Positions 1 to 64,000 of a stretch of DNA of 64,000 nt are shown here, in pieces. The stretch's first letter is position 1, and the number at the start of each line of letters is the position of its first letter. The stretch covers positions 7,250 through 71,249 of the forward strand of contig JAHECY010000007.1 of assembly GCA_024641505.1 (NCBI GenBank), read 5' to 3'. A program made the position numbers and the translations under genes. A model generated the notes under the pieces. That model had not been told where the DNA came from and ran no database searches. It saw only the letters and a program-made list of their open reading frames with translations. The DNA is from Gammaproteobacteria bacterium (GTDB lineage: Bacteria; Pseudomonadota; Gammaproteobacteria; SG8-11).

Positions 1-169
1 AGGGAATTCGACCCCGTCAGCGCACGCGTAGTATCTTATCACTGTCTATTAGAGAACGTTAAGAGATCTCCCGTGGCGTGGCGGCACTGAAATCGATTCG
101 TATGATTACCGCCAGCCTCGGGCGCAGCTTAAAGTTGACCTGTCCCAATGATGAGACATTGCGTGTGTC

Positions 170-487
170 TCACGAAACGATCAACAAAAGAGTAGCGACT
201 CCGTCCGAATCAGACTCTGTTCTGGCGATACCAAACATGTCATTCTGCAAGATGTTACTATAGTTATTTTCGTGAGCAATAATATTATAATTCGCCAAAC
301 CCTGTCCCGATGGATCCAGAAGCCTTACGGTCACAGCAATGCCGGCATCATTCATTTTCCAGTTGCTAGTCTTGGCACTTGACTCCGTGGTGGTAAACAA
401 CTCGGTTTTCACAGCCGCATACTGGATGTCCCCGCCATGGCTTGACCCTTGCAGGATGGCACAATAGTTGCCGGGAAACATTTCCAC
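170..487 (-). CDS. Hypothetical protein. It may be the frameshifted C-terminal part of the upstream lipoprotein gene.
   Basis: 105-aa ORF co-directional with 555..1073 and in a different frame. No recognisable motif. Confidence 0.2.
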   Translation of the reverse strand: MEMFPGNYCAILQGSSHGGDIQYAAVKTELFTTTESSAKTSNWKMNDAGIAVTVRLLDPSGQGLANYNIIAHENNYSNILQNDMFGIARTESDSDGVATLLLIVS

Positions 488-554
488 TGTATGCGTAATC
501 TGGTTGGTTGTGGAAACAATGTATGGATCGTAGGCATCGAAAAAACCGTAATCA

Positions 555-1073
555 TCATATAGATTGTATTATTACACCTTTTTTGTCAAACTGCGCAATT
601 AATAGTCCACCACCGAATCCTGCTGGAGTATCAATTGCGAAGGTATGCCGTTCTGCGAAATATTCGTAAAATTGTGTGTTAGTCTCGGTAACTTGGAGTT
701 CGTCCCTGTAATCGACCAGATCACGTACGGGACTGTTGTTGTCTTCGTCCATGCCATTTACAAATAGAAGATAATCACCGGCTGATACGGCCAAGCTTAC
801 TTTGCCATCGCTGTCCGTTGTGTCTGATGCAGCAATCTCCTTTCGGTTGTCGATTTTTATTTTGTATAAGGTGACTTCGGCACCATCCAAATTGCTGCCA
901 TCTGCGCGATGGAACAATAAAGTAACGACGGGAGTCATCGTCAGTTTCTTGTTGAGTGCCGATGCGAGGTCTGTTGTGACTTCCTTTCCGTTCGCGGAGG
1001 TGTGAGCTGAATCGGATTTGCCGCAAGCTACCAGCGATAGCGCCAATACCAATAGTACAATCTTCCCTAGCAT
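555..1073 (-). CDS. Putative lipoprotein
   Basis: N-terminal signal peptide with lipobox LVAC|G (MLGKIVLLVLALSLVACGKSD). No other family recognised. Confidence 0.45.
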   Translation of the reverse strand: MLGKIVLLVLALSLVACGKSDSAHTSANGKEVTTDLASALNKKLTMTPVVTLLFHRADGSNLDGAEVTLYKIKIDNRKEIAASDTTDSDGKVSLAVSAGDYLLFVNGMDEDNNSPVRDLVDYRDELQVTETNTQFYEYFAERHTFAIDTPAGFGGGLLIAQFDKKGVIIQSI

Positions 1074-1798
1074 GTGCCTCTCTCCTGATAGTTATTTGCT
1101 GCAGTCGCGCGTAATCGAGTCTAGCTTAAAGATCGAAGGTATGCTATAGCGTGCTTAACACGATGTATCCGAGTAGAACCCGTGTATGATTTAGGTATTA
1201 AAATATTCAGCTTAATATATTGCCTCTAACTGGCATTAAAGATATAGGGAGTATAACTCCCCCTTGCAGCTCGACCCGCAAGTATTCCACCATCAGCCCC
1301 ACCCGATACAACCCGGTTGCCCGCTATTTTTCCTGGAAGATCTGCGGAAGTAACCCGAACACGGTACTGAGAAGCAACTTTCTCTCCGCTGAATCAACAC
1401 GTACACCGCATTAGCCACCGTTGATAATCCGGTTAACCGAATAGGTAATGACTAAACGACGCAAGATTAGGCACCGGCAATCAGCAATCCCAAATAGTTG
1501 GCCAGCTGCCCACCATAGCGAGACGTATTCACAACGCCGCACATCACATTTTGGCACTTACCTAAAATTTCGTTATTAAAATTCCTGGTCATCGGGTTTA
1601 ATACTTTCTGTGAAAATGCTTAATCAACGCTATTTCCATCCTTAAATCACCACTTTCTTCAGCACTTTCTGTTGAAATATCAATCCTATCCTATTGATAA
1701 AACGCGAATTATTAAATTGTTGTGTCTAGTTGATTCTGTAGCTGATCACTCGCTTCTTCATATGTGTGCCCTGAAATATAGTTTATCTCATACTGGGG

Positions 1799-3007
1799 GT
1801 GCTACAGTCGTGTTCTCAGACCGAAAAACTGGCACCTATGCATAACGAACCGATACTGTTCATCGTATTCCTGATTTTCACCGGTGCGGCGGTGTTGGCC
1901 ACGATCGCGCTGTATGCCCGACAGGCACTGATCGTGTCCTACATCATACTGGGCGTGATCATGGGACCATCGCTGCTCGGCTGGGTCACCGATGCCTCGC
2001 TGATCAAAGGCGTGGCCGACATCGGTATCATGTTCCTGCTATTCCTGCTCGGCCTCAACATGCACCCGCAAAAACTGTTCCGGCTGCTCGGGTCGATCAG
2101 CCTGCTGACCGCGCTCAGTTCACTGACTTTCGGCGCCATCGGCGTCGCCACCGGCCAGTTGCTTGGCTACACCACCATCGAATCGCTGGTGATCGGCGGC
2201 GGGCTGATGTTTTCCAGCACCATTGTTGGCCTGAAACTACTGCCGACCACTGTGCTGCATCACCGCCATACCGGCGAGATAATGATCAGCATTCTGCTGC
2301 TGCAGGATGTCATTGCAATCGTTATGATGCTGTTTCTGCAGGCCGGCGGTGGTGAGCGCGTACTGCTTGCCAACATCGGCGGACTGGCGCTGGCGCTGGT
2401 CGGCATCAGCGTGCTCGCGTGGCTGGTGGAGCGCTATGTGCTGGTACCCTTAATCTCGCGCTTCGACGTGATCCAGGAATACATCTTTCTACTGGCGATC
2501 GGCTGGTGCCTGGGGCTGGCCGAGCTGTCGGTATGGCTGGGACTATCGCGTGAAATGGGCGCCTTCATCGCCGGCGTAGCGCTCGCCTCAAGCAAGATCG
2601 CGCTGTTCATCGCCGAAAGCCTCAAGCCACTGCGCGATTTTTTCCTGATCATTTTCTTCTTCACGCTCGGGGCGGCGCTCGATATCCGGCAGTTGGTCGA
2701 TGTGCTGGTACCGGCGCTGCTGCTGGCCGCGCTGCTGCTGGTGGTGAAGCCATGGGTGTTCCGCACACTGCTGAAGCGCAACGGCGAGACCACGCCGCGC
2801 GCCACCGAGATCGGTATGCGCCTTGGCCAGAATAGTGAGTTTGCGCTGCTCATTGCCGTGCTGGCGCTGGAAACCGGCGTGATCCGCAATCAGGCCGCCT
2901 ACTTGCTGCAACTCACCACTATTCTTACCATGATGGTATCGATGTACCTGATCGTGTGGCGCTACCCGACACCGATCGCGGTACGCGACGAACTGCGGCG
3001 CCACTAG
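1799..3007 (+). CDS. Cation:proton antiporter, CPA2 family (Kef/NhaP-like membrane domain)
   Basis: 402-aa polytopic membrane protein with Na+/H+ exchanger-type helices (GVIMGPSLLGW, FLLFLLGL). The real start may be the internal Met at about 1838. Confidence 0.7.
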   Translation: MLQSCSQTEKLAPMHNEPILFIVFLIFTGAAVLATIALYARQALIVSYIILGVIMGPSLLGWVTDASLIKGVADIGIMFLLFLLGLNMHPQKLFRLLGSISLLTALSSLTFGAIGVATGQLLGYTTIESLVIGGGLMFSSTIVGLKLLPTTVLHHRHTGEIMISILLLQDVIAIVMMLFLQAGGGERVLLANIGGLALALVGISVLAWLVERYVLVPLISRFDVIQEYIFLLAIGWCLGLAELSVWLGLSREMGAFIAGVALASSKIALFIAESLKPLRDFFLIIFFFTLGAALDIRQLVDVLVPALLLAALLLVVKPWVFRTLLKRNGETTPRATEIGMRLGQNSEFALLIAVLALETGVIRNQAAYLLQLTTILTMMVSMYLIVWRYPTPIAVRDELRRH

Positions 3008-3353
3008 GCCTGGCAGGATAACCTGCCCCCCCTGGAACAAGTGACAAGGCGAGTGCGCCAACCCCACCCTTTGGCACCTAAAGCCGTTTTTGTACCGCAA
3101 TTCCGATGGACGTGGATCCGCTGACTTCAGCCATCGAAGGTAGTGCAAGCTTTTCCGGTGTTGATGGCACTGCTGCACACATTCATAGCGGTGCCGCCGG
3201 CACCAATGCGCAGTGGTCAGCCCGTTGGTGGTGGACAACAGTGCCGGTACTGCAACTGCATCCATGGGGACGGTGCTGATAGCCGCCCAATATGCGGACT
3301 TGCCGGCCGGCAAGCTCTACATCAACTTGCACAGCATGGCCAACATGAACAGC

Positions 3354-3385
3354 AAAAAAAGAGAGGGCCCCAGCCCTCTCTTTTC
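3354..3385. terminator. Bidirectional rho-independent terminator between the convergent antiporter and nirK genes
   Basis: GC hairpin GAGAGGGC-CCCA-GCCCTCTC with an A-tract on one side and a T-tract on the other, just downstream of the nirK stop. Confidence 0.5.
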
Positions 3386-3410
3386 CAGCCATAAAGTGTA
3401 GCGTTGTGCC

Positions 3411-4355
3411 CTAGTGAACAATCATGTCGTCGCCCTTGCCGGCTTTTGGATCAGCATCGGGTTTGTTCATCAAAACTGTTATCGCACCACGCAATGCTGC
3501 ACTCATCCTATGATCAACAATAGCGTTATTGGTAGGTTTATCGGCCGGCGAAACAATATCGACGCTCACCGCTTCAGAAACAGCCAGACCGTAAGTAGCC
3601 ATATCAACCAGTTGATTTCGGGGATTGCCGTTGAGATAAACTCGATCCCAGATACCTGCTATTGGATGCAGCGCCACCGAATCATTGATATTTGCATTTA
3701 CGTAATGGATGCGTACGCGTTCACCGGGTTTGGATTGCAACACCAAGCTGGCATTCGGGTCATGCACGGGATCGTAGCGAAACATTTTGCCATTGATTAG
3801 CGAACCTTCCGATCCCTCGTTTTTCAGCATGGCCTTATAGTTGTCGGCATCCGGGAAGTACTGACCTTGCACCAATACATATTCACGATCCGGCTTGGGA
3901 AAGTTTTTACTGTAACCTTCCTTGGGGTCAACAATAATGACACCGTACATGCCACGCGCGATATGTTGCGCCATGACACTGGCACCACAGTGATACATCC
4001 ATACTCCCGCGCGCTTCGCCTTGAACTTGAAATGTTTGGTTTCACCAGGCTTTACCGGAGCAAACTCGCCCAACACATCGACCTCAGCCGCATGAAAATC
4101 CATGGCATGTGATTCTTTGTTGGTTTCGGGATTAATAAGCGTAAAATCAACAATATCGCCTTCCGTGACACGTACTACTTTACCGGGAATGGCACCATCG
4201 AAGGTCCATGCCGGGTATTGAGTACCTTTATTGTCGATTTCAATCATTTTTTCCATGGCCGTCATGGTGACTTCCACGGTCTTGGCCTGGACCACTTGTA
4301 TACTGGCCAGGCCCATCGCTAACGCAATGGTACTTACGGATAGTTTGTTATACAT
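3411..4355 (-). CDS. nirK: Copper-containing nitrite reductase (NirK-type two-domain cupredoxin)
   Basis: Signal peptide. Type-1 and type-2 copper ligand motifs HAMDFHAAE and YHCGASVMAQHIARGMYG. Last gene of a multicopper oxidase / cytochrome c / cytochrome c / nirK operon. Confidence 0.8.
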   Translation of the reverse strand: MYNKLSVSTIALAMGLASIQVVQAKTVEVTMTAMEKMIEIDNKGTQYPAWTFDGAIPGKVVRVTEGDIVDFTLINPETNKESHAMDFHAAEVDVLGEFAPVKPGETKHFKFKAKRAGVWMYHCGASVMAQHIARGMYGVIIVDPKEGYSKNFPKPDREYVLVQGQYFPDADNYKAMLKNEGSEGSLINGKMFRYDPVHDPNASLVLQSKPGERVRIHYVNANINDSVALHPIAGIWDRVYLNGNPRNQLVDMATYGLAVSEAVSVDIVSPADKPTNNAIVDHRMSAALRGAITVLMNKPDADPKAGKGDDMIVH

Positions 4356-4461
4356 AGCTTATCTCCCCCACCCTCAGGTGATGAATAGACATGAGTAGTA
4401 TCCCATCGAACACGCTCAATCGTCCGTAATTGAGGCTGTCAGCTATGCCGACAAATTCAAA

Positions 4462-4800
4462 TCAACCACACTGGCAAAGTTTTCTCAGATATTTGACTAA
4501 TTCATGAATCTCATCATCACTGAGAGTCGCACCCCAAGGCGGCATGAGCACTGATTTGTCGATGGCCAAGCCACCCTCCTTGATAACCTTGAACAAATCA
4601 GCGTCGCTACGCCCACCCATGGCTTTCGCGCTGGTATGATCACGGGGCTGCACGGACATGTCGCCCACATTCACACCCGCACCATTGCCTTGCATGCCAT
4701 GGCACTGCCAACAATAAGTTTTGTAATTGTCTTCCGCACTGGTCGCCGATACAGTTGATGAAACAAGTGCAAGCAGGAATAACAGGCTATTACTTTTCAT
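4462..4800 (-). CDS. Monohaem class I cytochrome c (NcgC-like)
   Basis: Signal peptide MKSNSLLFLLALVSS, single CWQCH haem site and a distal Met region (VLMPPWG). Start set at the internal Met at 4800 with a short overlap onto the upstream gene. Confidence 0.65.
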   Translation of the reverse strand: MKSNSLLFLLALVSSTVSATSAEDNYKTYCWQCHGMQGNGAGVNVGDMSVQPRDHTSAKAMGGRSDADLFKVIKEGGLAIDKSVLMPPWGATLSDDEIHELVKYLRKLCQCG

Positions 4801-5482
4801 CCGCGGCTCCCCTGGCCAACGCCACCAGATATTGCACGATCTTCTGAATATTCGGTTCCGCCGTGTGCTTGTTTGGCATCGGTATTTTAGGATTCCAGGC
4901 TTGCGGGTTGCGGATAAAACTGACGAGGTAATCTTCTTGCATACGCTTGGCGCCGGTATAAACTTCCGGACCTGACAGTCCACCAAAATCATGCTCTATC
5001 TGGTGACAGGCGAGACAACCATTGAACTTATCAAACACCATCTCGCCGGAGCTGAGGCTGATGTCTCCACCTTTGAAATCCCCTGCTGTTACCAGTGCCG
5101 ACAAGGCCGGTGGCTTTAGTTCGAGTAGCGCATCGCTTGCGGCTTTAGCATCGCTGGCGGCAAGGGCCGGATGCGGCGTCAATGTTTGCGTATCTGGAAC
5201 ATCCTGCTTGTCACCGGGTTTGATGTGTTGAAAATAGAGGTAACCCGCCGGGCGTAGCCGTTGCGGCTTGATCAGCCAGCTTTCCAGCCAGTCACGTTTA
5301 TATTTAATGCCCGCATAGAAAAGATCCGGGCCTTTGCGTTGCCACAATTCTGCCACCGTTTGCGCGGCGGGACCGCGCAGCGCGTGACAGCTTGCGCATT
5401 GTTGTTCGAGAATATCCTTACCATCGGCGGCTAACGCGGGTGCCGCAATCCATAAACCGATCAGCAACCAGTAGCGCTTCAT
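4790..5482 (-). CDS. Dihaem cytochrome c (NcgB-like)
   Basis: Signal peptide and two CxxCH sites (CASCH, CLACH). 230 aa. Confidence 0.7.
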   Translation of the reverse strand: MKRYWLLIGLWIAAPALAADGKDILEQQCASCHALRGPAAQTVAELWQRKGPDLFYAGIKYKRDWLESWLIKPQRLRPAGYLYFQHIKPGDKQDVPDTQTLTPHPALAASDAKAASDALLELKPPALSALVTAGDFKGGDISLSSGEMVFDKFNGCLACHQIEHDFGGLSGPEVYTGAKRMQEDYLVSFIRNPQAWNPKIPMPNKHTAEPNIQKIVQYLVALARGAADEK

Positions 5483-5484
5483 GA

Positions 5485-6606
5485 TTACTCCCTGTGGCGA
5501 CGCCGTTCTGCGGTCAACGGAGTACCCTGAAAACGCGGGCTGTTGAACAGGCCATAACCTTTGGTTATGGCCTCGCTAAAGAAAAAGTCGGGATCGAAAT
5601 TGACATCCTTCCATAGATACCAATCATCCACAGGGGTACCCGCATACTCCATCACGGTAATGGGACCACCGGGGAATTTACCGCGCGCCGTGACATGTTT
5701 GTCGACATGATCATGAAAAATAAAGCGCCCTTCTTTTTGGTTTGCCTCGATAATAGCGTCATACCGCTCGCCAGGACCGATGAGAATCGTGTCTACAGAA
5801 TATGGATTCGGCAACGGCAAGCCATCCTTATGAGTGATCAACATATCATGTCCATGAGAATGCATCGCGTGTATGCCGCCGCCTGCGCCGATAAAGCGCA
5901 CCCGCACCACATCGCCGGTCTTGATACGCAAGGGCTGGGTCATAGGAAAGGATTTGCCGTTGACTGAGAAATAGTCTTCGACATCACCAGGCGTAGAACC
6001 CGTGCCATATTTGTCGGCATTTGCGCTCTCCCAAGTGGACAGCATCATAATGGCCTCCTTGGTAACCCGCTTCTCTATGGGTAGTGGTTTCTTAGGATCA
6101 ACGATAATCGGCCCCCACATGCCCCGGATGCCAACATGTTCATTGACAGCGACATGGCAGTGATACCAAAGGCTGCCTATGCGATCCGCCTTCCAACTAT
6201 AAGTAAACGATTCCCCCGGTTCGATGGCCTTCTGCGTCACACCCGGGACACCATCGCTACGCCAGGAATTAGTTTGATACACTCCATGCCAATGAATGGT
6301 ATGTGACAACGAGGTGTTATTAGTCACTTGTACCACCACATCGTCACCCTCTTGCACATGGATAAGCGGACCGGGTACCTGTCCATTAAAGGCAAACACT
6401 TTATAACTGAGGTCAGCAGCGATCTGGATTTGCATTTCTTCGATAGTGAGCGCCATTTCGCGCTTTGCTGCTAATCCCGGAATAGCGACCAGCAATCCGC
6501 CCATCAATAGTAAAATACCGGCCAGGCGACGCTTATCTCTCGGTCGTCGACAGATTACAACTGATCGGGGTCTGTGTGAAATACATCCGCACCAACAGGA
6601 TTGCAT
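5485..6606 (-). CDS. Two-domain multicopper oxidase (blue copper oxidase, NcgA-like)
   Basis: Copper-binding HWHG and HCHVAVNEH...GMWG motifs. Tat-like RRLAGILLL N-terminus. GAGGAAA ribosome-binding site 9 nt before the ATG at 6606. Confidence 0.75.
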   Translation of the reverse strand: MQSCWCGCISHRPRSVVICRRPRDKRRLAGILLLMGGLLVAIPGLAAKREMALTIEEMQIQIAADLSYKVFAFNGQVPGPLIHVQEGDDVVVQVTNNTSLSHTIHWHGVYQTNSWRSDGVPGVTQKAIEPGESFTYSWKADRIGSLWYHCHVAVNEHVGIRGMWGPIIVDPKKPLPIEKRVTKEAIMMLSTWESANADKYGTGSTPGDVEDYFSVNGKSFPMTQPLRIKTGDVVRVRFIGAGGGIHAMHSHGHDMLITHKDGLPLPNPYSVDTILIGPGERYDAIIEANQKEGRFIFHDHVDKHVTARGKFPGGPITVMEYAGTPVDDWYLWKDVNFDPDFFFSEAITKGYGLFNSPRFQGTPLTAERRRHRE

Positions 6607-6669
6607 TCTGCGATTTCCTCTCTAGTCGTAAAAGAAAGAATAGTTCACATAAAATAATTATTGTTTAAA

Positions 6670-6715
6670 CGTGCATTTGAGATGCATCATTACATTGTTA
6701 AATATCCCATGTCAA
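6670..6715 (-). promoter_or_regulatory. Sigma70-like promoter (TTGACA-17-TAATGA on the minus strand) with an abutting NsrR-type operator palindrome
   Basis: Plus-strand 6671-6687 reads GTGCATTTGAGATGCAT (TGCAT-N5-ATGCA). This is near-identical to the enterobacterial hmp NsrR site AAGATGCATTTGAGATACATCAA as I remember it. It overlaps the -10 element. Confidence 0.5.
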
Positions 6716-7149
6716 CACCCTGTCTCTGTGTTACACCAGGGGAGGTTATGCTGTTATCGGTAACTCCACCAAACCCTGCCACCAATGAACGTAAAATCCA
6801 TGAGCCTCATGTCCCAAAAATATGAATCCCAATTCCTCACCCCAACCAAACATCATTGGCTCGGAAAGATCAGTGCCTAACGGAATTAATAAGCTACCAA
6901 TTGCAGTAGTCTCGCAATGAATACCGACAAACGACGCATAATATAGGCAAAGCAACCCACATTGTATTCACACAACAATTAATCCCATTAATTAAAAAAT
7001 TAGTTTTCCGTGAAAATGACAATGAATTCAGTTCAGTCCTCGCCCATACCGGCCTGACCTACTCCTTGTAATCGTATGGGACAGCCGACTGCTGCTATGA
7101 CCAGTTTCCGCCGTTACCTGGGCGAATAACGAATTTGTGGCATTGCCCT

Positions 7150-7929
7150 CTAGAATAAGTATGCATAACGAAACTGCCCTGATGACACGGCTTGCCGCTG
7201 CTTGAGCCCGGAACTGTATTCATACTCGAACCATTGATTTTTCAAACCCAAGGCAAACGCATTGCGGGAGTTTGGCGCAAATTGTACGTTAATCTCTGCA
7301 CCGCCCGCCAAACCGTCACCTTGCGCACCGTCGTTATCGCTGGTCTTCAATGGCAACAATCCCGCGGAGCCGAACAAACTCCAGCTTTCGGAAAAACTGT
7401 AGGTATAGTTGGCGCCAACACCGAGACCCATAATATTCGTTTTGTAATCGTCAGCCCACTTATTAGTGATAGTTTTAAGGTCTGCAAACAGCGATACCGA
7501 CCGCCAGACATAGTAGCCGGTTACCAAGTCGAGTTCAGTGCGGGCAATCGCGGTATCACCTTTGCGGTTGGTGGCGGTCGCACCATCCGGCCTGGCAAAA
7601 CCGGTCCCGGTAAAATTTATTTCGCCTGTTGCCGCGCTGCCACCAAGATAAAATCTCGCTTGTTGCCATTGCCAGGTCGCGCCCAACACATTACCTTCGC
7701 CGAAGGTGACTTTTTCGCCGTCGCTGCCCTGACCGCGTATTTCTGTGGTGAACCAGTTAAACTCCTGAAGTCGAATCCCGATACTGGTCCTGGCGGAATC
7801 CGCTGCAATAGCGTCACCGGCAACACCCGATGCAACGATCATCCACAACAAACGGCCCAGTCCCGGCATTTTTCCTCGGCCCATTGCTTTTATCGTATTG
7901 GTAGCAATACGTGCCACGATTGATTCCAC
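7150..7929 (-). CDS. Outer-membrane beta-barrel protein (MipA/OmpV-like size)
   Basis: Signal peptide (MPGLGRLLWMIVASGVAGDAIAADSA), alternating amphipathic strands and a C-terminal aromatic residue (…YAYLF). The start overlaps the upstream stop (GTG/TAG overlap), suggesting translational coupling. The true start may be an internal Met at about 7869-7884. Confidence 0.45.
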   Translation of the reverse strand: MESIVARIATNTIKAMGRGKMPGLGRLLWMIVASGVAGDAIAADSARTSIGIRLQEFNWFTTEIRGQGSDGEKVTFGEGNVLGATWQWQQARFYLGGSAATGEINFTGTGFARPDGATATNRKGDTAIARTELDLVTGYYVWRSVSLFADLKTITNKWADDYKTNIMGLGVGANYTYSFSESWSLFGSAGLLPLKTSDNDGAQGDGLAGGAEINVQFAPNSRNAFALGLKNQWFEYEYSSGLKQRQAVSSGQFRYAYLF

Positions 7930-8942
7930 TACAGCATCGGAAAAGGAATCATTGCGGCGCGCCTACCCGCAGGCAGCGCCGCTTCAGGTGCGGATCCGAC
8001 GTTTTGGCTGGAAGGTAATTTTACGGTTTCACTGTCACTGAAGTTACCGCCGGTGTCATGTTGGAAAATAAATTCGCCCAATTCATCACCTGCCCCCTGT
8101 AAAACACCGTTTTCCGGTACTTGATCGGTACTATTGGCAACGGCTTTCTCGACATTGTTGGATAGTTCGCTCAAGGTCATCATAGGCTTATGGTTGTTGG
8201 TCAATTCTGCGAGCAGAAAAAAGGTAAAGGGTGAATGCCCCGAATTCTGAAAACTGTCATCGACGAATTCAATACCACCGGCGGTTATAATCTGCACGCT
8301 TTTCTTGGCCGCGACTTTCCAGTAGTAGCGTTCCACTGCTGAATCTTGCCGCAATCCGCGCACGTCGGAACGCAACAAGCTGCCGCTGAAACAGGAATCG
8401 GCAATCAGTAAAGTATGTTGCGCCTTGCTGGCGATAATATTCATTTCATCGCGAATGATAGAATGTCGGATATAACTGCTGACATCAGTGCTATGGGCGT
8501 CCACCGGCACCCAGTAACCGCGCTGCGAGTCGCTTTCTAAAAATCCATGACCCGCATAGTAAACCAGAACACTATCGCCGCGCTGGACCTTGCGAGACAA
8601 ATCACCAAGCGCGTATAGAAGATCGCGGCGCTTCGCGTTTTCGAGCAACACTACATCGGTGAAACCATAACGGGATTTGAGAAGTTCGCCCATGGCGCGG
8701 GCACCCGTCACCGCGGTACGCAGGGATTGCCAATAATGGCCTGGATCCTGGTAGTCATCATTGCCTATGAGTAAGGCGCGGAAAGTTCCCAGCGTCAGTT
8801 TATCCTGAACTACGACGGCAGCTGACTCCAGATCAATACCACGATTTTCAGCGACACAGCAGGGCGTCAGTATCGTCAACGTCACCAGGTGTAAAATGAA
8901 ACGGGGCCATAGCATACAGTCTCTACTCACGACTAATAACAT
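7929..8942 (-). CDS. Secreted caspase-family (peptidase C14, orthocaspase-like) protein
   Basis: Caspase His/Cys dyad contexts YYAGHG and IADSCFSG. N-terminal signal peptide (MLWPRFILHLVTLTILTPCCVA). The ORF extends to 9002, but the start is placed at an internal Met. Confidence 0.6.
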   Translation of the reverse strand: MLLVVSRDCMLWPRFILHLVTLTILTPCCVAENRGIDLESAAVVVQDKLTLGTFRALLIGNDDYQDPGHYWQSLRTAVTGARAMGELLKSRYGFTDVVLLENAKRRDLLYALGDLSRKVQRGDSVLVYYAGHGFLESDSQRGYWVPVDAHSTDVSSYIRHSIIRDEMNIIASKAQHTLLIADSCFSGSLLRSDVRGLRQDSAVERYYWKVAAKKSVQIITAGGIEFVDDSFQNSGHSPFTFFLLAELTNNHKPMMTLSELSNNVEKAVANSTDQVPENGVLQGAGDELGEFIFQHDTGGNFSDSETVKLPSSQNVGSAPEAALPAGRRAAMIPFPML

Positions 8943-9433
8943 TATTATGCGACCCGGCGCTGGATTGCCGACCACGTTGACGGTCGACCTTCTGGAATCC
9001 AACTATGCGGGAACTCTCTTGTGCCTTGCGGCCTGCCACGTCGCACCCGCCCTGGGCATCCGACACCAAGTATTGCGCGCAATTATCGCACTGCGCCACC
9101 CGATTTGCCAATATCAATCTAGATCCTTAAGGGCTTTATCGATTTAAATATGTCCGCATCAGGCAATTAGTCTATCAGCTTCAAATGACACCCCATGGCT
9201 TGCCGCCTCATGTGCGGCAAGCAAATGGAATTATTAATGTGGAAAACGCAAAGATGACTCGAGGACAACGCCATATCGCTACATCAAACACACTCCGGCG
9301 GATACCATCCGACACCAATCCACAGAATCAGGGCAATCGTTATGCACAAATACCACTGGACATTATTTGTAAACATGATGATCACTGGTACCGCATTTGC
9401 AGGTGACACCACTTGTGCACCTCCGCGGAAGTC

Positions 9434-11623
9434 TCATGCGCGCATTCCGCCCTGTTCCCTGTCGTGAATCAACTTGACGACAATTTCAGAAAACTGGTCG
9501 ATGTTGATGGGTTTGGTTAAATATTCGTCGAAACCCGCCTTGAGACCGCGATCGATATTCACGGGCGTGGCATCAGCACTTACCGCAACAACCGGGATAG
9601 ATTTTGTGATCGGATCGCTACGCAATTTGCGCAAAATATCATACCCATCCGCCGCTCCCGCAAAGTAGACGTCAAGCAATATCAAGTCAAAATTGTGGGC
9701 ACGAATCATCTCCATGGCGAGCGTGGCATTGTGCGCATCGTAAAAGTGGATGCCGTGAATTTTTCTCAACACACTGGAGACCAAACGAAGATTAGCGGGA
9801 TTGTCCTCGACATAGAGAACGTTATGTTCATGATCCAGGCTGCCAGGTAAAACTGTGGGCATACTCTCCGTTTTGGTCTGCGGCAATTCGTGAGCGATAT
9901 TGAGCTCAATAAAAAAGCATGAACCCTCACCCTCTACGCTGCTGAATCCAACTTCTCCCCCCATCAACTCGACGAGTCGCTTGACCAGAGAGAGACCAAT
10001 GCCCGTACCATCCACTTGGCCCACGTCTGCATTGAGACGATCAAAAGGATCATAGACGCGATGCTGCATGGCTAACGGTATGCCGGATCCGGTATCGGAC
10101 ACGAAAATACGATAACGGTTCTCCTTGGCCTGACAACTAAGCTCTACAGTGCCGCATTCACGGTTATATTTTACGGCATTCGACAGCAAATTAAGCATCA
10201 CCTGCTTAAGTCGAACGCGATCGGCAAACACCATGACTGGCGTTGCCTTCCCCGGAATGCTCAGGGTGATGCCGTTCTGGTCTGCTAGCGGCCTGATAAG
10301 AGCGATACACTCGTCTACTAATTCATTGAATTCCACGCCTTCCATGGTAAGCTTCATATTGCCCGACTCGATACGCGACAGATCCAGTACTTCGTTTATC
10401 AGGTTCAGCAAATGCTGGCCGCCCTTCAATATTTCATCAATGCAATCAATATCATCGGCATCGAGATTATTGTTCTTGTTTTGTTTAAGCAACTGACCGA
10501 ACCCCAGGATGGCATTCATGGGTGTGCGCAGTTCATGGCTCATGCGTGAAAGAAATTCTGATTTTGCCTCATTGGCCCGTTTTGCCTGTTCCATCGCCGC
10601 CACCGCCTCCTCGGTACGCTGAAGTACACGCACTTCCAGTTCCATATTAACATTTTTCAATGCATCTTCAGCGGCGCGGATTCGTGTGATATCACGGATG
10701 ATGGTCGAATAATACAGCACCTTGTTCTGGGTGTCCTTGTGACCGAGAATGAGCTGAGAAACCTGCAATTCATTGCCGTTAGCGTCCAGCAACGCTATTT
10801 CGCCGGTCCAGGATCCCAACTGCGCGGCAGCGGGTAAACCTTCATTGATGACGATATTTCTTGCCCATGGAGGATGGAAATCCTGAAGCTGCACGGCGTT
10901 GAACTTCCAATCGTTCACACCAACCATAGAGCGTCCGGCCTGATTGAGATAAATAATATTTCCTTGTGGGTCCGCCATACCCACTAGATCCGTGGTAGCT
11001 TCCAGAATGGAGAGCATGCGCTCTTTGTCTTGTTCCAACTGGTTTCGATGCACGACTTCGCTACTCAAAGCAGCATTGGCCTCATGCAGGCGAACAGCTA
11101 ACTGCTGCAGATGGAGGGTTTCTTTCCGGTACAGAGACAATAGCCTGGCAACGCTACCCAACATGACTCCGATGAGCAACACCGCACCACCCAGTTGCAT
11201 GGCAAATATCCGGATATGCGCATGTACGACATCAAGATCTTTCTGCAGTGATAACGTGGCATTACCAGTATAGGAATAGGCGATGACAACATTACTGCTA
11301 ATGACCTGGTCACTTTTTTTGGTATCGGCCGATTTGTACTGGCTTAACACAAAACCGTTTTCCGCCGATAGCTGCAGCACCTGAACTTGCGGATCAGCAC
11401 CCCCCCAGTGTTGGAGAAGTTCGCTGGTATGCTGGTAATTTCCCTGCTGCAGATCATTTTTAACGAGTGAAGCCAGCAGATCGAGTTCATTCTGCGCAGC
11501 TTTCCGCTCGTCATCCATTTCATGCCGCCAGCGATCGTGCACCAGATAAACGTAGCCCAACACCAAAAACACAATCACCACTGACGTGATTGATCCGAAC
11601 GAATGAGTAAAGCGATGGATCAT
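9434..11623 (-). CDS. Hybrid sensor histidine kinase (periplasmic/TM - PAS - HisKA - HATPase_c - receiver)
   Basis: N-terminal transmembrane segments, H-box LSRMSHELRTPMNAILGF, G-box DTGSGIP, and a C-terminal receiver domain (LILLDV...KPINIDQF). Confidence 0.8.
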   Translation of the reverse strand: MIHRFTHSFGSITSVVIVFLVLGYVYLVHDRWRHEMDDERKAAQNELDLLASLVKNDLQQGNYQHTSELLQHWGGADPQVQVLQLSAENGFVLSQYKSADTKKSDQVISSNVVIAYSYTGNATLSLQKDLDVVHAHIRIFAMQLGGAVLLIGVMLGSVARLLSLYRKETLHLQQLAVRLHEANAALSSEVVHRNQLEQDKERMLSILEATTDLVGMADPQGNIIYLNQAGRSMVGVNDWKFNAVQLQDFHPPWARNIVINEGLPAAAQLGSWTGEIALLDANGNELQVSQLILGHKDTQNKVLYYSTIIRDITRIRAAEDALKNVNMELEVRVLQRTEEAVAAMEQAKRANEAKSEFLSRMSHELRTPMNAILGFGQLLKQNKNNNLDADDIDCIDEILKGGQHLLNLINEVLDLSRIESGNMKLTMEGVEFNELVDECIALIRPLADQNGITLSIPGKATPVMVFADRVRLKQVMLNLLSNAVKYNRECGTVELSCQAKENRYRIFVSDTGSGIPLAMQHRVYDPFDRLNADVGQVDGTGIGLSLVKRLVELMGGEVGFSSVEGEGSCFFIELNIAHELPQTKTESMPTVLPGSLDHEHNVLYVEDNPANLRLVSSVLRKIHGIHFYDAHNATLAMEMIRAHNFDLILLDVYFAGAADGYDILRKLRSDPITKSIPVVAVSADATPVNIDRGLKAGFDEYLTKPINIDQFSEIVVKLIHDREQGGMRA

Positions 11624-12489
11624 TTTTCCGACCGCCGTAGTACAGCATTTACCGCCTTGATCATTTCGCGCAGCTCATCGTAATCCGTATTTTTTACCGG
11701 TACCAGGGCAGTGAGTTTCGGGTGCATTCTCTTGAGAATCTCTGCCCCACCTGGTTTGCCTGCCAGCTGTAGCATGGCTTGGCGTAGTTTCATAATATCC
11801 TCTGCCGGTAAATTGTCGCGTGCGACAAAAAGGTGATCCGGTACGCCCGGAGTTATGGCGATGGCCCGCAAACCTTTTGCTTCGAATTCATCAAACACTT
11901 CTTTTTTCATAGCGCCTGCATCATAGTCACCCGCGAGAATTCCCAGAGCCACATTTTTATGTGATCCAAGGAAGTGATAAGTGCCGGGTGATCCCTTCGG
12001 AATTCCGGCGGCTATCAGCATGTAACGGGGGACGATATGGCTCATGGTGGATTCCGGATCGCCAAAAGCGAAACGTTTATTTACCAGTTCTGTCAGGCTC
12101 GAAAAAGAACTATTCGCGCGCACCGCAATTACACCAAACAGCTTAGGGTTTCCAGCTACTTCAAAACGTGCTAATAGCGGTTTTTCGCCGTAGCGCTCAA
12201 CAACATTGATATAGGGTGCTGGGCCCATAAAGGCGATATCTACCTTATTCTCTCCAATAGCTTTAATATGCTCATCATAATTTCCACCAACACGAATCTG
12301 TATCTGTCGTCCTAACTGGTCTGACAGGTAAGCGGCGAATGGCCCAAATCGCTCCTGTATCTCCGGCAAAGGTAGATAGGGGTGGACAGCAAGCACCAAT
12401 GCTTGGTCGGCCGCCACTACAGGCGCGCCGGGTGCCATGACACAAAAAGAAATCAGAGCAGCTATAATATGGTAGACGGTTATTCTCAT
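11620..12489 (-). CDS. Periplasmic substrate-binding protein, PhnD/SsuA-like (ABC-type phosphonate-binding fold)
   Basis: Signal peptide, 289 aa, motifs as in PhnD-family binding proteins. Its stop overlaps the hybrid histidine kinase start by 4 bp (operon). Confidence 0.6.
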   Translation of the reverse strand: MRITVYHIIAALISFCVMAPGAPVVAADQALVLAVHPYLPLPEIQERFGPFAAYLSDQLGRQIQIRVGGNYDEHIKAIGENKVDIAFMGPAPYINVVERYGEKPLLARFEVAGNPKLFGVIAVRANSSFSSLTELVNKRFAFGDPESTMSHIVPRYMLIAAGIPKGSPGTYHFLGSHKNVALGILAGDYDAGAMKKEVFDEFEAKGLRAIAITPGVPDHLFVARDNLPAEDIMKLRQAMLQLAGKPGGAEILKRMHPKLTALVPVKNTDYDELREMIKAVNAVLRRSEK

Positions 12490-13160
12490 CGCTAGCTCCT
12501 TCGTGGTCGAAGCCTATCAAAGCATAGCGTTCCTGAAATCACGGATCACTAAGAAATAATCATAACTGTATGGTTTAACAAGCAAGACTAATCTTCCCTC
12601 ATTTTCTGACGAAATTTGTGTGTTCCCCAATACACCAGATATCGACAAGGAAATTCTATCTCATGAACCAACTTATTGATTTAAGCCTGTGGTAAACATC
12701 GCGTGCCCGTGCGCCAAACACCGGTCTCCAGGCTGCAGCAAGTATAGCGCATAGAATTGCAGTCATTTACCACAGTTGTCAGATAAGAAATACAACGCCG
12801 ACTGGTCGCACGACGGCATTATCCATTACGGACACTAAGTGAGATTGGCGAGGTGTTGTTTCAGTTTCTGCTCCCCGGGATCGGTAAAAGCTAGCGGGTA
12901 GATGGTAGGCGTCGATGGCCGGCACTTCGTCCCAGGTGGCGATGGCGGTATCCCTGCATCGCCTTGCGGTGCAAGAGATCCACAATATCGGGGGCAAGCC
13001 GGCTCAGAGCCTGTGGTGCCTGTTAGTACGCGGGCATCAGACGCAATACCAGCAACAAGTTATCGATAGGCTTCGACCTTGTTGCCAACCCGTCAAACTT
13101 GTTGCGCGTTGTGATCGGAGCTGAAAGTGTGAAATAAAATTTATGAGAAGTCACAAGGTC

Positions 13161-13191
13161 GGCAAAAAAAAGGATGCGCAGCAGCGCATCC
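13161..13191 (-). terminator. Rho-independent terminator downstream of the hemerythrin gene
   Basis: On the minus strand: GGATGCGC-TGCT-GCGCATCC hairpin followed by T8. Confidence 0.55.
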
Positions 13192-13215
13192 TCATCTTGT
13201 CCATATTACTTTAGG

Positions 13216-13626
13216 TTACTTGATACCATGCGCTTTCATGGTTTCTTCATATTTCTTGTCCATTACCAGGATGTGCTCCCGCAACCATCTTACGGAAGTA
13301 TCGGCAACCTCGGCGACGGTAAAAATGGCTTGTCCTTTGTCAGCCTTCGCTTTGTACTCATTCATCTTGTCGACGAACATTACATGTTCGCGCTTCTGCG
13401 CGCCGATCCCTGCATAGTTGATTCGTTCCATGATTTTTTCTTCTTCGGAAAAATGATAAACTGTATAATCCACCAATTCACGGATAGTGGCGGCAATACG
13501 GTCCTCCGCTTGACCCTGTTTCATCGCGTCGTGAAGCTTGTTCATAATATCGAACAAATTTCTGTGGTGGCTGTCCATGCTGCCGACTCCCACACTGTAT
13601 TCATTACTCCAGGTAAACAATGGCAT
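13216..13626 (-). CDS. Bacteriohemerythrin (hemerythrin HHE cation-binding domain)
   Basis: 136 aa. N-terminal F/W-x-W-x-x-EYSVGV and conserved His/Glu ligand spacing (HH..LF, HF..EE, H....D). Confidence 0.75.
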   Translation of the reverse strand: MPLFTWSNEYSVGVGSMDSHHRNLFDIMNKLHDAMKQGQAEDRIAATIRELVDYTVYHFSEEEKIMERINYAGIGAQKREHVMFVDKMNEYKAKADKGQAIFTVAEVADTSVRWLREHILVMDKKYEETMKAHGIK

Positions 13627-13960
13627 GTTTCGATCTCCTCAATTACGACCTATTATCTTTTGTTAAATGACTACGAATTCAATGACAACGGAATACACGC
13701 GCTACTGACCCAATCGCCATATCGTGTATTTCGTCATAAGTGATAGGAAAGTGAAGTGAAGAAATTGCAAGAAACAATCGTAACCTTTTGATTATTATTA
13801 ATTTTGCGATTAATGTCGTGACAATAGTTAACTAATATCTGAGCCTATGTTTTCTTTTGAAGTAACAGTTTGTAAAAGACCGTGATGTGATAAAGTTAAG
13901 CACGGCGACCCGGTCAATATTTCGCTGCCATCCCTCATTCCGCCCATACACAGTGATCCA

Positions 13961-14260
13961 ATGAAACTATTGATACGCAATCTCGCCCGCAATACCACGG
14001 AAACAGAACTCCGCGTCATGTTCGAGGCTTACGGTGCGGTGCAGTCCTGCACCGTGGTGATCGATAAAGCTACGGGGACCTCCAAAGGTTTTGGCTTCGT
14101 GGAAATGCCTAAACCGGGTGAGGCCAAGGCGGCCATGAAAAACCTCAACGGCAAGGAAATCTCCGGCAGCAAGATCCGCGTAAAAAAAGCGGAAGCAAAG
14201 CCTGATGTGGCAGCGGCGCCGCCAGACGTCGACCATGCCGATGACCCGTCCGATGGGTAA
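13961..14260 (+). CDS. RRM-type RNA-binding protein
   Basis: RNP-2 LLIRNL and RNP-1 KGFGFVEM motifs. 99 aa. Confidence 0.75.
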
Positions 14261-14516
14261 AACACCTGCCCCGGACCCGTTACACGGCGTGACCCTGGAG
14301 CTGATGATTACCCGGCTGGTGGGAAAATATGGATGGGCGGATTTGGGCCGTCGCATCAAGATTAAGTGTTTTATCATTGATCCGAGTATCGCCTCCAGCC
14401 TCAAGTTTCTGCGTAAAACACCTTGGGCACGGCAAAAAGTCGAGACTCTTTATCTACGTGGTAAATGGCCGGCCGTCGCACCAGCTAAGGGTCAAACCGA
14501 TGACACGGAATTGTAG
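14235..14516 (+). CDS. DUF2132 (VF530-like) small protein
   Basis: GVTLE...YGW..L...[21 protein letters not shown] pattern. The start is one of the Met codons at 14235-14253, overlapping the RRM gene end. Confidence 0.5.
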
Positions 14517-14634
14517 GGGGCGATGTACGCTCTGTTATTTTGCAGGTTCTGGCAGTGCCAACCAAGATTTTCTGGAATATTTGACAACGGTTGATTCTAA
14601 AGGGGCCCCATACGAAAACAGGCATGGCTCCATA

Positions 14635-15249
14635 TTACAAGTAAAACAAAATTCCGAAGTAATGGCTGGCGCTGCCCGCGAGTACGAACAGATGCCAAAT
14701 ACCATGGCACCGGGGATACCAGTGGTCAAGGACATAGAACACGATGCCCGACGTGTAAAATATTCCGCCCGCCAGCAGCCAGTCAAACCCGCGCGGCGAC
14801 AGCACGGCGATCATCGGATCCAGGGCAAACACGCACAACCAGCCCATGACCAGATAGATAACAATCGGTACCACTCTGGCACCTTTACGCGGCATCGCAT
14901 CCAGAATTATACCGAGCAACGCCAGTCCCCAATTTGCGCCGAACAGCCACCAACCCAAGCTGCCTTTGACCGTCAGCAGCATATACGGCGTATAGGTGCC
15001 TGCGATCAGCAAATAAATCGCCTGGTGGTCGAGAATCTTGAATATCTGTTTCGCCCGGCCGGAGAGACTGTGATAAAGCGTGGAGGCAAGATAGAGCAGG
15101 AACAGAGTGAGACCGTAGACACTGAAACTGGCAATCCTGCGCACATCGCCATCCAATGCGGCAAAGGTTACCAGCACCGCAGCCCCCGCCAGCGCAAGTA
15201 CCGCACCGACCAGGTGACTGATACTGTTGAGCCGTTCGCCTTTGTACAT
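14635..15249 (-). CDS. Hemolysin III / PAQR family membrane protein
   Basis: Seven predicted transmembrane helices with conserved His motifs (LYHSLS, HWYPRCHGIWHLFV). Confidence 0.75.
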   Translation of the reverse strand: MYKGERLNSISHLVGAVLALAGAAVLVTFAALDGDVRRIASFSVYGLTLFLLYLASTLYHSLSGRAKQIFKILDHQAIYLLIAGTYTPYMLLTVKGSLGWWLFGANWGLALLGIILDAMPRKGARVVPIVIYLVMGWLCVFALDPMIAVLSPRGFDWLLAGGIFYTSGIVFYVLDHWYPRCHGIWHLFVLAGSASHYFGILFYL

Positions 15250-15400
15250 GGCCTAGCCTGCCTGCTGCTCAACAATCGCTGGAAATAAATTCGGCATCCC
15301 TGGACGCATTTGCACTATGCCACGCCTGAGACCTGGATACACGGCGCTCCATGGCGCTTGAAAAACCCACGACATCAAGCAGCCGGAGGTTCCCGCATAT

Positions 15401-16372
15401 TTAGTTGCGCTTAGCGCCATCCGGCGCCATGCCCTTTAGAAACTTGAACAAATCGCTGTCCGTGGACAATACCAGTGTCGTATTCTGGGCGATTATTGTT
15501 TTGTACGCCTGCATAGTACGAATGAATTCATAGAATTCCACCGCCTTGGGGCTTTGATTATAGGCTTTGGCGTATATTTCCGTGGCTTTTGCGTCGGCCA
15601 CGCCGCGGATTTCCTCGACCTGACGGTAGGCTTCTGACTGGATCTTGTTCAAGTCACGTACGCGATTACCGCGGATTCGCGCGGCCTCGCCATTACCCTC
15701 CGACAGGAAACGTTCCGCGATTTGCCGTCGCTCGCTGACCATACGGTCATAAATTTTCGGACGCACACTCTCGTTATAGTTAATGCGTTTGAATCGTATA
15801 TCCAGCAATTCAATGCCGAACACACGCACTTTCTCGGCGGCTGCGCTATATATCTCCTGCTCCACCTGCTTACGCCCTTTCTGTATAGGCACCAGCGCAC
15901 CCATATCCCGCTCCGCTTCGGTCAAAAGGGTATCGCGCAACGGAACGCGATCTTTAGTGGTGCGAATAATTTCGATCAATTCATGCTTGGCGACTGCATT
16001 CCGGGTTTCGCTGCCGAGGATATCATCCAGACGCGATTGGGCACTGCGTTCGTCGCGGAGTCGCAGGAAATATTGCAGGGAATCGGTAATACGCCAGCGC
16101 GCGAACAGGTCGACGGAAATATAGAGCTTGTCCTTGGTAGGCATATCGGACGGCGTGCCGTCCCATTCCAGCACCCGTTTATCAATAGCATTGACATCCT
16201 GGATGAAAGGCATTTTTACCTTCAGCCCCGCTTCAGTCACCGGTTCACCGATCGGTTTGCCAAATTGGGTGATAATCACCTGTTCGACTTCGCTGACGGT
16301 ATACACCGAACTCATCATGACATACGTACCAACACCTAACACCAGCAGAATGATGATATGCGCTATTCTCAT
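15401..16372 (-). CDS. hflC: Protease modulator HflC (SPFH/band-7)
   Basis: N-terminal transmembrane segment plus SPFH domain. Overlaps hflK by 4 bp. Confidence 0.8.
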   Translation of the reverse strand: MRIAHIIILLVLGVGTYVMMSSVYTVSEVEQVIITQFGKPIGEPVTEAGLKVKMPFIQDVNAIDKRVLEWDGTPSDMPTKDKLYISVDLFARWRITDSLQYFLRLRDERSAQSRLDDILGSETRNAVAKHELIEIIRTTKDRVPLRDTLLTEAERDMGALVPIQKGRKQVEQEIYSAAAEKVRVFGIELLDIRFKRINYNESVRPKIYDRMVSERRQIAERFLSEGNGEAARIRGNRVRDLNKIQSEAYRQVEEIRGVADAKATEIYAKAYNQSPKAVEFYEFIRTMQAYKTIIAQNTTLVLSTDSDLFKFLKGMAPDGAKRN

Positions 16373-17427
16373 GGCCGATCCTCCTTCTGACCATCAAGAT
16401 TCAGCAGTGGCAAAATACTGCGATTCTTCTCATCGACAATGACTTTGGAACGAATGGTCGGCAGAATCTCCTGCAGCGTTTCGATATAGATTCTACGACG
16501 TGTTACTTCCGGCGCCTTGTTGTATTCGGTAAACAGTGCGTTGAAACGCGCAACATCGCCTTCCGCCTCATTGATGCGTTTCAAGCGATAACCATCGGCT
16601 TCGCGAATACGTTGATCCTTCTCACCCTCCGCCAGGGGAATCACCTTATTGTAATCCCGTCGTGCTTCATTGATCAGTTTTTCTTTCTCCTGCTGCGCCT
16701 GGTTGACCTCGTTAAACGATTCTTGCACTGGTGCCGGCGGATTGATGTTTTTTAGTTGAACCTGATCGATATTGATCCCCATGGTATACTTGGTCGCAAG
16801 TGCCTGCATCTTGCTCAAGGCTTCGCTTTCAATTTCCTGGCGACCGACGGTCAGAACTTCATCCACGGTGCGATCACCGACCACTTCCCGCATCACCGAC
16901 TCGGAGACATAGCGTAAGGTTTCGCTGGGTTCGCGCACCACAAACAGGTATTTGGCGGGATCAGCGATACGGTATTGCACTACCCATTCCACCAAAGCGG
17001 CGTTGAGATCGCCTGTTACCATTTCCGTTTCTTTTTTTCCGTCACGTGGACTTTGATAAGGATCTGTGGCGCCAGGTGTTGCAAAACCGAATTCCTGTTT
17101 CAACTGGCGCTTTACCGGGACGATGGTTGCTTTGTCGATGCCCAATGGCAGCTTGAAGTGCAACCCCGGTGGCACATCCGTGAGAAATTTTCCGAATCGC
17201 TGAATAACCGCAACCGAATCGCTGGGCACCGTGTAATAGGCCGTCCATGCACCAAGAGCCATCAAAGCAAGAATCACCAAAACGATGGCCCCACGTGGGC
17301 CACCGTTTGGTAAGATATTTTTGGATTTTTTCTGCCACTGCCGAACCAGGCCCTCGAAGTCAAAATCAGGCCCGGATCCACTACCCCATGGATTACCCCG
17401 GCCACCGTTACCGTGTTGCGATGGCAT
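16369..17427 (-). CDS. hflK: Protease modulator HflK (SPFH/band-7)
   Basis: Gly-rich N-terminus, transmembrane segment, SPFH domain. GAGGAGGG ribosome-binding site upstream. Confidence 0.8.
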   Translation of the reverse strand: MPSQHGNGGRGNPWGSGSGPDFDFEGLVRQWQKKSKNILPNGGPRGAIVLVILALMALGAWTAYYTVPSDSVAVIQRFGKFLTDVPPGLHFKLPLGIDKATIVPVKRQLKQEFGFATPGATDPYQSPRDGKKETEMVTGDLNAALVEWVVQYRIADPAKYLFVVREPSETLRYVSESVMREVVGDRTVDEVLTVGRQEIESEALSKMQALATKYTMGINIDQVQLKNINPPAPVQESFNEVNQAQQEKEKLINEARRDYNKVIPLAEGEKDQRIREADGYRLKRINEAEGDVARFNALFTEYNKAPEVTRRRIYIETLQEILPTIRSKVIVDEKNRSILPLLNLDGQKEDRP

Positions 17428-17457
17428 CGCGATGCCCTCCTCTAATAATGAACGCGA

Positions 17458-17574
17458 CTAATTTCCGTGCAATCCCCCGGATTGTTTTTTGGATTTCTTC
17501 TTTGCCTTTTTTTCTTTTGGCGTTAAGGCCGGTTTCTTTTTCTCTTCTTTGGTGCTATTGCGTTCTTTCGACAT
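17458..17574 (-). CDS. Possible small lysine-rich protein (38 aa) upstream of hflK
   Basis: ATG...TAG ORF MSKERNSTKEEKKKPALTPKEKKAKKKSKKQSGGLHGN. It is absent from the ORF track (<60 aa) and the call rests on composition only. Confidence 0.2.
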   Translation of the reverse strand: MSKERNSTKEEKKKPALTPKEKKAKKKSKKQSGGLHGN

Positions 17575-18306
17575 GTTAACGATTCCTTATGGTCCTGGAG
17601 CATCTACGTGGAAATAACGGTATGGCACACTATAAAAGAATATGTGGCGGCACGCGAGGCAATATAGACCCCTATTAATGTGGGATATTGTGTTCGCAGT
17701 TTTTCAACTGTCGTAAAAAATAAATCATGCGGGATTGAACTAAATCATCAACGCATACTTGATACGGGGCAGATCGAACGCAGCGACTCATGTATAAAAC
17801 GCAAAAACCGGCCCGCAAACACGCAATTCTCAGCCTTCCAAAAAGATAATGCTAATTCGGGTTTCGGTTATGAATTTCTGACGCATTGGTCGGCATCTCT
17901 GTTCAATCGTGTCCAGCTTGCGACCGATAACTGACCGAAACGCGTGACTATGCACGGCAAATCTTTGAAAAATTACTGGCGCACTGATATATCTGTCGTG
18001 CACAAGGCCACAGTCGCCTGGTTAACCACGAACATAACCTGCCATCGATGGGAATCCAAGAGGGTGGTATCCCGGACGAAAAGATCAGTATTGATGCCGA
18101 CTTGACCTGTGTTCTTCAGGTCAAAACGGTTTGGCGCACCGTACAATCCTGGATACCGCGCCGGACCGAGCCGTCACGGCGGAAAAATTTGTCCCCCAGA
18201 TTTACTTATGATTAATTATTGAGCATACTTCGTGACAACTTACTTACCACCCTGAAAAAATACGGAGTCATCGGGTAAATATAGGGGTATTGGACCATAA
18301 TAATAG

Positions 18307-19488
18307 ATGTCAGGCTTCATCCTTCGATATCATATTCACCCACTTATCATTTGGATAACTATGGAAATCTATCAAGACACTCTTGATGCGTTGAACGCCA
18401 ACATTCCACTGCGAGATAAGCTGATCCAGACCCATTTAGCGGTTAAGAAGCAATTTCCTTTTATTGCGCGCATTGCTATCGCCCTGTACGACGCCAAGAC
18501 AAACCTGCTTAAAACTTACCTGCATAGCAGCGGTGAAGATAATCCATTGACCAACTATATCACTCACCTGAGTAACGCGCCTTCGCTCGAGAATATTCTC
18601 AAGGAGGGGCGGCCGCGCGTAATCAATAACATGCTGACCATGGAAGACCAGCGCCATGAGCACAGCAAACGCATCGGACGGCAGGGTTACGCCGCCAGCT
18701 ACACTATGCCGATATTCTCCAACGGAGTGTTTCTCGGTTTTATTTTTTTCAACGCCAAAGAAACCGATGTCTTCACCGATATCGCACTCAACCAGCTCGA
18801 TGTCTTTGGTCACATGATAGCCTTGATGGTGATCAACGAGTTAACCGCCATGCGCACTCTGGTTGCGGCGGTCACCACAACATCCCGTTTTACTCATCTG
18901 CGGGATCCGGAAACCGGCAGCCACATCGACCGTATGTCGCGGTATGCTCGACTGATCACACGTGCACTGACTGCCAAACACCAACTGAATGATGACTATG
19001 TTGAACATGTGTTCATGTACTCACCCCTGCACGATATCGGCAAGATCGCCATTCCGGACAATATCTTGTTTAAACCGGGTCCGTTGAATGACAATGAACG
19101 GGACATCATGCGCACCCATTCACGCAAAGGACGGGAAATTATCGATGAAGTTCTTGCCAATTTTGGTCTGGACGGCGTGCAACAGGTTAATATTCTGCGC
19201 AACATAGCGGAATTTCACCATGAATCGATGGATGGTCGAGGTTATCCCGCCGGCCTCAAGGGCGAGGAAATTCCACTCGAGGCTCGCATTGTCGCCGTTG
19301 CTGATATATTCGACGCACTCACCAGCCGGCGCTCCTATAAAACCGCCTGGAGCAACGAGGATGCATTTGCCATGCTGATGGAAATGGCCGGGGAGAAACT
19401 CGATACCGAGTGTGTGCAGGCGTTAATCGATAACCAAACGGAAATCGAACAGATCCAGAAACAGTTCCGCGAAGACCCGCTGGGCTAG
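18307..19488 (+). CDS. HD-GYP domain protein (predicted c-di-GMP phosphodiesterase) with an N-terminal GAF-like sensor region
   Basis: HD motif (PLHDIGKIAIPD) and HHE..DGRGYP signature. The start may be the Met at 18361. Confidence 0.75.
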   Translation: MSGFILRYHIHPLIIWITMEIYQDTLDALNANIPLRDKLIQTHLAVKKQFPFIARIAIALYDAKTNLLKTYLHSSGEDNPLTNYITHLSNAPSLENILKEGRPRVINNMLTMEDQRHEHSKRIGRQGYAASYTMPIFSNGVFLGFIFFNAKETDVFTDIALNQLDVFGHMIALMVINELTAMRTLVAAVTTTSRFTHLRDPETGSHIDRMSRYARLITRALTAKHQLNDDYVEHVFMYSPLHDIGKIAIPDNILFKPGPLNDNERDIMRTHSRKGREIIDEVLANFGLDGVQQVNILRNIAEFHHESMDGRGYPAGLKGEEIPLEARIVAVADIFDALTSRRSYKTAWSNEDAFAMLMEMAGEKLDTECVQALIDNQTEIEQIQKQFREDPLG

Positions 19489-19561
19489 CACCGTCTGGAT
19501 GCCCGCAGCAGATGGTAGACCGAGGCTCTTGGCCCATTGGCTTCCCAAAGGAGAGGTACCA

Positions 19562-20905
19562 TCAATCTCCGGAAGGTATCAATAGAGTGACAGTCGTACC
19601 CGCGCCAGGCATACTTTCCAGTTCTATGTCGCCCTGATGCTGTTCCATTATTCGCTTCACGATAGGCAGTCCCAACCCCACCCCGAAACTCCTGGTGCTA
19701 AACATGGGTTCGTAGATTCTGGCACACACCTCCGGTTTAATACCCAGAGCATTATCGACAAATCGAATGGCAATCTTGCCATTGATGATTTCCGTCGTTA
19801 CGGACAGTTGCGCATGGTAACCCGGCTCCGCTATCCCAATACGTTCCACCAAGGCCTGACATGCATTATCAAAGATATTGATCACGGCTCGGGTCATCAA
19901 GTCCGGATCAACCGCGATCACCGGGTCAGCGCTGCTTCGGTTGCGAACCAGTTCAATATGCTCCGGTAAGGACTGATCTGCAAGAACGTCATCCAGCCAG
20001 TGATCCACCGGAAGATATTGCAGATTGAGTGGACGAGTGCGAGAATAATCCAGCAGTTCATCGATGATGTGGTCGCAACGCGTGACGCTGCGTTCAATCC
20101 GTTCCAGGGCGTTAAGGGTTTTTTCATTCAGCGCCGCGCTGTCTTTGCGTATAAAGTGCAGCGAGGGACGTATGCTACCCAAAGGATTGCGCAATTCATG
20201 ACTTACGGTAGCGGTGATTTGGCCTAATGCCGCCAGTCTTTCCTGTTGAAGCAATTGAGCCTGTGTGTCGCGCAGCTTCTGGGTCCGTTCCGTCACCAGT
20301 TCTTCAAGATGTTCACGATAGTCTCGCAATTCCGCTTCGGCCCTTTCCTGCTCCGCCAACTGGCGTTGGCGTTCTATTTCCATGGCAATACGCTGGCCAA
20401 AGATTCGCAACATGTCGTGATCCGCTTCTGTGAACTCATGCGCCCGGTCATCCAGCAGGCAGGTAACCGCCAGCACCTGACCGTCACTGCCCAACGCCGG
20501 GAATCCACAGTAAGAATACGCGTTATGCTGCTTGAGAAAATGGGCTTCGGGAAACCGTTCCATCACCTTGTCATATACCCGATAGTCTTTGGTTTGTTCC
20601 ACTGTCGCGCATGGCGTCACATGTAAATCACATTGGCCGGCGTTGAGAAACATTTCACCTTGAACATAAACACTGAGAAAATACAGCTTGTCACCGCGTA
20701 GTTCGGATAGACACACCACTTTGACATCGAGCAATTGACCGATCATGCGCGCGGCAAGCTCAAAAACTTCCATTGGATTGCCTGACAAAATCATGCTGAG
20801 TTCATATAATTTCTTCAACCGGGTGATTTCATCCGCTGGCGACACCACCGGTTGCAACGGCTCGATTGCCGGAAATTGTATGAGGGTCTTCTGAGTGGCG
20901 GTCAT
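19562..20905 (-). CDS. Cytoplasmic GAF-domain sensor histidine kinase
   Basis: HisKA H-box ATVSHELRNPLGSI and HATPase_c (GVGLGLPIVKRI). No transmembrane segment. Start chosen at the Met with an AGGAA ribosome-binding site (the ORF extends to 20980). Confidence 0.7.
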   Translation of the reverse strand: MTATQKTLIQFPAIEPLQPVVSPADEITRLKKLYELSMILSGNPMEVFELAARMIGQLLDVKVVCLSELRGDKLYFLSVYVQGEMFLNAGQCDLHVTPCATVEQTKDYRVYDKVMERFPEAHFLKQHNAYSYCGFPALGSDGQVLAVTCLLDDRAHEFTEADHDMLRIFGQRIAMEIERQRQLAEQERAEAELRDYREHLEELVTERTQKLRDTQAQLLQQERLAALGQITATVSHELRNPLGSIRPSLHFIRKDSAALNEKTLNALERIERSVTRCDHIIDELLDYSRTRPLNLQYLPVDHWLDDVLADQSLPEHIELVRNRSSADPVIAVDPDLMTRAVINIFDNACQALVERIGIAEPGYHAQLSVTTEIINGKIAIRFVDNALGIKPEVCARIYEPMFSTRSFGVGLGLPIVKRIMEQHQGDIELESMPGAGTTVTLLIPSGD

Positions 20906-21249
20906 GTCGGTTCCTGAAGCTGAGCACTCCCTCGCCTGAATATTGCTGCAAAACCAATATTTAACACCATTGCAGCACAATCTGACTTATTTTTATATCA
21001 GATGCATTTCTTAGTCCAATAACAAATAAGGAATAAAGGTAATAAAGCGTTATAAAGTGTTATATAGTATTGACGATTGAGCGACACTAAGGTGCGGTGG
21101 TCAAGGAAGTCTTGTTGCGCGTCGCTCGGAGGGTGTCCTGTTCAACACGGCCCCTGTGTTTTAAAATATTGTTTTATAACATATTTTTTAAATACCGTCC
21201 TGCTTACGGACGCGTTCCCATCGGCGCCATCCGTAAGCGAACCGTAGCT

Positions 21250-21615
21250 TCAATTCAGCAGCTTTGCGATGTCATCAGCAGCACGCTTAACATCCAGGAA
21301 CACCAGTCCCAGCTTCGCCTTGGGCTTAGCCAATACAGTCACTACGGCTTCTTTTCCCGCCTGTGTCATCACCACATAGCCATGATCCCCCTTGATCAGG
21401 ATCTGTTCGAGGTTGCCGCGGGTGAGCTCATCAGCAGTGCGATCACCCAACGACAGCATGGCAGCGCTCATCGCACCCATTTTGTCTTCATCCAGAGATT
21501 GTGGCAACACTGCGCCGATCGTGAGACCATCCATGGAGATGACCGCGGATGCTTCAATATCCGGGGAAGTACCGTTCAGTTCGCTTAGAATTGAACCTAT
21601 CATTTGGTTTCGCAT
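21250..21615 (-). CDS. Roadblock/LC7 (MglB-like) domain protein
   Basis: 121 aa. SAVISMDGLTIGAV and ...GDHGYVVMTQAGKEAVVTVLAKPKAKLGLVFLDVKRAADDI match the roadblock fold consensus. Confidence 0.7.
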   Translation of the reverse strand: MRNQMIGSILSELNGTSPDIEASAVISMDGLTIGAVLPQSLDEDKMGAMSAAMLSLGDRTADELTRGNLEQILIKGDHGYVVMTQAGKEAVVTVLAKPKAKLGLVFLDVKRAADDIAKLLN

Positions 21616-21778
21616 GGTGATCGCTCCTGGTTGCTTACAATCGAACTATTTTGTTTACTACTTCACGGTTAGCTAATTTTCACTATCTACAGTTTTTAAT
21701 TATATTGCCTAGCAAAACCGATGCCTGATGTCGCGTCTTCTTCCCCATATCGTTTATTCTGGCAGTGATATCTCTGCA

Positions 21779-22351
21779 CTAGTGTTTGCCGTCATAAGCA
21801 GCAGCAAGTTTCTCGAACAATTTTTGACTCATTCCAGTGATGGCCAGGAATTTGTCTTTAACTTCCGTTATCGACGCCTGATACGAGGCTTGCATGATAA
21901 TCAAGGAAAATCCCAGACTGGCATTCAATGCCTGAATCATGGCCACGCAGGTTTTGGCGTCATTACCGTATACCTGCGGCACCAGCCGGTAAAGCTCATT
22001 CGCTATCAAGGTAGTGCCACCTGCCATGAATTCAGCGGGTAAATCGACTTGCACATGCACACATCCCACGGTATACATCTGCGCCACATAGGACACATCG
22101 TATCTTCCAGTGACGACCCTTTGCAGCCAATTCACATGAGTTTTTTTCAGATGCTCCACCCTGCCCTCAATATACGGTAAAGCATTGGGAATTTTCTGCA
22201 GCGTGCCATAAAACTTGTCAGTTATCTCGACCAGATACGGCTCGAGACGTTTACCTTCAGCGGCTATCAGTGCCTCCCTTTCCGGGGTGAGATCCGCGAA
22301 TACCTTGGCATAAAGTCCCAGCGCACTATACTCATTATCGGTCAATTCCAC
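21779..22351 (-). CDS. Stand-alone sensor globin (protoglobin / globin-coupled-sensor type haem domain)
   Basis: Colinear similarity to the HemAT sensor globin. The distal Tyr context ITDKFYGTL matches VDAFYKNL. The proximal His context VGCVHVQVDLPAEFMAGG matches IASIHLRIGLLPKWYMGAF. Start set at a GTG with a GGGAGGAAG ribosome-binding site after the upstream stop (the ORF extends to 22444). Confidence 0.6.
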   Translation of the reverse strand: MELTDNEYSALGLYAKVFADLTPEREALIAAEGKRLEPYLVEITDKFYGTLQKIPNALPYIEGRVEHLKKTHVNWLQRVVTGRYDVSYVAQMYTVGCVHVQVDLPAEFMAGGTTLIANELYRLVPQVYGNDAKTCVAMIQALNASLGFSLIIMQASYQASITEVKDKFLAITGMSQKLFEKLAAAYDGKH

Positions 22352-22374
22352 CGCTTCCTCCCGCTTTTCATCGT

Positions 22375-23016
22375 CTAATGAGTTGTATGATAGCGCACAC
22401 TTAATACCCAAATCAGTTGCATCAACGCCGGCTGATTCAGGCAAGGCATGCCTTCCACTGCCAACACGAATCGATGTTCACCAATATAAAGCGGCCAAAA
22501 ACCGATCTGACTATTGCCGGCGGCATCCACCAATGCCCACGCACTGGTCGACATATCCAGATCTCGGGTTAGCAGGTTCATATGGCGCTCTTGAAGAGAC
22601 GCCAGGTCCGCTGTAAGCGCGGACAGTTCCTCGACATACTCTTGATCAAATCCGTGACCGGAGATGTAAAATCCCTGGTAATCCGCCAAAAGCACCTTAC
22701 CATTTCCGGACAAAGGGATAAGCAGATCAGGCAGCAACGCCTCTAGATTACCCTGAGGCGCATATTGCACTTCGGGTGTACCTTGCACCCATCCCAGTTT
22801 CTGCAACCGTTTTAGCAGTACCGTGGCTTCGGTTTCATCGTCAATTCCTGACCACGTCTGCACGCCTTCAAGCGTCAACAATGGACTGCTGGCGCATTGC
22901 ATCAGTGACTGCAAAAGTCTTTGAGGCGGGGCCGATGATGGCCTGGACACCGCGTAGTACGCGCCGGAAGGCGTGGGCAGGAGATAAAGATCTTCGAGGA
23001 TACGGCGTTGCTCCAT
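22375..23016 (-). CDS. Hypothetical protein. The C-terminal half may be a roadblock/longin-like fold.
   Basis: 213 aa, no recognisable motif. 25 bp from the upstream gene and overlapping or adjacent to the globin gene. Confidence 0.4.
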   Translation of the reverse strand: MEQRRILEDLYLLPTPSGAYYAVSRPSSAPPQRLLQSLMQCASSPLLTLEGVQTWSGIDDETEATVLLKRLQKLGWVQGTPEVQYAPQGNLEALLPDLLIPLSGNGKVLLADYQGFYISGHGFDQEYVEELSALTADLASLQERHMNLLTRDLDMSTSAWALVDAAGNSQIGFWPLYIGEHRFVLAVEGMPCLNQPALMQLIWVLSVRYHTTH

Positions 23017-23041
23017 ACAAATATTATTTTTGCCTCCAGGT

Positions 23042-24529
23042 TTACGACTGACCCTTTATCCGTGTATACAACCGTTTCAGAATACCACCGGCTCTATCGC
23101 TGGACAGGTCATCATCCACCATGATTTCCGGTTCTTCCACTGTCAGCACCCTCGCGGACACTGCGACATTCTCGTCACCGCGTGTTTGTCCAGGCCTGTG
23201 CAGGTTGACTGATTTGACAAAGCCCAATGCTTTAGCCGCGCTGTAAAAACTGAATATATCCTGCTGCGAGACATCTAGCAACTGCAATGTCTGAACTAAA
23301 GAGCAGGGTTGCTGGTGCCATAATTCGGCGATCGTCCGCAGGCTGTCGCCAAGACCAAAGCGTTCCGCGTCAGGCATGTGTTTCAAATAAAATTGACCCG
23401 TGATATCTGTACCTATAGGGATGCGACCATGGGCGGCGCGCATAGCCAACTCCCATAATACAATATCCCAGTCCAACAGGACGCCGGACGCCTCGGTTAT
23501 CATTTGGTGTCGGGAGTTGGACAATATTGAAATTTTGATATTGTCGTTATTGATCGGTACCCGGCCCACTGCGTACAGGGCACGCTCATTATGCTCGATC
23601 AGCACCTTCCGATCATCATATAAAATGATCAGTGACTGTACCTGGGCTTCCAGCAATACATTCTTCTTACTGGTATATGATAAATTGAGCGCCTTCTTCA
23701 GATAGCCCTGCAAGTAATATTCAGGATTATAAATCACGTGAACGAGATCGCTGGAATTCGGCAATCCGACCGCAGGATGCACATTTCCCGTGGACTCGTG
23801 TTCCACCGGCGCTTTTTCTTCCACATCGACTTTGCTACTTTGGGCCGAGCTTGACGCCAAAGCAGGTGTCAGTCCGGTGAGCCCAATTTGTTCCGGCGCT
23901 GGCGTTGTGTTCACGAAAATTCGCGGCTGCGCCGTTGGCGCCACCGTTTCGGCTGAAGGCAGCGCAACTTCCGCACCGGCCAACTTCGCCATCACGCCGG
24001 GCAGTTCCGCTACCTGCAATTCATTTTCCAATATCGGAACAGTCACACCCCAGCCGCCCACTGAAGCAACACTTCTAGGGGGTGGCGTACCTGTCGCGCC
24101 CCGCACTCGTCTTTGAGACTGAACGGTACTCTGCTTCGAGGGGCTACCCTCGAAATTAATGATATTTGATGCCGATTTTTGTTCTCCGGCACGCAACTGA
24201 GTGGCGCGCGCGGCCTGCGCATCGTGAAGTGCGCGTTTCAGCAGCTCGGGTTCCACTGGCTTACGCAAAACCATCGCGTGCTCGGAGCTAAAAGCATGGA
24301 CCGATTGCACAATGGAGGGTCTTCCGGGAAATTGTCGTTGAATACGCGTCCATTCCGCCTGCCCGGTCACTCCATCCAGGTCTACCAAATTGATATCGGC
24401 GTCACCGTTTTCCGCAATTGCATATTTTCCAGCACAAGGTCCTTTGAAAAAAATACGCAGGATATTGATATTCTGCTGGCTCATCCCGATGGCCGTAACC
24501 CGCACCTGCTGATTGTTATCACGCATCAT
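23042..24529 (-). CDS. Hypothetical protein with a degenerate receiver-like N-terminal domain, a Pro/Ala/Ser-rich linker and an unknown ~250-aa C-terminal domain
   Basis: REC-like features: the strand-3 Asp context INLVDLDG and the alpha5 signature VLRKPVEPELLKRAL are present, but the N-terminal acidic pair is absent. A low-complexity linker follows. Confidence 0.45.
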   Translation of the reverse strand: MMRDNNQQVRVTAIGMSQQNINILRIFFKGPCAGKYAIAENGDADINLVDLDGVTGQAEWTRIQRQFPGRPSIVQSVHAFSSEHAMVLRKPVEPELLKRALHDAQAARATQLRAGEQKSASNIINFEGSPSKQSTVQSQRRVRGATGTPPPRSVASVGGWGVTVPILENELQVAELPGVMAKLAGAEVALPSAETVAPTAQPRIFVNTTPAPEQIGLTGLTPALASSSAQSSKVDVEEKAPVEHESTGNVHPAVGLPNSSDLVHVIYNPEYYLQGYLKKALNLSYTSKKNVLLEAQVQSLIILYDDRKVLIEHNERALYAVGRVPINNDNIKISILSNSRHQMITEASGVLLDWDIVLWELAMRAAHGRIPIGTDITGQFYLKHMPDAERFGLGDSLRTIAELWHQQPCSLVQTLQLLDVSQQDIFSFYSAAKALGFVKSVNLHRPGQTRGDENVAVSARVLTVEEPEIMVDDDLSSDRAGGILKRLYTRIKGQS

Positions 24530-24608
24530 GGTACCGACTCCTGGATAATGAATTTTTGATCGTATCCTTACCCAACATCCGGGGCTGCTTACCCGATGTT
24601 TAAACTCC

Positions 24609-25130
24609 TTATGGCCAATCTTGTTGCCGCATTTTACGAATAAGTACGTTTTCCACCAACCCCGAATTTCCCACCAAGCCTTTGGTCAGCACGGAGCGCG
24701 GCGCGGCCGGCATCGGCGTCATGGCGGTAATCCCCCCAATCAGGTGCTGTTCGAGCACCTGCAGGGTCTCCGGGCGTAACACCGCTGCGCATTGGCGCAA
24801 CACCCGTTTGCGCAGCGTCAATCCTTCCTTGCCCAGCGCAATAAACAAATCCAGTACCGCCCCATAGGTACCGTCAATGTCGTCATACACGCGGTTGACG
24901 TTGATGCGTTGCACATGCACACGCAAATCATTGGGTACGCGCGCAACATGGTGCGCAAGATAGTCACGGGCTTTGTCACTCCAATTCGCCACATTCAGAT
25001 AAAGTGCTTTGTGGCCCGAAATAATAAAAGCGGGTTCGACGACAACTTCAACATCACCGATTACACGCGCCAGTTCGACGAGTTTCTCGGCATTGCGAAG
25101 AAACAATTCCGCGGGAAGGGGTCGACTCAT
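24609..25130 (-). CDS. Hypothetical protein, first gene of the putative operon
   Basis: 173 aa from the Met with an AAGGTG ribosome-binding site (the ORF extends to 25166). No family recognised. Confidence 0.4.
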   Translation of the reverse strand: MSRPLPAELFLRNAEKLVELARVIGDVEVVVEPAFIISGHKALYLNVANWSDKARDYLAHHVARVPNDLRVHVQRINVNRVYDDIDGTYGAVLDLFIALGKEGLTLRKRVLRQCAAVLRPETLQVLEQHLIGGITAMTPMPAAPRSVLTKGLVGNSGLVENVLIRKMRQQDWP

Positions 25131-25625
25131 AAAATAACACCTTTTATCGAGTATATAGACGAGCACCTGTTACAAGTATCTGATTTAGCAGTCGAATCTT
25201 AACATCGCATTAAGAATCACATTATCCCACTCGCATGAGTGAAATACAGGCAATCATGTATTAATTTATTTGTGGGTTTGTGGCAAGAAGGTGTCTATCT
25301 GTTGCAACTTCACAAATGCTTTACCGACCATAATCCATGGAAAAGCGCCGTCACCGAAATCGGATGATCACTGGCCATCTCAACCTTCCAATCATCGGAC
25401 CCGTGTTTATCGTTACCACACCCGACCCGGTAGTGATTTGTCAGTCGCCGCCACGCCCGGACCGTACTTGATTACGTAATAACATTCTGCAGACACCGCC
25501 AACATTTGATATAACCAGTAAATATTAGCTCATCAATAATTTGACGGTGACGCACGACATGACCGATAAATTGTGACTTAGATAACAGTTTACGACCAAA
25601 CTTACCGTGACACTGGGATAAATAA

Positions 25626-25640
25626 CAACAACAATGTTGT
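25626..25640. promoter_or_regulatory. Perfect 15-bp palindrome AACAACAATGTTGTT about 50 bp upstream of the Rrf2 regulator gene. Candidate operator.
   Basis: Read directly from the sequence as a 7-1-7 perfect inverted repeat, within the 494-bp divergent intergenic region. Confidence 0.3.
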
Positions 25641-25690
25641 TTTACAAAAGATGGAAGTGAGTGCAATTGGATGTTAGGGGGTACTTTGTT

Positions 25691-26134
25691 ATGGTGTTAA
25701 CCAATAAAACCTACTTTGCGGTAGGCAGTCTGATCTTGATCGCCGGAAAATCCGGCCCGCTATCGCTGCATGAAATCGCAAAAGTATTCAGGATTTCCGT
25801 TTCCTATCTGGAACAGATTTTCAACAAATTGAAAGCCGCAGGTTTCGTCGCCGGTGTCCGTGGCCCCAGCGGTGGCTATATACTGGCTCGACCGGCCGCA
25901 GATATCAAACTGGTGGCGGTGCTACAGGCCTTGGCAAACGGCACCGGCGATATCTTGCGCGATCGGCAGGAGCTTACGATGCGGGATCAGCTGTTGAGTA
26001 AAATGAAAAGTGAAGTCAGGCTGGTGCTGGAACCACTTACCTTGTCGGATATGATGCTGGACGGCGACACTCCGTACGCGCCCCCACCCGCCGCTGCCAC
26101 CCAAGTTACGGAGAATCCGTTGACTGGCGGGTAA
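25691..26134 (+). CDS. Rrf2-family transcriptional regulator with no Cys cluster (not NsrR/IscR type)
   Basis: wHTH signature ISVSYLEQIFNKLKAAGFVAGVRGPSGGYILARP. There are no cysteines in the region where Fe-S Rrf2 proteins have three. Confidence 0.7.
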   Translation: MVLTNKTYFAVGSLILIAGKSGPLSLHEIAKVFRISVSYLEQIFNKLKAAGFVAGVRGPSGGYILARPAADIKLVAVLQALANGTGDILRDRQELTMRDQLLSKMKSEVRLVLEPLTLSDMMLDGDTPYAPPPAAATQVTENPLTGG

Positions 26135-26137
26135 CGA

Positions 26138-27226
26138 TCAGGGTCGAACCGGTAATTCGATCCAGAATGTGGCGCCTTTTTCATCATTATTACGCACGCC
26201 AATCTGGCCTTCATGAAGGGTCATCAGTTGTTTGCAAATCGACAACCCCAGGCCGGTACTCACCTCCCCGCCGGTGGGGAGATTCTGCGTACGTTTGTGT
26301 TTCTGAAACAGATTGTTGATATCGGTACCGTTGATACCCGGACCCTCATCGCTCACTTCAAACACGACGCTGCCATTGCGGGAAAAAGTGCGTACGCGCG
26401 TCGTAGTTTTGGTCGGACTGTATTTGATGGCGTTTCCGACCATGTTATCCACGACCTGCATGATTCTATCAGGATCAACAAAAATGTCCGGCAAGACCTC
26501 ATCCAGGGCCTCCTCAAGCTCGATACCTTTATTGCGCGCATATTCGTAATTCTGCGAGAGGCAATCCCTGATTAAATGGTTTAACTGCAATTTATGCCGT
26601 TTTAGTTTGATCTGCCCATGTTCAACGATGCTAAGATCCAGGTAGTCCTCGATATGCTTTTGAATGGTTTTTGCCGACCGAGTCAGCAGACTCAGCATGT
26701 CTTCGATGTCAGCGGTGTTACTGTCCAGTTTACTAAGTTCGCCTCGCATCACCTCGGCAATATCCATGATTACGGCAATGGGCTTCTTGATATCGTGACT
26801 GGCAATACTCAGAAACTCCTGGTTCTGCTCCGACAATTGTTTGAGAATCAGGTGGGTATGAACGCGCGCCAGAACCACGTCAAAATCAAATGGTTTGGTA
26901 ATGTAATCATTGGCACCACTTTTCAACGCATTGACCGTATAGTCAAAATCATTCAGGGCGGTAACCATGATTACCGGTAATTGCACCAGACTGTAGGTTT
27001 TTCGAATCTCTTGCAATGCGATAATGCCATCCATCACCGGCATCATGATATCCAGCATTACCAGATCGCAGTCCTGGGTGTCGAGGATATCCAGACATTG
27101 TTGTCCGTCCTCCGCTTCCAGCACCTTATGGCCTTGTCTCTGGAGATGGCGCATCAGAATATTCCGGTTGGACGGATTATCGTCAACGACGAGTAATGTT
27201 GCTTGATCTACCGGCATTATTTCCAC
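26138..27226 (-). CDS. Receiver - HisKA - HATPase_c fusion (response-regulator-led histidine kinase)
   Basis: N-terminal REC (LLVVDDNPSNR...LVMLDIMMPVMDG...KPFDFDVV), then H-box LSIASHDIKKPIAVI and G2 box GLGLSICKQL. Confidence 0.75.
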   Translation of the reverse strand: MEIMPVDQATLLVVDDNPSNRNILMRHLQRQGHKVLEAEDGQQCLDILDTQDCDLVMLDIMMPVMDGIIALQEIRKTYSLVQLPVIMVTALNDFDYTVNALKSGANDYITKPFDFDVVLARVHTHLILKQLSEQNQEFLSIASHDIKKPIAVIMDIAEVMRGELSKLDSNTADIEDMLSLLTRSAKTIQKHIEDYLDLSIVEHGQIKLKRHKLQLNHLIRDCLSQNYEYARNKGIELEEALDEVLPDIFVDPDRIMQVVDNMVGNAIKYSPTKTTTRVRTFSRNGSVVFEVSDEGPGINGTDINNLFQKHKRTQNLPTGGEVSTGLGLSICKQLMTLHEGQIGVRNNDEKGATFWIELPVRP

Positions 27227-27489
27227 AATCCCCTTTCTCCCCTACCATATCGGCTGCTTCGATAATTGCTTGAAATTCATTACCCATATTGGAAAATAGG
27301 GATCTTGGATCTAAAAAGCGGAAACCATGAGCCAGACAGGGTATTATTAAGAAAAAAACCTTTCGTTGTCGGAACTGCCCTTATAATGACTATCCCACGC
27401 GCACCACACGACCATGCATATACTTGGCGCACGGGCGAACCGCCATGTGTTGATGCGTGTGCGCGCCATTTGAACGAGGGAAGATTGCC

Positions 27490-27984
27490 ATGAACCCGGA
27501 AGCAGTAATGTTGGAACGTACGCCTTTTTACGGCGGACTGAGCACAGAGACAATTCGCCACCTGACATCCAATGCACAACTTGTCACCGTCAAGGCGCGA
27601 GACTACTTTTTCCATGAAGCGGATACCGCGGATGCCATGTATCTACTGACGGAAGGCAAGGTCGCGATTACTCGGCGCTTTGAAGGCAAGGAATATATTC
27701 TGGCGTTTCTACATGCGGGAGATTGCTTCGGTGAAATGGCATTGATGGATTTCCGTGACCGCAGCGCATCGGTTCGGGCGGAAACAGACTCCCAGGCGTT
27801 AAAAATTACTCCGGGTTTGCTATATGAATTGTATAAATCCGATGCCGAGCAATTTACCCTGATTCAGATGAATCTGGGCCGGGAAATTTCCCGGCGTTTG
27901 CGCGATGCTGATCAAACCACTTTCGAGCAAGCCATTCTGACGCAACGTTTTGTCACCGGTGAATTCAGCATCAATGCAATTTGA
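27490..27984 (+). CDS. Cyclic-nucleotide-binding domain protein with no DNA-binding domain
   Basis: cNMP-binding beta-roll motifs (GDCFGEMALMD...RSASVRAET). Confidence 0.65.
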   Translation: MNPEAVMLERTPFYGGLSTETIRHLTSNAQLVTVKARDYFFHEADTADAMYLLTEGKVAITRRFEGKEYILAFLHAGDCFGEMALMDFRDRSASVRAETDSQALKITPGLLYELYKSDAEQFTLIQMNLGREISRRLRDADQTTFEQAILTQRFVTGEFSINAI

Positions 27985-28033
27985 TCCAGCCGCTGTGCGC
28001 CACGGTAACTCGTTGGGCATTGCGTATTTACCG

Positions 28034-29650
28034 ATGCTTGTTATTGCTGCCGTCACTTGGCCGGCAATCTCGCATGCGCAGCCAGCCGCCGTCGCCTTTT
28101 CAACTTTTGCCGGCAGCGATTCATATGATTCAGTATCCGCGATCACGGTCGACGTCGACGGATACATCTATGTCGCCGGTTACACTTTCGCGGAAAATTA
28201 CCCGGTCACGTTCAGCATCGGCGTTAACGGCGGTATTGATGCCATGATCAGCAAATTCAGTGCCGATGGCAGCCGCCTGATATTCAGCACCCGCATCGGA
28301 GGCAGTGGCCACGATCGGGCCCGAGATATCGCGGTGGACGATATCGGCAACATCTATGTCGTTGGTGAAACGGATTCCTTCGACTTTCCCATGGTGCGCT
28401 CCTGGCAACAACAGAACCGCGGCGATCCCAATATCACGAGCATCGCCAATAGTGAAGCGTTTATTGTCAAACTCGGGCCGCACGGCGATCACTTGGAATT
28501 CGCAACTTATTTTGGTGGCAGTGGATATGACGCCGCCCATGGTATTGCCCTGGATCATACTCGGCGCGTCTATATTACCGGCGAAACAACATCGCCGGAC
28601 CTCGACGTTACCGAACAGAGCCTGGATGGCAGTTGCGGTACTGACGGCAAGTGCGACAGCGCGTCAGCGCTCGTGGGATTTGATGCTTTCTTCGCGGTAT
28701 TCGATTTTTATAGCGACCGGCAACTGATCTATGGTACTTATCTAGGGGGTGGCAATAGCGACAAAGCGCATGACATTCTGTTTCAGGAAGACACCGGCAT
28801 CGCTTATGTCACCGGGGAAACTTCATCCGGGGATTTTCCGTTGCGCGGATCCCTGCAGGATCACAACGCGGGAAAAATCGACGCTTTTATCGCCGGCATA
28901 GATTACCGGATAGCCGGACAGGAAGCCCTGGTTTTTTCCAGTTATCTAGGGGGCAGCGCGGAAGATCTTGCGGTGGCGCTGGCCTCGACTCCCGAAGGCG
29001 ATCTGGTGGTTATTGGCGATACTGCCTCACGGGATTTTCCCTTAGTCCATGGTTTTCAAAAAAGATTACGTGGTGAGCGTGATATTTTCCTGGCGCGCAT
29101 CGCAACGGTTGGGGGCTACACCATCACGTCGACCTCGTACTACGGTGGCGGTGGTGATGAGAGCGCTGCAGGCATCGCCGTAAACTCGACAGGTGTGATT
29201 TATATCGCGGGCAACTCCAGTGCCACGGATGTGCCTGTGTGGAATGCTGACCGCGCGGTGCCGGCCGCAGGCAACGGTTTTGTCGCCGCCTTTGCCGCCG
29301 ATATGTACAGCCTGTACTACGCGCAGTACTACGGCGGTGATGCAGACGATATGATCAGCAGTGTCGCCAGCAGCTCCCAAGGGGCGTTGATCATTGCTGG
29401 TGACACCGAATCATCAGCACTGCCGCAAACTGGTAATGCCTACCAACACACCAATAGCGGTGCAATGGATATTTTCATCGCGGCCATGGAGCCGATCACC
29501 GATCCCGCCACCGGCAGCGCCGACCGGGCGCTGCCGGCCGAAACTGATCACCCGCGGGGGACCGGCATTTTGGATGTCACTAGCTTGTTACTTGTCTTGC
29601 TGACATTTCTCGGCTGCCGCACCCGACGCAGCGGCAAACCTTGGAGATAA
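28034..29650 (+). CDS. Secreted beta-propeller repeat protein (SBBP-like repeats) with a C-terminal hydrophobic and basic tail
   Basis: Signal peptide, then repeated ...DG.IYV.G.T.S.DFP... units about 45-50 aa long. The C-terminus is ...PRGTGILDVTSLLLVLLTFLGCRTRRSGKPWR (a transmembrane helix plus Arg cluster, reminiscent of sorting signals). Confidence 0.5.
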   Translation: MLVIAAVTWPAISHAQPAAVAFSTFAGSDSYDSVSAITVDVDGYIYVAGYTFAENYPVTFSIGVNGGIDAMISKFSADGSRLIFSTRIGGSGHDRARDIAVDDIGNIYVVGETDSFDFPMVRSWQQQNRGDPNITSIANSEAFIVKLGPHGDHLEFATYFGGSGYDAAHGIALDHTRRVYITGETTSPDLDVTEQSLDGSCGTDGKCDSASALVGFDAFFAVFDFYSDRQLIYGTYLGGGNSDKAHDILFQEDTGIAYVTGETSSGDFPLRGSLQDHNAGKIDAFIAGIDYRIAGQEALVFSSYLGGSAEDLAVALASTPEGDLVVIGDTASRDFPLVHGFQKRLRGERDIFLARIATVGGYTITSTSYYGGGGDESAAGIAVNSTGVIYIAGNSSATDVPVWNADRAVPAAGNGFVAAFAADMYSLYYAQYYGGDADDMISSVASSSQGALIIAGDTESSALPQTGNAYQHTNSGAMDIFIAAMEPITDPATGSADRALPAETDHPRGTGILDVTSLLLVLLTFLGCRTRRSGKPWR

Positions 29651-29659
29651 GAAGATATT

Positions 29660-30811
29660 ATGATTACGGAGTCGTTGCTCCAGGAGTTCGCCCTTGATGC
29701 GGAGCTGATCCACGTCAATCACGCCGCCATGGCGCCGTGGCCAACACGCGCGGTACATGCAATAAACCACTTCGCGGCGGAGAACGCCATGCAAGCGGGA
29801 CGCAACTATCCGCAATGGCTGGAAGTCGAAAATCGCCTGCGCCGCAACCTCGCCCGTATGATCAATGCCCCGCACGCGGAGGATATCGCTTTGGTTCCCA
29901 ACACATCCAGCGCGCTGTCTCTCGTGGCATATGGTTTACCCTGGTCAGCGGGCGACAATGTAGTCATCAGTGATGAAGAATTTCCTTCCAACAAGGTCGT
30001 GTGGGAATCTTTGAATAAATACGGCGTGCAAGTGCGTTATGCAAACCTCTGGCACAGCGCCACTCCGGAACAGGCAATCTTCGACTTGGTGGACCAACAC
30101 ACCCGGGTCGTGGCCGTCAGCTCCTTGCAGTATAAAACCGGTATCCGACTGAATCTGGGCCAACTTGGCGCCTACTGCCGGCCGCGGGAGGTATTGTTAT
30201 GCATTGATGGCATCCAGACCATTGGTGCCATGGGCTGTGATGTACAAGCTGATCATATCGATTTTATCATGGCAGACGGCCATAAGTGGCTGCTCGGTCC
30301 CGAAGGCCTGGCATTGTTCTACTGCCGTCCGGAGCTGCGCGCCCGCCTGGATCTCAAACAATATGGCTGGCACATGCTGGAAGATTATCTGAATTTTGAT
30401 CAAACTACCTGGCGCCCCGCGGTACACGCCCAGCGCTTTGAACCGGGCAGCCCCAACATGCTGGCAATTCACGCGCTGGATGCCAGCGTGTCGTTGTTGC
30501 TGGAAGCCGGACTGGATCAAGTATCGCAAGCCATCCTGGGCAAGAATCACTATCTGATGGAGGCGCTGCGCGCGAACGGTAACTACGACATTATCAGTCC
30601 GGTATCGGAACAGCGCCGCGCGGGCATCCTGGTGGTCAACCATAAGACCAAAGATAATACGGTGTTATATCGCTATTTGTCGGAAAACAAGGTTTACTGC
30701 GCCTTGCGTGGCGGCAATATTCGATTCTCGCCACATTTCTACACCCCGAACAATAAGCTCGATGCGCTGATCGAACTGATGGCGCGATTTGAAGATAACC
30801 CAACAACTTAG
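29660..30811 (+). CDS. Class V aminotransferase-fold PLP-dependent enzyme (cysteine desulfurase / selenocysteine lyase-like)
   Basis: 383 aa. PLP-lysine context DFIMADGHKWLLGPEG and a fold-type I pattern. Confidence 0.7.
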   Translation: MITESLLQEFALDAELIHVNHAAMAPWPTRAVHAINHFAAENAMQAGRNYPQWLEVENRLRRNLARMINAPHAEDIALVPNTSSALSLVAYGLPWSAGDNVVISDEEFPSNKVVWESLNKYGVQVRYANLWHSATPEQAIFDLVDQHTRVVAVSSLQYKTGIRLNLGQLGAYCRPREVLLCIDGIQTIGAMGCDVQADHIDFIMADGHKWLLGPEGLALFYCRPELRARLDLKQYGWHMLEDYLNFDQTTWRPAVHAQRFEPGSPNMLAIHALDASVSLLLEAGLDQVSQAILGKNHYLMEALRANGNYDIISPVSEQRRAGILVVNHKTKDNTVLYRYLSENKVYCALRGGNIRFSPHFYTPNNKLDALIELMARFEDNPTT

Positions 30812-30823
30812 CATCATCACCAA

Positions 30824-31138
30824 GTGGAGCACCCTATGGACGAATCAAAGAAGCCTGGCAACGTTGCCGCGGAACCCATACATTTGCCGGAAGACACACG
30901 CCGCGGCGTATTCGCCAATCAGGTGATCATATCTCATTCACCCGAGGAATTCGTGCTGGACTATGTGTTCCGCCACAGCATCGGTGGTAATGTGGTGGTT
31001 TCCCGCGTCATCCTCACTCCGGACCATGCCAAACGCCTGCTCAAAACGCTGCAGGAAAATATCCAGATATACGAACGCAATCATGGTGCCATCAAGGAAC
31101 CCGGCACCGCTCCGCCACCGCCCGCAAGCCGCCATTGA
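30824..31138 (+). CDS. DUF3467 family protein
   Basis: GVFANQVIISHSPEEFVLDYVF motif characteristic of DUF3467. Confidence 0.5.
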   Translation: MEHPMDESKKPGNVAAEPIHLPEDTRRGVFANQVIISHSPEEFVLDYVFRHSIGGNVVVSRVILTPDHAKRLLKTLQENIQIYERNHGAIKEPGTAPPPPASRH

Positions 31139-31356
31139 TCGGGCGGACCGGGCACCGGAGCGTCCCGTGGCACAGCAGACCCCGGTACCCGGGGCGCCAC
31201 GCCATCAACTCATGTAATTCTTCCCCTTTATGCACCAACCCATTGTTTTAATAGAATTATTAATATTGCCGATTCATGCAGATTCCATGTCAGGAGGACG
31301 ATAACCGTGTAATGCCATAAAAATTATCGCTAACCGCGCATACACTGGAGTTTCGC

Positions 31357-32181
31357 ATGAATCCCGCTGATCTGCTGACTCAATCCAATGGTGAAACGAA
31401 AGTCCGTTTAGGGGGATTTCTGTTACCTGCGGAAGACTTTTCCATGGCCAATTTTATGCGCTTCAGACTTGGCATGGCATGGTTGCATCCTGGTGGAATC
31501 ACCAGCACGGAATATCTTTTAAACATGCTACGTATAACCCCCGGCATGCGCATCCTCGACCTCGGATGTGGTCTTGGTACCACCACGGATATGCTGGCGC
31601 GGCGCTATGGTTGCGAAGTGGTGGGCATTGATCACGACCCCTCCATGATTGCGGGCGCCATGTCTAAAAAGACTTATAGCAAACACGTGGTTTTCAAGAA
31701 CATGGACGGCACCGCAATGGAGTTTGACGCCAATACGTTCGATTGTGTCATCCTGCAATCCGTTCTTTGTTTCAATGATAAGGAAAAATTATTGCGTGAA
31801 ATCTTCAGGGTACTCAAACCCGGCGGTCAGTTAGGTATCAATGAATCCACATGGATGCAGCCACCAACTCCAGAAACCGCCATAGTGACGCGCGCGACGA
31901 TTTGCGAAACCTTCTGCCATGCACTCGAAACCAACGATTGGATCAGCATATTACTTGATACCAGGTTTACCAACATCAAACACAAAACATATGAGTTTAC
32001 CTCCATGTCTCCCTATCAAATGTTGCGCGAAGAAGGCTTCTTCAACACCTTACGGGTTATGATCAAAGTCATCTTGAATCCGGAATTGAACATGCGTCTG
32101 GGCGCGGTCAGCACTTACTTCAGTACGTTCCACGGTTACTTCGGGTATGGATTGTACACGGGTACCAAGTCAGATTGCTGA
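31357..32181 (+). CDS. Class I SAM-dependent methyltransferase
   Basis: Motif I ILDLGCGLGTT plus an acidic post-I residue (VVGIDHD). Confidence 0.65.
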   Translation: MNPADLLTQSNGETKVRLGGFLLPAEDFSMANFMRFRLGMAWLHPGGITSTEYLLNMLRITPGMRILDLGCGLGTTTDMLARRYGCEVVGIDHDPSMIAGAMSKKTYSKHVVFKNMDGTAMEFDANTFDCVILQSVLCFNDKEKLLREIFRVLKPGGQLGINESTWMQPPTPETAIVTRATICETFCHALETNDWISILLDTRFTNIKHKTYEFTSMSPYQMLREEGFFNTLRVMIKVILNPELNMRLGAVSTYFSTFHGYFGYGLYTGTKSDC

Positions 32182-32408
32182 CACCGCGCCGCTCTAACCG
32201 TCGATGAATAACCTCAAGTTATCCATGAATCATTGACGCTTTCGTATTTTACATAAAGCCTCATTCCCGCAAGCTTGGCTTCCCAGACCCTGGTCACTGC
32301 ACTCCGCCGCCACCCGGCAATATCCGCCCAAACCTGGCGACGACACACGCATTACCGGATATACTTGCGCTTCACTTGATAAATTCATTGATAGTACCAG
32401 GGGTAGAT

Positions 32409-32780
32409 ATGCTCAAACGTCACACGAAAATTTTGGCATTGGTGGTATTGCTGTTGTCGCCCGGCATGCTGCTCGCGGGTGAAGCCATCAGCAAGAATGT
32501 GGAAGCCGTGAACAAGGAAGCCGCCCAATTGGCCGGTAAGCAAGTACAGGTAAGCGGCAAGGTTGTAAAGGTAAATAACGGCATCATGAAACGCAACTTC
32601 CTGCATATTCGAGATGGAAGTGGCACGGAAGGCACCAACGACTTGACGGTTACCAGCGATCAAACCGGCAATGTCGGCGATACCGTAACCATCACCGGTA
32701 CCGTTGTCCTGAATACTGATTTCGGATTTGGCTACAACTATCCCCTGCTGATCGAAAACGCCACCATCAGCAAACAGTAA
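32409..32780 (+). CDS. Periplasmic OB-fold protein (BOF/YgiW-like)
   Basis: Signal peptide, then a V.VSGKVVKV....F.L.DGSG...V pattern typical of the YgiW OB-fold family. Confidence 0.4.
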   Translation: MLKRHTKILALVVLLLSPGMLLAGEAISKNVEAVNKEAAQLAGKQVQVSGKVVKVNNGIMKRNFLHIRDGSGTEGTNDLTVTSDQTGNVGDTVTITGTVVLNTDFGFGYNYPLLIENATISKQ

Positions 32781-32889
32781 AATTTCTCAATCGGTCGCGG
32801 GCATCGGCATGCCGATGCCCGGCGGCGACGGGCGCCGCCGGGCATTTAACTCAGCTCCAGCCTGGTGAGGAGAGTTCAAACCCCGCCGA

Positions 32890-33672
32890 CTACGATGCGC
32901 TGTCAAGCTGAAACAGCTGATTGAAATTCCGGGTGGTAACCCGCGCCAGTTCTTCGTAACTGATGCCGCGCATCTGGGCAATATACTCTGCGACATAACG
33001 CGTATAAGCCGGATAGTTAGGCTTGCCACGCATCGGCACGGGCGCCAGATAGGGGGAGTCCGTTTCCACCAGCATGCGCTCCAGCGGTACGCGACGTGCC
33101 ACATCTTGAACCTGAGCCGCATTTTTGAAGGTTACGATCCCGGAAAAGGATATGTAAAAATTCATGTCCATGGCCTGCTGCGCCGCCTCCCAATCGTCAA
33201 CGAAACAATGCATCACCCCGCCCACGTCCGCGGCATGCTCGGTACGCAGCATTTGCAGGACATCGGCACCGGACTCCCGGGTGTGTATGATCAAGGGCTT
33301 CCGGCAATCACGGGCCGCTGCTATATGGCGCCGAAAACGGTCGCGCTGCCAATCAAGATCGCCCTCGCTGCGGAAATAATCCAGACCGGTTTCCCCGATA
33401 GCGATCACCTTGTCATCCGCTGCCAGCTGCAACAGGTCGTCAACGGTCAGTTCAGGGGTGTCGGTTTCATTGGGGTGGATGCCCACGGAAGCATAAACAC
33501 AGTCATAGCGCGCGGCCATACCCTTTACCACCAGTACATTTTCCATATCAATGCTGACGCACAAGAACCGCCGTACATCCTGCTCAATGGCCTGATCGAG
33601 CATGGCCCCTAAATCACCGTCCCAAGGAGTTAAATCCAGGCGGTCTAAATGGCAGTGGGAGTCAATCAACAT
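32890..33672 (-). CDS. tatD: TatD-family metal-dependent hydrolase/DNase
   Basis: N-terminal IDSHCHLD motif, 260 aa. Conserved position after pilZ. Confidence 0.8.
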   Translation of the reverse strand: MLIDSHCHLDRLDLTPWDGDLGAMLDQAIEQDVRRFLCVSIDMENVLVVKGMAARYDCVYASVGIHPNETDTPELTVDDLLQLAADDKVIAIGETGLDYFRSEGDLDWQRDRFRRHIAAARDCRKPLIIHTRESGADVLQMLRTEHAADVGGVMHCFVDDWEAAQQAMDMNFYISFSGIVTFKNAAQVQDVARRVPLERMLVETDSPYLAPVPMRGKPNYPAYTRYVAEYIAQMRGISYEELARVTTRNFNQLFQLDSAS

Positions 33673-33736
33673 GATTTTGCGCTATGGTCCTACACGAAAT
33701 GGATCAGCGCATTATAGCGTAACTGGCGGTAAATAT

Positions 33737-34111
33737 TTACAGCGTATGGGTCTGGCGGTCCGACTTTAAAGCGCCGCCGAGAAATGATTCGATCTTGGTA
33801 CGCACCGACCCGTTATCCTGGCCGCTGAATTGAACGCCGATACCCGCGGTACGATTACCCTGCGCGCCTTTGGGCGTCACCCAGACAATTTTTCCGGCGA
33901 CCGGTATCTTCTCTGGATCGTTCATCAGGGTAAGCAGCATAAACACTTCTTCCCCGAGTTTGTAGGTCTTGTTGGTGGGAATGAACAAGCCGCCGTTTTT
34001 CACGAATGGCATGTAGGCGGCATACAAGGAACTTTTATCTTTGATGGTCAGAGACAGAATACCACCTTGCTTCATGCCGGGTGGACCGCCGGGTGGTAAC
34101 GCTGTACTCAT
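33737..34111 (-). CDS. pilZ: Type IV pilus assembly PilZ-domain protein
   Basis: GGILSLTIKDKSSLYAAYMPF motif. Conserved holB-pilZ-tatD context. Confidence 0.7.
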   Translation of the reverse strand: MSTALPPGGPPGMKQGGILSLTIKDKSSLYAAYMPFVKNGGLFIPTNKTYKLGEEVFMLLTLMNDPEKIPVAGKIVWVTPKGAQGNRTAGIGVQFSGQDNGSVRTKIESFLGGALKSDRQTHTL

Positions 34112-34124
34112 ATGCTCTTGATGC

Positions 34125-35126
34125 CTATGCCTGTGCCATGGATGATCGGGTGACCAGTTGCTGCCAGGACCATAACAAATTTTCCAATTGCAACTGAATG
34201 TTCAAATTGCGGTCCGCCCATGACAACATATCGGTCAATTGATCGAGAAATTTATACAGCTCTCTGGCACCCAGCCGTTGGGCGATACGCGCCAGGTCCG
34301 GCGCCAGATCACTATTTGAGGTTAGCGACGTTTTTCCCATAATCTTTAACCGAATCAGGTCCCTGCACCATCCCGCCAACCAGCTCTGCAAGAGCAGCGG
34401 GTCGCGTTTGTACCAACGCCCCGCGACCGGTAACGCAAATTCACGTCCTTCACTAATACCTTGAAAATCCAGAAAAAACTTTTTACGTTCGGCAAGATAA
34501 TTTTGCTCGAGATAATGCAGAGCGGTCAGCGGCGCACCACCGGCAATCGCCAAGGCCATCTCCAGCTCTGTCGAGTTTTCTGCGTGTTTCTTAAGGTATT
34601 CCAGAGCGAGTTGCCGCGGCGGCAATCCGAATTTCAAGGCACGGCAGCGGCTGCGAATGGTCGGCAACAACCAGCCAGGATTTGGCGTCAGCAGGATCAA
34701 CACCGTATCCCCGGAAGGCTCTTCCAGCGTCTTCAACAAGGCATTAGCGGCGCTTATACTCATTTTGTGAGCATCCTTGATCCGTACCACCTTGTAGCCG
34801 CCGAGGTGGCTTTTCATGCCTTGCCAACGCACTACCTCACGTACCTGGTCGATGCCGATGTTCTTCTTTCCCTCCGGGACGTCGAGTTCATACAGATCCG
34901 GATGGGTGCTTGCCCGGTATAATTTGCATGCGGCACAGTGACCACAAGCCTCCTGTAGCGGCGTACTGTCGTTGAGGCACAGCAGAAACCCGGCCAGTCG
35001 CCGGGAAAAATTCTCTTTCCCCACACCACCGGGTCCATGGAGAATCAAACCATGAGGTAACCGGCCCTGTTCATGACATTGCTGCAGGTGTGCCCAAAGA
35101 GATTGATGCCAAGGCAGTAGTTCCAT
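34125..35126 (-). CDS. holB: DNA polymerase III delta-prime subunit
   Basis: AAA+ GPGGVGK motif and Zn module CGHCAACKL. The ATGA start overlaps the tmk stop (the ORF extends to 35177). Confidence 0.8.
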   Translation of the reverse strand: MELLPWHQSLWAHLQQCHEQGRLPHGLILHGPGGVGKENFSRRLAGFLLCLNDSTPLQEACGHCAACKLYRASTHPDLYELDVPEGKKNIGIDQVREVVRWQGMKSHLGGYKVVRIKDAHKMSISAANALLKTLEEPSGDTVLILLTPNPGWLLPTIRSRCRALKFGLPPRQLALEYLKKHAENSTELEMALAIAGGAPLTALHYLEQNYLAERKKFFLDFQGISEGREFALPVAGRWYKRDPLLLQSWLAGWCRDLIRLKIMGKTSLTSNSDLAPDLARIAQRLGARELYKFLDQLTDMLSWADRNLNIQLQLENLLWSWQQLVTRSSMAQA

Positions 35127-35755
35127 CACTTTTTGTACACTTTCAAAATCTGGTCCAGGACATTTTGCAGCTGGCATTGTACCTCGCCCAAAGGCTGGCC
35201 GGCATCAATCACGCGGTAACGAATCGGAAAGCGTTGCGCCATGTCCAAGTAGCACGCACGTACCCTTGCAAAAAATGCGGCATTTTCCGTTTCAAAGCGG
35301 TCTGGATCACTGCGCACACCGGCCCGCTGTAAACCAACGGCCACCGGTACGTCCAGCAACAGTGTGACATCCGGGCGTAACTCGCCTTGTACCCACTGCT
35401 CGATGACGGCGATATGGTCCTCAGGGATACCGCGGCCACCGCCCTGATAGGCGTAGGTCGCGTCGGTAAATCGGTCGCAAAGCACCCAGCGCCCCTGCGC
35501 AAGTGCAGGCTTGATCACCTGTTGCAGGTGCTGCGCGCGAGCCGCGAACATCAGCAGCAACTCCGCGTCGCTGACTATATGATTGGCCTTATCCAGTAGC
35601 AACTCCCGGATTTTTTCCCCGACCGTGGTACCTCCAGGTTCCCGGGTGAGGATCAGTTCAACGCCCTTGCCTTGAAGATAATCACGGATAAAGGCGATAT
35701 TGGTGGACTTACCTGCACCCTCCCCACCTTCAATGGTGAGAAAACAACCTGTCAT
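35126..35755 (-). CDS. tmk: Thymidylate kinase
   Basis: FLTIEGGEGAGKST P-loop and TREPGGT motif. Confidence 0.85.
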   Translation of the reverse strand: MTGCFLTIEGGEGAGKSTNIAFIRDYLQGKGVELILTREPGGTTVGEKIRELLLDKANHIVSDAELLLMFAARAQHLQQVIKPALAQGRWVLCDRFTDATYAYQGGGRGIPEDHIAVIEQWVQGELRPDVTLLLDVPVAVGLQRAGVRSDPDRFETENAAFFARVRACYLDMAQRFPIRYRVIDAGQPLGEVQCQLQNVLDQILKVYKK

Positions 35756-35854
35756 TACAACCTCCGATCAAGCCATTGCCTACCGGCAGTGGAGCATGAC
35801 AGACCTTGGGAATCAAGTGCGTGCCACGCCATGACCACGCGCCCTGACTTGTGG

Positions 35855-36898
35855 TCAGTGGGAACTCACGGTTAACGAGGAAAAACTGCGTTTACGGCCT
35901 TTGAGCTGATATTTGATCACCGCATTGTTGTGTTCTTCCAGGGTCGCGGAAAAATGATGGCTGCCGTCGCCACGTGCCACAAAATAGAGATTGTCACTGT
36001 CATCCGGGTGCAATGCGGCATTGATGGAACCGGCGCTGGGCAGGGCAATCGGTGTTGGTGGCAGACCTTTAATCCGATAGGTATTGTAGGGAGTGGGCGT
36101 TTCCAAGTCCCGACGGCGGATATTGCCCTGATAGGCATCGCCCATGCCATAGATCACCGTGGGGTCGGTTTGCAGACGCATGCCTTTGATCAAACGCCGG
36201 GTGAACACGCCGGAAATGGCGAAACGCTCCTCCACCACCGCGGTTTCCCGCTCGATGATGGAGGCCAGGATCAACGCCTCATAAGCTGACTTGACCGGGA
36301 GATTCGGCCGCCGTTTCGCCCATTCGTCGGCGAGTAATTGCTGTGCCGCGGTATAAGCGCGTTTCAGAAAATCAACGTCTGGCGTATCACGGGGGAACAA
36401 ATAAGTATCAGGTAAAAACCGGCCTTCAGGATGCTCCCCGGCATGCCCGATTCGCTCCATGATCTGGCTGTCGGTGACTTGCACCAGTGTGTGTTGCAGT
36501 TGCGGATGCTGGCGCACGGCATCCATCATCTGCCGGAAGGTCCACCCTTCGACGATGGTCAGGGAATATTGCAGCACCTTGCCGGCATTGATGCGCTCGA
36601 GAAACTCGCCGGGCTTCATTCCGGTTGGTAACAGATAATCTCCCGCCTGAATATGATCTGCCATGCCGTTCAGACGTGCATACCAGCGCAGGTAATTTGT
36701 CTGCTCAATGATGCCTTTTCGGGTCAGATCCTGAGCGATAGTGGTGAGATTGGCGCCGGCTTTGATCTCATAGACCATATTCTCGGCGCCGATGCGCAGA
36801 GGAGTGTCCTTGAACGTTTGATACTGCAGCACCAGCCAGCCCGCGGCGAGACTCATGCCCACAATAACCAACCCGGTAAGTTTAAACAACGTTTTCAT
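35855..36898 (-). CDS. mltG: Endolytic murein transglycosylase MltG (YceG family)
   Basis: N-terminal transmembrane segment MKTLFKLTGLVIVG and a YceG domain. Start at the internal Met (the ORF extends to 37000). Confidence 0.8.
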   Translation of the reverse strand: MKTLFKLTGLVIVGMSLAAGWLVLQYQTFKDTPLRIGAENMVYEIKAGANLTTIAQDLTRKGIIEQTNYLRWYARLNGMADHIQAGDYLLPTGMKPGEFLERINAGKVLQYSLTIVEGWTFRQMMDAVRQHPQLQHTLVQVTDSQIMERIGHAGEHPEGRFLPDTYLFPRDTPDVDFLKRAYTAAQQLLADEWAKRRPNLPVKSAYEALILASIIERETAVVEERFAISGVFTRRLIKGMRLQTDPTVIYGMGDAYQGNIRRRDLETPTPYNTYRIKGLPPTPIALPSAGSINAALHPDDSDNLYFVARGDGSHHFSATLEEHNNAVIKYQLKGRKRSFSSLTVSSH

Positions 36899-37718
36899 CA
36901 TGATACCACAAATACTGGTCAAGCAGACTCTGTAGGGTTTTAGACACGTATAGCCGGTATGATCCCTGATTGTCAACACTCTTGACCGGCCAAATCCCAA
37001 TCAGACTGTTAGTGACGAATACTTCGTCGGCCGTTAAAAATTCATCTTGAGGCACCGGCCGTATTTCTGTTGTATAAGCATTTTCCCGAAGCATCTGTAA
37101 TACTTTGTTACGCATGACACCCGCGACCCCGCAACGATCCAATGCAGGAGTCACTATTTTATCACCCAATACCAGAAAAACGTTGCTCATGACCCCCCCT
37201 ATGACATTCCCGTCCTGATCCCGTAAGATGCCTTCGGCGATATCCTCGTCCTGCCATTCCTGCCGAGCCAACACCTGCTCCAGACGATTCAAGTGCTTTA
37301 AACCTGCAAGTTGCGGGTTATGACCCAAACGTTGGGCGCATATGCGAACCCTGACGCCCTCGCGCCAGTTGGCGGCGGCGTAGGTCGGCGCGGGATGAGT
37401 GCTCAGGATGCGGTTGGGTGTCAACGGTGTGATCACACGATAACCACGGCTTCCGGCGCCACGCGTAATAACGATTTTCAAAACGCCCTTAGGCTGATCG
37501 ACGCAGAGTGTGGCGGCTTCTCGCCATAGCAGTTCGCAGTCCGGCGCACTAATCTGCAAGCGCTGACAACCCGACAAGAGGCGCGCCATATGATCCGGCC
37601 AAAGCCGGGGTTTGCTGTCTTGAACACAAATCGTTTCAAATACACCGTCGCCATACTGCAGCCCGCGATCAAACACTGTGAGGTGGTCGCAGGCCGCACC
37701 GTTTACCAGCACGTTCAC
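36882..37718 (-). CDS. pabC: Aminodeoxychorismate lyase (class IV aminotransferase fold)
   Basis: VLVNGAACDHLTVFDRGLQYGDGVFETI aligns with the E. coli PabC N-terminus. The GTG start overlaps the pabB TGA stop (GTGA). The ORF in the track extends further upstream but is unlikely to be used. Confidence 0.65.
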   Translation of the reverse strand: MNVLVNGAACDHLTVFDRGLQYGDGVFETICVQDSKPRLWPDHMARLLSGCQRLQISAPDCELLWREAATLCVDQPKGVLKIVITRGAGSRGYRVITPLTPNRILSTHPAPTYAAANWREGVRVRICAQRLGHNPQLAGLKHLNRLEQVLARQEWQDEDIAEGILRDQDGNVIGGVMSNVFLVLGDKIVTPALDRCGVAGVMRNKVLQMLRENAYTTEIRPVPQDEFLTADEVFVTNSLIGIWPVKSVDNQGSYRLYVSKTLQSLLDQYLWYHDENVV

Positions 37719-39112
37719 GGCGTAACCCCCAACGCCAGCAACAGGCCACGGGCTTTGGCCCGGGTTTCCGCCAATTCCCGCTGGGGATCCGAATCGGCGA
37801 CAATACCGGCCCCGGTACGGAATTTTATTTGCCCGCCGTGCAGGGTGAGACTGCGGATAAGAATATTGAAATCCATATTGCCGTGGGCACTGATGTAACC
37901 GACCGCCCCGGTATAAGGTCCCCTGGGTGCTTGCTCCAACTCGGCGATGATCTGCATGCAGCGCACCTTGGGGCAACCGGTAATAGTGCCGCCCGGAAAC
38001 AGTGCGCGGATAATTTGTCCCGGTGTCACATCCTCTCGGAGTCGACCCCGGATATCGGACACGATATGGTGCACGTGCGCGTGACTTTCCAGGGTCATCA
38101 ATTCGTTGACATGCACACTTCCGGGGATACAGATGCGTCCCAGGTCATTGCGCTCCAGATCGATCAACATAATATGCTCCGCCCGCTCTTTGGGATGGGC
38201 CAACAATTCCGTGAGATAAGCCCGATCCTCCTCCTGCCGGGCATGGCGGGGCCGGGTACCGGCAATGGGCCGGGTTTCGATGCCAGAGTCCACCACTTTG
38301 AACAAACGCTCCGGCGAAGAACTGAGGATCGTACTGTCCTGGTAATGTATCGACGCGGCGAAGGGCGCGGGATTGTGCCGGCATAAATGCCGATAAACCA
38401 GTTCCGGGATCAGGGCTGAAGCAAAATCCAGCCGCCATTCACGCGACAGATTGACTTGGAACACGTCCCCGTTATAAATGTACTGCAGGATGCGGGCGGT
38501 ATCCTGCAAATACTTTTCCGGCGCATCCTCCTGTAATCTCCCACGGGGCAATTCCTGATCGGTTATCGATAGTTGTAAACTCCGTTCGATATCCAGCAAT
38601 ACGAGTTGCGCTAATGGCTCCCAACCCGGCTGGGTCACGATAAAACCGCACTGTCGCACATGATCGTTGATTAATGCCACCGGCGTGTGGGCGGCGAAGG
38701 CGATGGGAAATTCCGTCCTGAGAGTCACAGGTAAACTCAGTACCGGCTCGATCTGCTGCGCCAGTTCGTATCCCAAATAGACGAACCAGCCGCCAATGAA
38801 CGGTAAATCGCTGGCCTGAGCGGGTACGCTGTTACGTTCCGCCGTTAGACGATCCAGAATCGCGAGAAAATCCGGAGCACCTTTATCGAGAGTGGTGAGC
38901 GCGACGGTCTCCTGCGGAAACGCGCACAAGATGTCGTAACGCGTCTGGGCGGAACCCTGGCTGACGCTTTGCAATAGATAGGGATAACGGCTGCGGTCCA
39001 GAACCTGCAGCCGCAGCAAATCGATTCGGGAATTCAGACGGGTCGGCGGACGCAACGACCTGTTGACATACGCGCCCGACCGATCAGATCCGGTTGAAGA
39101 CCAGGGTGGCAT
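37715..39112 (-). CDS. pabB: Aminodeoxychorismate synthase component I (anthranilate synthase component I family)
   Basis: Chorismate-binding C-terminal motifs ([20 protein letters not shown]...[10 protein letters not shown]). The start is uncertain (Met at about 39112). Confidence 0.7.
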
Positions 39113-40322
39113 TGGTGCCCCCGAAACCGAATGAATTTGACATGACCACATCGATCTTCATCTGACGCGCCGTGTGCGGCACGAAATCCAGATCGCAAGC
39201 CGGATCCTGATTGAAGATATTGATGGTCGGCGGTGCCACCTGATCGCGGATGGCGAGAGCGCTGAAAATCGCTTCGATACCCCCCGCGGCTCCCAACAGA
39301 TGACCGGTCATGGATTTGGTGGAACTGATCGCAACCTTATAGGCATGATCGGCGAACGCGCCTTTGATGGCATAGGTTTCCGCCAGATCGCCCGCTGGCG
39401 TGGACGTGCCGTGAGCATTGATGTAGCTCACCTGCTCCGGATTCAGGTGCGCATTGCGCAGGGCGCTCAACATACAACGACGCGCACCGTCGCCACCTTC
39501 CGAGGGTGACGTCATATGGTAGGCGTCACCGCTCATACCGTAACCGGAAACTTCGGCGTAGATGCGCGCGCCGCGCTTCTTGGCGAACTCATATTCTTCC
39601 AAAACCAACACGCCGGCACCGTCGCTGAGCACGAACCCGTCCCGGTCCCGGTCCCAAGGGCGACTGGCGGTAGCGGGATCATCATTACGAGTGGACAAAG
39701 CACGAGCGGCGCAGAAACCACCTAAACCGCAATGGGTCGTTGCCATTTCCGCACCACCGGCGATCATGACATCGGCGTCACCGTACTCGATAATGCGCGC
39801 TGCTTCACCAATGGAATGCGTGGCCGTGGCGCACGCGGAAACCGTCGCCAGGTTCGGCCCTTTCATGCCGTACATGATGGACAGATTTCCAGAAATCATA
39901 TTGATGATGGAACTGGGTACAAAGAACGGTGATACCTTGCGTGGGCCGCCCTTGAGATAAGCGTCATAGCCTTTTTCGATGCTGCCCAGTCCACCGATAC
40001 CCGACCCTAATGCGACGCCGATCATGGGCGCGTTTTCTTCCGTAATTTCGAGTCCCGCGTCTTCAATCGCTTCCTTGGAAGCCACCAGTCCGTATTGGAT
40101 GAACTGATCCATTTTCTTGATATCTTTGGCATGGACGGCAACCGTCGGATCAAAATTCCATACCGAGCCGCCGAAGCGTGTTGGAAACGCACTTACATCG
40201 AAATGGGTCAAAGGGCCAATGCCGCCTTTGCCCTCAAGAATATTGGCCCAGGAATCCTTAACATTGAGTCCCACGGGGGAGACCATACCTAGGCCGGTGA
40301 CAACAACACGTCTTCGAGTCAA
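39084..40322 (-). CDS. fabF: Beta-ketoacyl-ACP synthase II
   Basis: 412 aa with a thiolase-fold KAS II motif and the conserved acpP-fabF order. Confidence 0.9.
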
Positions 40323-40408
40323 GAGAACACCTATTTTAACAATTTACGGTACGCTGGGACAGGTAAACGCCGCTACCACACCTGTGGCAGCGGTTGGTCA
40401 ATTCAGGC

Positions 40409-40651
40409 TTATTTATTGTTGGTATGTGAAGTGATGTAATCAATCGCCTGCTTAACAGTCGTGATTTTTTCCGCATCTTCATCAGGAATTTCCGTTTCGA
40501 ATTCCTCTTCCAGAGCCATGACTAATTCCACCGTGTCCAGGGAATCTGCGCCAAGATCGTCGACGAAAGAGGCGGAATCACTGATTTCCTCATCTTTCAC
40601 ACCCAACTGCTCGACAACTATCTTTTTGACGCGTTCTTGTACTGTGCCCAT
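40409..40651 (-). CDS. acpP: Acyl carrier protein
   Basis: [19 protein letters not shown] phosphopantetheine-attachment motif. Confidence 0.9.
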
Positions 40652-40884
40652 AGCTAAATTATCCTCCCAAAATTATCACCAGCATCACGCTGCGGACGGT
40701 ATTCTATTGAAATCTCTGGCCTAATGCCAGAAATAAGCACAGCAAAGTTTAATGGCTGCGCCATGCTTAACCAATCTTGGTGGGCCCTTACGGGACGACC
40801 GTTATATTTTCAATAGCTTACCGTACTCGCAACAACATAAAATAAACTCCAATTCGTTTGATATAACAACACGTGATAAAATGT

Positions 40885-41628
40885 TTAATTCATATACATT
40901 CCACCATTTACATTCAGGTTTTGGCCGGTGATATACGCCGCTCCCGGCGATGCCAAGAAAGCCACGGCGGCGGCGATTTCCTCGGGTCGACCAAGACGGT
41001 TCAGCGGAATCATTTGCAACAAACCCAGCTTATGCTCTTCCGCCAGGGACCGCGTCATATCGGTATCGATGAATCCGGGCGCAACCGTATTCACGGTAAT
41101 ATTGCGCGATGCCACTTCCCGGGCCAATGACTTGCTGAATCCCAGAATCCCGGCCTTGGCGGCCGCGTAATTAGTCTGACCTGCGTTACCGGAAACGCCC
41201 ACCACGGAGGTTATGCTGATAATCCTGCCTTTGCGCGCCTTGGTCATGCCGCGTAGACACGCTTTGGACAAGCGATATACAGAACTCAAATTGGTATTGA
41301 TGATGGCATTCCATTCGTCGTCCGACATGCGCATCAGCAAATTATCACGGGTAATCCCCGCATTGTTTACCAAGATAGAGGGATATCCAAATTCTGTCTG
41401 AATTTTGTTCATGACGGCATCTACGGAACTCTGATCCGACACATCCAGTGCCATCCCGGTACCCTTGATTTTGTGTTCTTCCAAATAATGGCTGATGGCT
41501 TCGGCGCCACTGGCGGACGTGGCGGTACCAATGACGGTAGCCCCCATGTTACCCAGTCGTAATGCACATGCCTGGCCAATGCCGCGGCTGGCGCCGGTTA
41601 CCAGAGCGATTTCACCTTGTAGCTCCAT
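40885..41628 (-). CDS. fabG: 3-oxoacyl-ACP reductase
   Basis: SDR family: TGASRGIG and YAAAKAG motifs. Confidence 0.9.
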   Translation of the reverse strand: MELQGEIALVTGASRGIGQACALRLGNMGATVIGTATSASGAEAISHYLEEHKIKGTGMALDVSDQSSVDAVMNKIQTEFGYPSILVNNAGITRDNLLMRMSDDEWNAIINTNLSSVYRLSKACLRGMTKARKGRIISITSVVGVSGNAGQTNYAAAKAGILGFSKSLAREVASRNITVNTVAPGFIDTDMTRSLAEEHKLGLLQMIPLNRLGRPEEIAAAVAFLASPGAAYITGQNLNVNGGMYMN

Positions 41629-42590
41629 TATGCTCCTCCTGTGGTCGTCAATGTTTTGTCCAGACTGGCCGGATCATAGACAGTTTCCGTACCGATATCC
41701 TTAGTGATGCGCTTGGCCAAGCCGATAAGCACTTTGCCCGGACCGCATTCCACCAAGGTCTTGATGCCATGACCCGCCATGTATTGCACAGATTCCACCC
41801 AACGCACCGGATTGTGCAGTTGGCGCACCAGGGCTTCCTTGATCTGTTCCGGATCCCGGGTAGCAGCGACATCAACATTGTTAATCACGTCGATAGCCGG
41901 TGCCGACACGGCAATTTGCGCCAATCGTTGGCGCAGCTTATGCGCGGCTGGCAACATCAAGGCACAGTGTGAAGGAACGCTGACCGGTAATAGCATCGCG
42001 CGCTTGGCACCCAGCTCATTGGCCACGACCATGGCTCTCTCCACTGCCGCTTTATCGCCGGCAATCACCACCTGTCCAACGGAATTGAAATTGACGGCGG
42101 CAACCACCTCGCCTTGCGCAGCCCGGTCGCACGCATCAACCACCTGACTGTCGTCCAAACCCAAAATCGCCGCCATGGCGCCCTGTCCCTCCGGCACCGC
42201 TTCCTGCATGAAGCGGCCCCGATCCGCGACCAGGCTTACCGCATCGGCAAAACCCATGGCACCGGCGCACACCAGGGCGGAATATTCTCCAAGACTGTGT
42301 CCCGCCATCATGGCCGGCTGCACACCGTTACGGGCTTGCCAAACCCGCCATACCGCGACACCTGCGGCAAGCATAGCGGGCTGAGTGATGTACGTCTTAT
42401 TCAGTTCAGTGTCCGGACCCGTTTGTACGAGGTGCCACAGGTCGTAGCCCAGCACCTGCGATGCTTCCTCAAAAGTTGCCCGTACCTGCGGGAAACCCTG
42501 CGCCAGGTCCTTGAGCATACCCACCGATTGCGAACCCTGCCCCGGAAATACGAAGGCGACAGTGGCAGAAGGAGTCGAAGCATTTGTCAT
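41628..42590 (-). CDS. fabD: Malonyl-CoA:ACP transacylase
   Basis: FPGQGSQ and GHSLGEY motifs. Confidence 0.85.
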   Translation of the reverse strand: MTNASTPSATVAFVFPGQGSQSVGMLKDLAQGFPQVRATFEEASQVLGYDLWHLVQTGPDTELNKTYITQPAMLAAGVAVWRVWQARNGVQPAMMAGHSLGEYSALVCAGAMGFADAVSLVADRGRFMQEAVPEGQGAMAAILGLDDSQVVDACDRAAQGEVVAAVNFNSVGQVVIAGDKAAVERAMVVANELGAKRAMLLPVSVPSHCALMLPAAHKLRQRLAQIAVSAPAIDVINNVDVAATRDPEQIKEALVRQLHNPVRWVESVQYMAGHGIKTLVECGPGKVLIGLAKRITKDIGTETVYDPASLDKTLTTTGGA

Positions 42591-42822
42591 GATTTTACTA
42601 CCTAACAATAGAGATTAACTCGCGCCAAGACACGCAGCGCGCATCATCCTGGCAAAATTCATGATTCAGGAACGCGCGGCACGTTGTTGATACCAACATG
42701 CACCATATTGGTATGTCGATCCGCACTGGAGTTTCGCTGGAGATCGTCCCTGACAGCTTTGGGTCCTGGCGAGAGAATGTATTTTTGGTATTAACAGGCA
42801 CGATTTTACTCTTAACGATACT

Positions 42823-43791
42823 CTAGTACTGCAACAGTACCGCACCCCAAGTGAAGCCGCCGCCGAAGGCCTCCAGCAACAGCACATCATCCCGCTTGAT
42901 GCGGCCTTCACGGATCGCGACATCCAGCGCCAGGGGCACCGAAGCTGCGGACGTGTTGCCGTGCTCGTCCACCGTAACCACCACGTGGTCCATGCTCATT
43001 TTGAGTTTCTTGGCAGTGGCGGTGATAATCCGGATATTGGCCTGATGCGGTACCAGCCAATCGATATCGGATTTCCTGATTTTATTAGCTTCCAGGGTTT
43101 CATCGACAATACGACCGAGAGTGTTGACGGCAACCTTGAAGACTTCGTTGCCCTGCATGGTCATGAAGGCGCTCCCGTTGATCACCTTGTCGTATCCCTG
43201 AGAGATACCGGCTGGCACGGTGAGTAAATCCTTATAGGAACCATCCGCGTGAATATGCGTGGATAATACCCCCGGACTGTTACTTGCTTCCATGATGACG
43301 GCGCCGGCACCGTCACCGAACAATACACAGGTACCGCGGTCGGTCCAGTCGATAATGCGGGACAAGGTCTCAGCACCAATCACCAGCGCGCGCTTAGTCC
43401 CACCGGACTTGATGAATTTATCCGCCACCGTCATGGCGTAGATAAAACCGGTACATACCGCCTGCACATCAAACGCCGCGCAACCGTGAATATCCAGGCG
43501 CTCCTGCAGCAGGCAGGCGGTACTGGGAAACACCCGATCCGGGGTGGTAGTGGCGACGATAATCAAATCAATCGTCTGGGGATCGATACCGGCGGCATCA
43601 ATCGCGGCCCGCGCCGCTTTCTCCGCCAGATCGCATGTAGTTTCATTTTCGCCGGCGATATGCCGTTTTTTGATACCGGTACGTTCGGTGATCCACTCAT
43701 CGGTGGTGTCCACCATTTTTTCCAAGTCGTGATTGGTGAGGATCTTCTCGGGAAGATAACCACCCGTACCTGTGATGCGTGAATATATCAC
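42823..43791 (-). CDS. fabH: Beta-ketoacyl-ACP synthase III
   Basis: 322 aa. The N-terminus and the catalytic Cys context ([11 protein letters not shown]) are typical of FabH. Confidence 0.9.
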
Positions 43792-44816
43792 CCGACCCGC
43801 CTTTGTTTTAACAAATGTTCCATTTGCGCGTGGATGCGTCCTGGCACGTTCTTTTCCACTTCCAGGATGGCCTCTTCGATACTGTATTCAAACGCCAGCG
43901 CGTCAGCGCCACCGTGACTCTTGATGACAATACCGTTGAGACCCACCAGACTGGCGCCATTGTAACGCCGGGGATCCACCCGTTTGCGAAATGCTTTGAG
44001 CACCGGCATGGCAACCCAGGCCGCTAATTTGGTAAAAATATTGCGAGTGAACTCCTGTTTCAGGAAATACACCATCATCGAAGCGACGCCTTCGGTGGTT
44101 TTCAGGGCCACATTGCCCACAAAACCGTCACACACCACAACATCTGCGGCGCCCTTGTAGATATCGTCACCCTCGATGTAGCCGATATAGTTGAGCGGGC
44201 TGCCCGCCAGTAACAATGCCGCTTCCTTCACCTGTTCATTACCCTTGATTTCCTCTTCGCCGATGTTGAGCAGGGCCACGGTAGGTCGGTCCATGCTGTC
44301 CACGGCACTGCTCAGGCCTGAGCCCATGATGGCAAACTGGAATAAGTGTTCCGCTGAGGAGTCAACGTTGGCACCCAAATCCAGGACGTGGGTATGGCCA
44401 TCTTTCATGGTGGGCAAGGTTTTGAGAATGGCGGGGCGATCGATCCCAGGCAATGTTTTCAATACAAAACGGGCGGTGGCCATTAAGGCACCGGTGTTGC
44501 CGGCGCTTACGCACGCCTGAGCCGTACCCTCTTTAACCATATTGATGGCGACACGCATGGACGAATCTTTCTTGTTGCGCAGCGCCAGTGAAGGCGATTC
44601 GTCCATTTCCACTTTCTGCGAGGCATGATGGATGCTGATCTGGGGTCCCACTTTCCCGCCATGTTGTCGCAACGTGGCGCCAAGCACCTCCTGATCACCA
44701 ACAAGCGCGAGCTTGAGATTCTGGTGTTTACGAATGACGCTGAGTGCGGCGGGGATAACAACGTCGGGACCGTAGTCCCCCCCCATGGCATCAAGCGCTA
44801 CAGTAACTTCCTGGGT
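43788..44816 (-). CDS. plsX: Phosphate acyltransferase PlsX
   Basis: VALDAMGGD motif. Overlaps fabH by 4 bp. The ORF extends to 44870. Confidence 0.8.
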
Positions 44817-44979
44817 CATGCTGATTGGCAAGCTCGTTCGGCCTGCGTCAGATACACTACCGGCAGGCAAATGTTTTTTTTATCACCAAATGACATGGCG
44901 CCGACTGCTGTATTTTTGTTAAAGAACAGCGGCGCAATGCCAACGATAATGTCGTGTAAGAAAATTCGTCGGGTGACGA

Positions 44980-45159
44980 TTACTCGTTACCCGTTTGAAT
45001 TACTTTACGTCCACGGTAATAACCATCCGGCGATACGTGGTGCCGCAAGTGGGTTTCCCCCGTGGTTGGCTCAATAGACAATGTGCTCTTGGCAAGCTTA
45101 TCGTGTGCACGACGCATATCGCGCTTGGATGAGCTCTTACGGTTTTGTTGGACTGCCAT
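44980..45159 (-). CDS. rpmF: 50S ribosomal protein L32
   Basis: Manually translated 59-aa [25 protein letters not shown]... It is not in the ORF track, so coordinates are accurate to about 2 nt. Confidence 0.8.
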
Positions 45160-45191
45160 AAAACTGACTCCTGACTCTTATCAATTGATTA

Positions 45192-45710
45192 CTATGTTTT
45201 CTTCAGACTCTTCAATACGGCGAAAGGATTTGGTTTGGTCTCCGTATCCACCTCCACGCTATCCATCCCTGTCGCGGCCACCACCAGTCTGCAATCGCCC
45301 GGCGCGTGCGTCGCGACGATCGGCAGGGACAACAGAATCTCATCCTCAATAATACTGGCCAACGCAATCGGGCTCTCGGTGACCAGTAGTGGTTCATATT
45401 CCTCGGACAGACGATTCATCTGGTATTCATTTTTTACCAGACCCAGCAAAAATCGGGAATCGATGTCCTGCACCATGGGTTCCAGGCACCTTTGACACAT
45501 CATGGTAAGGCTTCCGGAAAGGCTTCCTTGCACCATTGGCTGGCGCAATTCGTCGAGACCGAATTCAAGCGTTACCTGAATCTCGCCTGTAGTATCGCGT
45601 AATGATGGCGCTAGTCGAGTCAAGGTCTTGATTGCTATGGGCCCTTCAAGACGCTCCCCTTTACTGGCCAACTGGAACGGATCAATCGTGACCGGCAACC
45701 GTGTGTGCAT
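45192..45710 (-). CDS. yceD: YceD/DUF177 family protein
   Basis: C-terminal CxxC...CxxC-like region and conserved position upstream of rpmF. Confidence 0.75.
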   Translation of the reverse strand: MHTRLPVTIDPFQLASKGERLEGPIAIKTLTRLAPSLRDTTGEIQVTLEFGLDELRQPMVQGSLSGSLTMMCQRCLEPMVQDIDSRFLLGLVKNEYQMNRLSEEYEPLLVTESPIALASIIEDEILLSLPIVATHAPGDCRLVVAATGMDSVEVDTETKPNPFAVLKSLKKT

Positions 45711-45889
45711 AAGCGGGCCATAATATAGGCTGAATCTCTAACTGTCAAAATTAATTCCAGTGAAAACGGGAGGTTCCGGCCTTTTCCCGACAAATGTCCT
45801 GGCTTGACACTGGAGGACATTTTAGTAATAGTCCCACAGCCAAGTCTCTGAACCTACACTAAAAAACATCATGAAAATAAGGGACCGGA

Positions 45890-47311
45890 ATGGAGATTAA
45901 AAAAATACTCATCGCGAATCGTGGTGAAATCGCCGTTCGCATTGTCCGGGCCTGTGCTGAAATGGGCATTAAATCGGCAGCCATCTATGCCGAAGCGGAT
46001 CGGCATGCTCTGCATGTCAAGAAAGCCAACCAGGCTTTCAGTGTGGGACCTGACACCATCTCCGGATACCTTAACGCCCACCGCATCGTCAACCTGGCGG
46101 TGGCCACCAATTGCGATGCCTTACATCCCGGTTACGGTTTTCTTTCCGAAAATCCGCAGCTGGCCGAGATCTGCGCCCGTCGGGGAGTGAAGTTTATCGG
46201 CCCAAGCGCCCAGGTGATTCATCGCATGGGCGATAAGATTGAAGCCCGTACCGCCATGATGGAAGCCGGGGTCCCGGTGGTACCTGGCAGCGTCGGCAAT
46301 GTGGAATCCCTGGAGGCCGCCGTCAGCTGCGCGCATGATATCGGTTATCCCGTCATGTTGAAGGCGACTTCGGGTGGTGGTGGTCGCGGCATTCGACGCT
46401 GTGAAAATGAGCGCGATCTGCGTCGCAATTATGATCGGGTCATCTCCGAAGCCACCAAGGCGTTTGGCAGTGCCAACGTATTTTTGGAAAAATGCATCGT
46501 TAATCCCCGGCACATTGAAGTACAGATCCTGGGCGACAGTCACGGTAATGTGGTGCATCTATTCGAGCGTGATTGTTCCATCCAACGCCGGCATCAAAAA
46601 TTACTGGAGATCGCGCCCTCCCCCCAACTTACCGAAGAACAACGCAAGTACATCGGTAAACTAGCGGTCAAAGCGGCTAAAAATGTCGGCTATGAAAACG
46701 CCGGTACCGTGGAGTTTCTGCTGGATCAAAGTGGTGAATTCTATTTCATGGAAATGAACACACGTCTGCAGGTGGAACATTGCGTTACCGAAGAAATCAC
46801 CGGTATCGACGTCGTGCAGGAACAAATACGAATCGCCGCCGGCCATCCCCTGCGCTACAAACAAAAAGACATCACGCGGCGCGGTTTCGCCATGGAATTT
46901 CGCATCAATGCCGAAGATCCCAAGAACGATTTCCTGCCCAGTTATGGACGCATCACTCGCTACTTCGCACCAGGCGGCCCCGGGGTACGCACGGACAGCG
47001 CTATTTATACCGGCTATGAAATTCCACCGTATTATGATTCCATGTGCGCCAAACTTACGGTATGGGCGTTGACCTGGGATCAGCTTCTGGATCGCGCCCG
47101 ACGTGCACTGGGCGACATGGGCGTTTATGGAGTAAAGACCACCATCCCCTATTACCTTGAAATCCTCCGGTCACCGGAATTTCAACGAGCCAATTTTGAC
47201 ACCAGCTTTGTGGAAAAACATCCGGAGTTGGTAAATTACTCCGTTCGTCATCCCATGAGCGACCTGGCCGCCGCCATTGGCGCCGCCCTCGCCGCCCATA
47301 CCGGTTTATAA
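45890..47311 (+). CDS. pycA: Biotin carboxylase subunit of a two-subunit pyruvate carboxylase (PycA-type). A 2-oxoglutarate carboxylase small subunit is not excluded.
   Basis: ATP-grasp biotin carboxylase motifs (ILIANRGEIAVRI, GGGGRGIR). 473 aa. Confidence 0.8.
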   Translation: MEIKKILIANRGEIAVRIVRACAEMGIKSAAIYAEADRHALHVKKANQAFSVGPDTISGYLNAHRIVNLAVATNCDALHPGYGFLSENPQLAEICARRGVKFIGPSAQVIHRMGDKIEARTAMMEAGVPVVPGSVGNVESLEAAVSCAHDIGYPVMLKATSGGGGRGIRRCENERDLRRNYDRVISEATKAFGSANVFLEKCIVNPRHIEVQILGDSHGNVVHLFERDCSIQRRHQKLLEIAPSPQLTEEQRKYIGKLAVKAAKNVGYENAGTVEFLLDQSGEFYFMEMNTRLQVEHCVTEEITGIDVVQEQIRIAAGHPLRYKQKDITRRGFAMEFRINAEDPKNDFLPSYGRITRYFAPGGPGVRTDSAIYTGYEIPPYYDSMCAKLTVWALTWDQLLDRARRALGDMGVYGVKTTIPYYLEILRSPEFQRANFDTSFVEKHPELVNYSVRHPMSDLAAAIGAALAAHTGL

Positions 47312-47338
47312 CTGGATCACGCTAAGGACGCAGATATT

Positions 47339-49159
47339 ATGCCCAAGGTTCACATCACCGACACCGTATTACGGGATGGCCACCAGTCGCTAATCGCTAC
47401 CCGGATGCGTCTGGCGGATATGTTACCGATATGCGACCGGCTGGACCGTATCGGATTTTGGTCGCTGGAGGTGTGGGGAGGCGCGACATTTGATGCCTGC
47501 GTACGTTTTCTCAAGGAAGACCCCTGGGAACGTTTGCGCCAACTGCGCCAGGCACTGCCGAAAACCCGCCTGCAAATGCTGTTGAGAGGTCAAAATCTCC
47601 TGGGATACCGCCACTATCCCGACGACGTAGTACAGGCCTTCGTGCAGAAGACGGCGAGCAATGGCATCGACGTGTTTCGCATCTTTGACGCCTTGAACGA
47701 TTTTCGGAATATCCGCGTTTCCGTGGAAGCGGTGAAACAAGCGGGCAAACACGCCCAAGGCGCCATTTGTTATACCACCAGCCCGGTCCATGATCTCGAT
47801 TCGTTCATTCGCATGGCCAAAGAATTGGAGGCAATGGGCTGTGACAGCGTTGCCATCAAGGACATGGCGGGCCTGCTCACTCCAATGGCCACTGCGGAAC
47901 TGGTAAAATGCCTGGTCGCCGCGGTTTCGATTCCAATTCATCTGCACTCGCATGCGACGGCGGGTCTGGCCGCCATGTGCCAGATCAAAGCCGTCGAAAA
48001 TGGTTGTCACCACGTCGATACCTGCATTTCCTCATTTGCCGGCGGCACCAGTCATCCACCGACGGAGAGCATGGTCGCGGCGCTGCGCCATACGGATTAC
48101 GATACCGGTCTGGATCTGGAATTGCTGCAGGAGATCGGATTCTATTTTCGGGAAGTACGCAAAAAATATCATCAATTCGAAAGTGACTTCACCGGCATCG
48201 ACACCCGGGTGCAGATCAATCAGGTTCCGGGGGGCATGATGTCCAATCTGTCCAATCAATTGCGGGAACAGGGCGCCCTCGGCAAGATGAACGAAGTGCT
48301 GCAGGAAATACCTAAGGTGCGAGAGGATCTGGGATTTCCACCGCTGGTAACGCCTACCTCGCAGATCGTCGGCACTCAGGCGGTATTGAATGTGCTCACC
48401 GATACCCGCTACAAGAACATTACCAACGAGGTAAAATTTTATCTGCAAGGCCGGTACGGCAAACCACCGGGCGAGGTCAACTCCATCGTGCGCCAGCAAG
48501 CCATTGGTAATCTGGATGTTATCGACTGCCGGCCTGCGGATCTGCTGGAAGCGGAAATGGATAAATTGACAGATGCCATTGGCAACAAAGCCAAATCCGC
48601 GGAAGACGTGCTGACCTATGCCATGTTTCCGGAAATTGGCAAGGAGTTCCTTGAGCAACGCAACAACAACGCGCTGGTTCCGGAGACGCTGGAGCCGTTA
48701 TCCCAAGGCGACGACAAATTCTGTGCCGTGGCCACGGAGTTCAACGTGACCCTGCACGGCGAGAGTTACCATATCAAGGTCACAGGTACCGGCCATAAAA
48801 CCAAGGATAAGCGGCCGTTTTACGTATCGGTGGACGGGGTACCGGAAGAGATCCTGGTGGAAACGCTCGATCAACTGATCGAAGGGGAAGCCACGCCCGG
48901 CGGCCGTACCGGCGCGAAAGGCAGTAAGCGCCCGCGTGCGACTTCGCCGGGACATGTCACCACGTCCATGCCAGGAGTCATCGTCGACGTGCTGGTCAAG
49001 ATCGGCGATGTAGTCAGCGCCGGTGATCCGGTGCTGGTCACCGAAGCGATGAAGATGGAAACGGAAGTACAGGCGCCCATTTCCGGCAAGATCATCATGG
49101 TGCACGTACAGAAAGGCGAAACCGTCAATCCCGACGAAGCCTTGATAGAAATCGAATGA
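47339..49159 (+). CDS. pycB: Carboxyltransferase plus biotin-carrier subunit (PycB / oxaloacetate decarboxylase alpha-like)
   Basis: N-terminal TIM-barrel carboxyltransferase (DTVLRDGHQS) and C-terminal biotinyl-lysine motif EAMKMET. Confidence 0.8.
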   Translation: MPKVHITDTVLRDGHQSLIATRMRLADMLPICDRLDRIGFWSLEVWGGATFDACVRFLKEDPWERLRQLRQALPKTRLQMLLRGQNLLGYRHYPDDVVQAFVQKTASNGIDVFRIFDALNDFRNIRVSVEAVKQAGKHAQGAICYTTSPVHDLDSFIRMAKELEAMGCDSVAIKDMAGLLTPMATAELVKCLVAAVSIPIHLHSHATAGLAAMCQIKAVENGCHHVDTCISSFAGGTSHPPTESMVAALRHTDYDTGLDLELLQEIGFYFREVRKKYHQFESDFTGIDTRVQINQVPGGMMSNLSNQLREQGALGKMNEVLQEIPKVREDLGFPPLVTPTSQIVGTQAVLNVLTDTRYKNITNEVKFYLQGRYGKPPGEVNSIVRQQAIGNLDVIDCRPADLLEAEMDKLTDAIGNKAKSAEDVLTYAMFPEIGKEFLEQRNNNALVPETLEPLSQGDDKFCAVATEFNVTLHGESYHIKVTGTGHKTKDKRPFYVSVDGVPEEILVETLDQLIEGEATPGGRTGAKGSKRPRATSPGHVTTSMPGVIVDVLVKIGDVVSAGDPVLVTEAMKMETEVQAPISGKIIMVHVQKGETVNPDEALIEIE

Positions 49160-49187
49160 CTGCGCAAAACGCCAAACTGCATACCTT

Positions 49188-49763
49188 ATGCAATTGATAC
49201 TAGCTTCCACCTCCCGCTACCGCAAGGAATTGCTTTCACGATTAGGATTGACCTTCACCTGCGTAGCGCCGGATGTGGATGAATCCCGGCTGGCGGGAGA
49301 AGATGCGCCGACACTGGTCGCCAGATTGGCCCGCGCCAAAGCGCAGGTGGTGGCCGACCGGAGTCCGGACTGTGTGGTGATAGGCTCCGATCAGGTGGCC
49401 GCGTCCGGCACCATGATTCTGAGCAAGTCCGGTAGCCATGAAAATGCCCGGCGCCAATTAGCCGCCGTATCTGGCAAGCAAGTGGTGTTCTACACGGGGC
49501 TGTGTGTCATCAATACCCGCACCGGGGAGGTGCAAACGGCAACCGTGCCGTTCACCGTGACGTTTCGCCCGCTGAACGACAGCCAAATCGAAAACTATCT
49601 GCGCCGGGACCTGCCGTATGATTGCGCGGGCAGTTTCAAATCGGAAGGTCTGGGAATCGTTTTATTTGAGAAGATGCAGGGTGATGACCCCAGCGCGCTC
49701 ATTGGCCTGCCGCTCATCACCCTGACCACCATGCTTACCCGAACCGGTATCGCCGTTATTTAA
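49188..49763 (+). CDS. maf: Maf-family nucleoside triphosphate pyrophosphatase
   Basis: N-terminal LILASTSRYRKELL motif. 191 aa. Confidence 0.8.
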   Translation: MQLILASTSRYRKELLSRLGLTFTCVAPDVDESRLAGEDAPTLVARLARAKAQVVADRSPDCVVIGSDQVAASGTMILSKSGSHENARRQLAAVSGKQVVFYTGLCVINTRTGEVQTATVPFTVTFRPLNDSQIENYLRRDLPYDCAGSFKSEGLGIVLFEKMQGDDPSALIGLPLITLTTMLTRTGIAVI

Positions 49764-50913
49764 TGGTCGCGCTGTTCAAACCCAGCACCGAGACAACCAC
49801 GTTGGCCATGGCCATGCCCAAGCGCTCGGCAAACCGATCGAGATAATTGGGACGTGGAGTGAAATCCACGATATCCTCCTGGCCGATAATCTCGCGCGCG
49901 ACATAACTGGTACTACCCAAGCCATCAATCAAACCCAGTTCCATACTCTGTTCCCCGGTCCAGACCAGACCGCTGAACAGCTCCGGCGTTTCTTTGAGAC
50001 GGCTGCCACGTCCGTCTTTGACGGTATCAATAAACTGCTGATGAATATTCGCGAGCATGTTTTTCACATGCATCACATCTTCTTCTTTCAGTGCGGAGAA
50101 TGGATCCAGAAATCCCTTGTTGGCGCCCGCCGTGAGCAACCGACGCTCGATACCCAATTTTTTCATGCCTTCGGTAAACCCAAAGCCATCCATCAGTACG
50201 CCGATAGAACCCACCATGCTGGCTTTATCCGCATATATCTCGTCGGCGGCGGCGGCAATGTAATATCCACCGGAAGCGCAAATGTCGACAATCACCGCGT
50301 ACAGGGGAATATTCTGATATTTCTCACGCAGGCGTACAATTTCATCATTAACATACCCTGCCTGCACCGGGCTGCCCCCGGGGCTATTGATGCGCAAGAT
50401 GATACCCACGGTATTCTTGTCCTTGAACGCTGCGCGTAAGCCACCAATGATCACATCAGCGCTGGCTTGGCTGTCTTCCGCGATTACTCCCTGGATGTCA
50501 ATGAGGGCGGTATGTTTTCCATGTTTCAGGCCATCGCCACCCATGTCATTGGGCAGATAAAAGAACAATGCCAGAAGATAAATCAAAAATGCAGCTTTAA
50601 AGAAGATGCTCCACCGCCGGCTGCGTTGCTGTTCCTTAATAGCGGCAAACAACAACTTATCGATGGTTTCCCGTTCCCATTCCGCATCGCTTTTGGAACC
50701 GCGCCAACCGAACGTCCGGCGCGGCGGGGTAATGACCTTCTCCCCGGAATCATCAGTGTCATCCACCGCAGACGCCGTCTGGGCCTTGTCGGTCCATGGG
50801 TCAAAATCAGGGTTCTGCTCGCTGTTTAAGCCCGGTGACGATGCACCGTCACTGGACTGCATTGCGGGTTCTGAAGAATTCGGTTTGTTCTTTTCCAGAT
50901 CGTCATTGGACAT
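49756..50913 (-). CDS. sppA: Signal peptide peptidase SppA (S49 family, 36K type)
   Basis: S49 motifs (ASGGYYIAAAADEIYA, MVGSIGV) and an N-terminal transmembrane segment. Confidence 0.75.
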   Translation of the reverse strand: MSNDDLEKNKPNSSEPAMQSSDGASSPGLNSEQNPDFDPWTDKAQTASAVDDTDDSGEKVITPPRRTFGWRGSKSDAEWERETIDKLLFAAIKEQQRSRRWSIFFKAAFLIYLLALFFYLPNDMGGDGLKHGKHTALIDIQGVIAEDSQASADVIIGGLRAAFKDKNTVGIILRINSPGGSPVQAGYVNDEIVRLREKYQNIPLYAVIVDICASGGYYIAAAADEIYADKASMVGSIGVLMDGFGFTEGMKKLGIERRLLTAGANKGFLDPFSALKEEDVMHVKNMLANIHQQFIDTVKDGRGSRLKETPELFSGLVWTGEQSMELGLIDGLGSTSYVAREIIGQEDIVDFTPRPNYLDRFAERLGMAMANVVVSVLGLNSATIK

Positions 50914-51164
50914 CTGCTGCCTCGCACACCTGTTGGCCATCTATAAATTTGGGAAATCAAGGCCCTGGTTGGCGCCCCTTGGGATCTTAACGTTTTGTTA
51001 ACTAAAAACTTTAGCGGGAACTGTAGCCGACATAATACACGTTTTGCAATAGGCTCGGTAAGCGTTATGTGCTTCATCAGCAGCGTGAGCGCCTCATGTT
51101 GATAACACAACCTGGTCAACAGACAATCGGCAGTGACCTATGAACTCCAGTTTGCTTATCAGAC

Positions 51165-51821
51165 TTAACCGGTCGCCAGGACATCCAACAATTGTTCGAG
51201 ACGATCGATAGAGGCAATTGGTCCATGACCCTGGAGGCGATGCGGTTCATGGACACCGTACGTTACGGCAACGGCAGCGACACCGGCATTGCTCGCCATC
51301 TGCATATCATACTCGGTGTCGCCGACCATCAGTGATTCCCGGGGATAGACACCTAACTCATCCATGATTTCCTCAAGCATCAAGGGATGCGGTTTTGACC
51401 GGGTCTCGTCGGCGCAGCGGGTACAATGAAATAAACGCCCTAATCCGGTCTCCAGCAGTACCTTATCCAAACCCCGGCGCCCCTTACCGGTAGCGACCGC
51501 CAGAAAATAATCCTGCTGCGCAAGCTGTTCCAGCGTCGCGCGCGCGCCATGAAACAATTCACTGGGCGTCTGGTCCGCCGTCAGAAAATGATAACGGTAG
51601 CGATCGACGAAGGCTTCCCGGAGGATTTCCGACAATCCCGGAAATAACATCTCCGTGGATTCGCGCAGGCCCAGGCCGATGACATTGCGAAATTGCGCAT
51701 TCTCGCGCTGTTCCAATTGCAGATCCAGGGTAGCCGCACGCAGACACGAAACAATGCGCGCCTCGGAATCCATCAAGGTTCCATCCCAATCGAACACCAC
51801 AAGTTTATACATGGGATGCAT
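51165..51821 (-). CDS. HAD-superfamily hydrolase (phosphoglycolate phosphatase-like)
   Basis: Motif I VVFDWDGTLMDS, motif III K, motif IV GDTEYD. Confidence 0.7.
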   Translation of the reverse strand: MHPMYKLVVFDWDGTLMDSEARIVSCLRAATLDLQLEQRENAQFRNVIGLGLRESTEMLFPGLSEILREAFVDRYRYHFLTADQTPSELFHGARATLEQLAQQDYFLAVATGKGRRGLDKVLLETGLGRLFHCTRCADETRSKPHPLMLEEIMDELGVYPRESLMVGDTEYDMQMASNAGVAAVAVTYGVHEPHRLQGHGPIASIDRLEQLLDVLATG

Positions 51822-52800
51822 CACCAGATGTTGATTCAAGCGCCTGCAGCACACGGCGCAAATCCTCCGCCAAAGGCGCGGACATTATCAGCTTTTCACC
51901 GGAATCCGGTGCCGTAAAAACAATCTTGTGTGCATGCAGGAACAAGCGTTTCAATCCATAGTCTCGCATCAGCCGGTTAAACTGTTCGTCGCCATATTTG
52001 TCATCACCGGCAATGGGGTGCTTAATGTGAGCGGCATGGACGCGAATCTGATGAGTGCGGCCGGTGACCGCTTGGACATTGACCAGTGACGCCAGATCAT
52101 AAGCGGTCTCGGTATTGAAAATGCTTACCGACGGTTTACCCTGATCCTGGACACGCACCACCCGCTCACCGGATTTCAGGGTGTTTTTTTGCAGGGCGAC
52201 ATCAACGGCAAAGTGCCGCAGTTCACACCGGCCACGCACCAGCGCGAGATAATATTTATCCACTTTCTTGTCGCGGATCTGTTCATGCAGATTGCGCAAC
52301 GCGCTGCGTTTCTTAGCAACCAATAGACAGCCAGAGGTTTCCCGATCCAGGCGGTGAATCAGCTCCAAATCCTTTTTCTGCGGGTACAACGCACGCAGTG
52401 CTTCGATGACGCCGTACTGAACACCACTGCCACCGTGCACGGCGACACCCGTTGGCTTGTCGATCACGAGCAGACTGCCGTCCTCATAAATAACACTTTC
52501 CTTGATAATGTTTTTTATGGCGTCCGAGGGCGGAGCCTTATGCTCACCCTCGCTCACTCGCACGGGAGGAATACGCAACACATCCCCTTCCTGCAACCGG
52601 TAGCTGGGCTGCGCCCTGCCTTTATTGATCCGAACTTCGCCCTTGCGTAATATGCGATAGATGAGGGATTTCGGTACGCCTTTCAACTCCCTCGTCAAAT
52701 AATTGTCAATTCGTTGGTCCTGATCCTCGGGACCAATGGTTACGAGCCTGACTTTCGGATTTATGGGGCTTTCCAAGACTAACTCCTGAACTGAAATCAT
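51805..52800 (-). CDS. rluC: 23S rRNA pseudouridine synthase RluC (RluA family with S4 domain)
   Basis: N-terminal S4 domain and catalytic HRLDRETSG motif. Divergent from rne. Confidence 0.8.
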   Translation of the reverse strand: MISVQELVLESPINPKVRLVTIGPEDQDQRIDNYLTRELKGVPKSLIYRILRKGEVRINKGRAQPSYRLQEGDVLRIPPVRVSEGEHKAPPSDAIKNIIKESVIYEDGSLLVIDKPTGVAVHGGSGVQYGVIEALRALYPQKKDLELIHRLDRETSGCLLVAKKRSALRNLHEQIRDKKVDKYYLALVRGRCELRHFAVDVALQKNTLKSGERVVRVQDQGKPSVSIFNTETAYDLASLVNVQAVTGRTHQIRVHAAHIKHPIAGDDKYGDEQFNRLMRDYGLKRLFLHAHKIVFTAPDSGEKLIMSAPLAEDLRRVLQALESTSGDASHV

Positions 52801-53335
52801 TGGTACCTATAGGATTTAATTCCGCTTTGTCGCAACCTGACAACAATCAATGTGCGGGATGATGCATTTCGCGTACGAGTGGCATGAATATTTCATATTA
52901 TCCATAACCAGCTCAATTTCAATGATTTTTAGGGTCGATAGTCAGCCGGAATTATAAATCTGATTGCTGTGCTTTGAATTCGTTGATATATTGTATAAGT
53001 CTTTGTATCAACAATGGCATGCGGGATCGATCCCGCTTGGTACATAAGGTCAAATCGAATTTTCGCAGCGCCTGCCAACAGGCGTTGTACATTACAAGGC
53101 GGTAAGTGAATCGACAATACTTTCACTTGCCATTATTAACACTTCAACCTATTAGGGTTCCCACGCACTACAATTCCTGAGTGCGGCAGATCAAGTATGA
53201 TGATACTAAGCTTTGTCAACATAATCCTGATATTCTTCCTGAATGGAAACAGGGGATTATCTGCGGACAAAAATCATAGTTATACAAGATCCCCGCTGAC
53301 CAGATTGGCGTGGGCCCCCGTGAGAGATGGGGCCA
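52801..53335 (+). promoter_or_regulatory. rne promoter and long 5' leader (expected autoregulatory structure)
   Basis: A 535-bp non-coding gap before rne. The rne mRNA leader is structured and autoregulatory in studied Proteobacteria. No elements resolved by eye. Confidence 0.3.
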
Positions 53336-55732
53336 ATGAAAAGAATGTTATTCAACGCGACTCAACCGGAAGAGTTGCGCGTGGCCATGGTGGACGGCCA
53401 GAAACTGTACGATTTAGATATCGAATCCGCAGGCAAACAAAAGAAAAAATCCAATATCTACAAAGGCAAGATCACCCGCATTGAGCCCAGCCTGGAAGCG
53501 GCATTTGTTGATTATGGCGCCGAACGCCATGGCTTCCTCCCGTTAAAAGAAGTCGCCAAAGCCTACTTCGACCCTGCGGTCGACCTTGGTGGTGGCCGCC
53601 TCAATATCAAAGAGGCGCTCAAGGAAGGTCAGGAAATGATCATCCAGGTGGACAAGGAGGAACGGGGTAATAAGGGTGCCGCCCTCACTACCTTTATCAG
53701 TCTGGCCGGTCGCTACCTGGTGCTCATGCCCAATAACCCACGGGCGGGCGGCGTCTCACGTAAAATCCTTGGCGAAGACCGTAGCGAAACCCGCGATGTT
53801 TTGACCAGCTTGAACATGCCCCAGGGTATGGGCGTCATCGTGCGCACTGCGGGCGTCGGCAAGAGCACCGAAGAGCTGCAGTGGGATCTGGACTACCTGT
53901 TACACCTTTGGGATGCCATCGAAAAAGCTTCCGCGGACAAACCCGCCCCCTGCCTGATATATCAGGAAAGTAACATTATAATTCGGGCTATCCGTGATTA
54001 CCTGCGTAAAGACATTACGGAAATCCTGATTGACCATAAAGAAATTTACGAACAAGCCTGTGATTTTATGCGCATGGTCATGCCTCATAACTTGCATAAA
54101 ATCAAACTCTATCAGGACAATATCGCACTGTTCACGCGGTTTCAGATCGAAAGCCAAATCGAATCCGCGTTTAATCGGGAAGTACAACTGCCCTCCGGCG
54201 GGGCCATCGTCATCGACCATACCGAGGCGTTGACTTCGATCGATATCAATTCCGCGCGTGCCACCAAAGGCAGCGACATTGAAGAAACCGCACTCAACAC
54301 TAATGTGGAAGCCGCCGACGAAATTGCCCGTCAATTACGTCTGCGCGACCTGGGCGGTCTGATCGTCATCGATTTTATCGATATGGTGTCGACCAAGAAC
54401 CAACGGGAAGTTGAAAATCAACTGCGCGAAGCGTTGAAAATGGACCGGGCTCGGGTACAAATCGGGCGCATTTCCCGTTTCGGACTCCTGGAAATGTCTC
54501 GGCAGCGCCTGCGGCCATCATTAGGGGAAGCCAGCCAGGTAGTTTGTCCACGTTGTAAAGGCCAGGGACATATTCGTCATACCAATTCTTTGGCACTCTC
54601 GATCCTGCGTTTAATGGAAGAGGAAGCGCTGAAAGAAAATACCGGTCGGGTATTGGTGCAGTTACCTTTGTCGGTCGCCACCTTCCTCCTCAATGAGAAA
54701 CGTAAGGTAATCGCGGATATCGAAGCGCGTCAGCAAGTCGAAATGCTGATCGTGCCTAACCCCTCTTATGAAACACCGCATTTTACCGTGCAACGTATTC
54801 GTGCCAGTGAAATGTCCGAACAAGCCGGTGTCGCCAGTTTTGATCTGGTCACCACACCGGAAGATTCACAGGAAATCGACGTGGATATGGTGCGCGTGGC
54901 ACCTGCCGAAGAACCGGTGCTCAAGAATATTGCGCCACCAATGCCGGCACCTCCGCCTGCACCACCAAAGGCGGAACCTCAGAAACCAGGTCTGTTTATA
55001 CGTATCTTCCAGGCATTGTTTGGCAGTGGCAGTCCCGAGCACACGAGCGCCACCAGCCGCAATCGAAACAAACAATCGCCGCCGCGCGGTGGGCGTAGTG
55101 AGGCGCCGCGTACGTCAAAAAGCAGCAGGCCTCCCCAGACGGCAGCGGCAGCGCAACCAACTCAACCATCACAACAGCAACCCACAGGTCGCGGGGGCAA
55201 ACAACGGGGTGGCCGTCGTCGTGGTGGTGGTTCCCGGGGCGGACCCCGTACCGGTGGAGCACCGGGAGGGACCGGACCGGATCAGGGCCGCACCGATCAA
55301 GGGGGACGCTCGGGTCAGGGCAATCGCGGTGATCTGCAAGGCACGGGAAACTCGCAACCATCCCAACGGGGAAGCGGCAACCGGGAACAAAACAGCGATC
55401 GCAACAGCCAGCGCGGTGGTGAACAGAATCCTCAGGGCCAGAGAACGACCGGTTCCGAAGGCAGGGGTAACCGGGATCGTGACCGCAACCATGGTCCACG
55501 ACCAAGCTCCAGAGGTGGTGCGCCGGGGGATGCACCGTCACAGGGTCCACAGAGCCATGACAGCGCCTCCTCCCCGCAGCCTCCTCGTGAGGACGGGTCG
55601 GACAACCGACCACGGGATGTGGCGACGCCTCCACAGCAACAGAACGACACGCGGGTCAGTGATAATTCGCAGTCCGAAAAGCCTCAGGAAGCAAAAATCG
55701 CCGTATCTGTGGACTCATCATCACAAGATTGA
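53336..55732 (+). CDS. rne: Ribonuclease E with an RGG/Pro-rich disordered C-terminal scaffold
   Basis: N-terminal S1 / 5'-sensor / DNase-I-like catalytic region ([17 protein letters not shown]..., Zn-link CPRCKGQG). The C-terminus is low-complexity and Arg/Gly/Gln-rich. Confidence 0.85.
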
Positions 55733-55788
55733 AAACGAATCATGATCCGACAGTAACGACACCCACGCGGGTCGTTACTGTCGGTCAA

Positions 55789-56283
55789 TCACTTTACCCG
55801 GTTGGTTAAATGGGTTGTGACGATATGGGCGAGCAAACCACGCGCTGCTTCCTCTACCAGATCGAAGACCTGATCAAAACCATTGGGACCACCATAGTAG
55901 GGATCGGGCACATCGCTCACCCGTAGATCCGGAGCAAAGGAAAGAAACATACGCAGCCTGTCTTTATGTGTAACCGGACATATGACCGCTAAATCATCAT
56001 AATTCTGTCGGTCCATCGCCAACACATAATCGAATTTCTCAAAGTCCGATACGCTAACACGTCGTGCCCGTTGCCCACCGAGATCGATACCCCGGCGCAG
56101 CGCACATGCCTGGGACCGACCGTCCGGCGGCTCACCAACATGATAGGCATGCGTACCCGCTGAATCGGCGGCGACCAGATGCGCCAATTGTGCGGCGCAG
56201 ACTTGATGCTCGAATACGCCTTGGGCTGTTGGGGAACGGCAGATATTTCCCATGCAACAGAAAAGGACATTTACCTTAGTCAT
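55789..56283 (-). CDS. Low-molecular-weight protein-tyrosine phosphatase
   Basis: P-loop CMGNICRS and a DP motif near the C-terminus. Confidence 0.8.
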   Translation of the reverse strand: MTKVNVLFCCMGNICRSPTAQGVFEHQVCAAQLAHLVAADSAGTHAYHVGEPPDGRSQACALRRGIDLGGQRARRVSVSDFEKFDYVLAMDRQNYDDLAVICPVTHKDRLRMFLSFAPDLRVSDVPDPYYGGPNGFDQVFDLVEEAARGLLAHIVTTHLTNRVK

Positions 56284-56413
56284 GACGCCCTCATAGCTTT
56301 AGCCAGTGCGATCTATGGTAGCGTGAAAGCCAATACCTGAGAAAACTTTTTCCTCATGGTAGTTTTTTTCAGCTCATGGTTCTTACCGGGCTCATTGTTC
56401 GTATAATGGTGTC

Positions 56414-59125
56414 ATGCTCAACGACGCGCCAGCCACCCAGCTCTCATGGCATGCTCTCAGCTGTAATGCCGTTTTTACCGCATTGGAGTCTACTGCTGAG
56501 GGACTCAGTCAATCGGCTATCGACAGCCGCCAACGTCGCTTCGGGTTAAATTGTTTACGACCGCCCCATAAACGTGGCGCTATCGCGCGTTTTATCAGTC
56601 AATTCAACAATATTTTAATTTATGTATTACTTGCCGCCAGTCTCTTAACGGCGTTTCTGCAACATTGGGTGGACACCGGCGTGATCATCGCGGTGGTCGT
56701 TCTCAATGCGTTGATTGGTTTTATTCAGGAAGGAAAAGCAGAACAAGCCTTGGAGGCAATTCGTGAACTGCTGTCACATACGGCATCCGTCAAGCGCGAT
56801 GCCAGAACCTATGTACTACCGACGGAACAATTGGTGCCCGGTGACGTAGTGTTACTCAAATCCGGCGACAAGGTGCCAGCCGACATGCGCCTGTTTCATA
56901 CCAAGGATTTACGCATTGACGAAGCGATGCTCACGGGTGAATCCGCGCCGGTGGAAAAAGATGTTGCCGCTGTTGATGCCGATGCTGATCTTGGAGATCG
57001 CATTTGTATGGCCTATTCCGGCACACTTGTCAGTTATGGTCAAGGTAGCGGCGTGGTGGTCAGCACCGGTGACAACACCGAACTGGGACGCATCAGCGCC
57101 CTCCTGGATCACGTACAAATGCTGGAAACCCCCTTGTTACGGCAAATGGCGGTGTTCGGCACCTGGCTAACCGCCAGCATCGTCGTTATCGCGGGCATGA
57201 CTTTTATCTTTGGCGTAACCATTCGTCATTATTCGGCGCCTGAGATGTTTCTGGCAGCGGTGGGCTTGGCGGTAGCGGCAATCCCCGAAGGCTTGCCCGC
57301 CATTATGACGATCACGCTGGCGATCGGCGTGCAACGCATGGCGCACCGCAACGCTATCATACGGCGCCTGCCGGCGGTGGAAACTCTGGGCGAGATCAGC
57401 GTCGTTTGTTCCGACAAAACCGGCACTTTGACGCGTAATGAAATGACCGTGCAATCTGTTGCCACAGGCACAGGCTTGTTTTCAATATCCGGCACCGGAT
57501 ACGATCCTCATGGCAGCTTTCTATTCGAAGGCCAGGAAGTACAGCCTGATGATTATCCAATACTCCTGGAAATCTGCCGCGCCGCGACCCTGTGTAACGA
57601 TGCCGAACTGGAAAACTCGGGAGATCAATGGCGCTTGCACGGCGAACCCACGGAAGGCGCATTGATAACGCTGGGACTGAAAGCGGGCCTGGACTTGAAT
57701 ATGCAACGTCAGGAATGGCCGCGCACCGATACTATCCCCTTTGAATCGGTGCATAGATTCATGGCCACTTCACATCATGATCATGCCGGTCATGGTTTCG
57801 TCTACGTCAAGGGCGCACCGGAGCGCATACTCGAAATGTGTAACACCCAGCGGCTGCGCGGCACGGATGTAACACTCGATCACTATTATTGGCAACAACA
57901 GATGGAAGCCTTGGGACACATGGGGCAACGCCTGCTGGCCATCGCCTGCAAGCCCCTCCATGATCCCTCGCGAGAATTGACTTTTAAAGGTAGCGCTGCC
58001 GAGCTGACTTTATTGGGAATTGTCGGCATCATGGACCCGCCGCGGGAAGAGGCCATTACCGCCATAGGCCAATGCCGATCCGCAGGCATCAAAGTAAAAA
58101 TGATCACCGGTGATCATGCCACCACCGCCCGGTCGATCGCCGGGCAGTTGGGCATAGGTGACCATGCGCGCGTGCTGACGGGGCATGAGCTTGACAAACT
58201 GGATGCGCGCGCATTGTCCCTGATTATCGACGACGTTAATGTTTTCGCCCGCACCACGCCGGAACACAAATTGCGCCTGGTAGAGGCGCTGCAAGCCGGT
58301 GGCCATGTAGTCGCCATGACCGGTGACGGTGTTAACGATGCGCCGGCCTTGAAGCGGGCGGACGTGGGTGTGGCCATGGGTATAAAAGGTACGGAAGTTT
58401 CCAAAGAAGCCTCGGAAATGATTCTTGCCGATGACAATTTTTCCTCCATCGTCAGTGCCGTGGAGGAAGGACGCACCGTATACGACAATCTGAAAAAAGC
58501 TATTCTCTTCATTCTGCCGACGAACGGCGGTGAGGCTTTTATGCTGATTACGGCGATTTTAATGGGGCGTGCCTTACCAATAACACCGGTACAGATTCTC
58601 TGGGTGAATATGATTACTGCGGTCACCCTGGCGCTTACTCTGGCCTTCGAGCCTTCGGAAGGTGATGTCATGCGCCGCCCGCCCAGGAATCCCAAGGCGG
58701 CCATCCTCGCGCCACTGCTGATATGGCGTATCGTTTTTGTGACCACCATCATCGTGTTCGGTAGTTTCGGCTTGTTTGTCTGGTATCGTGAACAGGGTGC
58801 CGATATTAACCATGCGCGTACCGTTGCGGTAAATACTCTGGTATTGTTTGAAATTTTCTATTTGTTCAACACCCGCTATATTCTTGATCCCGTATTTAAT
58901 CACCACGGTTTTATGGGTAATCGTTATCTGCACATCGCCATTGCTATCCTGATATTTTTTCAGCTGATATTCACCTATTTTGCACCGGCACAGACCTTGT
59001 TCGGCACTGCCGCGTTGGACATGAAAACCTGGTTGTTGATGCTGTTGGTCGCCTCCAGTGTGCTGTTCGCGGTAGAATTCGAAAAACTAATTATTAGGAA
59101 ATTCCAAATCGCCAAACCCGGCTAA
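56414..59125 (+). CDS. Cation-transporting P-type ATPase (type II, Ca2+/Mg2+-like)
   Basis: DKTGTLT, TGES, PEGLP, MTGDGVNDAPAL motifs. 10 transmembrane helices. 903 aa. Confidence 0.85.
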   Translation: MLNDAPATQLSWHALSCNAVFTALESTAEGLSQSAIDSRQRRFGLNCLRPPHKRGAIARFISQFNNILIYVLLAASLLTAFLQHWVDTGVIIAVVVLNALIGFIQEGKAEQALEAIRELLSHTASVKRDARTYVLPTEQLVPGDVVLLKSGDKVPADMRLFHTKDLRIDEAMLTGESAPVEKDVAAVDADADLGDRICMAYSGTLVSYGQGSGVVVSTGDNTELGRISALLDHVQMLETPLLRQMAVFGTWLTASIVVIAGMTFIFGVTIRHYSAPEMFLAAVGLAVAAIPEGLPAIMTITLAIGVQRMAHRNAIIRRLPAVETLGEISVVCSDKTGTLTRNEMTVQSVATGTGLFSISGTGYDPHGSFLFEGQEVQPDDYPILLEICRAATLCNDAELENSGDQWRLHGEPTEGALITLGLKAGLDLNMQRQEWPRTDTIPFESVHRFMATSHHDHAGHGFVYVKGAPERILEMCNTQRLRGTDVTLDHYYWQQQMEALGHMGQRLLAIACKPLHDPSRELTFKGSAAELTLLGIVGIMDPPREEAITAIGQCRSAGIKVKMITGDHATTARSIAGQLGIGDHARVLTGHELDKLDARALSLIIDDVNVFARTTPEHKLRLVEALQAGGHVVAMTGDGVNDAPALKRADVGVAMGIKGTEVSKEASEMILADDNFSSIVSAVEEGRTVYDNLKKAILFILPTNGGEAFMLITAILMGRALPITPVQILWVNMITAVTLALTLAFEPSEGDVMRRPPRNPKAAILAPLLIWRIVFVTTIIVFGSFGLFVWYREQGADINHARTVAVNTLVLFEIFYLFNTRYILDPVFNHHGFMGNRYLHIAIAILIFFQLIFTYFAPAQTLFGTAALDMKTWLLMLLVASSVLFAVEFEKLIIRKFQIAKPG

Positions 59126-59256
59126 GGCCCTGGCACCGCGATCGGCGCCAGAGCTGAGATGTACCCCACTTCCAAAAAGGACTCCGAAAAGTGGCAACCA
59201 CGGCAGCGATAATAGCAGTTGCGTGATACCGGGTTGCCAGGCTTAACAGACAGGCA

Positions 59257-59568
59257 CTATGCCTTAATTTCCTTTAGATAGGCGCAATCCTCGGATTCGA
59301 TAAACGCATCGATACCTTCTTCTTCAATTGCCTGGAATGCGGCATCCACCGCCAAGCGCGGGCTGGTAAAATAATCCGTCCAATGAGATCGCAGCCCCTT
59401 CCCACTATCTACGACCAGTTGCCAACCACCAATATATTCATCTCCGCTCAGTTCTGAAAGATCGTGTTCATAGGTAATATTGATATAAACGGTCTTGGCG
59501 TTCTGAGTGAATTCCAGGTATACGCCATCTTCATGATTTGCAACGGTATCGTTCATGATAATCTCCAT
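59257..59568 (-). CDS. Hypothetical acidic protein
   Basis: 103-aa ORF with no recognisable family. Confidence 0.3.
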   Translation of the reverse strand: MEIIMNDTVANHEDGVYLEFTQNAKTVYINITYEHDLSELSGDEYIGGWQLVVDSGKGLRSHWTDYFTSPRLAVDAAFQAIEEEGIDAFIESEDCAYLKEIKA

Positions 59569-59669
59569 CCGTGGTGAGTAATATTATCGTTAATCCGGAA
59601 ACTGGCGCGGGGCACATCTGCCCGCACCGTCCTTGTATCCGGAGCGGTAGCGCTCAAGCATATGCTACG

Positions 59670-59999
59670 CTATTTTTTCGGCAACGTACGCACAAAAGCG
59701 TAGCCGGTCTCAATCCATTTTATCAGATCGGTATCCGAGGAAAAACCGGGCGCCGCAACATAAATAAACCCTTTCAATGGTTTACCGGTGAAATCCATTT
59801 TTCTGGCGTAAGGTAAATTGAGCACATACTCGTATTGCTCCGGGCCGACACGCACCATCAATTCTTCTCTGACCACACCCACGCACATATTACCGTAAAC
59901 CATGAATGCCAAACCGCCAAACATCTTACGCTCAACAACGCCAGCGATATCCTGCATGGCTTCGCGTACTCTCTGGGCTACTCCCGCATCATATGCCAT
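59670..59999 (-). CDS. TfoX N-terminal domain protein
   Basis: RKMFGGLAFMVYGNMCVGV... pattern of the TfoX_N family. Start at the internal Met (the ORF extends to 60146). Confidence 0.55.
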   Translation of the reverse strand: MAYDAGVAQRVREAMQDIAGVVERKMFGGLAFMVYGNMCVGVVREELMVRVGPEQYEYVLNLPYARKMDFTGKPLKGFIYVAAPGFSSDTDLIKWIETGYAFVRTLPKK

Positions 60000-60211
60000 C
60001 ACGCCTCCCGAATTTCCATATATTCTTCGGACATTCCACATCCTGGGTAAAAGCGTCCATTTTACCCCCAGTCGGCCATACATTGTATGCAACGAAATAA
60101 GCATCCCAGCGACTGCGTGACGCCTCCAAAAAAAGAACCGCTGCAACTGAATCAGATCACCTGCGCCAGCTCAGCGGTAAACAGTTGGAGGAAAGAATTA
60201 ATCCCGATGAT

Positions 60212-61456
60212 TTACGCAGTCTCTAGCAATAGAGACTTTACGTCACTCCAGGATGTAATATTCTTGCGCGCGAGCCGATGTACCCGTTGATGCGCGGCCA
60301 CAGCGGGCTGCCGCGTGTGCTGTATACGCTGCGCATACTGCATGGCACGCGCGTAGTTTTTCTCAATATGCTCGTAATATTTCGCCAGATTCTCCAGACT
60401 CACATCGCAGGATTTTTGTTCCGCCAGGTGCTGCCAGATGGCAATCGCCTCCGGCCATTGTTGTTTCTGCTTGAAAAGTCGTGCCAAATCCAGAAAACCT
60501 TCGTGATCCAACGTATCGCGTGATTCGGAAAGTTTTTCCAGTGCCAGATCTTCCTGCTGATCTTTTACATAGTGGCGCGCGATGGCACGGGTATTGGCAC
60601 CGAATTGGGTAGGATCCTGGAACACCGCCTGCAATCTTACCAGTAACGCCAATAACGACAACACATCCCAATAATGGTGTTGCAACAATGCGCGCAAACG
60701 GCTGCTGTCACCAAAACGTATGAATTCCTGCCATACTCGCGGCGCCTCGGACCCGGGCAAATCATCGAGACGATTAAAAGCCAGTAACTTACGTTCCGCA
60801 CTTTTCAACGAACAGTCCCGCCAGCGCAATGCATAGGCACGCCGAGTATGGTGTAACAGATCGATATGTCGTGAAAACTCCATGGGGTCCAGACGCAACA
60901 ACCGTTGACGGGATTCCATCAGCGGCATATCGAAAGATTTACCGTTAAAACTCACCAGCACACTGTCATCAGCAAGCCAGGCGCACGCATGCTGATACAA
61001 CGCAGCCTCTCCGGCGTAGCCCGTCAGCAGATATTGACGTAACACAAATTCACTGTCGATGATCCGCGCAATTCCCAGCAAGAAAACCACCGTGCCGCTG
61101 CCTCCCGATAACCCATTGGTTTCAGTATCAAGAAAAACAAGCTGTTCAACGGGTGTAGTTGCCAATGATTTTGAGAACAACGATAAATCAATCTCATTAA
61201 CACCCTGGAGCGAAACATCACCATGGCGACGGGTCAACGGCACACGCTTCTCAATCAAAAGGCAATGATCGCCCAGCCACTCCCCGCCTAAAAATTGATC
61301 AAGGCCGTCATGGCGCACCATCGGCATGGACATCAAACGTGCGCGTTGCGCAATGCGTTGAATGCGTTGCCGCAAACCAGCCGCATCGGCAGTCGGTCGA
61401 ATTTCCATATTTACCTTGCCATGCAAGGCATACAAGCGAGTCTTAATTGATGACAT
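60212..61456 (-). CDS. DEDD-type exonuclease with a C-terminal TPR-like region (MrfB/YprB-like)
   Basis: RNase-H-like exonuclease motif FLDTETNGLSGG and a helical repeat C-terminus. Overlaps the upstream helicase gene. Confidence 0.55.
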   Translation of the reverse strand: MSSIKTRLYALHGKVNMEIRPTADAAGLRQRIQRIAQRARLMSMPMVRHDGLDQFLGGEWLGDHCLLIEKRVPLTRRHGDVSLQGVNEIDLSLFSKSLATTPVEQLVFLDTETNGLSGGSGTVVFLLGIARIIDSEFVLRQYLLTGYAGEAALYQHACAWLADDSVLVSFNGKSFDMPLMESRQRLLRLDPMEFSRHIDLLHHTRRAYALRWRDCSLKSAERKLLAFNRLDDLPGSEAPRVWQEFIRFGDSSRLRALLQHHYWDVLSLLALLVRLQAVFQDPTQFGANTRAIARHYVKDQQEDLALEKLSESRDTLDHEGFLDLARLFKQKQQWPEAIAIWQHLAEQKSCDVSLENLAKYYEHIEKNYARAMQYAQRIQHTRQPAVAAHQRVHRLARKNITSWSDVKSLLLETA

Positions 61457-63869
61457 AGCAATTTTCCTTTGGTTGTAGCAACGTGAGCACGAGCAGAGCA
61501 TTTTGTTTTGGTGCGTGATCCGGATCTTGAGGGTCATGTAATATGGGGCCGATACATGCCGGACACCCGATACGGCAAGCGCAGGCAGCGATCAATTGTT
61601 GCGCCCGTTCTACCACGGTAAGGCGTAAATCATACAGCGGCACTGACAACCCTACCCCGCCCGGGTAGTTGTCATAAAGGAACAATGCCGGCGAAAATTG
61701 CTGCTTCAGATCGCGAACATCCATGGCATCGCCGGAGAAGTTCCGCAGGCTGCCACGTCCGTTACTGCCGAGAGTCACAAACCAGGCGGCGTCGCCATTG
61801 CCGACCGCGCGACCAAGATCGTGCGGCTCCGACATCAGCAGCAAGGCGGCAATATGGTGCATGGCATAGGCCGCGCCAAGAAAACCATCCAGTGCGTGCC
61901 AACGATTTGGAAAATGCTGGTCCAGAAGACTGGCACCGATCTGCCACCAAACAGCCGTGGTGTGCATTTCATGATCCGGCAAATTCACCTTGCCGTAGCC
62001 GACATTCTCATGACTGTAATAGCGAATCTTCTTATACCCGGAAACACGTCGTACCACGTGTACCTCGCCGCGCACGACCCCACTGTTTTCTTGACTGCTG
62101 GTCTCAAAACGATCAAGAATTTTTAGGCGTGTATAGTCAATGGCATCTGTATAATAATCCGCGCGAGTACGCGTTACAAAAGCCTTGCGCCCTTCCCAAT
62201 CCAGTTTCTCAACCTGCCACGGCTGGGCTTGGATCATATATATCGCGCCTTCATACAGAGTCAGAGCCGCGCCACTGTAATCGACTTCGGCGATAACCGT
62301 CTGCTGACCACCCGTGGTGTCGATGACCACGAAATTACCATTGGCCACGGATCGCAGGCTGACGCTGTTCGCCGGATAAGCATCGGCCATCCAGTGCCAG
62401 GTATCGCCTTCCCGGTGAATGAGCCCTTCTTCCTCAAGATAGGCGAGAAATTCGAGCAGAGACTCCTTGCCGAAGGACTCACCACGAGTAAAAGGTAACT
62501 CAAACGCCGCGCATCTAATGTGGTCGAGAAGAATCAAGAGTTGGTCCGCGTGAATGTGCGCATGTTCCGGTGACGCATCAAAAAAATATTGCGGATGACG
62601 AATGACGAACTGGTCAAGCGGTAGACTGGTGGCAACTAAAACACCCAGTGAGGGACGATGCCTGCGCCCGGCCCGACCCAAACGCTGCCAGGTACCCGCG
62701 ATGGTACCGGGATAACCATTGAGTATGCACACATCCAGCGCTCCGATGTCCACTCCCAGCTCTAAAGCGGAGGTTGCCACGACACAATCCAGCGCGCCCT
62801 TGCGTAATCGCTGCTCCGTGCCACGCCGCTCCGTCGGCAGGTAACCGCCGCGATAGGCCCTGACGCGCTCCGGCTTACGCGGGTCTTTATCGAAATGATC
62901 CTTGAGATACTTGGTAATTACTTCCACTGCCAAGCGGGATTGCGCAAACACAATGCATTTCAAGCCGGTCTGGATCGCCCGTTTCACAACCCGGTGCGTC
63001 TGCGAACGTGCGGACGCGCGAATTCCTAAATCGGCATTGACCACCGGAGGATTCCAAAACAGAATATGTTTCGGTCCGCGCGGAGCGCCGCTGTCCGTAA
63101 TGGCCGTGACCGCATCATCCAGCAACGCTGTAGCCAGTTCCTGCGGATTGGCAATGGTCGCGGAACACAGAATAAATTGCGGCGCACTGCCATAGAAACT
63201 GCAAATTCTTTTCAAACGACGTATCACATTCGCCATGTGGGACCCGAACACGCCCCGGTAAATGTGCATTTCATCAATTACCACGTAACGCAGATTCTGA
63301 AAGAACTGAGCCCATTTTGTATGATGCGGCAATATCCCCTGATGCAGCATATCCGGATTAGACACCACAATATCACCATGCATGCGCACCGCTTTGCGCG
63401 CATCGCCCGGAGTATCGCCATCAAAGGTATGCGCCCTGATACCCAGCCCACCCGCTTTATTAAGCTCGATAAGTTCCGCCACTTGATCCTGTGCTAAGGC
63501 CTTGGTCGGAAATAAATACAAGGCCTTTGCGGAATCCGACAACACTGACTGCAACACCGGCAGGTTGTAGCACAATGTCTTTCCGGATGCCGTGGGCGTT
63601 ACGACGACCGTATTTGCACCCTGTTGCGCGAGATCCCAGGCACGCGCCTGATGAGAGTAGAGGGTCTGGATCCCCTTGTGATCAAGTGCCGTCACTAGAC
63701 GGGAATCCAGGCCCTCAGGCAAAGGCGCATAGGTCCCCGTAACCGCCGGCAATTCCATGGCACCGGTAATACAGCTCGCAAACCCTTGGGATAAGCCATA
63801 AACTACTGATTCAATGGCATTATCTTGAGGTTCACAAATTTCCTGCGCGTTCTTAAGGGCCATGGGCAT
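61443..63869 (-). CDS. DEAD/DEAH-box (Ski2-like) helicase with a C-terminal DUF1998 zinc-ribbon domain (MrfA/YprA-like)
   Basis: Walker A TASGKT, DEMH box, helicase C motifs and a C-terminal four-Cys cluster CACRIGCPACIGP. 808 aa. Confidence 0.75.
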   Translation of the reverse strand: MPMALKNAQEICEPQDNAIESVVYGLSQGFASCITGAMELPAVTGTYAPLPEGLDSRLVTALDHKGIQTLYSHQARAWDLAQQGANTVVVTPTASGKTLCYNLPVLQSVLSDSAKALYLFPTKALAQDQVAELIELNKAGGLGIRAHTFDGDTPGDARKAVRMHGDIVVSNPDMLHQGILPHHTKWAQFFQNLRYVVIDEMHIYRGVFGSHMANVIRRLKRICSFYGSAPQFILCSATIANPQELATALLDDAVTAITDSGAPRGPKHILFWNPPVVNADLGIRASARSQTHRVVKRAIQTGLKCIVFAQSRLAVEVITKYLKDHFDKDPRKPERVRAYRGGYLPTERRGTEQRLRKGALDCVVATSALELGVDIGALDVCILNGYPGTIAGTWQRLGRAGRRHRPSLGVLVATSLPLDQFVIRHPQYFFDASPEHAHIHADQLLILLDHIRCAAFELPFTRGESFGKESLLEFLAYLEEEGLIHREGDTWHWMADAYPANSVSLRSVANGNFVVIDTTGGQQTVIAEVDYSGAALTLYEGAIYMIQAQPWQVEKLDWEGRKAFVTRTRADYYTDAIDYTRLKILDRFETSSQENSGVVRGEVHVVRRVSGYKKIRYYSHENVGYGKVNLPDHEMHTTAVWWQIGASLLDQHFPNRWHALDGFLGAAYAMHHIAALLLMSEPHDLGRAVGNGDAAWFVTLGSNGRGSLRNFSGDAMDVRDLKQQFSPALFLYDNYPGGVGLSVPLYDLRLTVVERAQQLIAACACRIGCPACIGPILHDPQDPDHAPKQNALLVLTLLQPKENCYVIN

Positions 63870-63880
63870 GTAAAAATCCA

Positions 63881-63928
63881 GTTCTCTTTATGTTCTCTAT
63901 GTGCTAGAGTATAGAACATAAAGAGAAC
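63881..63928. promoter_or_regulatory. Perfect 15-bp inverted repeat GTTCTCTTTATGTTC ...18 bp... GAACATAAAGAGAAC. Each arm is a GTTC-N7-GTTC direct repeat. Candidate LexA/repressor operators in the divergent promoter.
   Basis: Read directly from the sequence. Located between the helicase start (63869, minus) and the lexA-like start (63943, plus). Confidence 0.4.
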
Positions 63929-63942
63929 AAAAGGAAAGACCC

Positions 63943-64000
63943 ATGATTAAAAAAAATCTGACGCGCCGGCAGCAGGAAATCTCTGACTACCTGCAAAGCC
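63943..64000 (+). CDS. 5' end of a LexA-like repressor gene (partial)
   Basis: N-terminus MIKKNLTRRQQEISDYLQS resembles the LexA wHTH start (M.. LT.RQ.E...I...). Only 19 codons are in the window. Confidence 0.35.
   Translation, partial: MIKKNLTRRQQEISDYLQS

Follow-up and report, generated by a model that had tools for sequence, protein, structure and literature searches.

A conserved roadblock gene cluster with a stand-alone globin and its relation to Group 3 MglA/MglB systems in Gammaproteobacteria

Genes and features at the locus

The window, that is, the whole stretch of 64,000 nucleotides that was analysed, contains a cluster of five co-directional genes on the minus strand (table 1), and all five ORFs of the initial annotation are present at the positions given there. 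That annotation spoke of short gaps or overlaps between them; with the chosen starts, gaps of 79, 25, 23 and 163 nt separate the genes from g1 to the roadblock gene, and none overlap. The identical gene set and order were found in two further genomes, with saturated synonymous sites and pN/pS of 0.05-0.48. As the order is kept at this divergence, and about 80 further species loci share the core, the arrangement is not due to chance, and the view of the five genes as one conserved unit is supported. The pN/pS values indicate purifying selection on all genes remaining in the cluster. Promoter and terminator scans gave signals at chance level, so the operon structure is deduced from spacing and synteny only.

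Table 1. Positions of the genes and features in the window
Feature	Position	Strand	Description
Conserved non-coding block GTTAAGATTCGACTGCTAAATCAG	25180..25203	-	50-73 nt upstream of g1 start
g1	24609..25130	-	173 aa, ATG start; ORF reaches upstream to GTG at 25166
g2	23042..24529	-	495 aa; receiver-like domain, disordered linker, C-terminal alpha/beta domain with winged-helix-like end
g2 receiver-like (pseudo-receiver) domain	24173..24505	-	residues 9-119
g2 linker	23765..24172	-	residues 120-255, Pro/Ala/Ser-rich, disordered
g2 C-terminal conserved domain	23210..23755	-	residues 259-440
g2 degenerate WPN[FLM][TS]R motif	23360..23377	-	MPDAER, residues 385-390
g3	22375..23016	-	213 aa, second MglB-type protein
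Sensor-family (S) globin	21779..22351	-	190 aa, GTG start; no transmitter domain
Roadblock/LC7 (MglB-type) protein	21250..21615	-	121 aa; Pfam Robl_LC7 E 1.1e-14
GAF-HisKA-HATPase histidine kinase	19562..20905	-	cytoplasmic, 447 aa from ATG at 20905; Pfam

The head gene of the cluster, g1, is conserved and encodes a helical core. It has no match in Pfam, NCBIfam or PADLOC, and its orthologues stand first in the cluster in nearly all related loci. Canonical members end in a TPR tail of about 70 aa (Pfam TPR_14, 4e-5; TPR repeats among PDB profiles, 2.7e-8), which is found in relatives that keep a GTPase gene and is missing from the g1 of the window.

The g2 product is predicted to be a scaffold or output protein. 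An AlphaFold2 model built from 150 sequences resolves residues 9-119 and 259-440 as two domains, each with a pLDDT above 90, and the family comprises 1049 representatives of 50%-identity clusters at E<=1e-3. The earlier description of a pseudo-receiver followed by a linker holds: the N-terminus adopts a receiver fold, which lacks the acidic pocket in the window lineage, and the linker has a pLDDT of about 40 (range 37-57) and cannot be aligned among orthologues. Relatives with a GTPase have a shorter linker; counting only genes that are complete on their contig, the g2 ORF of GTPase-less loci has 459-599 aa, against mostly 380-470 aa elsewhere. The final three helices and one strand of the C-terminal domain resemble a winged helix.

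Two of the products are roadblock proteins. The 213-aa protein, first regarded as of unknown family, turned out to be a second roadblock/MglB-like protein: g3 begins with a helical, winged-helix-like domain of some 85 aa, and a domain of the roadblock/LC7 fold follows at approximately residues 88-209. The roadblock/LC7 assignment of the 121-aa protein was confirmed by Pfam; its PDB matches include an Asgard roadblock protein (7f8m, 1.5e-25), CvnB5 (1.6e-7) and MglB (0.008). It is the product of the most conserved gene of the cluster, with 70-83% identity across distant loci. A scan for residues of g3 or the roadblock protein that track the presence of the globin gave nothing convincing.

The reading of the 190-aa protein as a sensor globin is well borne out. 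It matches Pfam Protoglobin with E 2.3e-20 and 73.6 bits (cut-off 25), and its closest solved relatives are sensor domains: the AfGcHK globin (1.8e-10), Tlr1989 (4.5e-8) and GsGCS (6e-8). In an alignment with the globin domain of AfGcHK (5ohe), the distal Tyr ('DKFY') and the proximal His ('GCVHV') fall on their counterparts and, in agreement with the conservation proposed for them, both are invariant in 18 orthologues. The motifs FY, TH..W, VG..HV and ITGMS are likewise unchanged among the 18 cluster globins, and the conserved C-terminal tail 'ITGMS..LF..L' forms an extra helix past the globin fold. The pN/pS of the gene is 0.14-0.17, and its GTG start is preceded by GGGAGGAAG, a Shine-Dalgarno sequence.

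Regarding the flanks, the Pfam search agrees with the genes listed previously: the GAF-HisKA-HATPase kinase, a GAF-HD-GYP protein, a Cys-less Rrf2 regulator, a REC-kinase fusion and a cNMP-binding protein. The non-coding block GTTAAGATTCGACTGCTAAATCAG lies in the region common to g1 and the divergent Rrf2 gene. It is nearly identical between the window and its relative L002 despite saturated synonymous sites, and occurs once in the window, where none is expected by chance. It is a candidate promoter or operator of the cluster.

Related loci and the Group 3 MglA systems

Relatives of g3 were identified in 301 gammaproteobacterial species genomes. The 80 loci closest to the window were examined, a choice that biases the frequencies among them, and their gene order is g1–g2–GTPase–g3–[globin]–roadblock. 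A small GTPase gene lies between g2 and g3 in 72 of these loci. The GTPases exceed the Pfam cut-offs for ATP_bind_1 and Ras and carry the G5 motif 'DAR', a hallmark of Groups 2 and 3; their G4 motif often has no Lys. The ancestral order is read as g1 (TPR), g2 (receiver-like/winged helix), small GTPase, g3 (winged helix plus roadblock) and roadblock.

Two separate clades of a neighbour-joining tree of g3 plus roadblock (without bootstrap support) lack the GTPase gene in the cluster, and one of them includes the window. As the initial annotation had it, no GTPase lies at the locus: tblastn found no homologue in the whole 64-kb window, nor is there one in the 21-kb L002 locus. In each clade the g1 TPR tail has gone as well (6/6 loci; in the g1 alignment it is absent from all five GTPase-less rows), and the WPNxTR motif of g2 has decayed: it is degenerate in 8/8 GTPase-less loci from the two clades and intact in 70 of the 72 loci with a GTPase, the other two having WPS and WPD variants. 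Since these near-universal features decayed convergently in both clades, the GTPase-linked constraint on them has apparently been lifted.

The globin is an optional accessory of the cluster, carried by 17 of the 80 loci; most of these keep the GTPase, and they are spread across several branches of the tree. In 16 of the 17 it lies between the two roadblock genes, and in L079 it follows the roadblock gene. In one Methylophaga locus the globin slot holds a different ligand-binding protein (Phosphonate-bd). A hemerythrin gene adjoins the roadblock gene in the second GTPase-less clade.

The cluster had been put forward as an undescribed kind of module, but g2, g3 and the roadblock gene correspond to the Group 3 MglA system, 'DUF>MglA>MglB>MglB', known from the computational work of Wuichet & Søgaard-Andersen 2015 (PMC4316618). 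The DUF of that description combines a receiver-like N-terminus and a variable linker with a C-terminal region that includes a winged helix; g2 shares this architecture, is followed by two MglB/roadblock genes, and is this DUF. The 'DAR' motif of the GTPases in homologous loci is a further likeness, as is the taxonomic range: Methylomonas and Methylomicrobium are listed for Group 3 (PMC4316618) and are among the loci examined here, the Methylomonas loci L055-L061 matching the published gene order exactly. The window differs from Group 3 in having no mglA gene, a sensor globin between its two MglB genes, a degenerate WPNxTR motif in g2 and a g1 without TPR tail. The gene g1 is itself a fifth conserved component, unmentioned in the 2015 description. 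The globin between two roadblock genes, the loss of the GTPase in two clades and the coincident decay of g1 and g2 appear to be new. No biochemical characterisation of a Group 3 system was found in the literature; the only functional data found concern Snodgrassella, where an orphan mglB has phenotypes in colonisation and twitching.

Proposed mechanism and alternatives

We interpret the locus, with a probability of roughly 60%, as a derived Group 3 MglA/MglB-type cluster that lost its GTPase and carries a stand-alone globin; it would be a reduced form of a widespread, experimentally unstudied bacterial small-GTPase switch. The globin probably lets the cluster respond to oxygen or nitric oxide. 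It would hold haem through the invariant proximal His, and the distal Tyr may help it to sense O2, NO, CO or redox state. The globin dimer and the ITGMS helix could then change with the ligand and relay the change to g3 and the 121-aa roadblock protein by protein-protein contact, in parallel with the way sensor globins drive fused transmitter domains. In the ancestral version, the roadblock pair is proposed to set the nucleotide state of an MglA-like GTPase, which would engage the TPR tail of g1 and the WPNxTR surface of g2. With this layer deleted in the window lineage, the pair probably acts directly on g2 and the g1 core, the likely output being g2, by DNA binding or partner recruitment. 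The GAF kinase, REC-kinase, Rrf2 and cNMP genes are better seen as lineage-specific neighbours, which may feed in from outside the conserved module. The initial annotation also pointed to the NirK cluster elsewhere in the window; a link with it is not supported.

Alternatively, although this is rather unlikely, the GTPase switch persists and only the mglA gene in cis was lost, the globin-gated roadblock pair regulating an MglA-family GTPase, of Group 3 type or not, whose gene lies elsewhere in the genome. The source genome could encode one outside the 64-kb window. MglB genes often occur as orphans or in pairs (for instance Metme_2245, '<MglB<MglB'), the Snodgrassella gene indicates that an orphan MglB can function, and some genomes hold the cluster twice (L083 and L087 belong to one MAG). 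The roadblock gene has a pN/pS of 0.055, and the roadblock protein and g3 keep 62/65 and 40/43 of the positions with 95% or more conservation among loci that have a GTPase, which would fit a retained GTPase partner. Against such a partner stand the convergent decay in g1 and g2 and the lack of a GTPase homologue in the window and at L002.

An improbable reading takes the globin and roadblock proteins as sensors and adaptors of the adjacent GAF kinase, a haem-based two-component input without a GTPase, after the model of the actinobacterial conservons (CvnA-D). There, the roadblock protein acts with a small MglA-family GTPase and the histidine kinase CvnA, which is accompanied by optional accessory sensors encoded in the operon, the P450 CvnE (a haem protein) or the GAF protein CvnF; CvnF8 was shown to modulate the conservon kinase. 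Conservon genes around orphan roadblock genes show that mglA can be lost there too. In the window, L001 and L002 the GAF kinase gene directly follows the roadblock gene despite saturated synonymous sites. However, this link, suggested at the outset, proved weak: the kinase has this position in the window and in its two closest relatives (L001/L008 and L002/L009) and nowhere else; L014 and L021, the sister loci with a globin and no GTPase, lack it, as do all 75 others. It also lies beyond a 344-nt AT-rich gap with its own conserved block (21012-21026), which suggests a separate promoter. The kinase has neither the membrane/HAMP architecture nor the C-terminal LPxR extension of CvnA, a Pfam scan at E<=1 found no DUF742 (CvnC) in the five cluster products or the kinase, and the g2 receiver-like domain of the window lineage has no acidic pocket. 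The conservons belong to another phylum and include a GTPase, and the accessory of the window lies beside the roadblock genes, not beside the kinase. Membership of the GAF kinase in the module is doubtful.

Very improbably, the globin is an enzyme or ligand buffer (for NO/O2 detoxification, for example, a role discussed for protoglobins) that is incidentally co-transcribed with the roadblock genes; it is single-domain without a transmitter, and protoglobin-type globins are reported to have nitrite-reductase and peroxynitrite-isomerase chemistry in vitro (PMC4020757), but its recurrent slot between roadblock genes on several tree branches, its kinship with sensor domains of globin-coupled kinases and cyclases, its strongly conserved extra helix and the different ligand-binding proteins at or beside the slot in other loci all speak against this.

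Comparison with the Myxococcus polarity module and with globin systems

The preferred reading, a GTPase-less Group 3 derivative, has partial parallels in the polarity module of Myxococcus xanthus (MglA, MglB, MglC, RomR/RomX). Its two roadblock paralogues, MglB and MglC, parallel g3 and the roadblock protein; RomR, a receiver-domain protein with a long low-complexity linker, parallels g2, and SgmX, a TPR effector of MglA-GTP, parallels the g1 TPR tail. No sequence relationship was detectable between g2 and RomR or between g1 and SgmX. Unlike the window cluster, this module has a GTPase; its partner genes are not all clustered, and it is not known to have a haem sensor.

A literature search for a globin combined with a roadblock cluster found no description, and only the globin-roadblock fusion HGbRL of Methylacidiphilum infernorum turned up (PMC4476040). 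It is a precedent for coupling a haem globin to a Roadblock/LC7 domain, and its signal was proposed to be a ligand-driven conformational change (PMC4476040). In contrast to the window proteins, HGbRL is one fused polypeptide, is confined to one verrucomicrobial genus and has no Group 3 cluster around it, and its globin is akin to HGbI (38% identity), not to the Pfam Protoglobin/S-family. The sensor globins AfGcHK (5ohe), GsGCS (2w31), Tlr1989 (8h17) and HemAT (1or4) have the Pfam family, distal Tyr and proximal His in common with the cluster globin, and its C-terminal helix is Tlr1989-like. Unlike these, the globin of the window has no kinase, cyclase or MCP domain fused to it, and roadblock proteins are its genomic partners.

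Composition of the five-gene cluster

Five co-directional open reading frames were called on the minus strand at 21250-25130, in agreement with the initial annotation, and are separated, in order, by 79, 25, 23 and 163 nucleotides (nt). They encode the proteins g1, g2 (receiver-like at its N-terminus) and g3 (a second roadblock/MglB-like protein), a globin and a roadblock protein, and a GAF-HisKA-HATPase kinase gene follows after 344 nt. The flanking genes, previously read as GAF-HD-GYP, Rrf2, REC-kinase and cNMP-binding proteins, were each matched by Pfam. Scanning the window for Rfam families and tRNAs returned nothing, the PADLOC defence-system models gave no meaningful match, and promoter and terminator consensus scans yielded matches at chance level. 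Among the window and its two closest relatives (L001 and L002), pS is 0.7-0.9, meaning that synonymous sites are saturated, while pN/pS is 0.055 for the roadblock gene, 0.14-0.17 for the globin, 0.17-0.27 for g3, 0.21-0.27 for the kinase and 0.42-0.48 for g1 and g2. Since non-synonymous change is constrained despite this saturation, all cluster genes and the kinase are functional.

Coordinates of the cluster genes and of the adjoining kinase in the window
Gene	Position	Strand	Product and remarks
g1	24609..25130	minus	173 aa from ATG; the L002 orthologue begins at the equivalent Met
g2	23042..24529	minus	495 aa
g3	22375..23016	minus	213 aa
globin	21779..22351	minus	190 aa; GTG start 7-8 nt after GGGAGGAAG
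roadblock protein	21250..21615	minus	121 aa
kinase	starts most likely at ATG 20905	minus	447 aa, same length as both orthologues

The globin and roadblock assignments are borne out by Pfam, with matches to Protoglobin PF11563 (73.6 bits against a cut-off of 25, E 2.3e-20) and to Robl_LC7 (1.1e-14). Among solved structures, the globin is closest to the sensor domains of AfGcHK, Tlr1989 and GsGCS, and its proximal His (F8) and distal Tyr (B10) align with those of the AfGcHK globin domain. As had been expected, both residues are conserved in homologues: the distal Tyr (FY), TH..W, the proximal His (VG..HV) and an extra C-terminal 'ITGMS..LF' helix are invariant over 18 orthologous cluster globins. 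The product stops approximately 25 residues past the globin fold, and Protoglobin is the sole domain found in it. Globin-coupled sensors proper have the globin fused to a kinase, GGDEF, MCP or STAS domain, whereas the window globin carries no transmitter domain and is therefore a sensor single-domain globin of the S-family. The only precedent for globin-roadblock coupling found in the literature is the fused HGbRL of Methylacidiphilum.

AlphaFold2 modelling of g2, using 150 sequences from an exhaustive search, gave confident domains at 9-119 and 259-440 with a disordered linker between them. Positions D52, S76 and K90-P91 are nearly invariant in the family, and position 17 is Asp in 73 of the 150 members. 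The window protein has the receiver fold and keeps D52, S76 and K90, with the acidic pair replaced by S17/Q18, and no match to Pfam Response_reg (PF00072) was obtained. In this lineage the domain is, judging from its residues, best called a pseudo-receiver, as originally proposed. For g1, the core has no detectable relative; in canonical loci, which keep a small GTPase gene between g2 and g3, a tail of about 70 residues corresponds to TPR, with weak FimV-C and PilW-like matches.

Homologous loci and the Group 3 MglA/MglB systems

A word-indexed search with g2 retrieved only two close relatives, on contigs that agree with the window in gene content and order: L001, spanning g2 to the kinase, and L002 (MAG UBA6920, GCA_002448875.1), spanning g1 to the kinase together with Rrf2, REC-kinase, cNMP and aminotransferase genes. 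Used singly or as a 14-sequence profile, g2 recovered three close orthologues in word-indexed searches, against 1049 with exhaustive HMMER; the Pro/Ala/Ser low-complexity linker probably saturates the word filter. Given this discrepancy, word-indexed verdicts of rarity on linker-rich proteins are untrustworthy. All ten g2 relatives sampled for names were 'hypothetical protein' or without a name. The g3 family is also large and without Pfam annotation, comprising at least 990 proteins at 50-79% identity. Relatives of g3 occur in 301 genomes representing species, among them Chromatiales, Methylococcales, Methylophaga, Thiodiazotropha, Sedimenticola and tubeworm symbionts. An hhalign comparison of the g2 and g3 families gave no relationship (probability 0.4%).

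In distant loci, from Thiocystis violacea and two MAG lineages, the gene for a small GTPase (179-190 aa) follows those for a g1-like protein (241-247 aa) and a g2-like protein (410-429 aa) and precedes those for g3, an optional globin and the roadblock protein. HMMs of the six families were scanned over all 80 fetched loci. These are the loci closest to the window, so that frequencies are biased; within this sample the order g1-g2-GTPase-g3-[globin]-roadblock was found in nearly all loci, the GTPase gene lies between g2 and g3 in about 72, and the globin is present in 17, on several branches of the g3+roadblock tree. The globin gene sits between g3 and the roadblock gene in 16 of the 17, the exception (L079) having it after the roadblock gene. 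A scan of g3 and roadblock residues for association with globin presence gave nothing convincing. The GTPases of the homologous loci clear the Pfam ATP_bind_1 and Ras thresholds and show the motifs G1 GPVGAGKTT, G3 GTPGQ, G4 T(K/Q)xD and G5 (V/I)DAR.

These features correspond to the Group 3 MglA systems of beta- and gamma-Proteobacteria, which combine an MglA homologue with one or two MglB homologues (Wuichet & Søgaard-Andersen 2015, PMC4316618). In that study, Group 3 GTPases have a deviant G4, often without Lys, and a G5 'DAR' motif, and a conserved 'DUF' is receiver-like at its N-terminus, continues with a variable linker and includes a winged helix in its C-terminal region. Table S2 of the same paper lists 'DUF>MglA>MglB>MglB' in Methylomonas methanica (Metme_1347, GTPase of 179 aa), Methylomicrobium, Neisseria, Acidithiobacillus and Teredinibacter, and the Methylomonas loci among our 80 (L055-L061) have exactly that arrangement. 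The G4 TKMD/TQTD and G5 EVDAR/EIDAR motifs of L003, L005 and L007 fit the GTPase definition, in homologous loci only and within Gammaproteobacteria. In the window, g2 is the Group 3 DUF and the pair of adjacent MglBs consists of g3 and the 121-aa protein; the in-cluster MglA-family GTPase is missing. Because that gene is present in about 72 of 80 loci, the window represents a derivative rather than a complete member, namely a GTPase-less, globin-carrying form of the Group 3 MglA/MglB system. The initial annotation was correct in what it observed and partly right in its interpretation, but its suggestion of an undescribed module falls, the cluster being of a known, uncharacterised kind. The globin as a recurrent accessory, g1 as a component and the convergent pattern of co-loss appear unreported so far; PMC4316618 makes no mention of g1, TPR, globin or haem. 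Searching the literature with the relevant locus tags returned no papers, nor was a biochemical study of any Group 3 system found, the sole functional data being a colonisation and twitching phenotype of the Snodgrassella orphan mglB. Group 3 systems are spread over hundreds of species of beta- and gammaproteobacteria, among them methanotrophs, sulfur-oxidising symbionts, Neisseria and Xanthomonas.

The actinobacterial conservon has only the roadblock component in common with the window. No Pfam match to CvnC (DUF742) at E<=1 was found in the five cluster products or the kinase, the window has no CvnD GTPase, and CvnA kinases carry a C-terminal LPxR extension, whereas the window kinase is soluble and ends at its ATPase domain.

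Some loci depart from the common layout. In L025, L027 and L080 (Methylophaga/Methylophagaceae) the cluster is split, with g1-g3-roadblock followed approximately 1.3 kb on by g2 and then the GTPase, and g2 is duplicated in L027 and L080. The otherwise gammaproteobacterial cluster of L044 lies on a contig binned as Acidimicrobiales (Actinomycetota), through either a binning error or horizontal transfer.

Loss of the GTPase and a possible direct relay

The GTPase gene is missing from seven of the 80 fetched loci and from the window, where 25 nt separate g2 and g3; L015, a short contig with split genes in which no GTPase was seen, was left out as ambiguous. In a neighbour-joining tree of g3+roadblock the GTPase-less loci form two separate clades. 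Clade A comprises the window, L008 and L009 (the loci of its two closest relatives, L001 and L002), L014 and L021, all with the globin, and is sister to a clade bearing both globin and GTPase. Clade B comprises L041, L042 and L070, all without the globin. The g1 TPR tail is gone in all six GTPase-less loci having g1, in both clades, while only three loci (L044, L051 and L077) have a tail-less g1 despite a GTPase. In the tubeworm endosymbionts L051 (10276-10851) and L077 (10094-10684), g1 has been relocated behind the roadblock gene, lacks the tail and coexists with the GTPase, a one-direction exception to the correlation. Similarly, the g2 motif WPN[FLM][TS]R is degenerate in 8/8 GTPase-less loci (MPDAER in the window) and intact in 70 of 72 GTPase-containing loci, the other two having WPS/WPD variants. 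The g2 linker is longer in GTPase-less loci of both clades, whereas strongly conserved positions are kept there in the roadblock protein (62/65) and in g3 (40/43).

On the strength of these correlated losses, the parts of the system that depend on the GTPase are probably the TPR tail and the WPN surface, and the window lineage has probably truly dropped its GTPase layer. The main alternative, a GTPase encoded elsewhere in the source genome, is less likely. Paralogous copies can coexist, as in a MAG (JBNKPX01) with two full cluster copies (L083 and L087), which bears on GTPase-less clusters borrowing a GTPase from a second copy; on the other side stand the losses in g1 and g2, and tblastn with three cluster GTPases found no match in the window, L001 or L002. 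The idea that g1 is itself a degenerate GTPase was rejected: g1 has no P-loop, neither tblastn nor blastp finds it similar to the cluster GTPases, and its orthologue in canonical loci is the first gene, distinct from that of the GTPase.

Roadblock/MglB-type proteins normally serve to regulate small GTPases, and the GTPase-less lineages raise the question of roadblock signalling without one. Building on the observed domain identities, haem-residue conservation, gene order and distribution, and correlated losses, we propose a scheme in which the globin would sense O2, NO or redox state and pass the signal in trans to the two roadblock proteins. In the ancestral form, the roadblock pair would determine which state the MglA-like GTPase is in, and this GTPase would engage the g1 TPR tail and g2; in the window lineage the pair would act directly on g2 and g1. 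The likely output would be the winged-helix end of g2. That the globin directly gates the g3-roadblock complex, and through g2 transcription (or a partner kinase), on O2 or NO in a GTPase-independent relay is a tentative reading, to which we give a probability of about 30%. If true, the two independent losses would also mark the GTPase-contact surfaces of Group 3 (TPR tail and WPNxTR). As natural GTPase deletions, the two lineages amount to an evolutionary experiment pointing to the g1 TPR tail and g2 WPNxTR as GTPase-dependent surfaces. For the haem-sensor field, the proposed scheme would contribute an example in which a sensor globin signals in trans, its partners being adaptor proteins without enzymatic activity.

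Neighbouring genes and the slot beside the roadblock gene

The GAF kinase had been suggested as a partner of the module. Like the Rrf2, REC-kinase and cNMP genes, it accompanies the cluster in no locus other than the window and the two closest relatives, and in the GTPase-less, globin-bearing sister loci L014 and L021 a DEAD-box helicase and a SulP transporter stand in their place. This distribution excludes the kinase as a core component. A block at 21012-21026 (minus), TTTGTTATTGGACTA, is kept between the roadblock and kinase genes of all three genomes, preceding the kinase start by about 105-120 nt, and suggests that the kinase has its own regulatory region. Its narrow distribution and this upstream block place it outside the core, possibly as a lineage-specific partner. 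A second block of about 24-31 nt, GTTAAGATTCGACTGCTAAATCAG, at 25180-25203 (minus) in the window and 8829-8845 in L002, is nearly identical despite the saturated synonymous sites; it precedes g1 by 50-73 nt, in the stretch between g1 and the divergent gene for the Cys-less Rrf2, and is a candidate promoter or operator.

The position between g3 and the roadblock gene may hold other proteins. In a Methylophaga MAG (L080, ~9592-10344, plus strand) it is occupied by a 244-251-aa Phosphonate-bd (PBP-like) protein (2.9e-18), with no globin. In the GTPase-less, globin-less clade B, hemerythrin genes of 144-149 aa (PF01814, 8.8e-11) are convergent with the roadblock gene and lie just past it (L041:2537-2983, L042:9094-9540 and L070:10373-10819, all minus), and may encode an analogous O2/NO-binding partner. 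Together, these two cases suggest that the slot is a modular input position, or 'sensor slot'. No input, output or mechanism is known for Group 3; the recurrent globin, along with the other ligand-binding proteins at or near its slot, provides the first concrete input hypothesis (O2, NO or redox), and the globin-bearing loci point to tractable test organisms such as Methylobacter luteus (strain IMV-B-3098 carries locus L079).

Elsewhere in the window, a Phosphonate-bd protein gene at 11620-12489 (minus; 9.4e-64), of the same family as the L080 slot protein, shares 4 nt with the gene of a PAS-HisKA-HATPase-REC hybrid kinase at 9434-11623, and the two (9434-12489) resemble a sensor pair made up of a binding protein and a kinase. 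Also encoded are a multicopper-oxidase-type protein for which Pfam gives three cupredoxin matches (5485-6606, minus), presumably the 'NirK' of the initial annotation, and a caspase-domain (Peptidase_C14) protein (7929-9002, minus); neither was found to be linked to the cluster. In Thiocystis violacea (L003:8221-9084), the roadblock gene is followed downstream by genes for a 156-aa protein without Pfam match and a 120-aa CZB-domain (chemoreceptor zinc-binding) protein, which may be a further lineage-specific sensory add-on.

Follow-up and report, generated by a model that had tools for sequence, protein, structure and literature searches.

In a gammaproteobacterial genome (GCA_024641505.1, contig JAHECY010000007.1), a lexA gene and an mrfAB-like helicase-exonuclease operon are predicted to form a LexA-controlled divergon with a common control region, a reading to which we give a probability of about 0.78. 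The analysed stretch, referred to here as the window, is 64,000 nt long and spans positions 7,250 to 71,249 of the contig's forward strand. The window ends within lexA, and a public contig (L001), identical to the window across 9,649 nt, supplies the sequence past its end; for the host genome, the window plus 3.3 kb was covered. The lexA gene (plus strand) diverges from mrfA-mrfB (minus strand), and gene calls with Pfam place lexA, mrfB, a TfoX_N gene, and a P-type ATPase gene as neighbors in the locus. The region between the divergent genes measures 74 bp, one more than the 73 bp given in an earlier note on this DNA. The features are as follows.

60212..61456, minus strand: mrfB-like DEDDh 3'-5' exonuclease of 414 aa, whose C-terminal tail is alpha-helical and possibly TPR-like (Pfam, match to 8UN9, gene call)
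61443..63869, minus strand: mrfA-like SF2 DExH helicase, 808 aa, with RecA1/RecA2 core, winged helix, and four-Cys Zn-binding MZB/DUF1998 domain (ORF and Pfam)
63870..63943, unstranded: divergent intergenic region, 74 bp, with both putative promoters and the operator
63881..63895, plus strand: predicted LexA box 1, GTTCTCTTTATGTTC, GTTC-N7-GTTC, 11 nt upstream of the mrfA ATG (weight matrix 26.9 bits; position kept in orthologous loci)
63898..63903, plus strand: alternative putative -10 element of lexA, TATGTG
63905..63910, plus strand: candidate -10 element of the lexA promoter, TAGAGT, weak (from comparison with L082 and L091)
63908..63913, minus strand: candidate -10 element of the mrfAB promoter, TATACT, directly after box 2 (from conservation of the hexamer)
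63914..63928, minus strand: predicted LexA box 2, identical GTTCTCTTTATGTTC, 15 nt upstream of the lexA ATG (weight matrix 28.9 bits; kept in orthologous loci)
63931..63938, plus strand: Shine-Dalgarno-like sequence of lexA, AAGGAAAG
63944..64000, plus strand: 5' end of lexA, first 19 codons (full gene on L001:2723-3358, minus strand)

The earlier note described the start of the divergent gene as LexA-like and proposed completing its ORF beyond the window. On L001 the gene encodes a complete LexA of 211 aa with both LexA_DNA_bind (PF01726) and Peptidase_S24 (PF00717) domains, scoring 158.8 bits against NCBIfam TIGR00498 (cut-off 110.95); the S24 peptidase motifs are present, and the possibility that the gene is not a LexA falls away. 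The cleavage site A97-G98 (AAG) and the Ser131/Lys169 dyad correspond to A84-G85, S119, and K156 of Escherichia coli LexA and are invariant in the alignment. Its identity to the E. coli protein is 35%, and the recognition helix of the clade to which it belongs, S-R-G-S-M/L-H-K, is unlike that of E. coli LexA. In a neighbor-joining tree it lies in a gamma/beta clade of its own, together with proteins of Sedimenticola, Thiodiazotropha, Methylococcales, and one Burkholderiales metagenome-assembled genome (MAG), and apart from that of the alphaproteobacterium Roseicyclus. An origin within the alphaproteobacterial LexA lineage was considered and rejected, given this separate branch and an identity to Roseicyclus LexA of about 37-38%.

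The LexA box expected in gammaproteobacteria is CTGT-N8-ACAG. The earlier note stated that the arms are not of this form; the intergenic region of the window contains no such box, and GAAC-N4-GTTC is likewise missing from the operator. What is present instead is the perfect 15-bp inverted repeat that the note reported (63881-63895 and 63914-63928), each arm of which is, as also claimed, an exact GTTC-N7-GTTC direct repeat; the arms lie 48 and 15 nt upstream of the lexA ATG and extend to 19 nt at 95% identity. Across all 64 kb, no other inverted repeat whose loop is at most 60 nt reaches the length of this pair. Its arms are the sole exact copies of GTTC-N7-GTTC in the window, where the bare pattern is not enriched (two matches against 1.9 expected), and with a weight matrix derived from related promoters the next best site in the window scores 13.2 bits.

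The same direct repeat is found at nearly all lexA promoters examined within the LexA clade, including those of Sedimenticola MAGs, uncultured Gammaproteobacteria, Methylococcales, a Thiohalomonadales MAG, Thiodiazotropha, and the Burkholderiales MAG; the cultured Sedimenticola thiotaurini has one exact and one near-exact box. The related promoters yield 26 exact arms in which the GTTC columns are at maximal information, 13 loci have four exact half-sites, and the consensus extends to GTTCTC-N4-T-GTTCT. Whereas the GTTC half-sites are invariant, the N7 spacers and the inter-arm distance (11-19 bp) drift, which is the signature of a protein site, and because some promoters carry a single arm (L048, L069, L084, L091, and L093), the arm is the functional unit. 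The two arms in the window are separate predicted boxes that overlap both putative core promoters, rather than a single long palindrome. By the same comparison, this LexA clade of Gamma- and Betaproteobacteria is predicted to use the direct-repeat box documented for Alphaproteobacteria (PMC8565304; PMC3323433; PMC9578287). The proposal that a box of alphaproteobacterial form serves as the operator of a regulon gains from its recurrence at the lexA promoters of the clade and also at mrfAB operons with no lexA beside them.

The gene lexA is the divergent neighbor of mrfA in 13 of the 17 loci examined. In a Sedimenticola locus (L089) mrfAB has no lexA neighbor, yet both boxes are there, at 25.0 and 22.0 bits. 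At L094, which lies on a contig of 366 kb encoding an RNase E with 75% identity to the one in the window, mrfAB instead has a canonical CTGT-N8-ACAG box, CTGTACATATAAACAG, beside a TATAAT hexamer and 50 bp upstream of the ATG. With the GTTC boxes of the clade, this places mrfAB behind SOS boxes of both LexA types, and its place among the SOS targets seems conserved whichever type of repressor is at work, as far as promoter sequences can tell. Two further mrfA homologue loci (L087 and L090) have no recognizable box of either type, and in a limited look at the MrfAB literature neither LexA nor SOS regulation of the operon came up. A tentative and broader reading, which we consider somewhat less probable than its converse, is that a group of Gamma- and some Betaproteobacteria (Sedimenticolaceae, Methylococcales, relatives of Thiohalomonadales, and some Burkholderiales) relies for its SOS response on a separate LexA lineage whose box is GTTC-N7-GTTC in place of CTGT-N8-ACAG, with the lexA-mrfAB divergon as the conserved core of a rebuilt network. 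If this is true, MrfAB would be a core SOS function outside the Firmicutes, and, with the mrfAB of close relatives under the canonical box, the target would have stayed in the regulon across a swap of both repressor and motif.

A narrower role for this repressor is also conceivable, although we regard it as unlikely: the adjacent LexA could be a second, dedicated paralogue that controls only itself and mrfAB, while the main SOS response is under a canonical LexA that is encoded elsewhere and reads CTGT-N8-ACAG. Pseudomonas putida and Xanthomonas have an analogous arrangement in their lexA2-imuA-imuB-dnaE2 cassettes. Such a role would suit the tight linkage of lexA and mrfAB across divergent hosts, including the Burkholderiales MAG, and the canonical box at L094, by which both LexA types circulate in the group. 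It would also suit the finding that no further box, at more than 13.2 bits in the 64-kb window or at all in the sequence flanking some 20 related loci, accompanies the operator. Other SOS genes are absent from the window, with recA, uvrA, and ssb missing both there and from the loci of the clade, so the promoters examined are those of lexA and mrfAB and a genome-wide regulon is at this stage a conjecture. However, members of the same LexA clade occur unlinked to mrfAB, with boxes of their own, in Sedimenticola and in five Methylococcales or methylotroph-like MAGs (Methylobacter, Methylomarinum, and Methylomicrobium among them), and the sources call these proteins simply LexA. Moreover, the unlinked mrfAB of Sedimenticola still has its boxes, which gives the regulon two or more separate operators, and the lack of any close plasmid homologue (identity <46%) gives no sign of a mobile cassette.

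The identity of the presumed target is clear. Burby & Simmons define MrfA homologues by a DExH SF2 core, a C-terminal domain, and four conserved cysteines, and all of these are found in the helicase: its Pfam domains are DEAD, Helicase_C, WHD_HRQ1, and MZB (the MrfA Zn-binding domain, equivalent to DUF1998), its motifs are TASGKT93, DEMH199, SAT236, and QRLGRAGR395, and its four cysteines (C763, C765, C769, and C772) lie within CACRIGCPAC at residues 763-772. Residues 47-685 match Bacillus subtilis YprA/MrfA (PDB 6ZNP) with an E value of 7.6e-217. The exonuclease matches RNase_H_2 of Pfam (1e-36) and MrfB (PDB 8UN9; E value 6.7e-36), and in the alignment its residues D110, E112, D176, H260, and D264 correspond to the DEDDh residues D107, E109, D172, H258, and D262 of the B. 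subtilis protein. Mechanical ORF calling gives 441 aa (60212-61537); we prefer the ATG at 61456, and thus 414 aa, because of the gene call on the identical contig and the lengths of homologues, and from this start mrfB overlaps the stop of the helicase gene by 14 nt. The earlier note was accordingly right about the 808-aa helicase with its C-terminal four-Cys domain, about the MrfAB (YprAB) architecture, and about a DEDD exonuclease overlapping the helicase gene; the helical-repeat tail that it gave the exonuclease is no more than hinted at, by sub-threshold matches to TPR_6, TPR_7, and TPR_14 (E values 0.015-2.5) and by a single-sequence AlphaFold model in which residues 282-413 are all helical at low confidence (mean pLDDT 35).

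Relatives of the YprA family act in the DISARM, Druantia, and Dpd systems, and it might be supposed that the helicase and nuclease serve in defense against phage and not in repair, with LexA coupling them to phage-induced damage. PADLOC models for BrxH, SngC, DruE, DrmA, and DpdF/J do match the protein, but these matches are confined to the generic helicase core; neither the exonuclease nor LexA gives a match, and the similarity to MrfA is far stronger. With no DISARM, Druantia, or Dpd partner genes in the neighborhood, and with MrfB-associated helicases placed in the DNA-repair branch by a survey of the YprA family, an anti-phage role is improbable, and a repair function is preferred.

Least probable is that the repeat is a long palindrome for another regulator or a DNA or RNA hairpin (a leader structure or terminator) instead of a LexA site. 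The two arms in the window do match perfectly even in their spacers, and a 19-bp stem could form between them. Among 13 related operators, however, 11 have N7 spacers that differ between arms, with one to six of seven positions matching, so that only the GTTC tetranucleotides are kept and pairing is not conserved. The inter-arm distance varies, single arms occur, no terminator-like site or Rfam family was found, and across orders the motif goes with lexA promoters of a single LexA clade.

Taking the repeat as a pair of LexA boxes, we propose the following arrangement. A GTTC half-site followed directly by TATACT or TATAAT is kept in six related loci (L082, L085, L086, L005, L006, and L091), which marks the candidate -10 element of mrfAB. 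A simple sigma-70 consensus scan of the region returned no full promoter, so the conserved TATACT/TATAAT hexamers are the sole basis of the promoter-overlap model. In this model both -10 elements would sit in the central spacer between the boxes. Box 1 would fall within the mrfA leader and, on the lexA side, between the presumed -35 and -10 elements, and box 2 would abut the mrfA -10 element within the lexA leader, such that each box spans the stretch from -35 to -10 at one promoter and the early transcribed leader at the other. We infer that one LexA dimer would occupy each box and that mrfAB and lexA would be repressed jointly, which would make lexA autoregulated; the family trait of an operator in the repressor's own promoter is seen here as two predicted boxes.

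Upon DNA damage, RecA bound to single-stranded DNA would be expected, as in the LexA family generally, to stimulate self-cleavage at Ala97-Gly98 through Ser131 and Lys169, and the boxes would be vacated. The helicase and a translationally coupled exonuclease would then be made, and the pair may cut out bulky adducts in the manner of B. subtilis MrfAB, which acts on mitomycin C lesions by a route independent of UvrABC. Given two boxes of alphaproteobacterial type in the gap between lexA and mrfAB, DNA damage very probably turns the operon on.

The closest parallel for the operator is the alphaproteobacterial SOS box (Caulobacter crescentus and Rhodobacter sphaeroides), whose half-site and 7-nt spacing are identical to those here. 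The alphaproteobacterial LexA proteins likewise have boxes in their own promoters and share the recognition-helix pattern S-[RK]-x-x-[ILM]-H-[KR]. The systems differ in that the host here is a gammaproteobacterium with a LexA on a separate branch, the consensus is the extended one, and an inverted pair of boxes brackets two divergent putative -10 elements. The box is thus predicted to work like the alphaproteobacterial one, although its LexA is outside that lineage.

The operon resembles B. subtilis mrfAB (yprAB) in its helicase-then-exonuclease order, its domains, and its catalytic and Zn-binding residues. It differs in the 14-nt gene overlap, in its position beside lexA under predicted LexA boxes, and in the exonuclease tail, where MrfB has a TPR domain and the protein here has the sub-threshold matches and low-confidence helical model. 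Distant MrfAB homologues, such as that of P. aeruginosa, do not complement B. subtilis mutants.

Among other proteobacterial repressors, Sanchez-Alberola et al. in 2015 (J Bacteriol 197:2622) reportedly described a non-canonical betaproteobacterial LexA, that of Sideroxydans lithotrophicus, with the motif GAACGaaCGTTC. This LexA would likewise have a GAAC/GTTC-based motif in place of CTGT-N8-ACAG; its motif is said to be a 12-bp palindrome of Gram-positive type, whereas direct repeats with 7-nt spacing are seen here. In the lexA2 cassettes, lexA is linked to the genes that it represses and uses a box unlike the canonical one of the host. The locus described here similarly links lexA physically to genes of repair or damage tolerance, although the cargo is mrfAB and not a mutagenesis cassette, and the arrangement is divergent rather than co-transcribed.

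The gene divergent from the helicase gene is, by sequence, a bona fide lexA, because its product has the domains, family score, and catalytic residues of LexA. Only its first 19 codons lie within the window, and completion of the open reading frame on a public Logan contig (L001; 12,949 bp), which is identical to the window across all 9,649 shared bases, gives a 211-aa protein. This has LexA_DNA_bind and Peptidase_S24 domains, scores 158.8 bits against the NCBIfam lexA model (cut-off, 110.95), and aligns residue for residue with the Ala-Gly cleavage site and Ser/Lys dyad of E. coli LexA, so that the likeness to LexA that the earlier note had seen at the N terminus holds for the whole protein.

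Features of the lexA-mrfAB region
60212-61456 (ATG at 61456), minus strand: mrfB-like exonuclease gene, 414 aa (gene call on identical contig, homologue lengths)
61443-63869, minus strand: mrfA-like helicase gene, 808 aa (ORF, Pfam, and 6ZNP match)
63881-63895, plus strand: LexA box arm 1, GTTCTCTTTATGTTC, GTTC-N7-GTTC
63914-63928, minus strand: LexA box arm 2, reading GTTCTCTTTATGTTC on this strand (its exact reverse complement on the plus strand), GTTC-N7-GTTC
From 63944, plus strand: 5' end of lexA, completed on L001

The window LexA shares just 35% identity with E. coli LexA, and 63-79% with many uncultured sequences and with the LexA proteins of Sedimenticola and Thiolapillus; in a LexA-alignment search of genome contigs, the best among the matches listed had 63% identity. 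A rough neighbor-joining tree groups it with Sedimenticola, Thiodiazotropha, Methylococcales, and one Burkholderiales MAG, with one Thiohalomonadales MAG and two others as the sister group, and with E. coli and the alphaproteobacterium Roseicyclus outside both. The recognition helix throughout this gamma/beta-proteobacterial clade reads S-R-G-S-M/L-H-K-x-I-Q-A-L, to which the alphaproteobacterial helix (S-K-S-G-I-H-R-L-I-T-A-L) is nearer than that of E. coli (S-P-N-A-A-E-E-H-L-K-A-L).

The host is an uncultured gammaproteobacterium, judging from the relatives of its RNase E, which has no database match above 78% identity and whose relatives with names belong to Thiohalomonadales, Chromatiales, and Sulfurivermis. 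RNase E proteins labeled 'Kaarinaea lacus' (a Nostocales cyanobacterium; P0243, P0244, and P0270) are 71-76% identical to it and probably stem from contigs of a contaminant or an associated heterotroph in the assembly concerned. In the window RNase E, the C-terminal ~270 residues (54900-55732, plus strand) are of extremely low complexity and rich in Arg, Gly, Gln, Ser, and Pro, and spurious long ORFs overlap this stretch in other frames. The remaining window is ordinary chromosome, including plsX-fabHDG-fabF-pabB-mltG-holB-tatD and rne, and no further SOS genes were found within its 64 kb; a tblastn search of 97 loci with E. coli RecA gave a sole recA match, in an unrelated Acidimicrobiia locus. 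Elsewhere on the minus strand, at 3411-6606, genes for a multicopper oxidase of 373 aa and a second two-domain copper oxidase of 314 aa cluster with that for a 230-aa di-haem cytochrome c, in a set reminiscent of the gene clusters found with nirK in nitrifiers. At 7150-9002, a 357-aa protein with a caspase domain (Peptidase_C14) adjoins a 259-aa protein without a Pfam match, upstream of a hybrid histidine kinase, and at 21779-24529 a protoglobin-domain protein precedes two proteins without Pfam matches (213 and 495 aa), amid several GAF and histidine kinase genes.

The lexA-mrfA intergenic region measures 74 bp (63870-63943), not the 73 bp first given, and contains the perfect 15-bp inverted repeat that had been described there: its arms are exact reverse complements, and the GTTC-N7-GTTC direct repeat can be read in both. 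The inverted repeat stretches to 19 nt at 95%, and 18 bp separate the 15-bp arms. The bare GTTC-N7-GTTC pattern occurs in the window about as often as expected (2 matches versus 1.9), and the significance of the operator comes from its being the longest short-loop inverted repeat in the 64 kb, from the scores of its arms with a 21-nt weight matrix built from related promoters (consensus aatGTTCTCtatTtGTTCTaT; 26.9 and 28.9 bits versus 13.2 bits for the next best window site), and, above all, from its conservation in related genomes. When the window and about 20 clade loci were scanned with the matrix, strong boxes were found solely at lexA and mrfA promoters. A match at 22611 to the canonical SOS box of E. 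coli, CTGT-N8-ACAG, was discarded, as it has a GC-rich spacer and lies inside an ORF, with about one chance occurrence expected. An Rfam search of the window gave no match.

GTTC boxes are present 5' of lexA in Sedimenticola MAGs, two uncultured Gammaproteobacteria, five Methylococcales or methylotroph-like MAGs, a Thiohalomonadales MAG, Thiodiazotropha, a Burkholderiales MAG, and several metagenome contigs, and in cultured S. thiotaurini SIP-G1 the lexA promoter combines an exact box with a one-mismatch copy. All four half-sites are exact at 13 loci, and the GTTC columns are invariant within an extended consensus of GTTCTC-N4-T-GTTCT. A third, degenerate repeat, GTTCTC-N5-GTTGTC, adjoins the lexA start codon at three of the loci compared, 22 bp from the lexA-proximal box (L005:419-439, L006:5980-6000, and L085:2513-2533; 14.5-16 bits), and GTTCTCCCTGTGTTGCC is its counterpart by eye (unscored) adjoining the lexA start in L086. 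More distant lexA genes, in Patescibacteria and Acidobacteriota, have TTCG-N7-TT(C/T)G direct repeats at the same promoter position, and alphaproteobacterial lexA loci have GAAC-N7-GAAC-N7-GAAC, which together indicate that a direct-repeat mode is common to many LexA lineages. In the Patescibacteria and Vicinamibacterales loci (L014-L023, L025, L029-L031, and similar), the TTCG repeat immediately follows a TTGAC -35, the position taken by the GTTC box in single-arm gammaproteobacterial promoters.

Boxes also accompany mrfAB. Among 17 mrfA loci compared (the window and sixteen homologues at about 68-83% identity), lexA is the divergent neighbor at 13, and all 13 have at least one box between the genes, although that of locus L096 is weak (11.9 bits). 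In a Sedimenticola chromosome (L089), mrfAB lacks a lexA neighbor and keeps both boxes (25.0 and 22.0 bits, with an 18-bp inner spacer). The mrfAB locus L094, from a 366-kb Gammaproteobacteria contig (Ga0224496_10000004) whose RNase E is 75% identical to that of the window, has a 70% identical mrfA with neither a GTTC box nor a lexA neighbor, and a canonical SOS box, CTGTACATATAAACAG, adjoins a TATAAT there (3936-3951), 50 bp 5' of the mrfA ATG. The mrfA loci L087 and L090 have no recognizable box. The L089 and L094 loci place mrfAB behind a LexA box in either dialect, and these boxes of both dialects are the strongest computational evidence available that mrfAB would be damage-inducible. At L096:7700-8881, mrfB is followed immediately, on the same strand, by a dinB-like gene for a Y-family polymerase (Pfam IMS and IMS_C), an arrangement with lexA and mrfAB that may be an extended SOS operon. 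The L089 chromosome also carries CTGTAAAGGTTTACAG (323-338) in a divergent intergenic region, 76 bp 5' of a small gene of unknown function; this may be fortuitous, or may point to a second LexA dialect in the Sedimenticola genome.

The serious rival to this reading is that the window LexA is a paralogue dedicated to a lexA-mrfAB cassette, with a canonical LexA elsewhere in the genome. Such a paralogue would suit the tight lexA-mrfAB linkage, the lack of further boxes in the accessible DNA, and the fact that boxes of both types occur among relatives, but it sits poorly with clade LexA genes that are unlinked and self-boxed in Sedimenticola and Methylococcales, and with a Sedimenticola mrfAB that is unlinked from lexA and still boxed. 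A plasmid search found no close homologue, which leaves a mobile lexA-mrfAB cassette unsupported. We consider a dedicated paralogue unlikely, though worth taking seriously, and favor mrfAB as an SOS target of the clade LexA.

The earlier note had described a DEXH helicase with a four-Cys DUF1998 domain overlapping a DEDD exonuclease, the MrfAB architecture, and both genes conform to this. The helicase has DEAD, Helicase_C, WHD_HRQ1, and MrfA Zn-binding (MZB/DUF1998) Pfam domains, motifs TASGKT93, DEMH199, SAT236, and QRLGRAGR395, and a four-cysteine cluster at 763-772, and matches the B. subtilis YprA/MrfA structure 6ZNP with an E value of 7.6e-217. The exonuclease has the Pfam RNase_H_2 domain, matches the MrfB core (8UN9; E 6.7e-36), and retains all of the five DEDDh residues that B. 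subtilis MrfB requires; its gene overlaps the mrfA stop by 14 nt. Its longest ORF starts at 61537, and the ATG at 61456 is preferred because of the gene call on the identical public contig and homologues of 366-431 aa. A helical-repeat tail is plausible at most: TPR matches in the C-terminal 130 residues are sub-threshold only, and the single-sequence AlphaFold model, although helical there, is unreliable (pLDDT 35) and of a quality below use for a fold search. That the pair is an anti-phage module is very improbable, as the PADLOC matches it does draw are generic helicase ones only, without partner genes. No terminator was found 3' of mrfB; downstream on the same strand, across a 212-bp gap with no terminator-like site, are a TfoX_N-domain gene (109 aa; 59670-59999, minus strand) and a 99-aa ORF of unassigned family (59257-59556, minus strand), neither of which is conserved 3' of mrfB among relatives.

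Toward mrfA, the order conserved among orthologues is a box, a TATACT or TATAAT immediately following the inner GTTC, about 12 bp, a second box, 5-12 nt, and the ATG, and a mirror TATAAT on the lexA side abuts the other box in several relatives. Each box would thus fall between the -35 and -10 elements of one promoter and within the initial ~25 transcribed nt of the other. The promoter hexamers are putative, sigma-70 consensus and terminator scans of the intergenic region having found no full promoter and no terminator. We infer that one LexA dimer would bind each direct repeat, two in all, silencing both promoters, and that DNA damage would free both through RecA-stimulated LexA self-cleavage. 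The gene overlap would couple MrfB synthesis to that of MrfA, and, following the model proposed for the B. subtilis homologues at mitomycin C monoadducts, MrfA would unwind DNA 3'-5' away from the lesion and MrfB would degrade the strand thus freed. The mrfA-side outer half-site, which is GGAGAAC in most orthologues, 5-10 nt from the start codon, and AGAGAAC in the window (63881-63887), 11 nt from the mrfA ATG, may double as a Shine-Dalgarno/ribosome-binding site.

The inter-arm distance ranges from 11 to 19 bp across the 13 loci with four exact half-sites, and shrinks to 7 bp in a Sedimenticola promoter with a degenerate outer half-site; the N7 spacers are identical between both arms solely in the window and its closest relative, and several promoters have a single arm, with one arm exactly between a TTGACT -35 and a TATGCT -10. 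This pattern fits the predicted independent protein-binding boxes and speaks against both a conserved hairpin and one extended palindrome, and a single GTTC-N18-GAAC palindrome for one dimer was rejected from the variable spacing and single-arm promoters. That the inverted repeat is a hairpin or the site of another regulator is scarcely credible, arm covariation being lacking across related operators.

LexA repression, autoregulation, and MrfAB are already known, as is the GTTC-N7-GTTC box, which is the published alphaproteobacterial LexA box (PMC8565304, PMC3323433, PMC9578287). A gamma/beta-proteobacterial LexA clade with a direct-repeat box, a conserved lexA-mrfAB divergon with an inverted box pair bracketing two -10 elements, and MrfAB as a conserved SOS target under two box types all appear to be undescribed in the literature searched, where no paper linked LexA with MrfAB, DUF1998, yprA, or Methylococc*. 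To our knowledge, MrfAB has so far been known solely from B. subtilis genetics and structures, and the LexA boxes provide a regulatory context for it. The conservation of predicted LexA control under two box types argues that MrfAB serves many environmental proteobacteria as a general, damage-inducible excision system, and would not be a niche defence against mitomycin producers. The relevance is to SOS evolution and MrfAB research rather than a new principle, and the predictions are directly testable in cultured Sedimenticola thiotaurini SIP-G1. If correct, the clade joins the few lineages with a changed LexA DNA motif, the change here being toward the direct repeats regarded as typical of Alphaproteobacteria, which bears on exchange versus convergence of repressor-operator pairs. 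The non-canonical betaproteobacterial LexA of Sideroxydans reportedly recognizes a palindromic GAAC-N4-GTTC-type motif, and the window operator, which lacks that palindrome, differs from it.
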